Below, piece after piece: positions 1-64,000 of a stretch of 64,000 nt of DNA. The stretch is taken from NCBI RefSeq assembly GCF_963921235.1, contig NC_086097.1:151468001-151532000 (forward strand), read 5' to 3'. The position numbers and the translations under genes were made by a program. The stretch comes from Mobula hypostoma. Lineage: Eukaryota. The notes under the pieces are model-generated. The model ran no database searches and was not told where the DNA came from. It saw only the letters and a list, made by a program, of their open reading frames with translations. Numbering within the stretch: position 1 is the first letter of the stretch; every line of letters starts with the position of its first letter.

Positions 1-309
1 CATTGGATTGTTTATGCCTTGATGTCCATTAATTTCAGTTTCATCAAGGTTCCTTGGATGTCACTTGATGGCAGCATTAACATTTTCATTCACTTTGATG
101 TTTGAGTGTTCATTAAGCAGAAGTTGCCCTGCTTTTTGTGAAGAGGATATTTTACAGCATTGTGTTAGATGCTAGTATTGTCATGGAATAGCTTGGCAAA
201 AGAAACAGCTGGTTCTGGAGTACAGGTCTTCAGTTCCAGAGTTGGTGTTGGTTATTGTCTGGTTTCTTGCCTTTGTTTTATCCAGCACTCTCAGGAATGG
301 TGTTGATCT

Positions 310-565
310 CACTCACTGCGCCACCAGCCGACCTAACAACAGAGGTTCCCGAGTTCGATCCAGTGACGGACCGCCCCCGTGCGCACTCTCCATCCGCGCC
401 GGGTTGATATTGAGCTCGCAACTCGGCCTCATAAAATAATACTGCAAAATGTCTGTGCAAGGAGTGCCGCCCCACACAGCCTTTCAAATTGCGCCTTGAA
501 AGGCATGAAAATGCCCGACGCTGCCTCTCAGGTCTGAGTCGACGTCATCATCATCATCATCATCT
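310..565 (+). mobile_element. tRNA-related SINE-like repeat with (CAT)n tail
   Basis: B-box-like GAGTTCGATCC at ~351; GC-rich body; tail catcatcatcatcatc at ~547-564. Confidence 0.5.
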
Positions 566-2094
566 TAGGAATGGATTGAACTAACTGAAAGCTCACTTCT
601 GCGTTCTAGGGATTTCGAGAAGCAACCATGTGGAGCATCCACTTGATATTTCTGGCTGAAAATGTTTGAATCTTGCACTCTCATGTTGGAGCTTTCCATA
701 TTGAGAATGATGACATTTTTGGATTGTTCAACTTTCATAACTGTTGACTGTCCCCTATTCATGACTAGATGGAACAAGCTTGCTGTGCTTGGATTTAATC
801 CACTAGCTCAGCCTATTGCATGTGGTATTCACTTATGTTCGTTCCATTTGCCTTTATCCCTTTGTCAAGCTTTCCTTAACTTTCCTTTTTGAAATGAGCA
901 TAGGCAATAGCATGAAAACTTAATTGACAATTAAGTAGCATTTGGAAAATTGAGGGTAGTTAATTAAGTAGTTTTGGGGAAAATGTTTCTGAACTTGCTA
1001 TTAAACATGATTTTGAAAGTTGCAATAAAATTGCATGTTATTGGAAGGTTCAGTGAAATTGTTTGTCATTGTGTATTCCAGTACATGGGAATGATTTGAT
1101 AAGCTTCTGTTTCTTGATTGTGTTTTATGTCAATTGCATACACACCTCAACCAATTTGATTGACATCCACTTTTCTTCCAAGTTCCAGTTAAAAAGCTTT
1201 TTCTTTGGAGCTGCTTTGTTACAATTAATTTTTGTCATTTGAAGTATATATCCAAATGCCTAACAGGTTTTCAACTTGGTAGATTTCCTTAAAACTATTT
1301 TGCATAATATTTAATAAGCAGTTAATTTTTGAGAAACTGCAATTAGTATTCATTGCACTGTTTAATTAAGATAAAATTGTAGATTGTAGTGAAGCTTTCA
1401 AAGGTGATTTATTGTCGATAGGAATTGAGAGATTTGTGTTTCCTTTATTTACTTTTTGACTATCCTTTTAAATAGATCTTCACACTGTATTAAGCCCAAC
1501 ATTTTATTAAACTGGAAACATGTAATATTTTGAACAGATGAGAGCAATTTAGTCAACACTCTGGTCAAGTCCACATTCCAGCCTTACTGAAAACATTAAC
1601 TTCTGAATCTCAGAGTTGTAGTGGGAGAGACTGCCTTTGACTTCACAGTGACTGTAAACTGAGCGTCACAGTAGAGAATTCAAATAAAACTAATGTTGGA
1701 AATTAGATTAGTTGGCAATTACAATGAAATGTATATGCATAGAACAATGGAAGATGTCTGTGGCTGATGGATATCTATTATCTCAGCTTCAGACTATTAT
1801 TTCAGAAATCTTTGCAGAGTTTAACCAGCTGGATTCAAGGAAAATATTTTTTCCTGGATTAGGGGTGTGGAGCCAGGAGCCACAGTTTCAGAATATAGGA
1901 CTGAGATAAGGAAAAGTTTCTTCTACTGAAGATGGTAAGTGAGTCCTTGGAATATTCTGTCTGGAACCTAGTTGTTGAATTGAAAACTGACTGATAGACT
2001 TTTCATATTAATGGTATTAGGTGAATAGTGCAGAAAAATGGCGCTGAGATGTAAGATTGGCTATGATCATGAACGGAAGAGCATGCTAAAAGGA

Positions 2095-3575
2095 CGAAGA
2101 GGAATTCAACAGTTCAGGCAGCATCTATAAAAATTAATAAATAGTTGACATTTTGGATGAGACCCTTCATTGGGATTGAAAGAGGAAGGGAAAGACGCCC
2201 GAATAAGAAGGTAGCGGGAGGGGAACAAGCTGGAAGGTGAATAGTTGAAGCAAGGTGAGTGGGGAGTGGGGGGTGGGGGGGTGAAGTAAGAAGCTGGGAG
2301 GTGATAGGTGGATAAGATAAAGAATGACAAAGATAGAATCTGAGAGGATCATCGGAGAATGGGAAGGAGGGGGTGGGGTAACCGGGGTAGGTTCAGGCAT
2401 GTGAGGAGAGCAGTAAGAGACCTGTGAGTGGGGAATTAAAGGGGGGGGGGGAAGGAAAATCACCAGAAGTTGGAGGAGAAATCTATGTTTATGCTATCAG
2501 GTTGGAGGCCATCAAGGTGGAATATGAGCTGTTACGCCTCAATGTTGAGAGTGAGCTTATTGTAGCAGTAGAGGAGGCCATGGATCAACATGTTGGAATG
2601 GGGATAGGGATTAAACTGGTTGGCTACCACGAAAATCTGCTTTTGTAGATGAAGCGGAGGTGCTGAACAAACCGATTCTCCAGTCTTATGTCAGGTCTCA
2701 CCAATGTAGAGGAAGCCACATCGGTAGCACAGTAGATGACCCCAAGTGTTGCCTCATATGGAAGGACTGTTTGGAACATGAATGGAGGTGAGGGAGAGGG
2801 TGAGTGGGCAGGTGTAGCACTTCTGCCACTTACAGGTATAAGTGCCAGGAGGGAGATTTGAGGAGAGATGATGGACAAGACGGAGGGAGCCATTCCTGCA
2901 GAAAGCAGATAGTTTGCGGGGTGGGAGGGGGGAGTAAAGATGCGTTGGGTACTAGGGTCCCATTGAAAATGGTGTAAGTTGCAGAGAATGTTGTGTTGGA
3001 TGTGGAGGCTCACGGGGTCGTTGGTGAGGGTAAGAAGAATGCTATCCCTGTTAATGAGGTGGGAAGATGTAGTGGGCCTGGAAGTCTGGAAAACGGAAGA
3101 GATGTGGGTGAAGGCAGCATCAGTGGTGGAGTAAGTGAAACCCTGTTGTTCGAAGAAGGAGGTCTTCTCTGTCCTGAAAAGGAAAGCCTCATCCTGGGAA
3201 CAGATGCAGCAGAAACGATGGAACTGAGTAAATGGAGTGGCATTTTTTACTAGGGATAGGGTGGGAAGAGGTATAATCAAGATTGCCATGGGAATCAGTA
3301 AAATAAATAAAAAATATTGGTGGACATTTTAGCTCCAGAGATAGAAACAGAGAGATTCAAATAGGGGATAGAGGTTTCAGAAATGGACAAAGTAATTTTA
3401 AGCTTACGGTGGAAATTGGAGGCAAAGTTGATGAAATTGATGAGCTCAGCATGGGTGCATGATGCGCCAACAATGCAGTTGTCATTGAAGTGCAGAAAGA
3501 GTTGGGGAGCATTACCATAGAAGGCTTTCATAAAGTTCCATTTAGCCAATGAAAAGGCAGGCATAGCTGAGGCCC
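2095..3575 (-). mobile_element. degraded Penelope-like retroelement (RT end plus GIY-YIG endonuclease remnant)
   Basis: Minus-strand peptides CIVGASCTHAELINFINFASNFH..ISETSIPYLNLSVSISG (PLE RT) and SLHIQHNILCNLHHFQWDPSTQRIF..GVIYC; frameshifted. Confidence 0.75.
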
Positions 3576-4689
3576 AAGTAACTTGTGTCTGTGCTATTAT
3601 GGTCTCATCAGATTAAGACCATTTTGTGTCCAAAAATCAGATGTACAGTAGCTATTGATAATAGTCCTGCTGAAAGATCTTGGCCCAAAACCTCAACTGT
3701 ACTCTCCCATAGATGCTGCCTTGCCTGCTGGGTTCCTCCAGCATTTTGTGTGTGTTGTTCTGTTGATAATTGCTCAGTGTTCATTTGCATCTGTGGTTCA
3801 CATAATGAAATAATCTGTCTGTATGTATGAAGGCCTGATGGATATTCAGACCTGGACATTTCTTTCTGTCTACAGGTTTCAGACAGTGACTATTTCTATC
3901 AAAGGGGAATATAACCATTCCCCCTTTACTGCTGTGGAAAGCTCAATGTGACAAAAACAAAAGCTGAATTGCATCAGAATTGGTCAGGGATTGAAAAGCA
4001 AATAAACTGTAGATGCCAGAAATCTGAATTTTAAAAAAACTGAAAATAATGTTAACACTCAGCAGGCCAAGATAAAGCCCCAGTGAGCCACTCTGGGTTA
4101 TTTCAAAGTTTTAATTCTTTAAGTGCCATTTCCAGGTAGGTGAGATGCCTTTCGGGAGGAGCCTTCACCTTGCTCAATTGACTCCAATCTCTATCATCCA
4201 TTTTCTCGTAAGCTCCACCATATCACAGCCACTTTTTTTTTTGTTGTCTCTTGCCTTCTCTATGTTTCTTTGTGCTATAAAAGGACTTTTGGCCCCACAA
4301 GCCGATACAGCTCTCAGAGTAATTCTATTGTCCCTCTTATTCCTGTGCAGCATATTCTCATTAATGTACTCCTGATTCTCCCATCAGCTGTATAGGAGGT
4401 AGCTTATGGTTGCAAATTAATGTTAACAATGAGCATGTCAGTGAATGTGAATTGAAATTGGAGCACCTGGGATGTTGTCACAGGGAAAGCATACAACCCC
4501 AAGAGATCTGACTCAAATCTGCGTCAGTGGAGCTGCAAGGCAGTGTCACGCCACTGTCCCATCACTTTGAAATTTAAAATGTACTCATTTTCTGACTTTC
4601 CCCTATACTGATAAAAGGTCATCAATCATATTCTATTGGATTCAGTTAATTGGGATTTATTAGGGCAGTGCATTTTGACCCAATTAAGC

Positions 4690-6430
4690 TGCCTCCCCAG
4701 TTATCACTCATGTATGTCATGAAATTTGTTTTATGGCAGCATTACCATGCAATAAATAAATTGCTATAAATTACAATAAGAATAACTCAAAAATAAATAA
4801 TGTAAAGAGCAGGCGTAATAGTCATGCATCATGCATCCATGGATCATTCAGGAATCGGATGGTGACGTGAAAGAAGCTGTTCCTATAATATTGAGTGTTT
4901 GTTTTCAGGCTCCTGTACCTCACTGACTGTAGTAATGAGAAGAGGACATTTCTTGAATGGTTCGGGTCTTTCATGATGGATGCCATCTTTTACAGGCATT
5001 GCCTTTTGAAGATGTTCTGGATGGTGAGGAGACCAGTGTCAATGATGGAGGTAGCTGAGTTTACAACCCTTTACATCTTTTACTAATCGTGTGCATTGGA
5101 AACTCAATACTAGATGGTGTAATCAGTCAGAATGCTCTCCAAGGAACATCTGTAGAAATTAAAGGGTCTTGAGTGACGTACAAAATCTTCAATCCTAATG
5201 AAATATAGTTGCTGGTGTGGCTTATTCGTAATTGAAACAATATATAGGGCCCAGGGTAAATCTTGGGCCATAAGACACAGGAGCAGAAGTTAGGCCATTC
5301 GGCCATATCTTCAGAGCTGTTGATACCGAGGAACTTGTAGCTGTTCAGCCTATCCACTGCTGACCCCTCGATGAGAAAAGCTGAGTTTTCTTCCAGTTTT
5401 TCCCTTCCTGAAGTCCATAGTCCATTTCTTGGTCTTACTGATGACTGTAAGGTTGTGTTGTGACACCACGCAACCAATTGATTTAGCTCACTTCTATATG
5501 CCTGCTCATCAACATCTGAGATTCTGCCAACAACTGTTGTGTAATCGGTGAATTTATAGCTGCTATTTTAGCTGTGCGTACCTACACAGTCATGAATGTA
5601 GAGCAGAACAGTAGGCTAAGCAAGTATCCCTGAGGCATGCCTGTATTGATTATCAGCGAGGAGAAAAAATTATTATTGATGATCCAGTGGTCTCCTGATG
5701 AGGAAATCAAGAATCCATTTGCAGAAGAAGATAACAGAGGCCCAGGTTTTGAACCATGTTGATACTACTAAGGGGATGATGGTGTTGACCACTGTGCTGT
5801 AATTGTTAAACTGCATAAGTAATACTACTGTTCACATGATCCAGTGCCAGTGACATTGTATGGCTGTAGATCTGTTGTGGTGTGAGAGAAATTGCTGTAG
5901 TCTTGCTCAAGCAGGCTTTAGTTTAGCCATGACCAATCTCCCATTAGCACTTCTTCACAGTAAATGTGAGTGCTTCTTAGTGATGGTCATTGAGGTAGCT
6001 CACCCTGCTCTTCTTGGGCACTAGTATGAAGCAGGTGGGAAACTGGCTGCAGCAGTGAGGGAATGAAGATGCCCTTGAATACTGCAGCTGATTGTTTACA
6101 GAGCTTTTCAGTGCCTTGCTGGGTATACCAACGGGGCATGAAGCTTTATAAGGGTTCACTATCAAAAGATGTTCTGATATTTGCCTCTGAGATAGATATC
6201 ACAAGATCACTAGATGCTGCAGGAATTCACACAGATATAGTTTTAGTTTCCCTTTCGAAGTGCATAAAAGAGAGTTCAGCTCATTGGGAGTGAAGCATCA
6301 TTGCCATTTATGATGTTAGGTTTTGCCTTGTAAGAAGTAATGGCCTGCAGACCCTGCATCTGACTTCCTCTCTAAGTTCACTCAGAATTGCTTTTTTTTT
6401 TGCTCTTAAGATAGCCTTCCATAGATCATA
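4690..6430 (-). mobile_element. degraded Rex1/Babar-type LINE
   Basis: Minus-strand peptides IEGSAVDRLNSYKFLGINSSED and FILVPKKSRVSYLNDH; resembles the Rex1 copies at 53-57 kb. Confidence 0.6.
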
Positions 6431-6439
6431 CATATATAT

Positions 6440-7380
6440 GATCATACCTCCCTAAGTTCAGGGAGTTAGGTGCTATGTTAAAGGACAGCACCTCCAGTGA
6501 TGTGATCTCAGGATTTCTATCCAAGTCACGTGCTCATGAGGCCAGAAATAGGAAGATCATATAGTTTAACATGTAGCTAAGGAGTTGGTGTAGTGTCAGA
6601 TTTTTGGATCATTGGGCTGTCTTCCAGGGAAGGTGGAACCTATACTGAAGAGACAGTGTCTAATATCCTTGCGGGAAGATTTGCTAGTGCTGCATGAGGA
6701 TTGGGGGAAAGGGTTGTTAAACTAGAGTTGCAAGGGGATTTGAACCTGCATGCCAGAATAGACAAAATAAGCAATAGATCTCAGGCAAAATTAGGAATCA
6801 AAAGTTTGAGCATGGTTGTGACTAATATTCTGAGCTGTGTATATTTCAATGCAGGTATTGTAGGAAAGACAGGTAAGCTCAGGGCATAGGTGAACAGATG
6901 GAATTATGATATTGTAACTATTAGTGAAACTTGGTTGCAGGAGATACAGGACTGACAGCTCAATTTTCTGGGGTTCCGTTGTTTTGGTGGGAGGGCTAAA
7001 GGGGGAGGGGTAAATGAGAGGTTACTTAATAGAGGTGTAAAATAAGAGGCATAGGTAGAGTGGACAGCCGAAGACTTTCTCAGGGTGGAAATGCTTAATA
7101 CAAGGGAGCATAATTTTAAGGTGTTTAGAGGAAAGTATAGGGGAGATATCAGAGGTAGGATTTTCCACACCGAGTTGTAGGTGTCACCACCACTGCTAGG
7201 GCTGGTGATAGAGGCAGATTCATTAGGGACATTTAAGAAACTCTTCAGATGGGCATGAAAGAAAAATGGAAGGCTATATAGGAGGGAAGGGTGATAATTG
7301 ATCTTAGATGGTTAAATGGTTGGCACAACATCGTGGACCAAAGGATCTGTATTGCCCTGTATTTTTCTGCGTTCTGTGAA
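6440..7380 (+). mobile_element. internally deleted CR1 LINE fragments (ORF1 end, endonuclease start, 3' end)
   Basis: LSCVYFNAGIVGK and YDIVTISETWLQE endonuclease motifs, followed by a CR1 3' UTR-like sequence. Confidence 0.65.
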
Positions 7381-7774
7381 TAGAACAAATGCTGCACTAT
7401 GTAATGCAGCTGATTTACTTTTTCTGTAGATGTGGTGAAACAAAGAAAGTTTATTGTCAGGAGAGCTGTTCTAGATTGTTTATTGTCATTTCCTGTGCAC
7501 AAGCATAAAGGAGAATGAAATAAATTTTACTCCAGATCTGATGCAGTGCAAAAAAAGACACGATAAAGAATATAATAATAATAAAAAAAGCACAATAAAT
7601 ATATATACATGAGAGCTTATATACATAGATTGATTGTATGTCCATAAAGTGACACTAGGTGACTGACAGGAAATAAAGTAGTAGTGGAGTTAGAGGGCAT
7701 AGGTGTTTCAGTCTTACTGCTTGGGGAAAGTAACTGTTTTGGATAGCTGAAAGGTTTAAGGGGAGTATATTAAA

Positions 7775-8247
7775 GGCAGAATGGTAGTGTAGCGGTTAAC
7801 AAAATGTGATTACAGTGCTAGTGACACAGGTCCGGTTCCTCTGGTGTCTGTAAGGAGTTTGTACATTCTATGACTGTGTGGGTTTCCTCCAGGTGCTCCA
7901 GTTTCCTTCCACATTCCAAAGATGTACTGGTTAGTAGGTTCACTCACAAAGTGCTGGAGGAACTCGGCAGGCCAGACAGCATCTATGGAAAAGAATAAAC
8001 AGTCGTCATTTTGGGCCAAGACCCTTTATCATGAAAGGCTTCAGCCTGAAACATTGACTGTTTACGTTTTTCCATACATGCTGCCTGGTCTGCTGAGCTC
8101 CTCCAGCATTTTCTGTGTGTTGTTCAGATTTCCAATATTTGCAGATCTTCTCTCTTTTTCTGGTTACATTATTTGGTCACATCGGTGTAATTAGGCACTG
8201 CAGGCTTGTTGGGTGGGAAGAGCCTGTTACCATGCTGTATCTCTAAA
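7775..8247 (+). mobile_element. V-SINE (HE1-like) interrupted by a palindromic Penelope-derived repeat (~7944-8160)
   Basis: V-domain gtgtgggtttcctccaggtgctccagtttccttccacattccaaag; internal repeat gctggaggaactc..gagctcctccagc. Confidence 0.7.
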
Positions 8248-8559
8248 TTCATACATAGTTATTGTTTCTGACAGCCACCTTGGAGCAAGCTTTGCAAATT
8301 CCTTGATGAGTGCTGCTATCCAATCACAACTGAACAAACAATTCTGTGTTTTTTTTAAAAAAAATGCATCAGCTACTTAGTTTGCACCTTCTATGCTTTT
8401 TCATGCATTCTCATCTTCTCTCAAACTGCTTCAGTTTGCCTGAGCTGTGCCCCCCCCCCACAAAAATGTCTGTTGTCTACTTTTCATTACTGTGAAAGTT
8501 TTGATTTGCCAAACTTGTGCTTGTTCCAGTGAAACCCAATCAAGGTTGACAGTTCAAAT

Positions 8560-8900
8560 CTCAATCCAATCTCTAAGCTAGGTTAATTGCAGAATAACAA
8601 TTTTAAAAAAAGTGTTGTACTATTGAAAGGGTCAACCTTTGTAAGGAATAATACACTGAAATCCCATCTCTCTCTTCTGGTGCGCTTAAAATATTCCACT
8701 TCACCACGTAAGGAAGAGCTTGGGAAAGACCCATCTTCTGACCAGTATCTATCCCTTAAGCGTTATTAAGTCAGGTTAACTAATCATTTATCTTATTTAT
8801 AAGCCTTTGGATTTTTAAACCAGGTGTTAGATTTAAATAAAAAATAGATTATACATCACAGAATACTTAGCTTACATTGCAGAGTGAAAGGTGCTAGTAG
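8560..8900 (+). mobile_element. ancient DeuSINE (SacSINE1/AmnSINE1-like) remnant
   Basis: cccatctctctcttctggtgcgcttaaaatattcc..gaagagc..ctgaccagtatctatccct resembles the remembered Deu-domain consensus. Confidence 0.5.
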
Positions 8901-10769
8901 TTTAAAGTTTCTAATGTGTTCAGATCACTGACTCCAGGTCCAAGTGAACTGCAATTTCATTGTGCAGCTGCAGGATGAATTTTACATTTGCCATGAATAG
9001 TTTTAATAAGGGTTTAGCAAACAAAAACTGGGCGAACCTTTTCTCATTTTATGCCTGCTCTTTGGAGGAATTGTCAGAATATGTACACAGCTACAAACAA
9101 ATTTATCTCGATTGAATTCTCTCAATGGTTCTATTGCAAAAATGTGTCAGTGTGTCACTACTGGGAAATCTAATGTTTGTAAAAGAAGAAATTGTTAATT
9201 GAATCAGTATCATGGGTCATATTAAATTTGGTATCTTTTGGAAGTAGCATTCTTCAGTGACGTGTCTACTATTCTGTTACTTTGCAATTCATATAGAATA
9301 GATAGACAAATATGTACAACATTGCAATTGCAAGAATTTAAAGGCCTGGGTATCTTCAAATACATCACCAACTTAGTTATGCCCAACAACTCACCTATCC
9401 AATTATGGGAATTCAAATTTAATTTGATTTCTCTCACCTCATATTGCCAATGCCAAAACATTTCTCTTTTTTAGGTAATTTGAAGGAGACAACTGAATAA
9501 GTAATTATAAACTCCAGGCCTGGCCGATGTAAGCATTACCAAGTCCTGGTTTTAAAGAAAATCATACTAGTTTTGTTGTCCATATTCCACTATTAATTTC
9601 TGTGAACGTTTTTGTTTTGTACTTTCCAGGACTAGTAGAAATCGATCATTGCTCAGTATGATTGAGTATTGTGAAGAAGTCTCTTGACTAACCGTGAACT
9701 TAGAAAGAGTGTAAATTTCTTAGAATCAGGTATTTATTAAAACTACTTATTAAGATGGCCCATTTAGATTTGCATATAGAATTCAACTTTACAGCAGTAA
9801 TTCAGTTTTTTAAAAAGTGGGAAAAAAATTCACTGGCCATAATTACCTACTTCACTTAGCTAGTTTCGGAGATCATCATTGATGCATATTGGTTGTAAAT
9901 TTTGAGTAAATCTATGTTTATGCTTGAACAGTTTTGGACAGAGAAAATGAGAGCATTGAAAGTGAGAGGTAATAACTTTATAGAAAACTACTGGCGATCA
10001 AGTAGTACAACGGGCCACTGATATAGTTGGTCAGTATAAAATTTACCAGATGATTTCCACTTGGCATTCAAGGAAGGAATTATTATCTGGCTGAAGTATT
10101 TCTAGAGATGTGTTTCATTAATGATTGGAAAAATACAGTGTAGTGATCTATTGATACATTATTTCTTTTGCTTGCTCCATACTCCCAAAAGAGAACGTGA
10201 CAGGAATAGTGTTTTTGCTGAATTATGCAGGCGAGGATCTTTAATCCTTGTGTGGCTGTCTCTTCAGAAAATCTCTAGGTAACCAACTTTCAGAACATGA
10301 TGCAAATAACACAATCCTTCCCCCTCACTAGGTCTCCCATCACCTACCTGCTTGTCCTCCTTCCCCTCTCCCTATCTTATACTGGCTTCCGCCCTCATCG
10401 TTCCCAGTCCTGTTGAAGGGTCTCAACCCAAAATGTCGACTGTTTATTACCTTCCATAGATGCTGCTTGACTTGATGAGGCATTTTAATGTAGGCATTAA
10501 ATGTTTAATAGTAAGTAGATTATACCTTTCTGAGGTAATTATATAGAAGACAACAGCAAATTGGAAACCATATCAATTATCATTGATCCTAATATCTTCT
10601 GAAAACCAATACTATTGTGACCTGTATACAGAAATGTAAGTACATAATTATAAGAAACTGTTTTCAATATCTATTAGTTTTGAAGTTTAAAAAAAAGTGG
10701 AAAAGCTGATAGAAGTGAAACCTGATGATTTTATTTCTGTGATTTCTGCATTTCATTTTCCCTTTTTCC

Positions 10770-12540
10770 CAACAAAAAAAAAGTGGCCTTTCTATTATTA
10801 TAAAGTTATATCTGCCCAACTTGTCCAGGCTAACCAAAGTGCCTACCTCAGCTACTCCTTTTTACCTGTGTTTTGGTCCTTATTCCTCTAAATCTTACAC
10901 CTACCTATGTAACTGTTTAATTGAAACCTCTACCATTTCCTCTGACAACTCAATCCAAATAGCTGCCTCCTTTAGTATGGAGAAAAGCTTGCTTTTCAGA
11001 TCCCCTTTAAATCTTTCTCAAGTTAAACAATGCACCCTAAATTTCGACTCCTCTACTTTGAGGGGGGAGAAAACTGTTAACATGCACTTTGACTGTGCCT
11101 TCATAATTTTATATACCTCTATAAATTTACTCCTCAGCCTCCCACAGTCCAGGGAAAACAGCTGCAGCCTATCCAGTCTCTCTTTATAACTCAAGTTATC
11201 CAATTCCAGCATCATCCTTGTGTATCCTTACTGCATTCCCGACAGCCTAATAATAACCTGCCGATGGCTAGATGACTAGACCTGCGCACAGTAATTCAAA
11301 TATCATGTACAGCTGTAACATGACATTCCAACTCTTGCACTCAGTGTCCTAATCAAAGAAGGCAAGCGTGCCAGTTGTCCTCTTCACTACCCTTACAATC
11401 CATACCATCTACATTCTCATCCAAATTGTTAGTGTAGGTGACAATTGTTACGTACCCCGTAACTGGGTTGCCAAACCAGCAGAAATGGATCACTCAGTTG
11501 GAGTCTGGAGTACTAGAACTAAGAAAGTTTTATTAAAGAAACAAGCAACACAGTAATCGAAAGGATAATAAATGCAACAATTCAGTGATGATAACCACAC
11601 ATGTGCACAGAAGTAAGATAACAGCATCAATCAAGCTCTATCGTTGTCTAGGGGTAAATGACCAAATTTCAAAATGACTCAAAGTTCAGTTCGCAGTAAT
11701 CGTTTCCATGGCGATGGACAACGTGGGGGAAGAGAGAGATAGAATAGGAACAACTGATCATTCAGAACACTGCTTCACTCACAGACCAGCAAGATGGCTC
11801 ACAAACAGCATTTGGGCGGGTCCTTGGTGATGTCACCTGAGGTCACCGACTGTGACCCCTCCTCCAGATGCGGTCGATCCTCTGCAGTGAACCCGGCACC
11901 CAGGCAAGGGCGGACACACACCGGGTTCCCGCTGATCGTACCTTTCCACCCTTGTCGTTGTCTGGTACTTCTCACCCACTCGTGAGAAGCGCACCGCTTC
12001 CAGGGTCTCGTTACCTCGGGTGGCGTGTGTGTGTGTCTTAGCGAACCTGTCCCTTTTTATCCCCCTGCTGGGGTATCGCCTGTCCATCACTTCAAACAGT
12101 TCAGGGTTCAAAGGGGGGAGCCGCTCCAGACAGCTCTTCCTCCCACATCCCTTCATTACACATCTCCAGACGCTGCTCCATTGTTCCTTATCTCTCCTTC
12201 CCCTGAGGGCAGGTGGCAGACCAACTGCTGATGCCACTGATGCTAGCCCAGGCCAGCAAACATCTTAATTTTATGTGTATTCTCGTAACACAATCAAGAG
12301 GGAAGATATTACAGATCCGGATGGCACGCTGCTGGTAACAGGGCTTCAATTTGAGAAACTGTCTTCTACAGTCATCCTCTGACTCCAACCACCAAGCCAA
12401 TTTTGTATCCAGTTGACTAGCTCACTCTGAATCCCATGTGATCAACCTTTTGGACCAACCTACCATCAGAGACCTTGTCAAAGTCCACATAGACACCATG
12501 CCCTACCTTTCATAATCCTCTTGGTCACCTCTTCAAAAGC
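10770..12540 (-). mobile_element. CR1 3' fragment split by a solo LTR
   Basis: Minus-strand LSYKERLDRLQLFSLDCGRLRSKFIEVYKIMK; RT remnant resumes at ~12400-12540. Confidence 0.65.
11446..12290 (-). mobile_element. solo LTR (845 bp), Gypsy-like
   Basis: Termini TGTTACG..CGTAACA; perfect 4-bp TSD CAAT (11442-45 / 12291-94); AATAAA (~11529) and TATA-like ATAAAAAG (~12053-60) on the minus strand. Confidence 0.85.
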
Positions 12541-13742
12541 ACATTCAAATGCATGAAACTTGTGTTTAGGTATTTTAAGCCTTATTTGTAGTAGAATCAG
12601 AATCAGGTTTAATATCACCAGCATATGTCATGAAAATGGTTAACTTTGTGGCAGCAGTACAATGTAATACATGATTATGTAGGAGAAAAACTGTATTGCA
12701 GTAAGCATATATCTATTTAAATAGTTAGTGTAAACACATAATTTTTTTAAAAATGAGCTTCCTGAGCAATTCTGAATGGACAGGATGCCATTTTGAATGT
12801 TTGCAGTTGGTGTCTGTAAATGTAGCTGTGATAAATTAAAACTACCACATGACTTTAATTGATGTTCAGTAGTAACTAATTTGATTGTTTTTGAATGTTT
12901 GTGAATTTCAGAAGCATTTATACACTTGAAGTCCTTGACAGCTGGCAGAGCTTAAGTAATGGTCTTGCTAGCTGTCAGGTTTCTTCATCTGCTCCTGGAT
13001 AGAATATGTTCTGTTGACAGCAATACATTGTGCGAGATCCAGTAGCAGTATGGGGCCTTGCCATTAAGCAATAAGAAACCATGCCTATTTATCATTAAAC
13101 CATAATGACAATCATGTTAAGAGATAGATCTCTTTAGAAATACCCTGGACATTAGATCCTTTGTGAATGTTGATGACAATGAGCATCAGCAAAAAGTCTC
13201 TGCTTTTTCTACGCTGCAGCAGAAAGTGTGGATGTCTTGCTGCTGGCAGTATGTTCCAGTCATGCTCTCACTATGACACACAGACCAGAATATACCAAGT
13301 TTAAAGGTCTGCCTATGCTCGGTTAGCTAATAAAGTTATGACAAGAATTGGAAGAATTACAGTCGGCATTAGAATTCTCCAGGAATAGGAATGAGAAGGG
13401 GTGGCTTAGTACTCCCATCTCTGATCAATGGAGTGAACATTGCTAAAGTATGTATGTGTTAATACAAAGAAAGTAATTGTTCTTGGTTCCACATTTGAAT
13501 GATCTCAAACCTCAATGTTTACAGCAATTTATGAAGAATGTTTACTAACTGACTACCAGTGCACATGGAACAATTTCTCATAATGGGAGGAAGTTGGACT
13601 CTCTTTCTGTTTAGATATTCCAGTTTGGGCTGAATTCCACTGGCTTGTTTGGACTTTCAATGCACAGCCAGTTCAGTATTTGAAGATGTGTTTGAGAATA
13701 ACTTGTACATAGTATAGTCACTGCTCCTTCTTGAAACTTTAG

Positions 13743-13825
13743 GCATATGCTGATGGCTATGGAGCAACATATGAAGACCAAGGTTACGACTCTTATGATA
13801 ACAACTACAGCAATCAAGGCCAAAG
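13743..13825 (+). CDS. KHDRBS3: KHDRBS family internal coding exon (Tyr-rich C-terminal region), 83 nt
   Basis: ttt ag acceptor at 13741-42 and AG|gtaat donor at 13826. Translates AYADGYGATYEDQGYDSYDNNYSNQGQ(S), matching the remembered KHDRBS3 segment [28 protein letters not shown]. Paralogue KHDRBS2 is less similar but not excluded. Confidence 0.9.
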
Positions 13826-13879
13826 GTAATATTGATTCTTCGTAACCTCATTCATTGATTTTTGATGTGTGACTTTATG

Positions 13880-14730
13880 AAATAAACTGTAAAGGCAAAT
13901 TGTGGGAGGTTTCATTGATTATTCTGGTGATGCATGACTTGAGTTTAAGACCCCATCTGACCTCCTGTGGATATAAAGGATACTGGTATTTTTGTTTTGG
14001 AAGAAAAGTTGGAGAATTTATCCAGATGTATCAATAGTATTTTACTCCTCTATCATTACACTCAGTAGCCATTTTATTAGGTATACCTGTACACTTGCTC
14101 ATGAAAGCAAATATCTGATTGGCCAGTGACATGGCAGCAGCTCAGTGCATAAAAGCATGCAGACATGGTCAAAGGGTTTCCTTGTTTTTCAGACCAAACA
14201 TCAAAATAGGTCAGAAATACGATCTTAGGGACTTTGACCATGGAATCATTGTTAGTGCCAGACAGGGTGGTTTGAGTATCTCAGAAACTGCTGATCTCCT
14301 GGGATTTTCATGCACAATAATCTCTAGAGTTTACAGAGAATGCTGCAGTTTACGAAAGACATCCAATGAGCGGTAGTTCTGTGAAGGAAAACACCTTGTT
14401 AATGTGAGAAGTCAGGAGAATAGTTCAAGGTGACAGGAAGGTACAAGTAATTCAAATAACCATGTTTTACAACAGTAGTGTTCAGAAGAACATCTTTGAA
14501 CACAGCACCTTGAACCTTGAATTGGATGGGCTACAGCAGCTGAAGACCCCAATGGCTTCTACTCCTGTACCTAATAAAGTGGCCACTGAGTGTACTTGTA
14601 CGTTTGAAGGAGGTTGCTTCTTGCAAATTAGTTGTTGCGTCTACAGTAGTGACTGCTTCAAGATGTGCTTCATTGGTTCTGAAGTCCTATAAGCTGCCCC
14701 CGGATTACGAAAGAAACTGGTTTTCTTATT
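13880..14730 (+). mobile_element. DeuSINE-like remnant split by a Tc1 MITE
   Basis: gaccccatctgacctcctgtggatataaagg..gaagaaaag before the MITE; cagtagtgactgcttcaagatgtgcttcattggttctgaag after it. Confidence 0.5.
14059..14592 (+). mobile_element. non-autonomous Tc1/mariner element, copy 1
   Basis: TIRs CACTCAGTAGCCATTTTATTAGGT / ACCTAATAAAGTGGCCACTGAGTG; TA TSD; HTH remnant DLRDFDHGIIVSARQGGLSISETADLLGFS. Confidence 0.9.
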
Positions 14731-16594
14731 CCTGTATTCTAATTTTGAATAATCATCTTGAGGGAGAGAATGAATGAGAGGTTAAAACTGGAATTAATTT
14801 GCAGTATTTTAAATTTAAAATGTGAAGTTTTTTTTAAAAAGCAACATTCATTTACTGGCTATCTCTATTGCATTTACTCCCACATTATTATTAGGTAGGG
14901 AATTCAAAGATGTAGACCCAGTGAGGATCATTGAACAAGGAATCATTTCCAAGTTAGGGTGGAGATATATATGTATGCAGAAATTGGTAGAGTCTCTCTG
15001 GTGGTATTCTTGTTATTCTTGAATGCTGAAGAAGGATTTTGGCGGAAACATTGGCTGTTTATTCATTCCATAGATGCTGCCTGGCTTGCTGAGTTCCTCC
15101 AGCATTTTGTGTGCATTGCTTTGGATTTCTAGCATTTGCAGACTTTCTTGTGTATATGGTATTCTTGTTTACCTGCTGTTCTTGACCACCTTTGTGTTGA
15201 CATGGCTTTGGTAAATAACTTCAGTGTATTTGGAAAAGAGTATACATTGTACTAATGTATTGGTGATGGAAAGAGTGGATATTTAGACTGTGGATTGGAT
15301 GTCAGCTAATCATCAACTTCTATCGAGTGATTTTATGTATTAAAGAGGTTGAATTTCTTTTCAGGCAAGTGGAAATTATTTCACCACATTTGTGACTTGT
15401 GCCTCAAGTTTTGTGTCATACTGTGTCATACAGTACAGGCTGCCTAGCTTCTGATGCTGTGGTAGCCACATTGTTTATGTGGCAGTTAAGATTCTAGTTT
15501 GTGCTGATTGCAGGATGGGTTTAGTAAATGATAAGTGTAATGGTTGAATTTTCTCCTGTTTCAGACAGTGACATTTTTTGGTAATTGTGTGGGATGTATG
15601 TTACTTTCCCTTAACTAACCATACCCAAATGATAGTAAGATCTTGCTGCTCATAGGCATTGGTATTCTTTTTTTTTGAAGAATTATGAAAAGGATTGAAC
15701 ATACTTTTATTGAGCAACCTCACTCTAGGTCCTAAGATGGACATATGAATATAGGAAGCATGGCCTGCTTTGCCAATTCAGTAAGGTCATCTACTGGGAC
15801 TTGCCCTCAGGTTTGTGGAGTTGCTTATTTGTAAGTACAATTTAATAGCACTGTCAATAACACTATTCGCCATTTTGGTGTTTAGCCAGATTAGTTGGAC
15901 TAATATAATTTGGTTAATTTTGGTAAATTCGGGGAAAAGTTCAGAGATTAACCAGGAATGGAAAAAATAGAAATGAGGCAAAGGCAATTTATATCAGGCT
16001 GAGAAAGAGTTTAGCATAGATAAAGTAGGAATATCAACCCAAAGGTTATTCAGTATCAGAGAAATGTGACCAAATCAAGGAATTAATAGACATTCAGAGC
16101 AAATATATCCATATAAGGATGATGGTAAGATTCTGGAAATCTAGACCCTTCCTGGATGATGAGATGGAAATTGATGTGCTAATGTAAGTAAGTTTGTTTG
16201 ATGAGTGTAAAAAGTTCAAGGGTGAAAGTTTAAGTGAAAAGACTGGCCAAGAGAATAAATGGTAAAAGAAATATTACTAAGTAAAATCAAGGTAAACTGA
16301 TAGTTATTTAGTAACTGGATTCAGGAAAGGGGATAGTGAAACAAAAGAATAGAGACTGTTGGGAGACCAAAAGTACCCAGTCAGGAAATGTCTCCACCAA
16401 ACCTTGTTGGTCTTTGTTTGTGAGATCGCCTCAAGAGAGAATTCCTAATTGGTTGCGCTACCTGCATATTAACTCATGGTACTTTGTATACAAGTTCCTC
16501 CACCGACATTTCCCAGTTTCTCGCCATTTTAAAATAAGTTCTAGTTTTCAGATATTCAGCCCAAATGGATCGTCTCATATTTTTTCATACAATA

Positions 16595-17511
16595 CAGGTC
16601 CACAATCCCTTATCCGAAACCTTTGGGGCCAGTTACATTTCGGAATTCATAATTTTTTGGATTTCAGACGCCCCCCCCCCCCCCCCCCGCCGATACCAAA
16701 AAACACGTATGCTCGTCCCTTATTTAACCTGTCTCACTGCGGTGGACTTTAGGACCCAGTGGCACACCAAACCTACGCACATCCTCCCGTGTATTTTAAA
16801 TCACCTCTCCCTGGAATTCTCCCTGCCATGAACCTCCAGCACCGCAAACTTGCCCATACAGCACCCTGGAAGCACCCGACCACAGCCGACTCTGAGTCCG
16901 TCCGAAAACTTTGAGCCCTCCGACACCAAGCACCATCTCTGCCGAGCGCTTTGACCCCTCCCTGACCGCCGAGCAACAAGCAAAGCCGAGGACTCGGGGC
17001 CTTCCCCTCTGGAGATTCTGGATCTGACAGTAGCAGCAGCAGCGAAACAGGCATTTCAGAAGTTTCACCAGATGTTCCTCCATGCTTCTCACGTCTGCCT
17101 CCGTCAAATCAGGATTGTGCACGGCATCCTACTTGACAAATAACAGATATTCATCACCAGGGTGGCCGCTGCGTGCTGCGTCGCGCCACCATCTTCTCTC
17201 TGTTCTCCACTTTCTGCATTATTGATAGAGAAGATTCCTTCTCTTTTTCTCGTTGTTACCCATAGGGGTATCTGCAGTTCTTTTTGACATTTTCACAGTG
17301 AAATTAAACACAAAGCCAACAGTGAACACAAAATATCAGCGAACAGCAAATGCACGTGTAACCAGTATGAGCGCTGAGCCACAACTGACATCTGGCAGCC
17401 TCTGCTAGTGCTGCCACGTCACACCTGAGTGACATCAGCTGTGGGCGAAAAGAACTTCAGTTTTCGGAGCTTTTTGGATTTCAGAATTTCGGATAAAGGA
17501 ATATGCACCTG
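16595..17511. mobile_element. Tigger/pogo-like MITE carrying an internal GC-rich repeat (~16710-17196, minus)
   Basis: TA|CAGGTCCACAATCCCTTATCCGAAA .. TTTCGGATAAAGGAATATGCACCTG|TA; the insert begins GAAGATGGTGGCGCGACG on the minus strand. Confidence 0.75.
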
Positions 17512-18109
17512 TATTTCATCTTCCTTATCATCACCTATTAACTTGGCCTATCTAAAGTTTCCTGAATCTGTACGTATCCTCCTTGCTACTCTTACTCTCA
17601 TCTAGTTTCTAGTATATTGCCCTGTACAGATGTCAGGCAAACTGGCCAATTTCTGCTTTCTCGTCCTTCTTAAATTGTGGGGTATTATTTCATACCTTCT
17701 GTTATGTATGTGCTCAAGCTCCAATTAATTGATAACAGCAGTAATCACTCTCTCATAGTCCCAAATCGTTAGCATGGTCCTCTCAATCACTGCTATTTTA
17801 CAATGTATTTGTATGTGACGTACAGTATCTGCCTGTGTTTTCATCATTGAAAAGTAGTAGCCAAGAATAATGATACAAAAATCTAGAGAACAAGCTGATG
17901 GATATTATTGTGGAGTATGTTATTATCCGGCTACAGCTTGAACTATCTATGCAGAACTTTAAATAGACTAGTCCTTGGATAAGAATGAGTAGAAATTCTC
18001 ATGTTTATCTTGAATGAATGTTTCTTGCTGTGTTCAAATTCAATCTCGTGGTGTGCTGCTGAAGACTTCATCTGATCCTATTAATTTTTGTGGCCCCCTT
18101 AAAATAACT

Positions 18110-18409
18110 AGATGTGGCGCATGGCTCAAGTGGTTAGGGCCATTGGACTAGCGATCCGAAGGTCGTGGGTTCGAGCCTCAGCCGAGGCAGCATGTGCGTC
18201 CTTGAGCAAGGCACTTACCACACAATGCTCCAGTCTACCCAGCTGAGAATGGGTACGGGCAAAAATGCTGGGGGTTAATGTCGCGATAGACTGGCGTCCT
18301 ATCGGTGGGGCGAGGGGGGAGTCTCGTACTCACCGTCACTTCACACCACGGAAACCGGCATAAACACCATCCTGATGGGCCACAAGGCTCGGGACAGACT
18401 TTGATTAAT
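18110..18409 (+). mobile_element. young tRNA-derived SINE with 12-bp TSD
   Basis: A box TGGCTCAAGTGG, B box GGTTCGAGCC; TSD CTTAAAATAACT at 18098-18109 and 18410-18421; CpGs retained. Confidence 0.85.
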
Positions 18410-19022
18410 CTTAAAATAACTGAGGCTTGCCAAGTTATCTAAAAAGCAGCTAAAAAAGTAACAGTGTTGGTGTGGGATTCAATATGTACACTAGCCTAGC
18501 TGGACATCCATCATCCTTAAATAAAATAGTGGATATTTTGGGTTTTAATGAGAATTTTAACAGATTTGTAGCCACTTAATGATACAAACTATTAAAAAGA
18601 AAAACATTAATTCATTTTGTCTTAAACAGAATACATGGTCATAAATTCTCAATAGAATAGAATAAGATTAACTTTGCCTTGCCCTTTGCTGTTCACCCAT
18701 AATACACAGATTCTATTAGATGAGCATTCTCTGCCTTTTTTTAAAAAAAGCGCCAGAAAATTGTGTTTTTAAACAGTTTTTCATCACTTTGTTTCATCAT
18801 GACTTTATTTTTGTCTTCACTAAATTTTTGTCCATTCAGGAAAAGACTAAAGATGCTTTAAATACTGTACTGCTTTATAAAATATGTTAAACTGCTATAT
18901 AAACATTGTCTAATGACCAGCTATTATTTGTCCACTTCCAATTGAAAATTAAACAGTAAGAAAATCCCTTGGAACTTGAATTTGAAAACCCAAGTTTAAA
19001 TGAAGAACAGTCTGTGTGTGTG

Positions 19023-19710
19023 TGTAAGGGGATTTCGTCTCTTATGTTACTGTGTAGGCTAATTAAAATGGCTTCTATGTTTTGTTATACTTGGGAATGC
19101 TTCTTTGTTACGTTTAAACGCTGAGAAAGTCCTTCCCGCTAGCAGTTTGTTTTGTGTTATCTATTGATATGAGGACAAATGAACCAATTGCGATAGTTGT
19201 TATGCTTTTGGTGTGTCTGAAGATATTGTATGTGCGGGGTTTGGGGGCAGAAGGGGGAGAGAGAGACGGTGAATACACCAGGTGCTGTGAGTCTGCTAAC
19301 GGGGTCGGACCCCAAGCGGGGCATTCGGCGAGGAGGGGAGACATAGACGGACTCGTGTGGAGCGTTTGGTTGACCACCGTTGTTGGTCCCAGGCGGCCGG
19401 TCGAGGTGGTCCAAGGGGTCGCAGGGTGAAGAAGAAGGGGCCTGAGCTCCAACTGTTTGTGCACGAAGAGATAAGTGTGGCGCCTTTTATTTTCCTTTTA
19501 TATTTTATTCTCTAATAATTATATAGTTCCAGTAATATCTATAAACTGTAAATCATTTAATCGTATCTGGTGTATTGTCTGTTATTTGGGTGGGATGGGG
19601 TACATCACACAGCATCCAGACAAACTAATTACCCAGTTTGGTGGGGCCGAGGGCTGTTTCCCTAGACGACAGTGAGCTGAGTGACCCTGAGGGTGGCTGT
19701 GGGGGCTACA
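19023..19710 (+). repeat. 5' LTR (688 bp)
   Basis: TGTAAGGGG..GGGGGCTACA; direct repeat of 22524-23218. Confidence 0.95.
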
Positions 19711-19713
19711 TAG

Positions 19714-19731
19714 TGGGGGCTCCTCCGGGAT
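19714..19731 (+). promoter_or_regulatory. primer binding site, tRNA-Pro
   Basis: TGGGGGCTCCTCCGGGAT, 17/18 match to the tRNA-Pro PBS TGGGGGCTCGTCCGGGAT, 3 nt after the LTR. Confidence 0.9.
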
Positions 19732-19759
19732 TGGATCTACTGGTATGCTGTGTGGTGGT

Positions 19760-20420
19760 CCTGTTTAAATCGGTAATGTGTGTCTCTGTGGGTTATTTGC
19801 TGGTTATTGCTGTATGCATGGTGGATGAGGTCTTTGTTCGAGTTCAGACTAGCACTGACGAGTTGGAGGTGGAACTCGGGGCTGTCCATGCTGTTGGGAG
19901 AGAAAGGAAAGAGTGGTCTGATTTGGAGGTAGTGCGTGCGAATAAATGTTCTAGCTCTGGCAGGCTCCGCCTGGTGTTTGGGATAATGTCCACCCCAGAA
20001 GGGGCGGAGGCGTGCGAGATGTGGGCGGAGCGGATCTCTCAGTTGTTAGATGAGTGGCAGTGCTCGGTTGAGCGAGAGTGACAGGGATTGACTGAAAGTT
20101 TAAGTAGGCGGGCTGGTGACGGTGTTAGAGCTGTCAGGCTCACTTACACCGTAGTGACAACTGTCAGTTATTTGAAAGAGGGGGGAAAGTTTTCAGTCTG
20201 TCTTCTTTGGCTAGGAGGGCAGCTAAATTGCTTGCAGTGCCAGGGGGATCATTTCAGGGGATCAGCCCCTCCTTCAGTTGTTCAGCTGATCAGAGAGGTG
20301 TCGGGAAACTTAGTGGAGGCCCAGGGGGGAACGGCTTGGAGTCTCTGGGGAAGCACGTTCCCAGCAATGTACCAATGAACTTCCGAAAGGAGAAGACCCT
20401 ATTCCTGAAGGCTTAGAGGG
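19760..20420 (+). pseudogene. degraded PNMA-like Gypsy gag
   Basis: [46 protein letters not shown]; contains stops and deletions. Confidence 0.85.
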
Positions 20421-20433
20421 ACCACGCCCCAAG

Positions 20434-21225
20434 GTGTCGTTACGGATAGAGGGAAATGATGTTAAAGCCATCCTCGACCCTGGGGCTCAGGTCAAGTTGT
20501 TGTACAGTTTGTTTTGCAACCGATGTCTGAAGCATTTACCCTTGACAACCGCAAGGGCACCGGAGATTTTGGGTACCAGGGCTAGTAGTTATCCAGAAGA
20601 CAATGATTGGTTAATGACCCTGGAGTTCATGGGGGCATTGTCTGGGCACCCTGTGTGTTGAGTTGCTTCTGAGGACGTGTGAAGCAGCCTTAAGCCGGTA
20701 CCGAATTTAAACGAGGCCCAGCGGTGGTACGGCCTGGGGAAAGTAGCTGAGGGTGAGACCCTCTTAGTAGCTGCTCCGAACTACCACGAGGGAGGGGAGT
20801 TGACCGCTGAAGATACCTCAGTGAGAGAGAGGTTGCGGCAACTGGACCCTGGCGCTGTGGAAGATGGGGGCAGCGTGTGTGCGGATTATGTGACGTCGTT
20901 TAATGTGCTGGATCTGAGGAGTGGATGTTGCCAGATCCCGAGGAGTGCGATTGTCGAGCCGACAACGGCCGTTATTAGTTCCCTAGGATTCTTCCGATCC
21001 GAAAAGATGCCCAAGGGCATATCCAAAGCCCCTGCATCCTTCCCGTGGGGCACGAGGAAGACCATGGGGGAAGTGAAGGTGTGTGGAGTTTTGGCGTATG
21101 TGGATGACCGCCTAGAGCTTGGATTCGCCTGGGGGGACTATGAGGCGAGGCGAGTGGCTGAGCCCGGGCGACCGAAGCGAAGTGTCAAATGTGGAGGAGT
21201 TTTTGGCTGGAAGAGTTTGGTGTAA
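20434..21225 (+). pseudogene. degraded protease and N-terminal part of reverse transcriptase
   Basis: [11 protein letters not shown] (aspartic protease DTG-like motif); [34 protein letters not shown]. Confidence 0.9.
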
Positions 21226-21228
21226 TGT

Positions 21229-22032
21229 GAGAAAAATGACCCGACATACCAGTTGAACTTCCTGGTGTTGGAACAGACAGTGGTGGACCTAGGGATGGAA
21301 ACCCAGGTCGTCAATCTGAATGAGACACAGGGGAGAGGGGATTTGCACCACTGAACTAAGTGCTCAGAACTGCCGGCCGGAGACTGCCGCACTTGTGAGA
21401 CGACCATTGCAGACTTGGAATTCACATTCGTCAGCGTGGAGAAGGAACAATGGAGTTCCGAGCCGACACTGCGGTCATGTACTGATGAATTAATCCAGCG
21501 AGCAGAAACAATGACCACCTTTGAAGAGATCAGCAGAAACTCAAGATGTCGATTCAGAAAAGATTGGAAGACTTACAAGTTGGGGAAGATCAAGGAAGTG
21601 TTCTGACTAAGGCCAACAGAAAACTGAGAGCCCAGGGAGGGGAGTTTGACTACGCTCCCAAGGAGGTGCAGAAAAGGAGGACAGATCTTGGAAACAGGAG
21701 GCGGACGCTTGAAAGGAGCCTGAAGATGACTATCGCGAGTTTAGATGAAGTGGAAAAACTGAAAGTTGACCTGGAAAATGTCATCAGGAAGAAAAAACTG
21801 GAGGCTGACCATCTTTTAACTGCTGCTTTTCAGGTCAGGGTGGAAGAAGCTGGTGGGGTAACTGCGTCCCAGATGGAGATGGCCAAGAACCCTGAATCAG
21901 AGCTGCTGAGGCTGTGGCGAGAGCTGAAGGAGTCCCCGAAGAAGCTGATGTCTCGACTGCAGGACGCTGAAGAGGTAGCCCCGGCTAAATGTTTCAGTTT
22001 GGAGAAACTTAAAACAGCGGCTACCGATCGAG
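21229..22032 (+). pseudogene. captured intronless fragments of a sarcomeric myosin heavy chain rod (MYH16-like)
   Basis: [107 protein letters not shown] then QRLPIE. All are collinear with myosin II rod motifs. Confidence 0.88.
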
Positions 22033-22510
22033 GGAATGAGGACGAATAGGAATTCGAAGGATGATGTGCTGCACATGTGGTACATGCTGCCTTTCGCTAT
22101 CTTCCCCGTGATTGAGGAGACCTTTGGCCCTTCTCCCACTGAGTCAGGTGTAGTGGGGAGGGCTAGCTGTGGGCAGTCTGAGTTACGGCAGGATCAGGAA
22201 GGAAAAGAAGCGGGGCCCCGGACACAGGACAGGGGGCTCCGAGCTGTAATGGTGGCCTGAATGAGAGAGGAGTTGGCAAGCAGGCCCTAGGTATCCCTAG
22301 TAGTGTCTGGGCCTTTTGGGTTTAGGTGAGGGGGGTACAGAGGTCTCGGAGGGTTAAGAAGCTCCCAGATAGGTTAACCTATGTAGCGCCCGTGGGACAG
22401 GCGTAAGGTCCACTGTTTGAGGAGCACTGTCACTGTGTGTATGTGTGTGTTGTGTGTCTGCAGGACTGGTCGGCGAGTTATTTAGAAGTCATGATGGCAT
22501 GACTTTATTT

Positions 22511-22523
22511 GGTGGGGGGAGAG
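22511..22523 (+). promoter_or_regulatory. polypurine tract
   Basis: GGTGGGGGGAGAG immediately before the 3' LTR. Confidence 0.85.
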
Positions 22524-23218
22524 TGTAAGGGGGTTTCGTCTCTTATGTTACTGTGTAGGCTAATTAAAATGGCTTTTTTGTTATGTTATACTTTGGAATG
22601 CTTTGTTATGTTAAACGCTGAGAAAGTCCTTCCCACCTGCAGTTTGTTTTGTATTATCTATTGATACGAGGACTAATGAACCATTTGCGATAGTTGTTAT
22701 GCTTTTGTTGTGTCTGAAGATATTGTATGCATGGAGTTTTGGGGCAGAAGGCGGGAGAGAGAGACAGAGAATGGACCAGGTGCTGTGAGTCCGCTAACGG
22801 GGTTAGACCCCAAGCGGGGCGTTCGGCGAGGAGGGGAGATGGAGACGGACTCGTGTAGAGCGTCTGGTTGACCACCATTGTTGGTCCCAGGCGGCTGGTT
22901 GAGGTGGTCCAAGGGGTCGCAGGGTGAAGAAGAAGGGTCCTGAGCTCCAACTGTTTGTGCACGAAGAGATTGAACTTTGATAAGTGTGGCACCTTTTATT
23001 TTCTTTTTATATTTTATTCTCTATTAATTATATAGTTCCAGTAATATCTATAAACTGTAAATCATTTAGTCGTAGCTGGTGTATTGTCTGTTATTTGGGC
23101 GGGGTGGGGTACATCACACAGCATCCATACAAACTAATTACCCAGTTTGGCGGGGCCGAGGGCTGTTTCCCTAGACGACAGCGAGCCGAGCGACCCTGAG
23201 GGTGGCCGGGGGGCTACA
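22524..23218 (+). repeat. 3' LTR (695 bp)
   Basis: TGTAAGGGGG..GGGGGCTACA. Confidence 0.95.
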
Positions 23219-23254
23219 TTTGTTTACACACACATCATATTATAGAAGAAGTAG

Positions 23255-23423
23255 TCACGAGAAATTCTGCAGATGCTGGAAATTCAAGCAACACACATCA
23301 AAGTCGCTGGTGAATGCAGCAGGCCAGGCAGCATCTCTAGGAAGAGGTAGAGTCAACGTCAACTCTACCTCTTCCTAGAGATGCTGCCTGGCCTGCTGCG
23401 TTCACCAGCAACTTTGTGTGTTG
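23255..23423. repeat. Penelope-terminus-derived palindromic repeat
   Basis: Inverted arms 23299-23353 / 23362-23416; same family as copies near 3670, 7945, 10420, 15040, 36770, 47380 and 62570. Confidence 0.8.
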
Positions 23424-23689
23424 ATAGAAGATGTAGTTATAGTTATTAAGAAGTAGAGATTTTCAGAATGGCTCTACAGAACCACAAGAATGGAGTAACA
23501 AAGATTTAAAGAGAAAAATTAAAAATAAAGGACTGCCAGATGTGAAGACAGTATGAGCTTGGAAAGTGAACACAAGGTCAAATAAGATCATAAAACATAG
23601 CAGCAGAAGACATAGGCCCAATGAACGTGCTCTGCCATTCCATCATTGCTGATTTATTATCCCTCTTAACCCTGTTCTTCTGCCTTCTC

Positions 23690-26033
23690 CCCACAAGTGG
23701 GCACTATCATCCCATAGAGCTGTGAGAATTTCTAAGAGGGCAATAAAAGTAAAATGGAGGGGGAGCTGGGGGATAATAGTCTTAAATTAATAATTGAATT
23801 ATGTATTATAAGCATTTGATCCTCAGTGCCTCATAATTGATTACAATGATCGTGTAATCTCCTCTTGCTAACTCACTGTTCTCTTAGACCTTGCTTGAAG
23901 CATGCTATAGTTATTGAAAAGCAATGTGACACCTTCTGTATTTCGGTGCCGTGAGAAATTTGGACTGAAGAAATTGTGTTATTTCCAGGCCAGGCCTCCG
24001 CATTATTGCCATTCACTATAGTACAGTGTTAGCCACTACGATTCCCATACTCTAATCCTGTAGTGATGCAATTCCTGTTGTGTGAAAAGATGTTTTAAAA
24101 TAAGGCAATGAAACCATCCAGGCTCCTTGAACATTTGAAGAGAACGCTCTCTGATAAAGCAAATGAAAACTTGGATTTTTTTTCAGTCACTTTGTGAAAG
24201 TTGTCAGAAATGGAACACACTTCAAAACATGTTTACTGTGTTTTGAAATACTTTTCACAACAAAATGATGATGGTTTGTGTGCTTCATACTCATTGCTGA
24301 GTCTGGAAAGCCCCATACAATTGGAGAAGAACTGAATCTGACAGCAATAAGGGAGGTTCCAAGTACACTTTTGAAGTCACCAGACCAAATAATTAAAGTG
24401 ATTGCTCTCAGCGACACCTCTGTTCAAAGATGAATCGATGAGAATGTGGAGGACATATTGTGCAGAACACTTAGGATAACAGAATTTGCTGTTGAGATGG
24501 ATGAGTCAGTTTTGCCAGGCAACAACTCTTGCTTCAAGGTTATGTTTGCTTCATAAAAGATGAAAGCATGGTTCAAAAGTTGTTACTTGCAAGGGACTAG
24601 AAACAGATTCAAAGGGAGAGTCAATATTTAGGATTGTTGAGCATTTTTTCCAAAGAGAAGGACATTCCTCTCACCAACAGGCTTGCTTGTACAATAGACA
24701 GGGCACCATCAATGACCAGACACCACTGTGGGGTTAGTACTTTATTGATGAAAGCTGTATCTAACATATTTACCGTGTAATTCACAGACATCTTATTGCA
24801 GAAAACCCAAGTGATCAGCTGCACATATCATTAGAAGTTCATTTATTAAATACTGTTATCATAGCAGTAAATAACATCAACTCCATGATCTTAATTCCCA
24901 ACTATTTCAAGAGTTTTCTATCGAGAACGATGAACAGTTTGAATGCTTGCTGTTGCAGATAGAAGTCAGATGGCTCTCAAAAGGAAACTGCCTGAGACAC
25001 TTTTATGTGCTTTTTGAAGCTGTGATAAAATTCCTTGAAGACTCAAATGCTTTATTTATTAATCAGCTCAAGAATATTAGGCATGATATTAGTTATTTGT
25101 CAATATTTAAAGTTCAGTGAAATCAGTCTTCAATTTGAAGGAAATGATGTGAATCTTGTTAAAGCCAAATCTGTCATCTCTGCATTTCATTAAGTTAACC
25201 CTTTTGAAGTACAACAGTGGCCTTCGCAACCTTTCCAATTTCAGAGCCTCTTTGAATCGGAAAAGAAAGGCTACTAGAAAATGATCTTTGAGTATACTGT
25301 ACATACCTGGGTGAGCTGCATAAAGACATGTCAGAGAGATTTTAGCATCATCCCTCAATTCATATTCCACATTGGATGATATATCCATTCCTGAACATTT
25401 GTAATAAGGAATTAACAGGAAGGATTGAGGAAGAACTGATCTCATTACAAAATGACCTAGAGTTGAAGCTGAAGTTCAAAAATCATATTAAGACCTTTGG
25501 TTGCAAAAATAAATTTCTGAATGCTCTCCTACACTGTGGAGAAAGATCAAGATGTTCTTTTACTTTCCCAGCATCATATTTAGTGGTGTGCATTTTCAGT
25601 GCAGTTGTCCAATTTCTTTCAATGCAATGAAGCAGTCTGCAAATTACTGAACGTGAGGATCTGAGACTCTTAAGTGACATTTGACCTGATGTTGAGAAGC
25701 TGATATTGCTCCAACAAGCCCATCCATCTCATTGAAAGGTGAAAATCAATGAAGTAGTGATTAGTTAGACTAGGAATGTTTACTCTAAAATTGCTGATGA
25801 AAATTTTCTATTGAAATTAAATTTTTAAAACATTTCTAACTTTAAATAGATTTGAATAATTTCTGCAATTATTTGTCATTGCTTTGCATTTGCAGTTCCT
25901 ATTTTCTTTGTGCTTCTGAAATTAAAATTCTTTATAGTTTTTATGTAATGGCCAGAAAGAGAGAGGGGAGCACTGGAGTTGTGGTCTGAGAGCCAAGAGG
26001 CGGTAACCCAAAAAGAAAGTTTGGAAACCACTG
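23690..26033 (+). mobile_element. degraded hAT (Charlie/Buster-like) transposon with transposase pseudogene
   Basis: Remnants SGKPHTIGEEL, IALSDTSVQR, MDES, TDSKGESIF, TDRAPSM, EVRWLSKG; right TIR TTTGGAAACCACTG. Left end uncertain. Confidence 0.85.
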
Positions 26034-26322
26034 CTCCAGCTCATAATGGAAGTTGGAGGTGCAGCCCTTAACAATAGGTGTTGTGTTTCTGCCCAAGAGG
26101 AAATTGATAGAATTGTATTGGCAATTTCTTATAATTTACATATCATAATATGTAACTGACATGATTGGTTCCTGCAGATTAATAAGGTACAATAACGTAT
26201 CGGGAGCATTTGTTGGTCTCTAAGTATCAAACAGATGTTCTTGGATTTCTGTGATGAGTGTTTGATTTTTGTAACTTTAAACATAGCATTACAGCTCAGA
26301 TATTGAATGGAGTTAGGTAATG

Positions 26323-27884
26323 CAGGTTTCCCCTGCCATCCAAAGATAGAGCTTTCCTATGAAACGGTTCGTAAGCCGAAATGTCGTAAAGCGAAGAAGC
26401 GATTACCATTTATTTATATGGGAAAATTTTGTGAGCGTTCACAGACCCAAAAATAACCTACCAAATCATGCCAAATAACACATAAAACCTAAAATAACAG
26501 TAACACATAGTAAAAGCAGGAATGATATGATAAATACACAGCCTATATAAAGTAGAAATACTTTTCCACTATCATTACTGAACTGTTCTCCACAGTGAAA
26601 ATCTCACGCAAGCGCCGTCGACAGAAAATCTCACACAAGCACTGTTGGCAAGAACACTCTCTCCAGTAACCTTTAAGCTATGAAGCTGCCAAATCATACC
26701 AAATAACACGTAAAAATACACAGCCTATATAAAGTAGAAATAATGTATGTACAGTGTAGTATCACTTACGGGAATCGGGAAGATAGCTTGCCGAGCATAC
26801 TGATGATGGTGTGTTAGACTGAGTCATCGCAGGTTGGGTGGTGCAGTGGCCCCCACCCTCCAGGCCACCGAGCGATACGTTGCCGCGAAGCATGCAGGAA
26901 TGCAGCGGTAGCCAGGAGGTACACAGCACATCTTTAAGAAAAAAGCCGAAATAAACAAGCTAATTAATTAGGTGCCACCCGACATGTAATTATCGGCCCA
27001 GATTAGTGCCGATTTCCGATTGCGTCGTCTCTGATCTGGGCTGACAATTAGGTGTCGGCGGCACCTAATTAATTAGCATGTTTATTTCGGCTTTTTTCTT
27101 AAAGATGTGCTATATGTCTCCCGGCTACCGTTGCATTTTCCGTGAGTTGGTATCTGTCCGTGGCCTGTGGGTTGGGGTGGTGGGACACTGGGGTGTCATC
27201 TCGTCATCTGTTTCCATTAGAGCAGGCAGCTCATCTTCTTCTATCTCTGCTCGCCTCGACGTCGAAGGTCGAGGTTCGTCGTCTGCTGTGGCTGATGTGG
27301 AAGGCTTGCTTGACTGCTGAGCCTCGCGCATTTTTCTATCACACAGTTCTTTAGTAAGGACTCAAACCATCCTGCAAATATCTCCTAAACTGACGTACCC
27401 TTTCAAAATTAAAGTCATACTTTATCATTACTCATTCAGCTTTGATTGTTATCCTTTTTTCTTCCAATTGCATCAGCTCTTCATCTGTCAGTTCTTGGTG
27501 ATGGGATGCCAAAACCTCTTCAACATCATGTTCGTCAGCTTCCACAAGCCAAACTCACGTTGTCCTTACTTCGTTCACCACGATCAAAACGCTTAATTAC
27601 GTCTAGTTTTACCGTAAGTGTAACACCCTTATGAGCTCTTTCAGGCTTTTCCAATACCATAGAACTCATCTTGCAAACGGCTGCTCACAGGCACGTGTTA
27701 AAGCAAAGCAGTTCCGAATTCGGGGGACAGCGGCTGCTCGGGACGTGCGTTGCCTTTTATCGCGCGCTTTATTTTTTTTTTGTAACAGTGAAAACACCTT
27801 CTGAAAGCGAAAATGGTACTAATGTAGGTCTTTCGTAACAGTGAGGTTTCGTAAAGCGAACGTTCGAAAAGCGGGGGACACCTG
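26323..27884 (-). mobile_element. internally deleted Tigger-like DNA transposon
   Basis: Termini CAGGTTTCCCC / GGGGGACACCTG|TA; minus-strand transposase N-terminus KGVTLTVKLDVIKRFDRGER; acidic C-terminal remnant DDEPRPSTS. Confidence 0.85.
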
Positions 27885-28397
27885 TAACATTAATATTGTT
27901 CAATGGTGAGAAGAACTATTGTTTGAAATATTTAGAAGCAAAGAAATAGCATTGATATCAGGAAATGTAATGTGGAGAGCATTAGGGATATACAGTATGT
28001 GCTCCACATTGTTTAACGTTATTTCCAGTACACAAGTAAAGGAGAACAAAATAATTGTCACTTTGGATCTGGTGCAGTAGAAAATAATAACCCAGTAAGA
28101 TTAAGAACATAATAACAAAAAACACAAATATATATAAATACATAAGATTCTTGTATATACATTGATTGCATGTCCATAATGTGATGCTAGGCATAGGAGT
28201 GTCTGTACATAAGCTGACCCTGACAGGAAATGATAGTGATTGTAGGCAGTGTGACGAGGTAGGATAGTGGGTGGAGGTGTTGTTGATCAGCCTTACTGCT
28301 TGGGTAAAGTAATTTTTTGAATCCGATGACCTGACTTACAGAAATTACACCATGAAAATTCTGTTGTACTTACTGTAATTCTACAGACAACTTAAAG

Positions 28398-29150
28398 CAG
28401 GGATTCCCAACCTTTTGCACCGCGGACCAGTTTAATATTGACAATATTCTTGCGGACCAGCCGACCACGGGGGAGTTAAACTCACCTCAACATGTCTTTT
28501 ACATTTAGGGTTGCCAACTTTCTTACTCCCAAATAAGGGACAAAAGTAGCAGTCAGATCCCAGGACATTTTACCCCAGGAAAGACTACCATGACCATGAA
28601 GCCTTGTGCAGGCACCTGTGTGCGCATGCGTGTGCATATGTGACGTGCGCATGTGCGTACGTGCAGGTTTTTTTTCCACAAATCGGCTTTGCCTTAATCT
28701 TCCCAACTACACTGTAGATACATGATTTATACTTTATATAGGCTGTGTCTTTATCATTTCATTCCTGCTTTTACTATATTTTAGTGTTATTTTAGGTTTT
28801 ATGTGTTATTTGGTATGATTTGGTAGGTTTTTTTGGGTCTGGGAACGCTCAAAAATTTTTCCCATATAGATTAATGGTAATTGCTGCTTCGCTTCACGCC
28901 AGTTTGGCACGAAAGGTTTCATAGGAACACTCTACCTTAGCAGGGGAAATACAGGACAAGGGCGGTCCCTTAAGGGACAAACCAATTTAGCCCAATATAT
29001 GGGATGTCCCGGCAAATACGGGACAGTTGCCAACCCTATGTTCAAGTTCAACAGTGCGTGACAAGGAATGAGGAAAGGTGTAGCTGACTCGTATCGTTTC
29101 CTCGCAGCCCGGTAGCACATGCTCTGCGGCCCGGTGTTTGGGGACCTCTG
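28398..29150. mobile_element. composite hAT MITE
   Basis: TIRs CAGGGATTCCCAAC / TTTGGGGACCTCTG; 8-bp TSD ACTTAAAG/GCTTAAAG; inner TAGGGTTGCCAAC..GTTGCCAACCCTA unit at 28506-29038. Confidence 0.85.
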
Positions 29151-30879
29151 GCTTAAAGCATTTTTCATGTTGGTAATAATAATGTTTAATAGTATTCTTT
29201 CATGATTTGATATAATATATATTCCATTAGTTTTAATACAGGTAGAGCTAGGGTGATAATTTTTTCACTTCACTGAAGATTCTTAAGCAAGGATGTGTAG
29301 AGTGGTACAATATAAGTAGCTATAGAAAATGGAGTGATGGAATCTGACTAGAATTGTTATCCCCAGAATGCCATGTGTGCAATAAATTAAGTTTAATGCA
29401 GAGTGCCAATTTTAATGACTCTCTACCGCCTGGAGTTCAGCCGTGTATTCTGAATGCTAACGTGACTAAAGGAGGCAAAATAAAGGAACTCTTCCTCAAA
29501 ATATCTCTGAGCATTTGACAGACAGCGAAACTCTGCTCCCAGTTTTCTTGGCTATAAAAGTAGTTTTTTCAATAGTTTGTCCATATCTTTGTCATTCAGA
29601 AAATATTTACAAATTATTAAAATGGAATTAAAAATTAAAGGAATTTTAAATGTTTAGGTGAACAAATTATCTGTTTTTTCAATAACTAAAATATCAAAGC
29701 AAGCAGAATAACTTGTCCTCTTTGGCTTCCCAGTTGTAGACTCAGATCACTTGTCAAATGGAGCAAACTGATAAATGTGACCCATTTGACAGTTTGCATT
29801 GAAGCTTGGAACTTACTGCTATTTGAGCAACTAAATGCTGACAATTCTGTTCAAAACTCTTGATAATAGGCAGTGAGATCTTGCTAAGTGTCCTCTTCAG
29901 TGTTGTGTGAATGAATTGCAATGTTCATAAAATAAGCAAACATTTATTAGTGATTTTAGAATTAGCATGTATGATCTGGACAGAAGATCAATTTGTATCA
30001 AAAAGCAAAGTTCTTCTGCAAATTAATCTTTTTATTTATGAATGCAAATGCATTAAAAAAGTTCAAGTCGTCCACACATTTTCACCAGTATCATACAGAG
30101 ACATCAACAAAATGGTAGAGACTCTTTGTTTTCATCTGTTTATGCAAAAAAAAACAGTATTGAAGAAATATCCATTAGTAGTGCAAAACATGCAATTGTT
30201 ATAAATGTTCTGCAGGGCAAAAGTAAAATTAGGTGTATTAACTCTATGAAGATGCAGTGCATTTGGGAAATCTACATAATTTGAATCTAGCAGTGCCATC
30301 TGTTTAATAGCATAGTGCTGAATTCTCGGATATTTATAATCATCCATTCATGGTATTAACAGGTGCTGCAAAAAGCTGTCTGAGGACACAATGCTTATTT
30401 TGTATTTTAAAAAGGATGACAGGTATATGAGATCTTATTATCATTGGTTGTGTGGCTACCAATTTTACAATGTAATTCAATCAATTCAAGTCTTAAATAC
30501 TTGATATAATGTTTCATTCTTAATGAACAGTAAGTTCCGTTCAAGCTGTTCCAGTTTGTTCCACAAATCGCTAATAGATTGCGGTAGGCAGTTGCCTGTT
30601 CCAAACAACACTTAGTTTATTTTTAGGAAATCTGCATTATGAATTTGATCTGACTGCACATTTAGAAAAGAAAATTGATTATGCTTCTTCATGATACATG
30701 AGGATTCATGCAGAGAGAGCCGTTGACCATGTATGTTTCTGGTATTTTTCATCAAGCTGTGAGATAAAACAAATTAAAGTTTAAAGCATATATAGTTCAT
30801 TTTCCTGTTGTGATAACAAAAAAAACAATGTCTGGTAGACACAGTCAGATAAACCTATATGTTTTGAAGATTTCTTTCA

Positions 30880-32505
30880 ATAATTTGTCTAAATTGGATT
30901 GTATGTAGAAGTCGCAATGAGAGAGAGTGCGATAATTGACCAGGTATTAGAAAGTGAGACAGGGCAGGTGACAGAAGTTTCTGCAGAACACTTTGCTTCT
31001 AGTGATCACAGTACTGTACATATGCAAAAAGGTAGATCTGGTTTGCAGGTTATGATTCCAAATTGGAAAAAGGCCTATTTTGATGATGTCAGAACATTTC
31101 TGACAAATGTGGATTGGAACAGGCTGTTTCCTGGCAAAAGTGTACTTGATAAGTGGGAGGCTTTCAAAAGTGAAATTTTGTGAGTACAAAGCTTTTATGT
31201 GCCTGTCAGAATAAAAGGTAAAGATAACAGATTTAGGGAAACCTTGGTTTTCAAAAGATATTGAGGACCTGGTTAGAAAAAAAAATGCATGTCAGGTATA
31301 GGCAGGTAGGAACAAATGAGGTACTTATGGAGTATAAGAAATGCAAGAAAACACTTAAGAAAGAAATCAGGTGAGCTAAAAGAAGGTATTGCTCTAGCAG
31401 ACAAAGTGGGGAAGAATCCTAAGGGATTTTACAAATAGGTTAAGAGCAAAAGGATTGCAAGGGACAAAATTGGTCCTGTGCAATATCAGAGTGGTAACTC
31501 ATATGTGAAACCAAAAGAGATGGGGGCAGATCTTAAATTGTTTTTGCATCTGTATTTACTTGGTTGACAGTCTAGAAGTGAGGCAAAGCAGCATCAACTT
31601 CATGGACCCTGTACAGATTACAGAGGAGGAGGTGTTTGCTATCCTGAGGCAAATGAGGGTGGATAAATCACCAGGGCCTGACATGGTGTTCCCTCGGACC
31701 CTGTGGGAGGCAAGTGCAGAAATTGCTGGGGGCCTAGCAGAGATACTTAAATCATTGTGACAGGTGAGGTGCTGGGTGATTGGAGGATAGCCAGTGTTGT
31801 TCTGCTGTTTAAGATAGGCTGTAAGAGTAAACCAGGAAATTATAGGCCGGTGATCCTGACATCAGCAGTGGGAAAGTTATTGGAAGGTAGTCTGAGTGAC
31901 CAGATACATAAGTATTTGGATATACATGCAGTGATTCAGGATAGTAAACATGGCTTTATGCATGGTAGATCATGTCTAACCAAACTTAAGTGTTTTTCAA
32001 GGAAGTTACCAGGAGAGTTGATGAAAGCAAGGCAGTGAATGTTATCTACGTGCACTTTAACAAGACCTTTGACAAGATCCCACATGGGAGGTTGGGCAAG
32101 AAGGTAAAGTCATTTGACATTCAAGACGAGGTAGTTAATTGGATTAGACACTGGCTTTGTAGGAGAAGCCAGGGAGTGGTAGGCCTGTAAACACTTAGGG
32201 GTTTCTACTGATGTTGGATGGGACTACCACCAGAAGCCGTGGGTTATGGGTGAAAGGTGGCAAGTTTAAGGGGAACATGAAAGGAAACTTCATTCAGAGA
32301 GTCATGAGAGTGTGGAAGAAGCTGCCTGCACAAGTGGTACATGCAAGCTTGATGTCAGTTTAAGAGAAGTTTGGGGTAGGTACATAGATGGAAAGGCTGT
32401 GGTCCCTGTGCAGGTCTCTGGTAGTAGGAAGTCTATATGGTTTTGGCATGGACTAGATGGGCCGAGGGCCTGTTTCTGTGCTGTACTTTTTTGTATGAGT
32501 CTATG
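30880..32505 (+). mobile_element. degraded CR1 LINE ORF2 with internal deletion
   Basis: DKSPGPD, PGNYRPV, HGFMHGRSCLT, FDKIPHGRL, then 3' UTR. Confidence 0.9.
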
Positions 32506-33299
32506 AATTTTCTAAGGATTGTAAATTAAGTGATAAATCTCTTGAGAAGTTGTGTAAAATGTAGCTTTTAATTTTTGTGTCAAATAATACTGAAGAGCCA
32601 CTGCAATCAAATGTAGTGAATACTTATCTATAAACAGGATAAGATGTTTTAACCAAAGTATAAAAATGGGTGTTTTTTTTTAAGCAATGAATGATTTCAA
32701 TAAAAAGATGGTTCAAATAAAAAGCATGCCAACAGTTCTGATCTGAAGTTTATGGATTGGGAAGTCTCAAATTTATTTGGGTTTAGAAGGAAAATACAGA
32801 TAGTAGATGAAATTATTTGAAAGCAGGCTTGATTAATTTTGATTTTTCATATTCAGTATATTCTTCAGTATCGGGTGGTCATTCCTTTGTTACTATTAGA
32901 ACCACTGGAATCAGCATCAGCATTTGGGAATGGGAGAGATCTTAGAAAGTAGCAAGTGCGACAAATTGTGTAAACTAAATGTTGAGCAACATGAGTGTAC
33001 ATCTGACCTGTAGTATTGATTGCCATGGCAAAAATTGTGCATTATACAATGACTGTTTCTTCTAATTGTGATTCTATAGCATATAAAGCATTACCTACAT
33101 AAGATAGTAAGAATCCATTCTTTCTTTTTAAAGTACTTGTCCTGCCTGATTCTGGACGCAAAGACTATTTGCCCTCCCATATGTTCAGATTGTTGCAAAA
33201 TATTTTATAGCCAGTAGATATTTTTAAAACTTAATCATTAACATTTTATGTAAATAAATACAACTGCAATGTGTATAACACAAGTCCCATTCAAGCAAA

Positions 33300-34610
33300 T
33301 TAGACCAAAAGACCATAAGACATGGGAGCAGAATTGGGCCATTTGGCTCATTAGGAATACTTCACATTTGATCATGGCTGATTTATTTTCACCTCAACTT
33401 CATTTTCCTGTCTTCTCGTAACCTTTGGCACCTTTACTAATGAAGATCCTATTAACCTCTACTTTAAATATTCCTAGTGACTTGATATCCATGCCTTGTA
33501 TGGCAATAAATTCCACGGTTTCACCACCCACTGACTAAAGAAATTTCTCCCCATCTGTTTGAAAGGATGAACTTCTATTCAAAGGCTGTTCATCTGGTTC
33601 AAAACTCTATCTAGGCCTTTCAGTATTTGGAAGATTTCAGTGACATTTTGCCCTCATCCCACCCCCCCACCCCCCACCCGCATGCTTCTAAACTCCAGCA
33701 AGTACAGGCCCAGAGCCGTCAAACACTCCTCATACAGTAACCCTTTCATTCCTGGGATAATTTTCATAAACTTCCTGTGGACCCTCTCCAATGCCAGTAC
33801 ATCCACTGGGGCCCAAATCTGCTTATAGTACTCCAAATGTGGTCTGACTGATGCCTTATAAAGCATTACATTCTTACTTTTATATTCTAGTCCTCTTGAA
33901 ATGAATGTTAACATTGCATTTACCTTCCTTACTACTGATTCAACCTGCAAGCTAAGCATTAGGGAATCCTGCAGAATTCCCAAGTCCATTGCACCTCCAA
34001 TTTCTGAATTCACTCGCCATTAATAGACTACACCTTTACTCTTTATATAACTGCAATTGATTTATATCTTGTTCTGTATCATTTGCAAACTTACTAATGC
34101 ACCCATCTACATTTTCATCCAGGTCACTTATGTACTTCACAAACAACAGAAGTCACAGTACAGATTCCTGGAGAGCACCACTAATCACTGACCTCCAACT
34201 AAAATAAGTCCCTTCAAACACAACTTTCTGTTTTTCTTAGGCAAACCAGTTCTGAGTCCAAATGGCTTTTGAACATCATCGATCCCATCATCTTAATCTT
34301 CTAGATGAGCCTCCCATGAGGAACTTTGTCAGACGCCTTACTGAAATCCATGTAAACAATATCCACAGCTCTACTTTCATCAGTCACCCTTGTCACCTCA
34401 TCAAAAAGCTTAATCAAGTGAGTAAGACATGCCTTACCCCACACAAAGCCATGCTGGCTCTCTCTACTTTGACTAGGATTCTTGAAATGCTCATAAATAT
34501 TATTCCTAAGAATTCTCTCGAGTAACTTCTCTACCACTGTTGTGAGACTTATTGGTCTATAAATTCCAGGATCATCCTTGGTTCCCTTCTTGAATAATGG
34601 AATAACATTG
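33300..34610 (-). mobile_element. CR1 fragments
   Basis: LYKASVRPHLEY, QHGFVWGKACLTHL, YMDFSKASDKVPH; tail gaccataagacat. Confidence 0.85.
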
Positions 34611-36215
34611 AGCTGAGCAGTTCCAATTGTAAAGTTTTGCTAAAAGGGAAACAAAAGTTGAAGGTGAAATGACATTGAAATTTAGCATCTGGGCTAATGA
34701 CTATTTGATTTTGAAACAACAGCATTGAAAGTGAGTAAACTAATGCCATAGCCACAGGAAAAAAAAGTTCAAAACAAATCTTGAGACCTGTCCAGTCTTA
34801 CAGAAATCAATGTCTTTGGTCTAATGGAAAATACAATGGCCAGGATTTTGCAATTGTAATGATAGTAAAATGATCAGAATTTAACACAATAACATGGTAA
34901 AACAGCAACTTTTACAGTAAGTACGTGCACAGTTAAATGCAGAAATACGGAATTTATTCTGTTTTACTGTAAACAGAATCAATAAACTGAGAACAAGCGA
35001 TATTTATAAGCTAAAGCTCAGAATATATCAAAGTAAAGAATGAAAAATTATTACAAAGGCAAAAGATGAGTTTAAAAATATTCAATGCCTCCGACAGCAA
35101 TTTGTAACCTAAAAGAGACCTTATTCTTACTTCAGCACATTCTGTAAAACTGGTGAATTGTTGATCATTAAGGTGAGTGGTACTTACAATGTACCATATT
35201 TAACTTTCTGTGGTAAGTGCAATAGACAGTAATTATCCAGTGAAGCACTACTTAAAAGCGCAGTGAAAACAAGCACAAAATGCTGTTTGAACAAACCTTG
35301 AGATTTAGCATTGGACACTAGACAGCAACTTGTGACAATTCAGGATTACTTTCATTTAGACATTCAATTCTGTCTAATGACAGGAAGTGTGATGAGATGT
35401 ATCTGTAATATGCACATTGGAGTCACTTTATTGCAAACAAATTTGGTCAAATCTAGAAAATGTTTGAACTATGTGCATGACTTGAAATGCAGACATTCTA
35501 TACTAATGATTCTGGAGGCTAATATTTAGATTGTGATTACATTGCATCACGATTAGATCACAGATACCCAATGCCATGCAGCCACAATTTTCTGGTTATT
35601 TTCAGAATCTGTTTTTTCAAAGATTGTTGTTATGTAGATGTATAAAAGGGAAGTGGCAGATGTTACCACAATATGAGAAATCAAAAAGAGAATCAGGAAA
35701 TAACAGAGGATAGCTTGACTTCGTAGTCTGTCTCTGTACGAATAGCACTGATTTTGTGAATTCTGATCTCCTTATGTTTGGGACTGACATAACTAATGAA
35801 TCTGCATTGTTAGCAAGGTTAATTCCTAAGATGGTTATCTTTTGAGAAATCATTGAGTTTATTGGATTTTAGAAAAATGAGACAGTGTTGAGTGTGTTTG
35901 ATAGAGTAAATAGTCAGAGTAATGCAGCATAGAAACATGCCCTACAACCCAATTAGTCCAGGCCAAAAAAAAAGGTGTCTACATAAGCTTGTCCCATCTG
36001 TATGCATATGCCTAGTATCCCTCTCAACTTTTCTCATCCAAATGCCTTGCAAATGTTGTTGCATTTACCTCAGCTACTTCCTCTTGTCAACTCGTTCCAT
36101 ATTTGCACCACACTCTGTCTGAAGTTGCTCCTTGTGTCCCTTTTAAACCTTTCCAAGCTCACTTTAAACCTATGCCTTCTAATTTTTGTTCCCTTTCCCT
36201 GGGGGGGAAAGACTA

Positions 36216-36756
36216 CTCTCAGTGGTCCCTTTATTAGGTATATCTGTCAGCCTGCTTGATAATGCAGATATCTAATCAGCTAATTATGTGGCAGCAACTC
36301 AATGTATAAAAGCATGCAGACATGGTCAAAAGCTTCATTTTGTTGTTCAGACCAAACATCAGAATGGGGAAGAAATGTGATCTAAGTGACTTTGGCCACT
36401 GAATGATTGTTGGTACCAGACAGGGAGGTTTGAGTATCTCAGAAGCTGCTGATCTCCAAGGATTTTCATGCATTCCAGTGTCTCGAGCTTACAGAGTTTT
36501 TGGAAAAACAAAAAAAAAGCTGTCAATGAGCAGCAGTCAGCACTGTTGTTAATGAGGGAGTTCAATAGAGAATGGCCAGATTGGTTCAAGCTGGCAGCAA
36601 GACGACAGTAACTCAAATAACCATGTATTACAACAGTCGTTTGCAGAAGAGCATCTCTGAATGCACAGCACATTGAACCCGTGAAGTAGATGGGCTACAG
36701 AAATAGAAGACCACATCAGCTTTCACTCCTGTACTTAATAAAGTGGCCACTGAGTG
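36216..36756 (+). mobile_element. non-autonomous Tc1 element, copy 2
   Basis: Same TIRs and body as 14059-14592; TA flanks. Confidence 0.9.
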
Positions 36757-36764
36757 TATATTCA

Positions 36765-39390
36765 TCCTCCCAACATGCTGGAGGAACTCAGCAGGTCGGG
36801 CAGCATCCGTGGAAACGATCATTCAACGTTTCGGGCCGGAACCCTTCATTAGGACTGAAGAGGGAAGGGGCAGAGGCCCTATAAAGAAGGTGGGGGGAGG
36901 GTGGGAAGGAGAAGGCTGGTAGGTTCCAGGTGAAAAACCAGTAAGGGGAAAGATAAAAGGGTGGGGGAGGGGAAGCAGGGAGGTGATAGGCAGGAAACAT
37001 AGAAACATAGAAAATAGGTGCAGGAGTAGGCCATTCGCCCTTCGAGCCTGCACCGCCATTTATTATGATCATGGCTGATCATCCAACTCAGAACCCCGCC
37101 CCAGCCTTCCCTCCATACCCCCTGATCCCCGTAGCCACAAGGGCCATATCTAACTCCCTCTTAAATATAGCCAATGAACTGGCCTCAACTGTTTCCTGTG
37201 GCAGAGAATTCCACAGATTCACCACTCTCTGTGTGAAGAAGTTTTTCCTAATCTCGGTCCTAAAAGGCTTCCCCTTTATCTTCAAACTGTGACCCCTTGT
37301 TCTGAACTTCCCCAACATCAGGAACAATCTTCCTGCATCTAGCCTGTCCAATCCCTTTAGGATTTTATACGTTTCAATCAGATCCCCCCTCAATCTTCTA
37401 AATTCCAACGAGTACAAGCCCAGTTCATCCAGTCTTTCTTCATATGAAAGTCCTGCCATCCCAGGAATCAATCTGGTGAACCTTCTTTGTACTCCCTCTA
37501 TGGCAAGGATGTCTTTCCTCAGATTAGGGGACCAAAACTGCACACAATACTCCAGGTGTGGTCTCACCAAGGCCTTGTACAACTGCAGTAGTACCTCCCT
37601 GCTCCTATACTCAAATCCTCTCGCTATAAATGCCAGCATACCATTCACCTTTTTCACCGCCTGCTGTACCTGCATGCCCACTTTCAATGACTGGTGTATA
37701 ATGACACCCAGGTCTCGTTGCACCTCCCCTTTTCCTAATCGGCCACCATTCAGATAATAATCTGTTTTCCTATTTTTGCCACCAAAGTGGATAACTTCAC
37801 ATTTATCCACATTAAATTGCATCTGCCATGAATTTGCCCACTCACCCAACCTATCCAAGTCACTCTGCATCCTCTTAGCATCCTCCTCACAGCTAACACT
37901 GCCACCCAGCTTCGTGTCATCCGCAAACTTGGAGATGCTGCATTTAATTCCCTCATCCAAGTCATTAATATATATTGTAAACAACTGGAGTCCCAGCACT
38001 GAGCCTTGCAGTACCCCACTAGTCACCGCCTGCCATTCTGAAAAGGTCCCGTTTATTCCCACTCTTTGCTTCCTGTCTGCTAACCAATTCTCCATCCACA
38101 TCAATACCTTACCCCCAATACCGTGTGCTTTAAGTTTGCACACTAATCTCCTGTGTGGGACCTTGTCAAAAGCCTTTTGAAAATCCAAATATACCACATC
38201 CACTGGTTCTCCCCTATCTACTCTACTAGTTACATCCTCAAAAAATTCTATGAGATTCGTCAGACATGATTTTCCTTTCACAAATCCATGCTGACTTTGT
38301 CCGATGATTTCACCGCTTTCCAAATGTGCTGTTATCACATCTTTGATAACTGACTCCAGCAGTTTCCCCACCACTGACGTTAGGCTAACCGGTCTATAAT
38401 TCCCCGGTTTCTCTCTCCCTCCTTTTTTAAAAAGTGGGGTTACATTAGCCACCCTCCAATCCTCAGGAACTAGTCCAGAATCTAACGAGTTTTGAAAAAT
38501 TATCACTAATGCATCCACTATTTCTTGGGCTACTTCCTTGAGCACTCTAGGATGCAGACCATCTGGCCCTGGGGATTTATCTGCCTTCAATCCCTTCAAT
38601 TTATCTAACACCACTTCCCTACTAACGTATATTTCGCTCAGTTCCTCCATCTCACTGGACCCTCTGTCCCCTACTATTTCTGGAAGATTATTTATATCCT
38701 CCTTAGTGAAGACAGAACCAAAGTAATTATTCAATTGGTCTGCCATGTCCTTGCTCCCCATAATCAATTCACCTGTTTCTGTCTGTAGGGGACCTACATT
38801 TGTCTTTACCAGTCTTTTCCTTTTTTCATATCTATAAAAGCTTTTACAGTCAGTTTTTATGTTCCCTGCCAGTTTTCTCTCATAATCTTTTTTCCCCTTC
38901 CTAATTAAGCCCTTTGTCCTCCTCTGCTGAACTCTGAATTTCTCCCAGTCCTCAGGTGAGCCACTTTCTCTGGCTAATTTGTATGCTGCTTCTTTGGAAT
39001 TGATACTATCCCTAATTTCTCTTGTCAGCCACGGGTACACTACCTTCCTTGATTTATTCTTTTGCCAAACTGGGATGAACAATTGTTGTAGTTCATCCAT
39101 GCAACCTTTAAATGCTTGCCATTGCATATCCACTGTCAATCCTTTAAGTGTCATTTGCCAGTCTATCTTAGCTAATAAGGTGAAGAAGGAATAGGGGAAA
39201 ACACAATGGGTAGTAGAAGGAGGTGGAACCATGAGGCAGGTGATAGGCAGCTGGGGGAGGGGACAGAGTGACATAGGGATAGAGGAAGGGAGGGGGAGGG
39301 AATTACCGGAAGTTGGAGAATTCTATGTTCATACCAAGGGGCTGGAGACTACCTAGACAGTATATGAGGTGTTGCTCCTCCAGCCTGAGT
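36765..39390 (-). mobile_element. Penelope-derived element split by a young CR1
   Basis: 36765-36994 and 39177-39390 are contiguous pieces homologous to 2100-2540. Confidence 0.75.
36995..39176 (-). mobile_element. young 5'-truncated CR1 LINE with uninterrupted RT reading frame
   Basis: ORF 37088-39274 (728 aa) with PGNYRPVSLTS, YLDFQKAFDKV, QGSVLG, KFADDTK; (TCTATGTT)n tail; no endonuclease domain. Confidence 0.95.
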
Positions 39391-42300
39391 TGTGTATAAT
39401 TCAGTAGGGTATTTTTACCCTTGCAGTTTCTTAACCCTACCCACAAGAATTCTACATCTACCTAAGTCACCTCTTTCAAAAGATTTCATTTTATTTTTTT
39501 AAACCAACAGAGCCACCCCACTCCACTCCCTCTGCCTACCTGCCTGTCCTTTTAATTCTTTGATGTTAAGCTCCAAACTGTGATCTTCTTTCAGCCATGA
39601 CTCAGTGATGCCCACGTCTTACCTGCCAATGTCTATCTGCCCCACAAAATCATCTACTTAATCTGTAAACTGCATACATTCAAATACAATACCTTCTGTC
39701 CTGCATTCGTCACCCTTTTCGATCTTGCCCCTATGTTACACCAACACATACAACTGACAGCAATTTTACCCTATCTGCACGTCCTTCCTCAGTTTCACTA
39801 CACACTACATCAACTTGTATACCAACAGTAACTGGAATGAACCCATCATTCCTCTCAATCTATCAGAATCTACCACAATCATCTGGTTTCTCCTTACCTT
39901 CTCAAAAATCATGATATGAATCTTGTACCAGTCCTCCTCATCCTATAGTGTTTCCCCTTATCATAACATATAAATCTGTATTAATAGAGTTGCTTTCCCA
40001 AGTTGATCTCATGCTGAAATTACCTTATGGTTGTCAATTATGCAATTAGTGAATAAGAAACTCATGTAAAGAACCTTATAGTTATACTCCCAAGTTTCTG
40101 GGGCACAGAAAAGCAGCTCTGTATAAAATTTGCATCCAAAGTTATTTTTGGGCTTTATACGAAGGCAGCAGTACAGATAAATTTCGTATACAATATCTAA
40201 AGTATCATGAGACCTAGAGGGTGCCCGGTTGCAGCTCAGCCCATCCCAGCTTCTAAAAACCTAATAAATTATTAAGAGAATGTATATTTACAAATTTCAG
40301 CTTTATGGAACAGTTAGTAGAAAAGTAAATAAAGGGGCTCCTTTTGACTGGGTTAACTGAAATGTGCACGTAAAGTTGAAACTCATCTTGGAGTTGTCTT
40401 TTTACTCAAGCGCTGGACCCACACTCTGCGTGAAAGCACACACCATATTATGAACTTCAATCCAAATATATTTTGAACAAATGGTGCTCTCTCAGGAGCA
40501 TTGGCCATTCCTCCTTGGAGTCGTTCATCTGTACAAAGCACTTCTTGCATCAGGGACACTCCTTCCCACAGACTTCTCAGCTATGTTACCTCCTTTCCTC
40601 TCTGCAGCTCCCATCAAAGAAAACTCACAAACCACACAGTCACAAATCTCTTTCTGCCCAGCTGTCTCTAGAACCTTCTCTCAAATCTACTATCCTGATT
40701 GACTGACACAGTTCTAAAGTTGAATATCATAGCCCCTTATCTTTAGCCAAAACCAAACATCCTACCAGCAGGACATGCTTTTGCAGAAGCTGCTAAAACG
40801 AAATATCTACAGCATAACAGTAGAAATCTTATCTAGGGCATTACAGTTTTCGCCCCACTAAAAATAATCATGTCCTCATGACTTTGGAACTTATTAAACT
40901 ATTATTAGTAACATTCAAATGAATATCGTGATTTTAGGACCCCAAATCCATTTGTACCTGGAAGTAGCATATCTGACCATGGAAATGGACATAACGGTCT
41001 GCTTTACAGGTGCATCCTCTGCCAGCCTAGCTAGGGATTTCTTGATTCTCTGAGACCTTCTTATCTCACCTTAGGCTTCTCCGGCTTCAACCACCCCTGT
41101 GGCCCTTCCTGTCTACCAGAGGATGCCTCCCCCTGTCTATCACTCATACTTTCTGGCAGCTCAGGTCTCCATGCTCCATGACTGAACTTGGCTTCCTCCA
41201 GTTTAAAAAGGGGCAGCTGGACATCTTCAACCTTTACTGGAGCTAACCAGCAAGATCTCTCTCAGAAAGGGGTGTCCTCGGTCACTCTAATAGTGTGGAA
41301 ATACTTTTGGAGCAACCAACATCAGACTCGTCAGTAGAAAATCACCATCACGTTTCAAATTCTTCTCAGTTAATCTCCTTTTCCATTCCTCTGGTATAAG
41401 TCACCCAAGTTGTATGACTTCAATGTCGACTTCCTCGATTCAGACTTGTTGCTCTTCCGTTTTCTACGGAAAACGAGACACTACTGTCACAAGAAGAAGA
41501 GGAGCAATTGGCACCCCACATCTGAAGGTGACATCTCTTCCTGAGTTCCTGCTAATCACTGTCATCCTGTATGCATAGACAGCCAAAGATTTCTGCATTT
41601 CAGGTCTCACCAGTACTCTTGCAGGTAAGTGTAGCCCTTCTTCCTGATCATCAAGAGAATCCACCTGGCTGGCCAGGGTGTTGGGCAATTCCAGCAAATT
41701 TGGGGATTCCCATCACTCTAGTTACTCCTCCCAGACATAACATGACAGATTTGGAATGGGTGTACCATACAGTTCCTCATTTCTACTTATCATCCTGCTT
41801 AGGGGAAACTTGCGCTTTCTCAAAGCAGCTCTGAACACCAGATGAATGGGCAAGGTTTTCATAAAGTTCCTTCTGTTTCTCTCCTTGGATGTTCCCACGA
41901 GCCTTCTCACAAGTATTCATTCCCACTAGATTGGAAGCTGCACTCTTCAACCGGATCTGGGCAGACCAACATTGATGTGTCAATAGTCTCAATTACTCCA
42001 ACATCTGCTTCCAAAAACTCCAGTTTCAACAACAAGTAGCTATCATAGCTCATCGGTACTAAGGCCCCAAATCTCAAGGGCACTGAGTGGCATCAATGGT
42101 AAATGCGTTAAATACTGGTTGTAAAAGGATCTGTACCGTAAATCAATTAGCATCAATTAGCGCTCTAGCATAAATACCTTCAATCCATATGGATACATCA
42201 GAGGTTGGTGCCACTAAACCTCTGGAATAGTGTTCTGCACTTTAGCATTTCCCTTAATACACTGATTTGAATGTATTCTCTCAGAGACGCCAGCCCGTCC

Positions 42301-43578
42301 TTTGCTGGGTCCCTCCGCACTTGTGCCTCTTTTCTTCTCTGTTTGATTAACTGCTGACTTACTCTTCGAAGATTTTCCTGCCCCTCGCAGTCTCACATGT
42401 CCATTTTCCGCATAGTTTTAACAGAAAATACCAGTCACCTCTCTGGTCAAGAGACCCTTTTCAGCAGCAGTCTTCTGCCGTGTTTCCCAATGGACGTATC
42501 ATGTTTAGCTGAACATCAGCAGACATCCATTGAATCAGCTCAGCTCAAAGGTTTTCTACCTCATTCCTCAAAAGCTTTATCTCCGTAACATCAGGGGCCA
42601 CTTAAGCAACAGAGGCTACCACTGAAGATACCACTTGGCTTTCAGAAATGTCCTATTTCTCAATCACGTTTTCCTCCTCTAACTGTTCTGAATAACTTGG
42701 TAAAAGATGGAGGAGGGCATATGTTGCAGGTCATTTGAATACATAGAGTAATCGTGTCATGTGACAGTGCGCCCTTCACAACTTACTGCATCCTCAAGCA
42801 ATTTCTCTCAGGTGGTTGAATGCCTCCTTTGTGGCAGAAACAATGCAGTAGTTTCTCCAACCTAAAAATGTAGACAGACAGCTTCTCTTCTTCCTCCTGG
42901 AATGTGTGCCCAAACTTCCGTCATCAAATCAGCTGCACTTTCAACAGTGCCAAAGCACCTTCTAGAGCTCACTGGTAATTAGCTTACATAGCTAATAGAT
43001 TTTCTGCCTTTAGGAACCTTAGTATATCAGCCACCAAACCCTTTAAGCTCTCTACTAGTCTCTGTTTTTCCATATTATCTGAGTACTGCCATTCATCCAG
43101 TAACCACGATGTCTGATCAGTCAAGCATCATATTCTTCTTCCCCATCGAGTGTGGACTTGACCCCAGAGAACACACCCAACCTACAATAACTTTGGCTCT
43201 CTGCAGATGCACTTCTACATTTACTAACCAGTGATGTAAACGCCAAAACCAGTTCAAAATTTAAATCAACTGCTGATGGACCCATTTAGACTTTTCACAT
43301 CAGACAACACTTTTCCCTCACTTCGCAGAAATGAGAACAATTTGTCTTTTAAAGTTTTCACCCTCGTCTACATGCCCCCTTCTCTAAAAATATGGGCTGC
43401 CCATGGCCCCCCCTCGCCAGCCTATCAGGCAATGCGACTTCAGTCCCATCACTGCTAGTCTGGACTAACACAACATCCTTATCAACCAATTGGTCAAAAC
43501 CTGTTCTGTCAGCGTAACTTTCCCCAAATCTTTTGCAGAAGGCACTCTGAATAAAAGTTCATCGGGAATTCAGACATC

Positions 43579-44423
43579 CAGTCGGAGTACTGTGAGCAGT
43601 CTTGGGCCTTGTATTTAAGAAAAAGTCTGCTGGCATTGGAGACTGACCAGAGTAGGTTCACAAGAATGATTATTGGAATGAAAGGGTTAACGTATGAGGC
43701 CATTGGATGTCTCTAGGCCTATACTTGCTCGAGTTTGGAAGAATGAGGAAGAATCTCTTTCTTTTCAAATCTTTTTATTGTTATATTATACAGGAAAAAT
43801 AACATGAGTACATTGAAGTAACAACACTTACAATGTCTCAAAAAAGACATTATCTTAAAGGTCGAAAAAAATTTTTGTGATAACAAAAAAAACCTACTAA
43901 GCAGAAAAGTGAGAGAAAAAGAAAAGAACCCATTAGGTGTACAACCCCAGAGTCATGCGTCATACAAAAAGCTTCTAAAAATAAACATCAAACCGCCAGC
44001 AAGAAAATATACTAAAAAATTTATAATTAGATCGCGGAAGAATTAAATTCAATGAGGAAGGATCTCATTGAAACCTATCAAATATTGAAAAGTCTAGACG
44101 AAGTGGATATATAGAGGATGCTACCTGTAGTGGGGGAGTCTAGGACCAATAGCACAGCCTCAGAATAGAGGGACATCGCCTTAGAACAGAGATCAGAAGG
44201 AATTTCTTCAACTAGAGGGTTGTGAATCTGGAATTCATTGCCACTCATGGATGTGAAGGCAAAGTCATTGCGTACATTCAAAGCGGAGCGTGATGGATCT
44301 TAGAAAGGATGTTAAAGGTTACAGGGAGAAGGAAGGAGAATGAGGTTGAAGGGAATAATAAATCCGCCATGGTAAAATGGAGCAGACTTGATTGGTTTAA
44401 TGGCCTAATTCTGCTCCTATTTC
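43579..44423 (+). mobile_element. CR1 3' fragment
   Basis: EYCEQSWALYLRK, RFTRMI; CR1 3' UTR. Confidence 0.85.
43758..44050 (-). mobile_element. short retroposed insertion (L1/Tx1-like 3' end) with 16-bp TSD
   Basis: TSD AATGAGGAAGAATCTC (43742-57) / AATGAGGAAGGATCTC (44051-66); AATAAA and A-rich end on the minus strand. Confidence 0.7.
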
Positions 44424-44550
44424 CAGATAGCAGAAAAGTCTAGATCAAATCCAAATCTTTGGAACAATGCAGCATCACTAACTTGCAATATCATTCTAGC
44501 CTAAGACATGCTCATCAGTAACCTCCTAAATCATCACAAGGCCTTTGTGA

Positions 44551-45732
44551 TTTTCAGAAGGCCTTTGACAAGGTGCCACACATGAGGCTACTTAACAAGA
44601 TAAGAGCCCATAGAATTACGGGAAAGTTACATATGTGGATAGAGCGTTGGCTGATTGGCAGGAAACAGAGTGTGGGAATAAATGTATCCTATTCTGGTTG
44701 GCTGCCGGTTACCAGTGGTGTTCCACAGGGGTCTGTGTTGGGGCTGCTTCTTTTTACATTGTACATCAATGATTTGGATTATGGAATAGATGGCTTTGTG
44801 GCTAAGTTTGCTGACGATACGAAGATAGGTGGAGGGGCCGGTAGTGCTGAGGAAACGGAGAGTCTACAGAGAGACTTGGATAGATTGGAAGAATGAGCAG
44901 AGAAGTGGCAAATGAAGTACAGTGTTGGAAAGTGTATGGTTATGCACTTTGGCAGAAATAATAAACGGGCAGACTATTATTTAAATGAAGAAAGAATTCA
45001 AAGTTCTGAGATGCAATGGGACTTGGGAGTCCTCGTACAGGATACCCTTAAGGTTAACCTCCAGGTTGAGTCAGAAGTGAAGAAGGCGAATGCAATGTTG
45101 GCATTCATTTCTAGAGGAATAGAGTATAGGAGCAGGGATGTGATGTTGAGGCTCTACAAGGCGCTGGTGAGACCTCACTTGGAGTACTGTGGTCAGTTTT
45201 GGTCTTCTTATTTAAGAAAGGATGTGCTGACGTTGGAGAGGGTACAGAGAAGATTCACTAGAGTGATTTCGGGAAAGAGAGGGTTAACGTATGAGGGACG
45301 TTTGTCCGCTCTTGGACTGTATTCCTTGGAGTTTAGAAGAATGAGGGGAGACTTCATAGAAACATTTCGAATGTTGAAAGGCATGGACAGAGTGGATGTG
45401 GCAAAGTTGTTTCCCATGATGGGGGAGTCTAGTATGAGAGGGCATGACTTAAGGATTGAAGGGCACCCATTCAGAACAGAAATGCGAAGAAATTTTTTAG
45501 TCAGAGGGTGGTGAATCTATGGAATTTGTTGCCACGGGCAGCAGTGGAGGCCAAGTCATTGGGTGGATTTAAGGCAGAGATTGATAGGTATCTGAGTAGC
45601 CAGGGCATCAAAGGTTATGGTGAGAAGGCGGGGGAGTGGGAGTAAATGGGAGAATGGATCAGCTCATGATAAAATGGCGGAGCAGACACGATGGGCTGAA
45701 TGGCCGACTTCTGCTCCTTTGTCTTATGGTCT
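44551..45732 (+). mobile_element. 5'-truncated CR1, RT region with one in-frame stop
   Basis: GVPQGSVLG, KFADDTK, LVRPHLEYC; tail gtcttatggtct. Confidence 0.95.
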
Positions 45733-47207
45733 AAAATGTTTTAAAAAATTGAATGAATTTTAAAATGAACGAAACCTGATCATAAATGAACAATCTGCTT
45801 CTATGAGCAAATTGGCATCTCACAGCTTGTTTTGGCCTTTCCTGAATGTTGACCCAGCAGTTTTACATTGAGCATTATTCTTATTTCAGCTGTATATCAT
45901 ATATCCCGAGTGATACTGCTGCACAATGCCCCATTGCCTTTATGATTTACCAAAGTTGCTACCCCAACCCGCATTTGTCCAAGGCTTTACGGTTTTCAGA
46001 GAGAACTTGCACTTCCCCACTTAATGCAAAATAAAAATGTTCTTGCTGGTTTGCCATAGTCCTCCTAATTGGAGCCTTCTGAGAATCACTAGAATCCCCA
46101 AATGATGAGGCATAAGCCCTATTAACCACAATTTTAAAAAGCTCTTCGAAAGCAATTTTTGTCGCTGAAGGCAAGCTAGTTTAGAACGTGGCTCGGCTGC
46201 CTACCGAAGCCAAATGTTTAACCACTCACTACTGCAGACTGGGAAGTAAGATGAATGCTATAGTATATCAGATGCTCATATTAAATTAAGGAGTTGGGAA
46301 TGACAGAAAATTGGCAAGGTGTACAGCTATTTTTCGTTCTAATATTCCTGACCCAGGTCCCTGTCCTTCTTTGACAGTCAAGTACCTGGTCTGGGACATC
46401 ATTTATCACCCAACAAACTCAAGAGCCCAGGATTTTACAGTCAGCAACTCATTCTGATTTTCTAGTTAATAAAATTTTACCTTAAATGATCATGGAGTTC
46501 CAGGGCTACACTAAATCCTGCCAATGACCTGCCCCTTAATTTTAAATTGCAGTGTTGGAAGTGTACTCTGATACAATCTGAGGTCATTTATGTTGGGAAT
46601 TAAGGTTCATTATATCATTACCGTGCGTAGAAAATTTCCAATAATCTGACACATGGGATTTTGGTGGTATTAGCAAACCTATTTAAATGTTATTCCTATT
46701 AATATCCCAATTTTTTTAAATTTGCTGTTTTTAAGATGTTAGCACAATATAGAATAAAGTTGTAATAAGATAAAATAAACTTCTGTAGAAGTACAGGAAA
46801 ATGTAGACGATGAATAGACAAATGAGCACAGTTGACGGGCAAGTTGATGGGAAGGTGGCAGGCTCAGCTGCATTTACTTTAATGGAAGTCAGATGAGCAT
46901 ACAGCATGGATCAACACTTGGAATAATGGTATTATTTCAATTATATATTCCAGAGTATGGAAGATTTGGAACTGACAAAAGGGAATGCAAGAGAGGATAG
47001 GGGATTGACCACTTTATTGATATGGATAATGCAAACATAGTACTTTGAGGAGATTTTCTGGAGGGACCATCCAATGAGATGATACAGATGGAACTTAGTA
47101 AGAGATGGGCAGTCAATTTGATGGGAATGTACTGCAGCCCTCCCAATAATCAATGGGAATTAGATGACCAAATGTCTAAGCAAAACACAGCAAGGTGCAA
47201 GAGCATA

Positions 47208-50200
47208 TACTACGGCCACTTTAGGTACACCTGTTCATTAATGCAATTATCTAATCAGCCAACTATGTGGCAGCAACTGAATGTAGACATGGTCAAGAAA
47301 TTCAGTTATTGTTCAGACCAAAAATCTGAATTGGGAAGAAATGTAATCTAAGTGACTTTGACTGTAGAATCAGAAACATGAGAAAACCTGCAGGTACTGG
47401 AGATCCAAAGCAACACAAACAAAATGCTGGAGGAACTCAGCAAGCCAGGCAGCATCTATGGAAAAGAAAAAAACTTGTGACATTTTGGGCTGAGACTCTT
47501 CAATTGTTGGTGCCAGACATGGTGGTTTGGGTATCTCAGAAGCTACTGATCTCGGGATTTTCATGCACAATTGTGCCTAGAGCTTACAGAGGTAGGTGAG
47601 AAAAACAAAAAAAAAATTCAGTTTTGTGGGCAAAAATGCCTTGTTAATGAGATAAATCAGAGAAGGACATCCAAACTAGTTCAAGCTGACAGGAAGACAG
47701 CAGTAACTCAAGCCATGTGTTATAACTGTGGTGTGCAGAAGACCAGCTGTGAATGCACAACAATTAGAACCTTAAAGTGCTTGGGCTATAGCAGCAGATG
47801 ACCACACAGGGTAAAAACTCAATTATGGGAATCATAAATAGGCCTCCAAATAGTAGCCAAGATGTGGGGTTGAGATTGAAAAGGGCATGTAATAAGGGTA
47901 ATGACATAATTGTATGGGGGACTTCAATATGCAAAGGGATTGAGAAAATCAGGTTGGTGTCAGATTGCAAGAGAGCGAACTCTGGGAGAGGCTGTCTTAG
48001 ATTATGTGTTATGTGATAACCTAGCTCTTATTAGGAAGCTTGACGTAAAGGAATCCTTAGGAGGCAATGATCATAATATGATTGAATTTGAGAAGCATAG
48101 CTCACATGTATCAGTATTGCAATAGACTAAAGGGACTTAGAGGCAAGAGAGAGGAGCTTGCCTAGGTGGATTGGAGGAGGATACAGGCAGGGTGATGATA
48201 GAGCAGAGATGACTGAAGTTTTTGGGAATAGTTCACAAGGTGCAGGATAGAGGTCTCACAGAAGAAGTAGTTTTCAAATGGCAGGCTAGGCAACTGCGGC
48301 TGACAAGGGAAGTTAAAGACTGCATAAAAGCCAAGGAAAGGGCATATAAGGTAGCAAAAGTGAGTGGGAAGTTGGATTATTGGGAAGTCTTTAAAATCCA
48401 ACAAAAGGCAACTAAAAAATGCTATAAGAAGGGAAAAGATGAAATGAAGGCAGAGTAGCCAATAATATAAAGCAGGATATTAAAAGTTTTTCCAGTTATA
48501 TAAAGAGTAAAAGGGAGATGAGAGTTGATATTGGACCACTGGAAAATGATGCTGGTAAGGTAGTAATGGGAGGGGACAAAGAAATGGCAGATGAGCTTAA
48601 TGGGTACTTTGCATCAGTCTTCACTGTAGAAGACACTGGCAGTGTGCCAGAGGTCTGTGAGTGTCAGGGAGCAGGAGTGAGTGCCATTGCTATGACAAAG
48701 GGAAAAAGTGCTAGGCAAACTGAAAGATCTTATTGTGGATAAGTCACTTGGGCCAGATGGATGACTTCCCAGAGTCCTGAGAGAGGTTGCAGAAGAGAAA
48801 ACGGATGCATTGGTCATGATCTTTCAATAATCACTTGATTCTGACATGGTCCCTCAGGACTGGAAAATTGCAAATGTCACTCTACTCTTTAAGAAAGGAG
48901 GAAGGTAAAAGAAAGGCGATTATAGCCTAGTTAGCCCAACCTCAGTGGCTGGGAAAGTGTTGGAGTCTATTGTTAAGGATGAGGTTTTGAGGTACTTTGA
49001 AACTAGTGATAAAATAAGTCAAAGTCAGCATGGTTTCTGTAAAGGGAAATCTTGCCTGACACATCTGTTAGAGTTCTTTGGGGAAGTAACAAGCAGAGTG
49101 GACAAAGGAGAAGCAGTGGGTTCATTTGCTTGAATTTTCAGAAGGCATTTGATAAGGTGCCACACATGAAGCTGCTTAACAAGATATATCCTATGGCATC
49201 ACAGACAAGATACCAGCATGGATAATGGAATGGCTGACAAGCAGCGAGTGAGAATTAAGGCCTTTTCTGTTTGCCTGCCGTTGACTAATAGCGTTCCTCA
49301 GGGGTCAGTATTAGGACCTCTGCTTTTCACTTTGTCAGTGATTTAGTTAATGGAGTTCATGGCCTTGTGGCAAAGTTTCCGGATGATACAAAGATAGATG
49401 GAGGGGGAGGTGGTGCTGGGGAAGCAATGCGATTACAGCAGGATTGAGACAAATTGGAAGAATGGGCAAAAAAGTGGCAGATGGAATATAGTGTTGGGAA
49501 ATGGATGATAATGCATTTTGATAAAAAGAACAATAGTGCAGACCATTATCTAAGTGAATGAAGGTTCAAACATCAGAGGTGCAGAGGGACTTGGGAGTAG
49601 TCGTGCAAGACTCCCAGTAATTTAATTTACAGGTTGAGTCTGTGGTAAAGAAGGCAATTGCAAAATTTGCATTTATTTCAAGGGGAATAGAATATAAAAG
49701 CAAGAAGGTAATGTTGCGCCTTTATAAGACTCTAGTCATGCTGCACTTGGGAGTTTTGGGCCCTTTATCTCAGAAAAGATATGTTGTCCTTGGAGAGAGT
49801 TCAGAGGAGGTTCACGAGGATGATTCCAGAAATGAAGGGGTTAACATATGAGGAGTATTTGGCAGCTTTAGGCCTGTACTCACTGGAATTGAGAAGAATA
49901 CAGGGGATCTCATTGAAACCTACTGTATTGAAACCTACAGGACTAGATGGAATGGGAGTGGAGGGGATGCTTCCGAGGGTAAGGGTACCCAGAACTAGAG
50001 GGCACAGCCTCAAAATTGAGGGGCGACCCTTCAGAACAAAGGTAAGGAGGAATCTATTTTAGCCAGAGTAGTAAATCTGTGGAATGCTCTGCCACAGACT
50101 GCAGTGGAGGCCAAGTCCGTGCTTGTATTTAAGGTGGAAGTTGATCATTCCTGATCGGTCCGGGCAACAGAGGATAAGGCGAGAAGGCAGGTGTATGGGG

Positions 50201-50333
50201 TTGAGTGGGATCCGAGTTCAGCCATGAAGGAATGGCAGAGCAGGCTCGATGGGCTGAATAGCCTAATTCTGTTCTTGTATCTTTTTGTCTTATGGGGTTC
50301 CACTCCTGCACCTGATAAAGTGACCACTGAGAG
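47208..50333 (+). mobile_element. Tc1 MITE copy 3, split by a CR1 and a Penelope-derived repeat
   Basis: Body at 47208-47805 is homologous to 14059-14592; right TIR ACCTGATAAAGTGACCACTGAGAG|TA at ~50310-50333. Confidence 0.85.
47806..50295 (+). mobile_element. degraded CR1 ORF2
   Basis: RPPNSSQD, SQHGFCKGKSCLT, KFPDDTK; tail gtcttatgg. Confidence 0.9.
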
Positions 50334-52029
50334 TATATGATCATGGCAGCAGGCCATTTCAACTTTCCCAGTATTGACTGGGATGGCAAGGGGATTAGAT
50401 GGGGTGGAATTTGTTTAGTGCATCCAAGAAAGCTTTTTAAGACAATATATAAATGAGTCCTATTAGAGATAGGGCAGTATTCAGTCTTAGAAAAATGTAT
50501 CTGGGCAGGTGGTGTAAGTGTGAGTAAGGGATCATATTGGCAACAGTGACCGTAATTTTAAAAGTTTCAAGATAGCTACAGATAGGGATAAGGTTGGCCT
50601 TTGGGTTAAGGTCTTAGATTGGTAGCAGGCTGATTTGAATGACATAAAAAAGAACCTGGCAAGTAAATGTTGGGAGCAGATGCTTGCAGGTAAAATGGCA
50701 ACTTATAAGTGACAGTCTTTTAAAAGGGAGCCACTGTGAGTTCAGAACCTACATATTCCACTAAGTCTGAAAGCAAAAATGACAAGATTAATGAACATTG
50801 GATGACAAAGGAAGTTTAAGGTTTGATCAGTTTAAAAAAAGAAACCTAACAGTTATAGGCAACAGAGGTAGATGGATTCTATGGAGAAGTATAGAGTATG
50901 TAGCAGAGAACTTAAAATAAATTAGGAAGGCTAAAAGGAGCTCTGAAATTTGTTTGACAAGTATGATTAAGGATAATCGCAAAACATTCTGTAGAGCATA
51001 TCCAAGTTGCTCTCTTCAGGGACCAATGATGTTGTCTTTGGATGTTGTATATGCTGACATATATGTACTTTGATAATAAATTTACTTTGAACGTTGAGAC
51101 CTACAGTATCCCACGTTTCTATAGGATTCAAAGGAAGAGTTAGCCATAGGTGAGATGCCAGAAGAATGGAAGATAACTAACATTGTTCCTTTATTTATTA
51201 AGGGCTGCATGGATAATCAGGTCTTATGTTAGTAGTTGGGAAAGTACTGGAGAAAATCTTAGAAGATAGGATTTATGTACATTTGGAAAATCAGGGCCTA
51301 GTCATGGATAGTCAGCATGGGTTTGAGTGGGAGAAATGCTGCCTTAATAACTTGATTAAGATTTTCAAGAAGGTAACTAAGGTTGATGAAAGCAAAGTGT
51401 TGGCATTATCTAAAGAGACTTTAGTAAGGTATTTGACCAGGTCCCATATGGTAGGCTGGTCCACAACATTAAGGCACATGGGTCAAAGACAATTTGGCTA
51501 AATGGCTCCAGAACTAGCTTGGTGATAGGAGACAGAGTGTAGTGATGTAAGGATGCTTTTCTGATGAGAAGTCTATGACCAGTGGCGTGCTACAGGGAAC
51601 TTTGCTGGGACCCTCATTGGCCCAATATTAGTGAATTAGATGACAATGTAAAAGCTATAGAAAATTGTACAGCGCAGAAAGGAGGTCCTTTGATTACATT
51701 CTTGTCCATGCTAAATGTGACGCCTATCAACACCAATACCATTTTCCAGCATTAGCCCCATACCCTGCTGCACTTTTCCTGTGTATCTCTCTAACTTTTT
51801 TTTTATTGTAATTGAAACTACCACTTTTCCTGGCAGCTTATTCTAAATAAATCATCACCCTCTGTGTGGAAAACGTACCTCTCAGATCTCCTTTAAATTT
51901 CTCCTCTCATGATCTGTATCCTCTATTTCTAGACTCTCCTGCCCTGGGGAAAAATGTACTCCACCTTATCTATATGTGCTCTCTCCCTATTTCATGAACT
52001 TCTATATGATCAGACCTCCGCCTATGAAC

Positions 52030-52425
52030 TTACATGTGAGAATAAATCCAAGTGGTCATCCTGCATCGGGAAGGTCTCTCCCAAGCAGAAATTTTGCAGC
52101 AGACAGGAGTTTCAAGATGTGCTGCCCAAGCTCTTCTGAGGAAGTACAAAGAAACGGGCAAAGTTGAGGAACAGAAATGCAGTGGTCGGCCATGGAAACT
52201 GAGTGCAGCAGTTGAGAGATACATCAAATTGATGTCCCTTCTAAATCGGAAGAAGTTCAGCACACCTGTCAGCTCTGAATGTACAGAAACCACTGGAAAG
52301 CAAGTATATCCCTTTACAGTCCAAGGTCTTGTCAGAAGTGGGCTTCATGGAAGAGTTGCTGCCAAACAGGCATTCCTCTGAAGTAAAAACAAAGCTGAAA
52401 GACTCAGCTATGCACAAAAACATCT
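52030..52425 (+). mobile_element. Tc1 transposase N-terminal fragment
   Basis: VILHREGLSQAEILQQTGVSRCAAQALLRKYKETG..SGRPWKLS (paired-like HTH and GRPR-like motif). Confidence 0.85.
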
Positions 52426-53085
52426 AAATACAGCACTGTATTTAGATGCACGTAGCATTCAGAATAAGGTAGTCAAACTCATGGCGCAAATAGATTAGTC
52501 GGTATGACATTATGGGCATCACTGAGCTGTGGCTGAAAGAAGGACAAGGTTGAGAGTTTAACATTAAAGGATATACTTTGTATAAAAAGGACAGGCAGGA
52601 AGGCATAGGCAGTGATATGGCTCTGTTGGTAAGAGATGGAATTACATCTTTAGAAAGGGGTGACAGGGTCAGAGAATGTAGTAGAATCTTTGTGGGTGGA
52701 GTTAACAAACTGCAAGGGTGAAAAACCATTATGGGAATCATATATAGACCTTCAAATAGTAGCCAAGATTTGGGGCTGAGCTTGTAAAGGGAGCTGGAAA
52801 GGCCATGTAATCAGGTAATGTCACGATTGTAATGGAGGACTTTAATATGCAAGGGGATTGGGACAATCAGGTTGGTGTTGGATCGCAAGAGAGGGAATCT
52901 GTTGAATACCTACAAGATGGCTTTTTGGAGCAGCTTGTGCTTGAGCCTAGTTGGGGAAAGGCTATCCTAGATTGGGTATTGTGTAATAGCCTGGATTTTC
53001 TCAGTCATCTTAACGTAAAAGAACCTTTAGTAGGCAGTGATCATAACATGATTGAATTTATACTGCAATTTGAAAGAGAGAAACA
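52426..53085 (+). mobile_element. CR1 endonuclease-domain fragment
   Basis: GITELWLK, MEDFNMQGDW, ILDWVLCN, GSDHNMIEF. Confidence 0.85.
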
Positions 53086-54020
53086 TAACACCATAATTCT
53101 CTCCAGACTTGACGAGAAGCTCAGAGACCTCAGCCTGCACCCCACCTTATGCTGCTAGATCCTAGACCTCCTATCAGATCACCGTTAAGTGGTAAGGATC
53201 TGCGCCCTCACCTCAGCCCCTCTGACCCTCAACACTGGTTCTCCCCCCCCCCCCCCGGTTGTGTTCTGAGTCCCCTTCTCTAACATTGATTAGCCTTATT
53301 TCTAGTGGTGATGTGACAGCCTACAGAGGAGAGGTTAACACCCTGACAAAGTGGTGCCAAGGTAACAACCTCTCCCTCAGTGTCCAAAAAACAAAAGAGT
53401 TCATCGTGGATTGCAGGAGGAATGGAGACAGGCTCACCCAGATTAACAGCAATGGGACTACAGTTTCAAGTTCCTCGGTATGCACATCACCGAAGTTCTC
53501 ACCTGGACTATACACACTGGCTGTGTGGCAATAAAAATCACAACAGCATCTCTTCCATCTCAGGCAACTGAAGAAGTTCAGCATGAGCCCCCAAATCTTC
53601 AAGATTTCTACAGGGGCACCATTGAAAGCATCCTGACTGGTTGTATCACCGACTGGTATGAGAACTACACCAACCTTGATCGCTGGACACTGCAGAGGGT
53701 GGTACGGACAGCCCAGCACATCTGTGGATGTGAACTTCCCTCTATTGAGGACGGTTACAGCAGCAGGTGCATAAAGAAGGCCTGGACGATCGTCGAGGAT
53801 ACCAGACAACCCGACCATAAACTGTTTCAGCAGCTTCTGTTTGGCAAATAGTACCTCAGTGTTAAAGCTCGGACCAACAGGCTACGGGACAGCTTCTTAC
53901 TACAAGCCATTAGACTTATAAATTCACATATCTGTACATTGTGACGGAGTCATAATGCAAAGATTTTTCCCCCCCCATGTTGTGGGATAGATGTAGGATT
54001 TAAGTAAATTCAGTTCAATT
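53086..54020 (+). mobile_element. Rex1/Babar LINE 3' fragment
   Basis: WCQGNNLSLSVQKTKEFIVDCRR; FYRGTIESILTGCITDWY; tail aattcagttcaattc. Confidence 0.85.
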
Positions 54021-55581
54021 CTTCCTGCACTTCAACAACAGATTTGCACAGAATACTCCAAATGCAGCCTAACCTTTTATTTGTACAACTGTAATATGAT
54101 ATCCCAATTCCTAAAGCCTTGGTCAATGAAGGCAAGCATACCATAGCCTTCACCATCTTGTCCACCCTTGTGTTGACACTTTACAGGAACTATGTACTTA
54201 TATCCCTAGTCTCTTGTGTTCAGTGACAAACCAGCCCCCTCCTCTAATCCCCCAGTCCCCTGCAACTTACTCGGCATGTTCTACCCTGGTTTAACTTTCC
54301 AAAGTTGGTTCGTTCGCACTTTCACAAGTTAAATTCTATCAATTTTGTAGTATGCAATTTGCCTCAGGTCATGTTAAATAAAACAGTAATGATAGAAAAT
54401 AGAAATAGCTTTAAAGCACAGCTATTTATTTAAGGAGGAAAATGAACAGATTGTTAAAGACCTACAATCATCCATCAGATGTAATTCCACATACAGGATG
54501 TTGCCCACTAGCACTATTTATGAAACATGAAAGTGCTAGTCTGAAAAAAAGTCACAAATGTTGGCGCATATTATTTAATATTCTGACAAATTAATCCTTA
54601 AAATGCTCATTCAGAGCTCAATTATGTAATATTATTATCTGCAGCTTTAGTTAGAAAGAATAATACTTTACCTACCAACCTTGGTTAGAATGTAATAAAC
54701 ACACACACACCTGAGTACACCATTTAAACAATCACAGTCTAGGTTCAAAAGAGTATGTGAACCTCTGGGGTAATGCCTAATGGGTTATTTGGGTCAAGTG
54801 TTCCAGTCAATGAGATGAGATTGGAGTTGTGGGTTGTAGAGGTGCCCTGCCCTATATGTAAAAAAAGACAAAGTCAAGTTACTGACAGAGCTGACTCTTT
54901 TCAAGAAAGATCTGTTTACTGCACCATGCCTCGAGCTAAACAATTTTCAGAGAACCTTATAGAGATCCGTGAAGCTAGAAAAGGCTGCAAAAGCATTTCT
55001 AAAGACCTGTGTGTCATCATTCCACAGTAAGAGAAATTGTCTACAAATGCACTAAGTTCAGTATTGTTGCTATTCTCTCTAGGAGTGGGCATCCTACAAA
55101 GGTCACACTAAGAGCACAATGTGCAATGCTGAAGAAGGTAAAAAAGAACCTGAGGGTAACAGCAGAAGACCTGCAAAAATCTCTCGAACTTGCTAACGTC
55201 TCTGTTCATGTGATCACTATAAGAAAAACAGTAAACAATAATGCTGTTCGTGGAAGGACACCACGGAAGAAAACATTGCTGCACATCTCAAGTTTGTAAA
55301 AGACCACCTGGATGTTCTACAATGCTTCTAAGACAATGTTCTGTAGATTGATGAAACAAAAGTTGAACTTCTTGGCAGAGATGCACACCACTATATTTGG
55401 AGGGAAAAGGGCACTGAACACCAACACCAAATCCTCATTCCAACTGCAAAGCATGGTGGAAGAAGCTTCAAGGTGTGGGGCTGCTTTGCTACCTCAAGGT
55501 CTGGTTAGCTTGCAATCATTAAGGGAACAATGAATTCCCAATTGTATCAAGACATTTTACAGGAGAATATCAGGGTAGCGG

Positions 55582-56447
55582 TCCTCCTTTACTCTCTGTA
55601 TATCTATAACTGTATCATCACCCACAGCTCCAATCTGCTAATTAGATTTGCTGATGACACTACACTAATTGGTGTAATCTCAAATAATGAGGCAGCCTAC
55701 AGAGAAGAGAAGGAGTCATCACCCTGACACAGTGGTGTCAAGAAAACAACTTTTCCCTCAAAGTCGCAAAAACAAAGGAGCTGCTTGTGGACTACAGGAG
55801 GAATGGAGACAGACTAGCCCCTATTAACATCAGTGGATCTGGGGTTGAGAGAGTGAAAAGCTGTAAGTTCCTCCGCATACACATTACTGAGGATCTCATG
55901 TAATCTGCACGTATTGGCTGTGTAGCGCCTTTCACCTCCGACATTTGAAGAAGTTTGGTGTGGGCCCCCAAATCCTAAGTTTCTATAGGGGCATAATAAA
56001 GAGTATCCTGACTGGCTGCATCACTGCCTGGTATGGGAATTGTACTTCCCTCAATCATGGGACTCTGCAGAAAGTGGTGCGGACAGCCCAGCGCATCTGT
56101 AGATGTGAATTTCCCACTACTCAGGACATTTACGAAGACAGGTGTGTAAAAAGGCCCCAAAGGGTCATTGGAGACCCAAGTCACCCCAACCACAAACTGT
56201 TCCAGCTGCTACCGTCCAGGAAATAGTACTCTAGCATAAAAGCCAGAACCAACAGGCTCTGGGACAGCTTCTCCCACCAGGTCATCAGACTGCTTAACAC
56301 ATGCTGACACAACTGTATTTCTATGTTATATTGACTGTCCTGGTGTACATACTATTTATTATAAATTGCATATTTGGACAGAGACATGACGTAAAGATTT
56401 TTACTCCTCAGGTATATGAAGGATGTAAGTAATAAAGTCAATTCAAT
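55582..56447 (+). mobile_element. Rex1/Babar LINE 3' fragment
   Basis: RFADDTTLIG, FYRGIIKSILTGCITAWYGNC; tail aataaagtcaattcaa. Confidence 0.85.
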
Positions 56448-56897
56448 CACTTGAAGCTTAATAGAAGTTGGATGATGCAACAAGATAATGATCAGAAACA
56501 AGAGTAAATCAAAAACAGAATGGTTTAAAAAGAAGACAATTCGTGTTTTGGAATTGCCAAGTCAGAATCCAGACCTTAACCCAATTGAGATGCTGTGGCA
56601 TGATTTGAGGAAGGCTGTTCATGCAAGGTATCGCACAAATATTTATGAACTGAAACAGTTCTGTATGGAGGAATGGTCTGATATTCCTCCTCGGCATTGT
56701 GAATGTCTGATCAGCAGCGACAGGAAACGTTTGGTGGAGGTTATTGCAGCTATAGGAGCTTCTATCAGTTATTAAATGCAAGGGTTCACATACTTCTTCC
56801 AGTCTGGACTGTGAATGATTAAACAATATATTCAGTAAGGTCATGATAAGACAATTGTTTGTGTGTTATTGCTTTAGGCAGATTGTATTTGTCTATA

Positions 56898-57486
56898 CTT
56901 CATTAGGAGTTTGAAGAGATTTGGTATGTCAACAAATACACTCAAAAACTTCTATAGATGTACCGTGGAGAGCATTTTAACAGGCTGCATCACTGTCTGG
57001 TATGGGGGCACTACTGCACAGGACCAAAAAAAGCTGTAGAGGGTTGTAAATGTAGTTGGCTCCATCTTGGGTTCTAGCCTACAAAGTACCCAGGATATCT
57101 TAAAGGAACGGTGTCTCAGAAAGGCAGTGTCCTTTATTTAGGATGTCCAGCACCTTGGGCATGCCCTTTTCTCACTGTTACCATTAGGTATTAAGTACAG
57201 AAGCCTGAAGGTGCACACTCAGCGATTCAGGAACAGCTTCTTCCCCTCTGCCATCCATTTCCTAAATGGACATTGAACCCTTGGACACTGCCTCACCTTT
57301 TTTTTATATAGTATTTCTGTATTTTGCACTATTTTTAATCTATTCAATATACGTACACTGTGATTGATTTATTTGTTAATAGTTTGTTTTTTCTATATTA
57401 TGTATTGCATTGAACTGCTGCTGCTAAATTAACACATTTCACGTCACATGCCAGTGATAATAAACCTGTTTCTGATTCTGATTCTG
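56898..57486 (+). mobile_element. Rex1/Babar LINE 3' fragment
   Basis: FYRCTVESILTGCITVWYG; tail aataaacc..(TCTGAT)n. Confidence 0.85.
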
Positions 57487-57689
57487 TTATTGGTGACTTA
57501 GAGAGGATCAGATCACATTTTATGAGTAATTAATGCAGAAAGCCAGATAATTGTGAAGGGTTCACTAACTTTTTCTTGCAACTGTATGTAATATACATGT
57601 ATATAAGATCTGATCTAGTGGATAAATACCTGGTCGAAGTTAGTATGTTCTACATTGTTGAGGGAAGCATAAGAAAATGTCTGGCCATA

Positions 57690-59085
57690 ATCATTTCAGC
57701 ATTGAGGGTTCCTGCCTGGGAACTGAACAATTGCAAATAACTGACCAAAAAAATGTTTGTGGAAATAAATCCAGTAACCTCAGTGCATGCAGTTTAAGCT
57801 TGATGGGAGGAATGTCAAGGAATAGTAATCATCGACTGAATTAACCAGTCATTTGGATAAGCGTAGATTGATTGGTCATCATGGATTTGTTAAAGCCAAA
57901 TCATGTCTAGCTTGGTAAGAGTTTTGATAATTAATGGGATTTGTGAGGAAAATGTATGTATTTGTTTTCAAAAGGAATTATTGAAGTGCCATATAATATC
58001 TTATTTAAGTGGAAACCCCTGGAATGAAAAATAGCATAGATACAAAATAGAAGGAATGATAGTAGTGAATATTCTTCCCACCTCCCCTCAAGCCTGAGTG
58101 GAAGGAAGTTTTCATTGAAGATCCCCAATGGATAATGCAGGATTCTCAAGCTGCATTAATGACTTGGAGCTCTGTGCACAGAGCAAAGTTTCCATATTTG
58201 CTGGCATTGTGAATTATAAGAACATGAATAATGGACTTTAAAGAGATACGAGCAGGTTTGGGGAATCAGTGCGATAGATAGCAGATAAATTTAATGCTTA
58301 GGAATGAGAATTAAGTTTTGAAATGGAAAAACGAGGAGAAGCGAAATAAGCTAGAAAGCGTAATTCTAAAAGGAACACGAGTAAAGACCTGATGTTACAT
58401 GAGCATAATTCATTAGAAGTGGCAAGGCAGGTTGATAAAATGGTTTCTAAAAAAAATTGTGTGCAATTCCTGACTGTATAACAGAGACATAGGATAGAAG
58501 AACAGGGAAGTCGTAATGAACCTACACGACAATGGCTTGGCCTTTAGTGGAGTATTGGGCACTACACTTTGAAAGATGAAAAGCAAAGATCACTAAAGAC
58601 GTTTCTGGAATAAGACAGTTCAGTTGCATAGACATATATGAGAAGCTGTGGTTGTTTATAAAGGAACAAAGAGAATCTGAAGGGTATAGAGAGAAGTTCA
58701 CAAATTAGAAACATAGAATGAAGGTCCATCATTATTTTTACACTATATTTGAAATTTATAGGAATTTTATGTCTTTGTGTTGTAGTGCTGCAGCAAAATG
58801 ACAAATTTCACATCTAAGTCAATATTAATAAATCTGATTCCGAATGTATTTGGCAAGAATCAAAACTGACAGGAGAAATTTGTTTATATGGCACATGTGT
58901 AGGATCTGGAATGTTCTGTTATGGTAGTAGTGGATATTTAAAATGATGAGATAGGAGCTGTCTGAAAGGAAAAAAACTTGCAGAGGTATTAAGAGGACAG
59001 TATGTAGTGGGTCAAGCTAGACTATTCTAAACATAGAGCAGGCAAGGACATGACAGACCAAAAGACCTTTTTATGCTGTAAACCT
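57690..59085 (+). mobile_element. highly degraded CR1
   Basis: catggatttgttaaagccaaatcatgtct (HGFVK.KSC) and ggagtattgg remnants. Confidence 0.55.
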
Positions 59086-60383
59086 TCTGTATTACCTTGA
59101 GCACTACAGGCTTTAAGAAATTGGATCCTGTTCCTGTTAAGGATATTGCACACAAGCACAGAGACCTTTAGGCCTGCATAGTGACACGAACTTGCAGTGT
59201 TCAGTTTCATAACATGCAATATTATACAGTCAGTTAGGTCTTAGAATGGCAAGGGCTTCATACACTGAAGCAGGAAATAGCCAGAGGTTTAAAGTCAGTC
59301 TCATCATTATTTTAGATACCAAGTTTGTGGTGTCCATCATTTTCCCAAGTAGATGACAGTTTAAGCTTCCATGGCTACTGACGTTCTTCTTCCAGAACCA
59401 ACATCCTTCAGTCATCTCCATAATCTTCCCCATCATCTCCACAGCTGTAGCCTACGATCCTTTAATTCCACTGGCTTTGAGCTGAATAAAATAACACCTT
59501 ATTGGAGTATTCGTTCTGTGCATTTGGTAGGTGCAAGGTTTATTGTCACATTTCAGGCAGTCTCATGAACAACAAAATACTTGTGCTTTTTCTCCAGAAT
59601 CCCTCCACCAATTCAGCACACTCTCTTGAAGATGTATTTCAATTTCTTGTCTGAAATTTCTAATCAAAAATAAACAACTAATAGTTCCATTGGCTTCATT
59701 TCACCTCAACTATTTAAGTCCAGCTGCAGTGAGTTGTTGATTTCCAATCTCTCAGGAATGCAACTGTTCCATCACTTCTAGACACCTGGGAATTCATGCA
59801 AGCATCGATTCAGTCCTTGAAGCAGTGGTAACTACATGTTTTTGCCAAAGAACTCAGATTTATTTTTAAACTGTAAACACACTGCCTTTGCAACCTTTCT
59901 GATTAGTGTCTCGAGCTTATTTTGGAATTTAATGGGTTATTTTGTAGCCATTTAACTTCTGTTAGGAGGGGGAAAGGTGAGCATTATAAAAGGCACTAGG
60001 ATAGGCACGGTGAGGGTCAGAGTTTGGGGAGCTGAGGGCTAAAACACGGGAAATTGGGACTGGCTGGGTGGGCAAGTGGTCAGTACAGACTTGTTTGACT
60101 GTATTAATCTGTGGCTGTATGATTGAAGACCACAACCTGAAGTTGTATCCATTCTTAGAGCCTATAACTGAAATTATTTTGAAACAAAACAATGCTAAAC
60201 TGAGAAGGTGGTGGAGATGACAATTTGTTTAATTACTAGATATGTATATCACTTTCACTTGAGGATTGATTTGAAAATATGATGCCAAGTCTCTAATTGC
60301 CAATTTGCTTCCAGAGTTTACATATAAACACATTAAGTAATTTACTTGAAATAGTCTGATTCATAAATGTCTCTTATTTACAG

Positions 60384-60442
60384 CGCATCGGATTATTATG
60401 ATTATGGTCATGGAACTGGTCAGGAATCATATGAATCATTTG
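60384..60442 (+). CDS. KHDRBS3: next KHDRBS family coding exon, 59 nt
   Basis: ctcttatttacag acceptor and G|gtaagt donor. Phase-compatible with the 13743-13825 exon (AG+C = Ser). Translates (S)ASDYYDYGHGTGQESYESF(G), matching KHDRBS3 GADYYDYGHGLSEETYDSYG. Confidence 0.92.
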
Positions 60443-60769
60443 GTAAGTAATCGCGTATTATACAAAATTTCTAGGTGTTATTCATATTTCAGGTGCTGTT
60501 GGATAAAATGAAAATGTTGTGTTATCACATATTTAGGATATCCCATAAGAATTACAGCAAAGGAACTGTTCATTGCACCTACCTAGTTTATATTTCATAT
60601 TTCCCTATGATGCAGCAGGAAGTTATTTTGGCCCATTGAGTCTATGTTGTAGAGTAATCCAATTCACTGATTTATATTCCTTATAATGTATTGCCCCTCT
60701 TTCTATTCTCAGTCTTCTCCCACGCTCGAACCACCCACTCCAAATTCGACAACTCATCTGTATACTAGG

Positions 60770-60955
60770 GGTGAATTACAATGGGCATATAACCTACCAA
60801 TCTAGCCATCTTTGGGTCGTAGGAAGAAACCGGGGAAAATCCACACTGTCACAAGGAGAATGTGCAAGTATCTCACCAACAGCACTGGATGACAGGAGTG
60901 AACCTAGTCACTGGAGCTTTGAGGCAACAGCTATCTCAACTGTGATGTTCTGCAC
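60770..60955 (-). mobile_element. V-SINE remnant
   Basis: ggaagaaaccggggaaaatccacactgtcacaaggagaatgtgcaag is the reverse of the V domain; a similar copy lies at ~4400-4560. Confidence 0.6.
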
Positions 60956-62109
60956 AATCCTTTTTTTGCCCTACTTTATGTAGTTCTCTTAAGTACTTGT
61001 ACTGCTTTGGGAGCTGGTATTCAGTTAGAATTTTTAAAAAATGATGGTGGAAAGCTCAAAAAAAAACAGAAAATTCTGGAAACACCAACCAAGGATAGAA
61101 GCCCAGATGTAGCCTGGAATGGAATGTATTATTTATCTGGAGAGGCTGGGTTTCTTTTCCTTGGAGAGGGGGAGCCTGAGGGACGACCAGATAGTGGTAA
61201 GCAACGGCATGAGGGATAGTGACAGGGTAACAGTAAAGCTTTCTTTCCATAAAAGAAATGTCTAAATTCAAAGGCTCTAGGTTTAATGTGGTGGCAAGCA
61301 GTTAGGAGGTGATCTGAGGAATAACTACTTCACCCAGAATGGTTGAGTGAAGTAATTATTACTTTCTCAATGGTTAAGAAGTATTTGGATGTGGATGTGA
61401 ATTACCATGGTACAGAAGGCTATGGACCAAGTGCTTGAAAATGGGATTAATGTAGATAAGTAGTTTATGATTGGCATAGTAATAGTGCAGTGGGGGGGCG
61501 GGGGTTGGCTGGGCTGAAGTCACAGTTTTGTGCTGTATGACTATTACAGAAATGTAGTCTGTTTCCACCAGATGCACTAACTAATTTGTTTTTACCCTTT
61601 CATAAATATTCCCTTTGTTTACTTATCTCTCTTCCGTCTTCCCTGCTACAGAAAATTGAATTGTTGCAATGGATTTGGACATGTAATGTTAACTTTTTTC
61701 TCTTACACATATTCTGTTTGACATGCTGATTGTTTAGAGTTCTTCAACTTTGCACTTCCTAGAAAAAGAGACAATAAATGGAGAAGAGGCTCAAGAGTTG
61801 AGAACAGAATAGCATAATCAGTAATGCAGTCTGCAGAATTTTCAAACCAAGATGCACAGTGGTTTTGAAAAAGCTGTTTTGAATTCTGAAATTGGTAGAG
61901 AGACGCAGGTGTTAATTACATTTCACTTGAATTGGAAATGTTAGTGATTAATAGTGTTTGAACACCACAGAGGCAGGGGAAAGAACAAAAAGGGATTTGT
62001 GCCTGAGTAGAGGATGGATGTTAATTGAATGATACATAATAGTCCAGACAACAAGGGAGGTAATTATCTGCACTGAAGACCAATTGGATGGTGGGTTAGA
62101 AATAGAATA

Positions 62110-62440
62110 CGCCTCTACCAAAGGAGGTGTAAGGGGCTCCTTCCCTCCAATAGCCAGCAGGTCACCCTTGGGCAAGCTGTATCTGCTTAGCCCCCTGATC
62201 AAGGTCACCTGAAGCAATTGGAGCAGGTGATGGATGGTGCACATCACAAGTCCTAGTTGTGCGACCATTGATGCCAGGCAGACAATCTCTGAAGAGTATT
62301 GATCATGGCTGGGGTTACCCAGCTTGTAATGACACTGCCCAGAAGAAGGCAATGGCAAACCACTTCTGTAGAAAAATTTGCCCAGAACAATCATGGCCAT
62401 GAAAGGACCATGATCACCTACATTATATGACATGATGCAT
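62110..62440 (+). mobile_element. RTE-related short interspersed repeat
   Basis: Motif gaaggcaatggcaaaccacttctgta..ttgcc is typical of RTE-related 5' sequences. Confidence 0.45.
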
Positions 62441-62984
62441 TAGAAACAAACAAAGACCAATCAACTTACATTTTTGTGGACACTTTGAAAGAAATCATAA
62501 TTATTTCCACATCTGTTTTTTTGTGTACAAGTTCTTTGTCGTCTCTTGCCCTTTCTCAAAGCAAAACATCAACTGTCCACAGAAGCTGCCTGACCTACTG
62601 AGTTACTCCAGCATTTAGTTTGATTCTCTAAATGTCAACATTTGCAAGCTTTTGTGTGCATCTACTTGCTAAGTCCTTAAAAAAAATTATATGCACCAGT
62701 GCTCCACTTGACAGGGAATAAATCCTTTTGCCACCACCCTGACAAACAGTTGTTTAGGTATTTACATACTACTTTAAGTAAAAGGCAAATAAACAAAAGA
62801 TAAGTTCAGTGAAAGTGTAAGTAGTTACAACAGAGGAAGAGGAAAACATGGAAAAACAGTTGTCTGAACTTGGGAATGTGGTGGCGGTAAAGGGTGTAGG
62901 ACCCATGTTAATGCCAAAGAACAGGCAATACTTCCAGTCCCTGCTAACTCTTCAGCCATTCTCCATTCTGATGGCAAATAAACC

Positions 62985-64000
62985 ACACTGCAATCAATCC
63001 AACCCTTCCATCCTACACAGCTTATAATCCATCACTTTTCTTACCACTACCTATCTAAGAATCTCTTTAATGTTCCTATTGTATCAGGCATCACTACCAC
63101 TCCTGGCAGTATGTTCCAGGCACCTATCACTCTATGTAAAGAACCAGCTTTAAACATCTCCATTCATCTTAAAATGAATCTCCTCTTATACCAGCCATTG
63201 CAGAAAAAAAGTGCTGGCTCTCCACTGTGTCTGTGCCTCTCATAATCCTATACACCTCTAACCAATTGCTCTCATCCTCCTTCACAGGAAAGAGAAAGGG
63301 CCTAGTTGGTCAGCTTTTTCTCATAAGATGTTCTCAAATCCAGGTAGTATCCTGGTAAGTCTTCTCTGCACTATCTCTAAAGCTTCCACATCCTTCCTAT
63401 AATGAGGCACAATACTCCAAAGGTATTATAACCAGGGTTATATAGAGCTGTAACATTGCTTCATAGCTCTTGAACTCAATTGCCTAACCAATGAAGGCCA
63501 GCTCACTATACACGTTCATAACCATCCTATCAACTTAGGCATACAACTTCAAGAAATCAATGGATACCAAGATCCCTTTGTTCCTCCTCACTGCTAATAA
63601 TCCTGCTATTAATCTTGTACTCTGCCTTCAAGCTCAATCTTCCAAAGTATATCAATTCACACTTTTCTAGACTGAACTCTGTCTACCACTTCTCTGCTCA
63701 GCTCCACATCCAATTTATATCCCTTTATGACATGTGACAACCTTCTATACTATCCCCCAGCACCAACCTTTGTATCATCTGCCAACTGACTAAACCACCT
63801 TTCACTTCCTCATGCAAGTCATTGATCAAAATCACAAAGAGCTGGGTTCCCACAACAATGCCTGAAAAATACCATTAGTCAGAGACCTTCAGGTAGAATA
63901 TTCTCCATCTATTACCAGCCTCTGACTTTGTGGACTAGCCAATTCAGAATCTTCACAGCCATTTCTGCCTGGATCCCATGCTTTGAGTCATAGCACTGAA
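62985..64000 (-). mobile_element. degraded CR1 3' part (runs off the window end)
   Basis: Reverse-strand gcagatgatacaaag (ADDTK) at ~63770-63783; CR1 3' UTR at ~62990. Confidence 0.8.

Follow-up and report, generated by a model that had tools for sequence, protein, structure and literature searches.

The window, a 64,000-nucleotide stretch of the Mobula hypostoma genome, contains a two-LTR Gypsy element of 4.2 kb that spans positions 19023–23218. As the preliminary description of this DNA had it, the element carries a pair of LTRs and a reverse transcriptase (RT) with the motif YVDD. The LTRs lie in direct orientation with TG...CA ends and are adjoined by a primer-binding site (PBS) and a polypurine tract (PPT). 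In the following, the internal region is compared with L050, an integrase-bearing relative in the same genome with PNMA, zinc knuckle, RT, RNase H, H2C2 and rve domains, and with the exons (a to m) of a host gene referred to as the donor.

19023..19710, + strand: 5' LTR (TG...CA), 636/685 aligned bases identical to the 3' LTR
19714..19731, + strand: primer-binding site directly after the LTR, 17/18 bases fitting what we take to be a tRNA-Pro-type PBS
19776..20300, + strand: PNMA-type gag remnant, deleted, zinc knuckles absent (tblastx/tblastn to L050)
20329..20628, + strand: aspartic protease remnant, 53% over 100 aa to L050, with a weak Pfam RVP match (E = 0.035)
20812..21150, + strand: truncated RT with YVDD at 21097–21108, 45% over 91 aa to L050
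21199..21281, + strand: RNase H remnant including EKNDPTYQL, 15/30 residues matching L050 RNase H
21282..21446, + strand: captured myosin, donor exon a nt 51–221, 126/165 aligned bases identical to the donor exon
21447..21840, + strand: captured myosin equivalent to exons b–e, spliced, with internal deletions, in continuous alignment across host MYH16 junction positions
21841..21938, + strand: captured myosin, end of exon g and start of exon h, 31/32 and 53/66 bases matching the donor
21938..22042, + strand: captured myosin, exon m preceded by the last bases of exon l, 84/102 bases matching donor exon m
22043..22258, + strand: acidic C-terminal tail of Gypsy pol, matching the L050 tail "DTSSEDDDSDVWY...EETPGPS" that lies after the L050 integrase
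22511..22523, + strand: polypurine tract, read from the sequence
22524..23218, + strand: 3' LTR, 636/685 aligned bases identical to the 5' LTR

The gag of the window copy gave no Pfam match of its own; PNMA was matched at E = 1.2e-14 in an older copy of the element and at E = 1.1e-34 in L050. The protease remnant reads DPG where L050 has DTG, and the RT remnant also matches unnamed Gypsy pols. Protease, RT and RNase H follow in Gypsy order in the window, and the full order including integrase is found in L050; the domain order of the window element is judged partly from this relative, whose tail matches that of the window. With no integrase match anywhere in it, and with gag, RT and RNase H deleted, the window element falls short of an autonomous Gypsy element. 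Pfam searches over eight window frames returned weak matches only, none of them to myosin. Small indels and stops within the myosin part show the copy to be decayed, and its flanks, tgtg and tttg, a possible target-site duplication, agree at 3/4 bases inside a TG repeat. When the LTR was searched against the genome, all 40 scored matches, the best of 4756 candidates, were at 88–100%, and the PBS was seen at the same site in another copy on a public contig.

Several other repeats occur in the window. A 744-codon open frame at 37088–39322 (− strand) encodes a LINE-type RT, presumably CR1/L2-like, and decayed fragments resembling a DNA transposase at 24100–25700 (+ strand) are, we assume, hAT-like. 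Long inverted repeats at 26375–28908, 2.2–2.4 kb apart and 86–92% identical, with inner inverted repeats, resemble a MITE or DNA transposon. A tRNA-like SINE head was noted by eye at 18114–18400.

The preliminary description had found neither RNase H nor integrase between the YVDD motif and the PPT, and had read myosin from position 21229 on, equating EKNDPTYQL with the myosin sequence EKNDL. The absence of integrase stands, and the rest has to be revised: EKNDPTYQL(NFLVLEQTVV) aligns to the L050 RNase H sequence "ERNYPTHKLEFLALKWAVVD" (window 21199–21288, 15/30 residues), and the myosin begins at 21282, after this RNase H remnant. From there, myosin rod homology is collinear and intron-free to 22042, over 0.76 kb. 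That it is genuine myosin II homology rather than generic coiled coil was borne out: all eight PDB matches of window frame 21525–22046 were sarcomeric myosins, in three collinear stretches (best E = 1.4e-4), and 43/45 protein database matches were full-length myosins, most of them named myosin-16-like, the remaining two being uncharacterized Mobula birostris proteins at 74–83%. The segment spans exon–exon junctions without introns; the g|h junction, for example, lies at 21872|21873, and the 2.7 kb intron of the donor is missing. Alignment to host genes placed the joined junctions at positions matching both MYH16 and the donor, as expected of the proposed capture from spliced mRNA. The structure of the element is not an assembly artefact, because contigs from public runs (4/4 runs, labelled as four organisms) cover 29–30 of 30 bins of the element and two such contigs bridge the RNase H/myosin junction.

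MYH16 had been put forward as the closest source of the insert, and most of the best full-length matches are indeed named myosin-16-like. The host MYH16, on contig C36, has 13 GT-AG exons whose junction positions match the element, with low identity. Isoforms of Narcine bancroftii that fall on the branch of the element differ from one another by a single exon of 29 residues, and their ends lie at exon junctions, the same junctions as those of captured exons b–e; these features pointed to an intron-containing paralogue. This gene is found at G000:C68:14401226-14708195 as a single-copy, intron-containing sister paralogue of MYH16. Its exons a, g, h and m are bounded by GT-AG; these four were compared directly, DNA searches for exons b–f being dominated by copies of the element. 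Against three older copies of the element, exon a has nucleotide identities of 91, 90 and 89%, where MYH16 has 53, 52 and 55%; for the window copy the values are 74% and 44%. Exons g, h and m are about 90% identical to the oldest copy. Over the same columns, amino acid identity to the element is 62–82% for the donor and 42–51% for MYH16, and the motif AKCSSLEKTK is common to donor and element where 15/15 MYH16 rows with sequence there have the form ARA(A/S)SL. The 182.5 kb between exons a and m of the donor gene have collapsed to about 1 kb in the element.

Phylogenetic analysis agreed with these comparisons. In a first tree, MYH16 grouped without the element at 99/98 support, and the element fell outside all sampled MYH16 sequences. 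AU tests (LG+F+G4, 27 rows, 8 rows dropped) rejected six alternative placements with p = 0.002–0.024, namely nesting within batoid, elasmobranch, chondrichthyan, ray-finned or bony MYH16, or within other MYHs. In a later tree, the element clade was sister to the donor, followed by Narcine and then by a Cyprinodon protein, beside MYH16. The grouping of donor and element against Narcine had a support of only 77/96, from which the capture would postdate the split from electric rays; the Cyprinodon protein, which has the upstream motif, joined the donor clade at 82.6/97. The element thus neither nests in MYH16 orthologues nor has the host MYH16 as its nearest relative. A canonical MYH16 donor with a merely diverged fragment, for which the shared junction positions might speak, is refuted by the donor locus, and we give this reading practically no chance. 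Judged from identities, motif and trees, the donor is the MYH16 sister paralogue and not MYH16. Two other origins were dropped: horizontal transfer from a bony fish or cyclostome, since the same genome contains the donor, and a chimera of two myosin genes, since the diagnostic sites are interleaved and one locus holds all of exons a, g, h and m.

The donor gene has very large introns and degenerate neck exons, and the fast myosin cluster is about 0.6 Mb away. The gene belongs to a sister clade of MYH16 (reviewed in PMC6402096) and has the same rod intron positions where tested. It differs from MYH16 in its contig, in its sequence (58.5% identical over 159 aa), in a distinct upstream exon, and in that no motor exons were detected. 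The upstream exon is common to the Narcine and Cyprinodon proteins; that of the Narcine paralogue had one match in the genome, at C68:14521795 (82%), and two further upstream donor exons match Narcine. Motor-domain queries (residues 342–640 had no separate query) found no motor domain near the donor locus, with 118/194 candidates scored in one search and 115/115 in a second. The donor gene therefore looks, from these queries, as if it lacks a motor domain, and it may be an undescribed rod-only myosin; no description of a motorless sister gene of MYH16 in rays and a teleost was found in the literature searched. In the Atlas, a search with the Cyprinodon protein yielded nothing beyond paramyosin-like leads at 0.90. 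Of two matches to the importin-alpha family, one lay 40 kb from MYH16 and the other on the donor contig, 38 Mb from the donor, and these were too weak for a claim that donor and MYH16 are an ohnologue pair. On the same contig, two fast myosin genes at G000:C68:15.45 and 15.52 Mb, 73 kb apart, have near-identical scores at matching exons and are a recent duplicate or an assembly duplication.

Comparison with L050 indicates what the myosin replaced. The two elements match in the order gag, protease, RT and RNase H, then a gap, then the acidic tail. In older copies of the family, a longer RNase H C-terminus is fused in frame to myosin, and one of them runs from the RNase H C-terminus into myosin without a stop and from myosin into the tail in frame. 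Because the older copies run RNase H–myosin–tail, the alignments indicate that the myosin took the place of integrase alone, not of RNase H, and that the subfamily of the window copy later lost most of RNase H together with the first 50 bases of myosin. The pol tail of L050 itself runs into a long tandem array, open in several frames, at L050:6420-7600.

At the 5' junction, the sequences are GAG GAG TGG AAG AGT in L050, cag GAG CGG GAG AGT in the donor and GAG GAG CAG GAG AGT in the element. L050 and the donor agree at 12/14 nucleotides there, with no gap and in the same codon frame; this microhomology is read from L050 as a proxy parent, 65–74% identical and not the direct parent. Within the insert, exon h, at GAG TTG GAG GAG, passes in frame to exons l|m, at GAG GAG TCC AA|G; about 205 codons are skipped by this jump, which has GAGGAG as its microhomology. 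The donor has exon h in full length, and the jump therefore belongs to the element. The 3' junction is in frame and shows no clear microhomology against the proxy L050. The 5' junction point coincides exactly with the donor's splice acceptor for exon a, and the preceding element bases end in AG, as they might if read-through transcription had been followed by splicing from a cryptic donor in pol, in the manner of oncogene capture, with a template switch at the 3' junction alone. However, L050 has GAG rather than GT at this point, and the matching bases continue across the junction in codon register, so that we regard splicing as unlikely. A processed pseudogene made by a LINE, or DNA-level repair, might also have inserted the myosin into a resident element, and LINE-type RT frames are abundant in the window; against this, neither end of the insert shows poly(A) or a duplication, both ends lie within coding sequence, and integrase is replaced, not interrupted. 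We see only a very slight chance of such an origin. The preferred reading remains two template switches of RT.

The spliced segment is highly repeated. A 21-mer across an exon–exon junction (≤2 mismatches) had 657 matches in the genome, compared with one for the reversed control; this is a minimum for the copy number, as the junction is deleted in some subfamilies. In a search with element DNA, 40/40 scored matches, the best of 921 candidates, were at 91–100% over ~900 bases, and all seven tested junctions were common to the best 30 copies, whose myosin part differs by 6.2% on average. Four older copies, ~76% identical to the window, have a longer myosin. LTR pairs were found in three older copies, two at 89–90% and one, split by a nested element, at 81%. 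One older myosin-bearing copy has a different LTR element (RT and RNase H matches, 289-bp repeats at 94%) nested in it, at L035:5800-8900, and a PBS-like sequence after the 3' LTR of L007 suggests a tandem or three-LTR copy. Named proteins of Mobula hypostoma, M. birostris, Hypanus sabinus and Hemitrygon akajei contain fusions of RT/RNase H to myosin or of myosin to the pol tail, placing the family in three genera. Public annotations (P0151, P0153, P0156, P0160, P0301) call copies of the element myosin genes, for example "myosin-16-like" and "putative uncharacterized protein MYH16". The literature searched (subscription papers, repeat libraries and preprint supplements being outside its scope) held no myosin-carrying Gypsy family, and the main text of the mobulid genome preprint has no occurrence of "myosin" or "MYH".

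The tail is in the myosin frame in the family. Among 30 sister copies, one phase runs from 20126 to the majority stop at 22258 without any stop held by half of the copies; its first majority ATG is at 20614. Over 654 codon columns (20300–22250), a stretch that crosses at least nine deletion or fusion junctions, this pol–myosin frame has no majority stop, the most widely shared stop being present in 8/30 copies, and the other two phases have 38 and 40. Neutral simulation (300 simulations) predicted 12–14 shared stops, or 7–8 at half divergence, with P(0) ≤ 0.007; the forced alignment behind this expectation inflates divergence (0.26, vs. 0.21 in myosin alone). The gag frame shows the same deficit more weakly (P(0) = 0.003–0.14); in most copies a shared stop at 20414 closes it, and its overlap with the long frame is in a different phase; one small gag block is read outside its original frame. 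For the pol–myosin frame, dN/dS measured to the older copies was 0.69–0.74, against 0.73–0.75 in neutral simulation; for the myosin part, dN/dS was 0.64–0.74, against a simulated 0.71–0.72. Copies with fewer than 30–40 shared codons or divergence above 0.36–0.40 were dropped from the dN/dS and stop sets, leaving 25–30 of the 30. The myosin segment is free of stops in 9/30 copies, and rare indels show no frame bias (43/165 are multiples of three).

With no shared stops where 7–14 were expected, and with neutral dN/dS, these statistics suggest that selection has probably acted on the open frame and not on the protein sequence. The alternative, an open frame that is a by-product of Glu-codon microhomologies and chance, is appreciably less probable and still worth keeping in mind: the junctions lie in GAG runs, where in-frame joins are favoured by themselves, amino acid change is neutral, and most copies have gag linked to pol out of phase. 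Microhomology accounts for in-frame joins, but not for the missing substitution stops. A function of the myosin protein itself is very doubtful. It is likewise improbable that the pol–myosin fusion is made and used, as a drift-tolerant coiled coil that tethers the element RNA or ribosomes to helper particles; if true, this would explain the kept frame and the success of the family, and would be a case of a host structural protein domesticated by a retrotransposon.

In retroviral oncogene transduction, host mRNA is carried inside an LTR element that depends on a helper, and the captured protein function is under selection. The suggested parallel with such captures holds for the acquisition of a spliced mRNA by a Gypsy element and its subsequent amplification. 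It does not extend to selection, of which the neutral dN/dS of the myosin gives no sign, and the capture, by its probable mechanism, is of an already described kind, LTR template-switch retroposition. In LTR-mediated retrocopies, as set out in the available text of Tan et al. (2016, PMC5131818), part of the internal ORF gives way to a piece of spliced mRNA, the LTRs are kept, microsimilarity occurs at the switches, and further retroposition as a non-autonomous element can follow. The ray element likewise has an intron-free host piece in its ORF, both LTRs, no poly(A) or LINE hallmarks, and further retroposition; of microsimilarity, it has the 12/14 bases at its 5' junction, read against a proxy parent, and the GAGGAG of its internal jump, with none clear at its 3' junction. 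In that text, the remobilized cases are two Drosophila retrocopies at more than one site, whereas the ray element has its hundreds of copies in several subfamilies and genera and, unlike those two cases, an in-frame pol fusion with a deficit of stops. The same text describes a HERV-K capture of FAM8A1, an untranscribed pseudogene (PMC5131818). Both this case and the oncogene captures resemble the ray element in host mRNA within an LTR element, in microsimilarity, as far as the proxy parent shows it for the ray element, and in helper dependence, which is presumed for the ray element. Maize Bs1, an LTR retroelement with three captured plant genes in a chimeric frame, is reported, in the text available, to be transcribed and translated (PMC13317346); the ray element shares the chimeric open frame, but has one vertebrate donor and neutral amino acid change, and is known here from DNA. 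The PNMA-gag Gypsy elements of Xenopus tropicalis (P0164, P0166, P0316) and L050 share the order PNMA gag, protease, RT and RNase H, and have H2C2 and rve integrase domains where the ray family has myosin, as expected if the segment is not a normal part of autonomous relatives; L050 also has the acidic tail. The ray element is thus a non-autonomous Gypsy derivative of the LTR-mediated retrocopy type, not derived from MYH16. Its novelty lies in scale, donor and frame retention, the capture mechanism being already known.

Taken together, a history of template-switch capture, amplification, helper dependence and, with less confidence, frame selection is very probable. In an ancestor of myliobatiform rays, the RT of a PNMA-gag Gypsy element would have left its template directly behind RNase H, where Glu codons offered microhomology, for a co-packaged spliced mRNA of the MYH16 sister paralogue, and would have switched back before the acidic pol tail, leaving about 1 kb of myosin rod in place of the whole integrase, with the ~205-codon jump at the second microhomology. 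The product retained its two LTRs, PBS and PPT, and copies of it came to occupy at least 657 loci. Subfamilies lost different further pieces; in that of the window, four pieces of myosin and most of RNase H are gone. Since the element has no integrase and its RT is truncated, it presumably moved on proteins of autonomous relatives. Master copies would probably have been selected for a stop-free pol–myosin–tail frame while their amino acids drifted at the neutral rate, most likely because translation through the RNA guarded it against decay or aided its entry into particles; the myosin protein itself probably had no role.

With this family, an LTR gene capture in a vertebrate has given rise to a lasting lineage of hundreds of copies across ray genera, for which donor, proxy parent and junctions are known. 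Its copies annotated as myosin genes can inflate myosin counts in rays, and tracing its origin revealed a sister gene of MYH16, apparently motorless, in rays and a teleost. With a stop-free frame and neutral amino acid change, these natural copies can test whether non-autonomous LTR elements need to be translatable.
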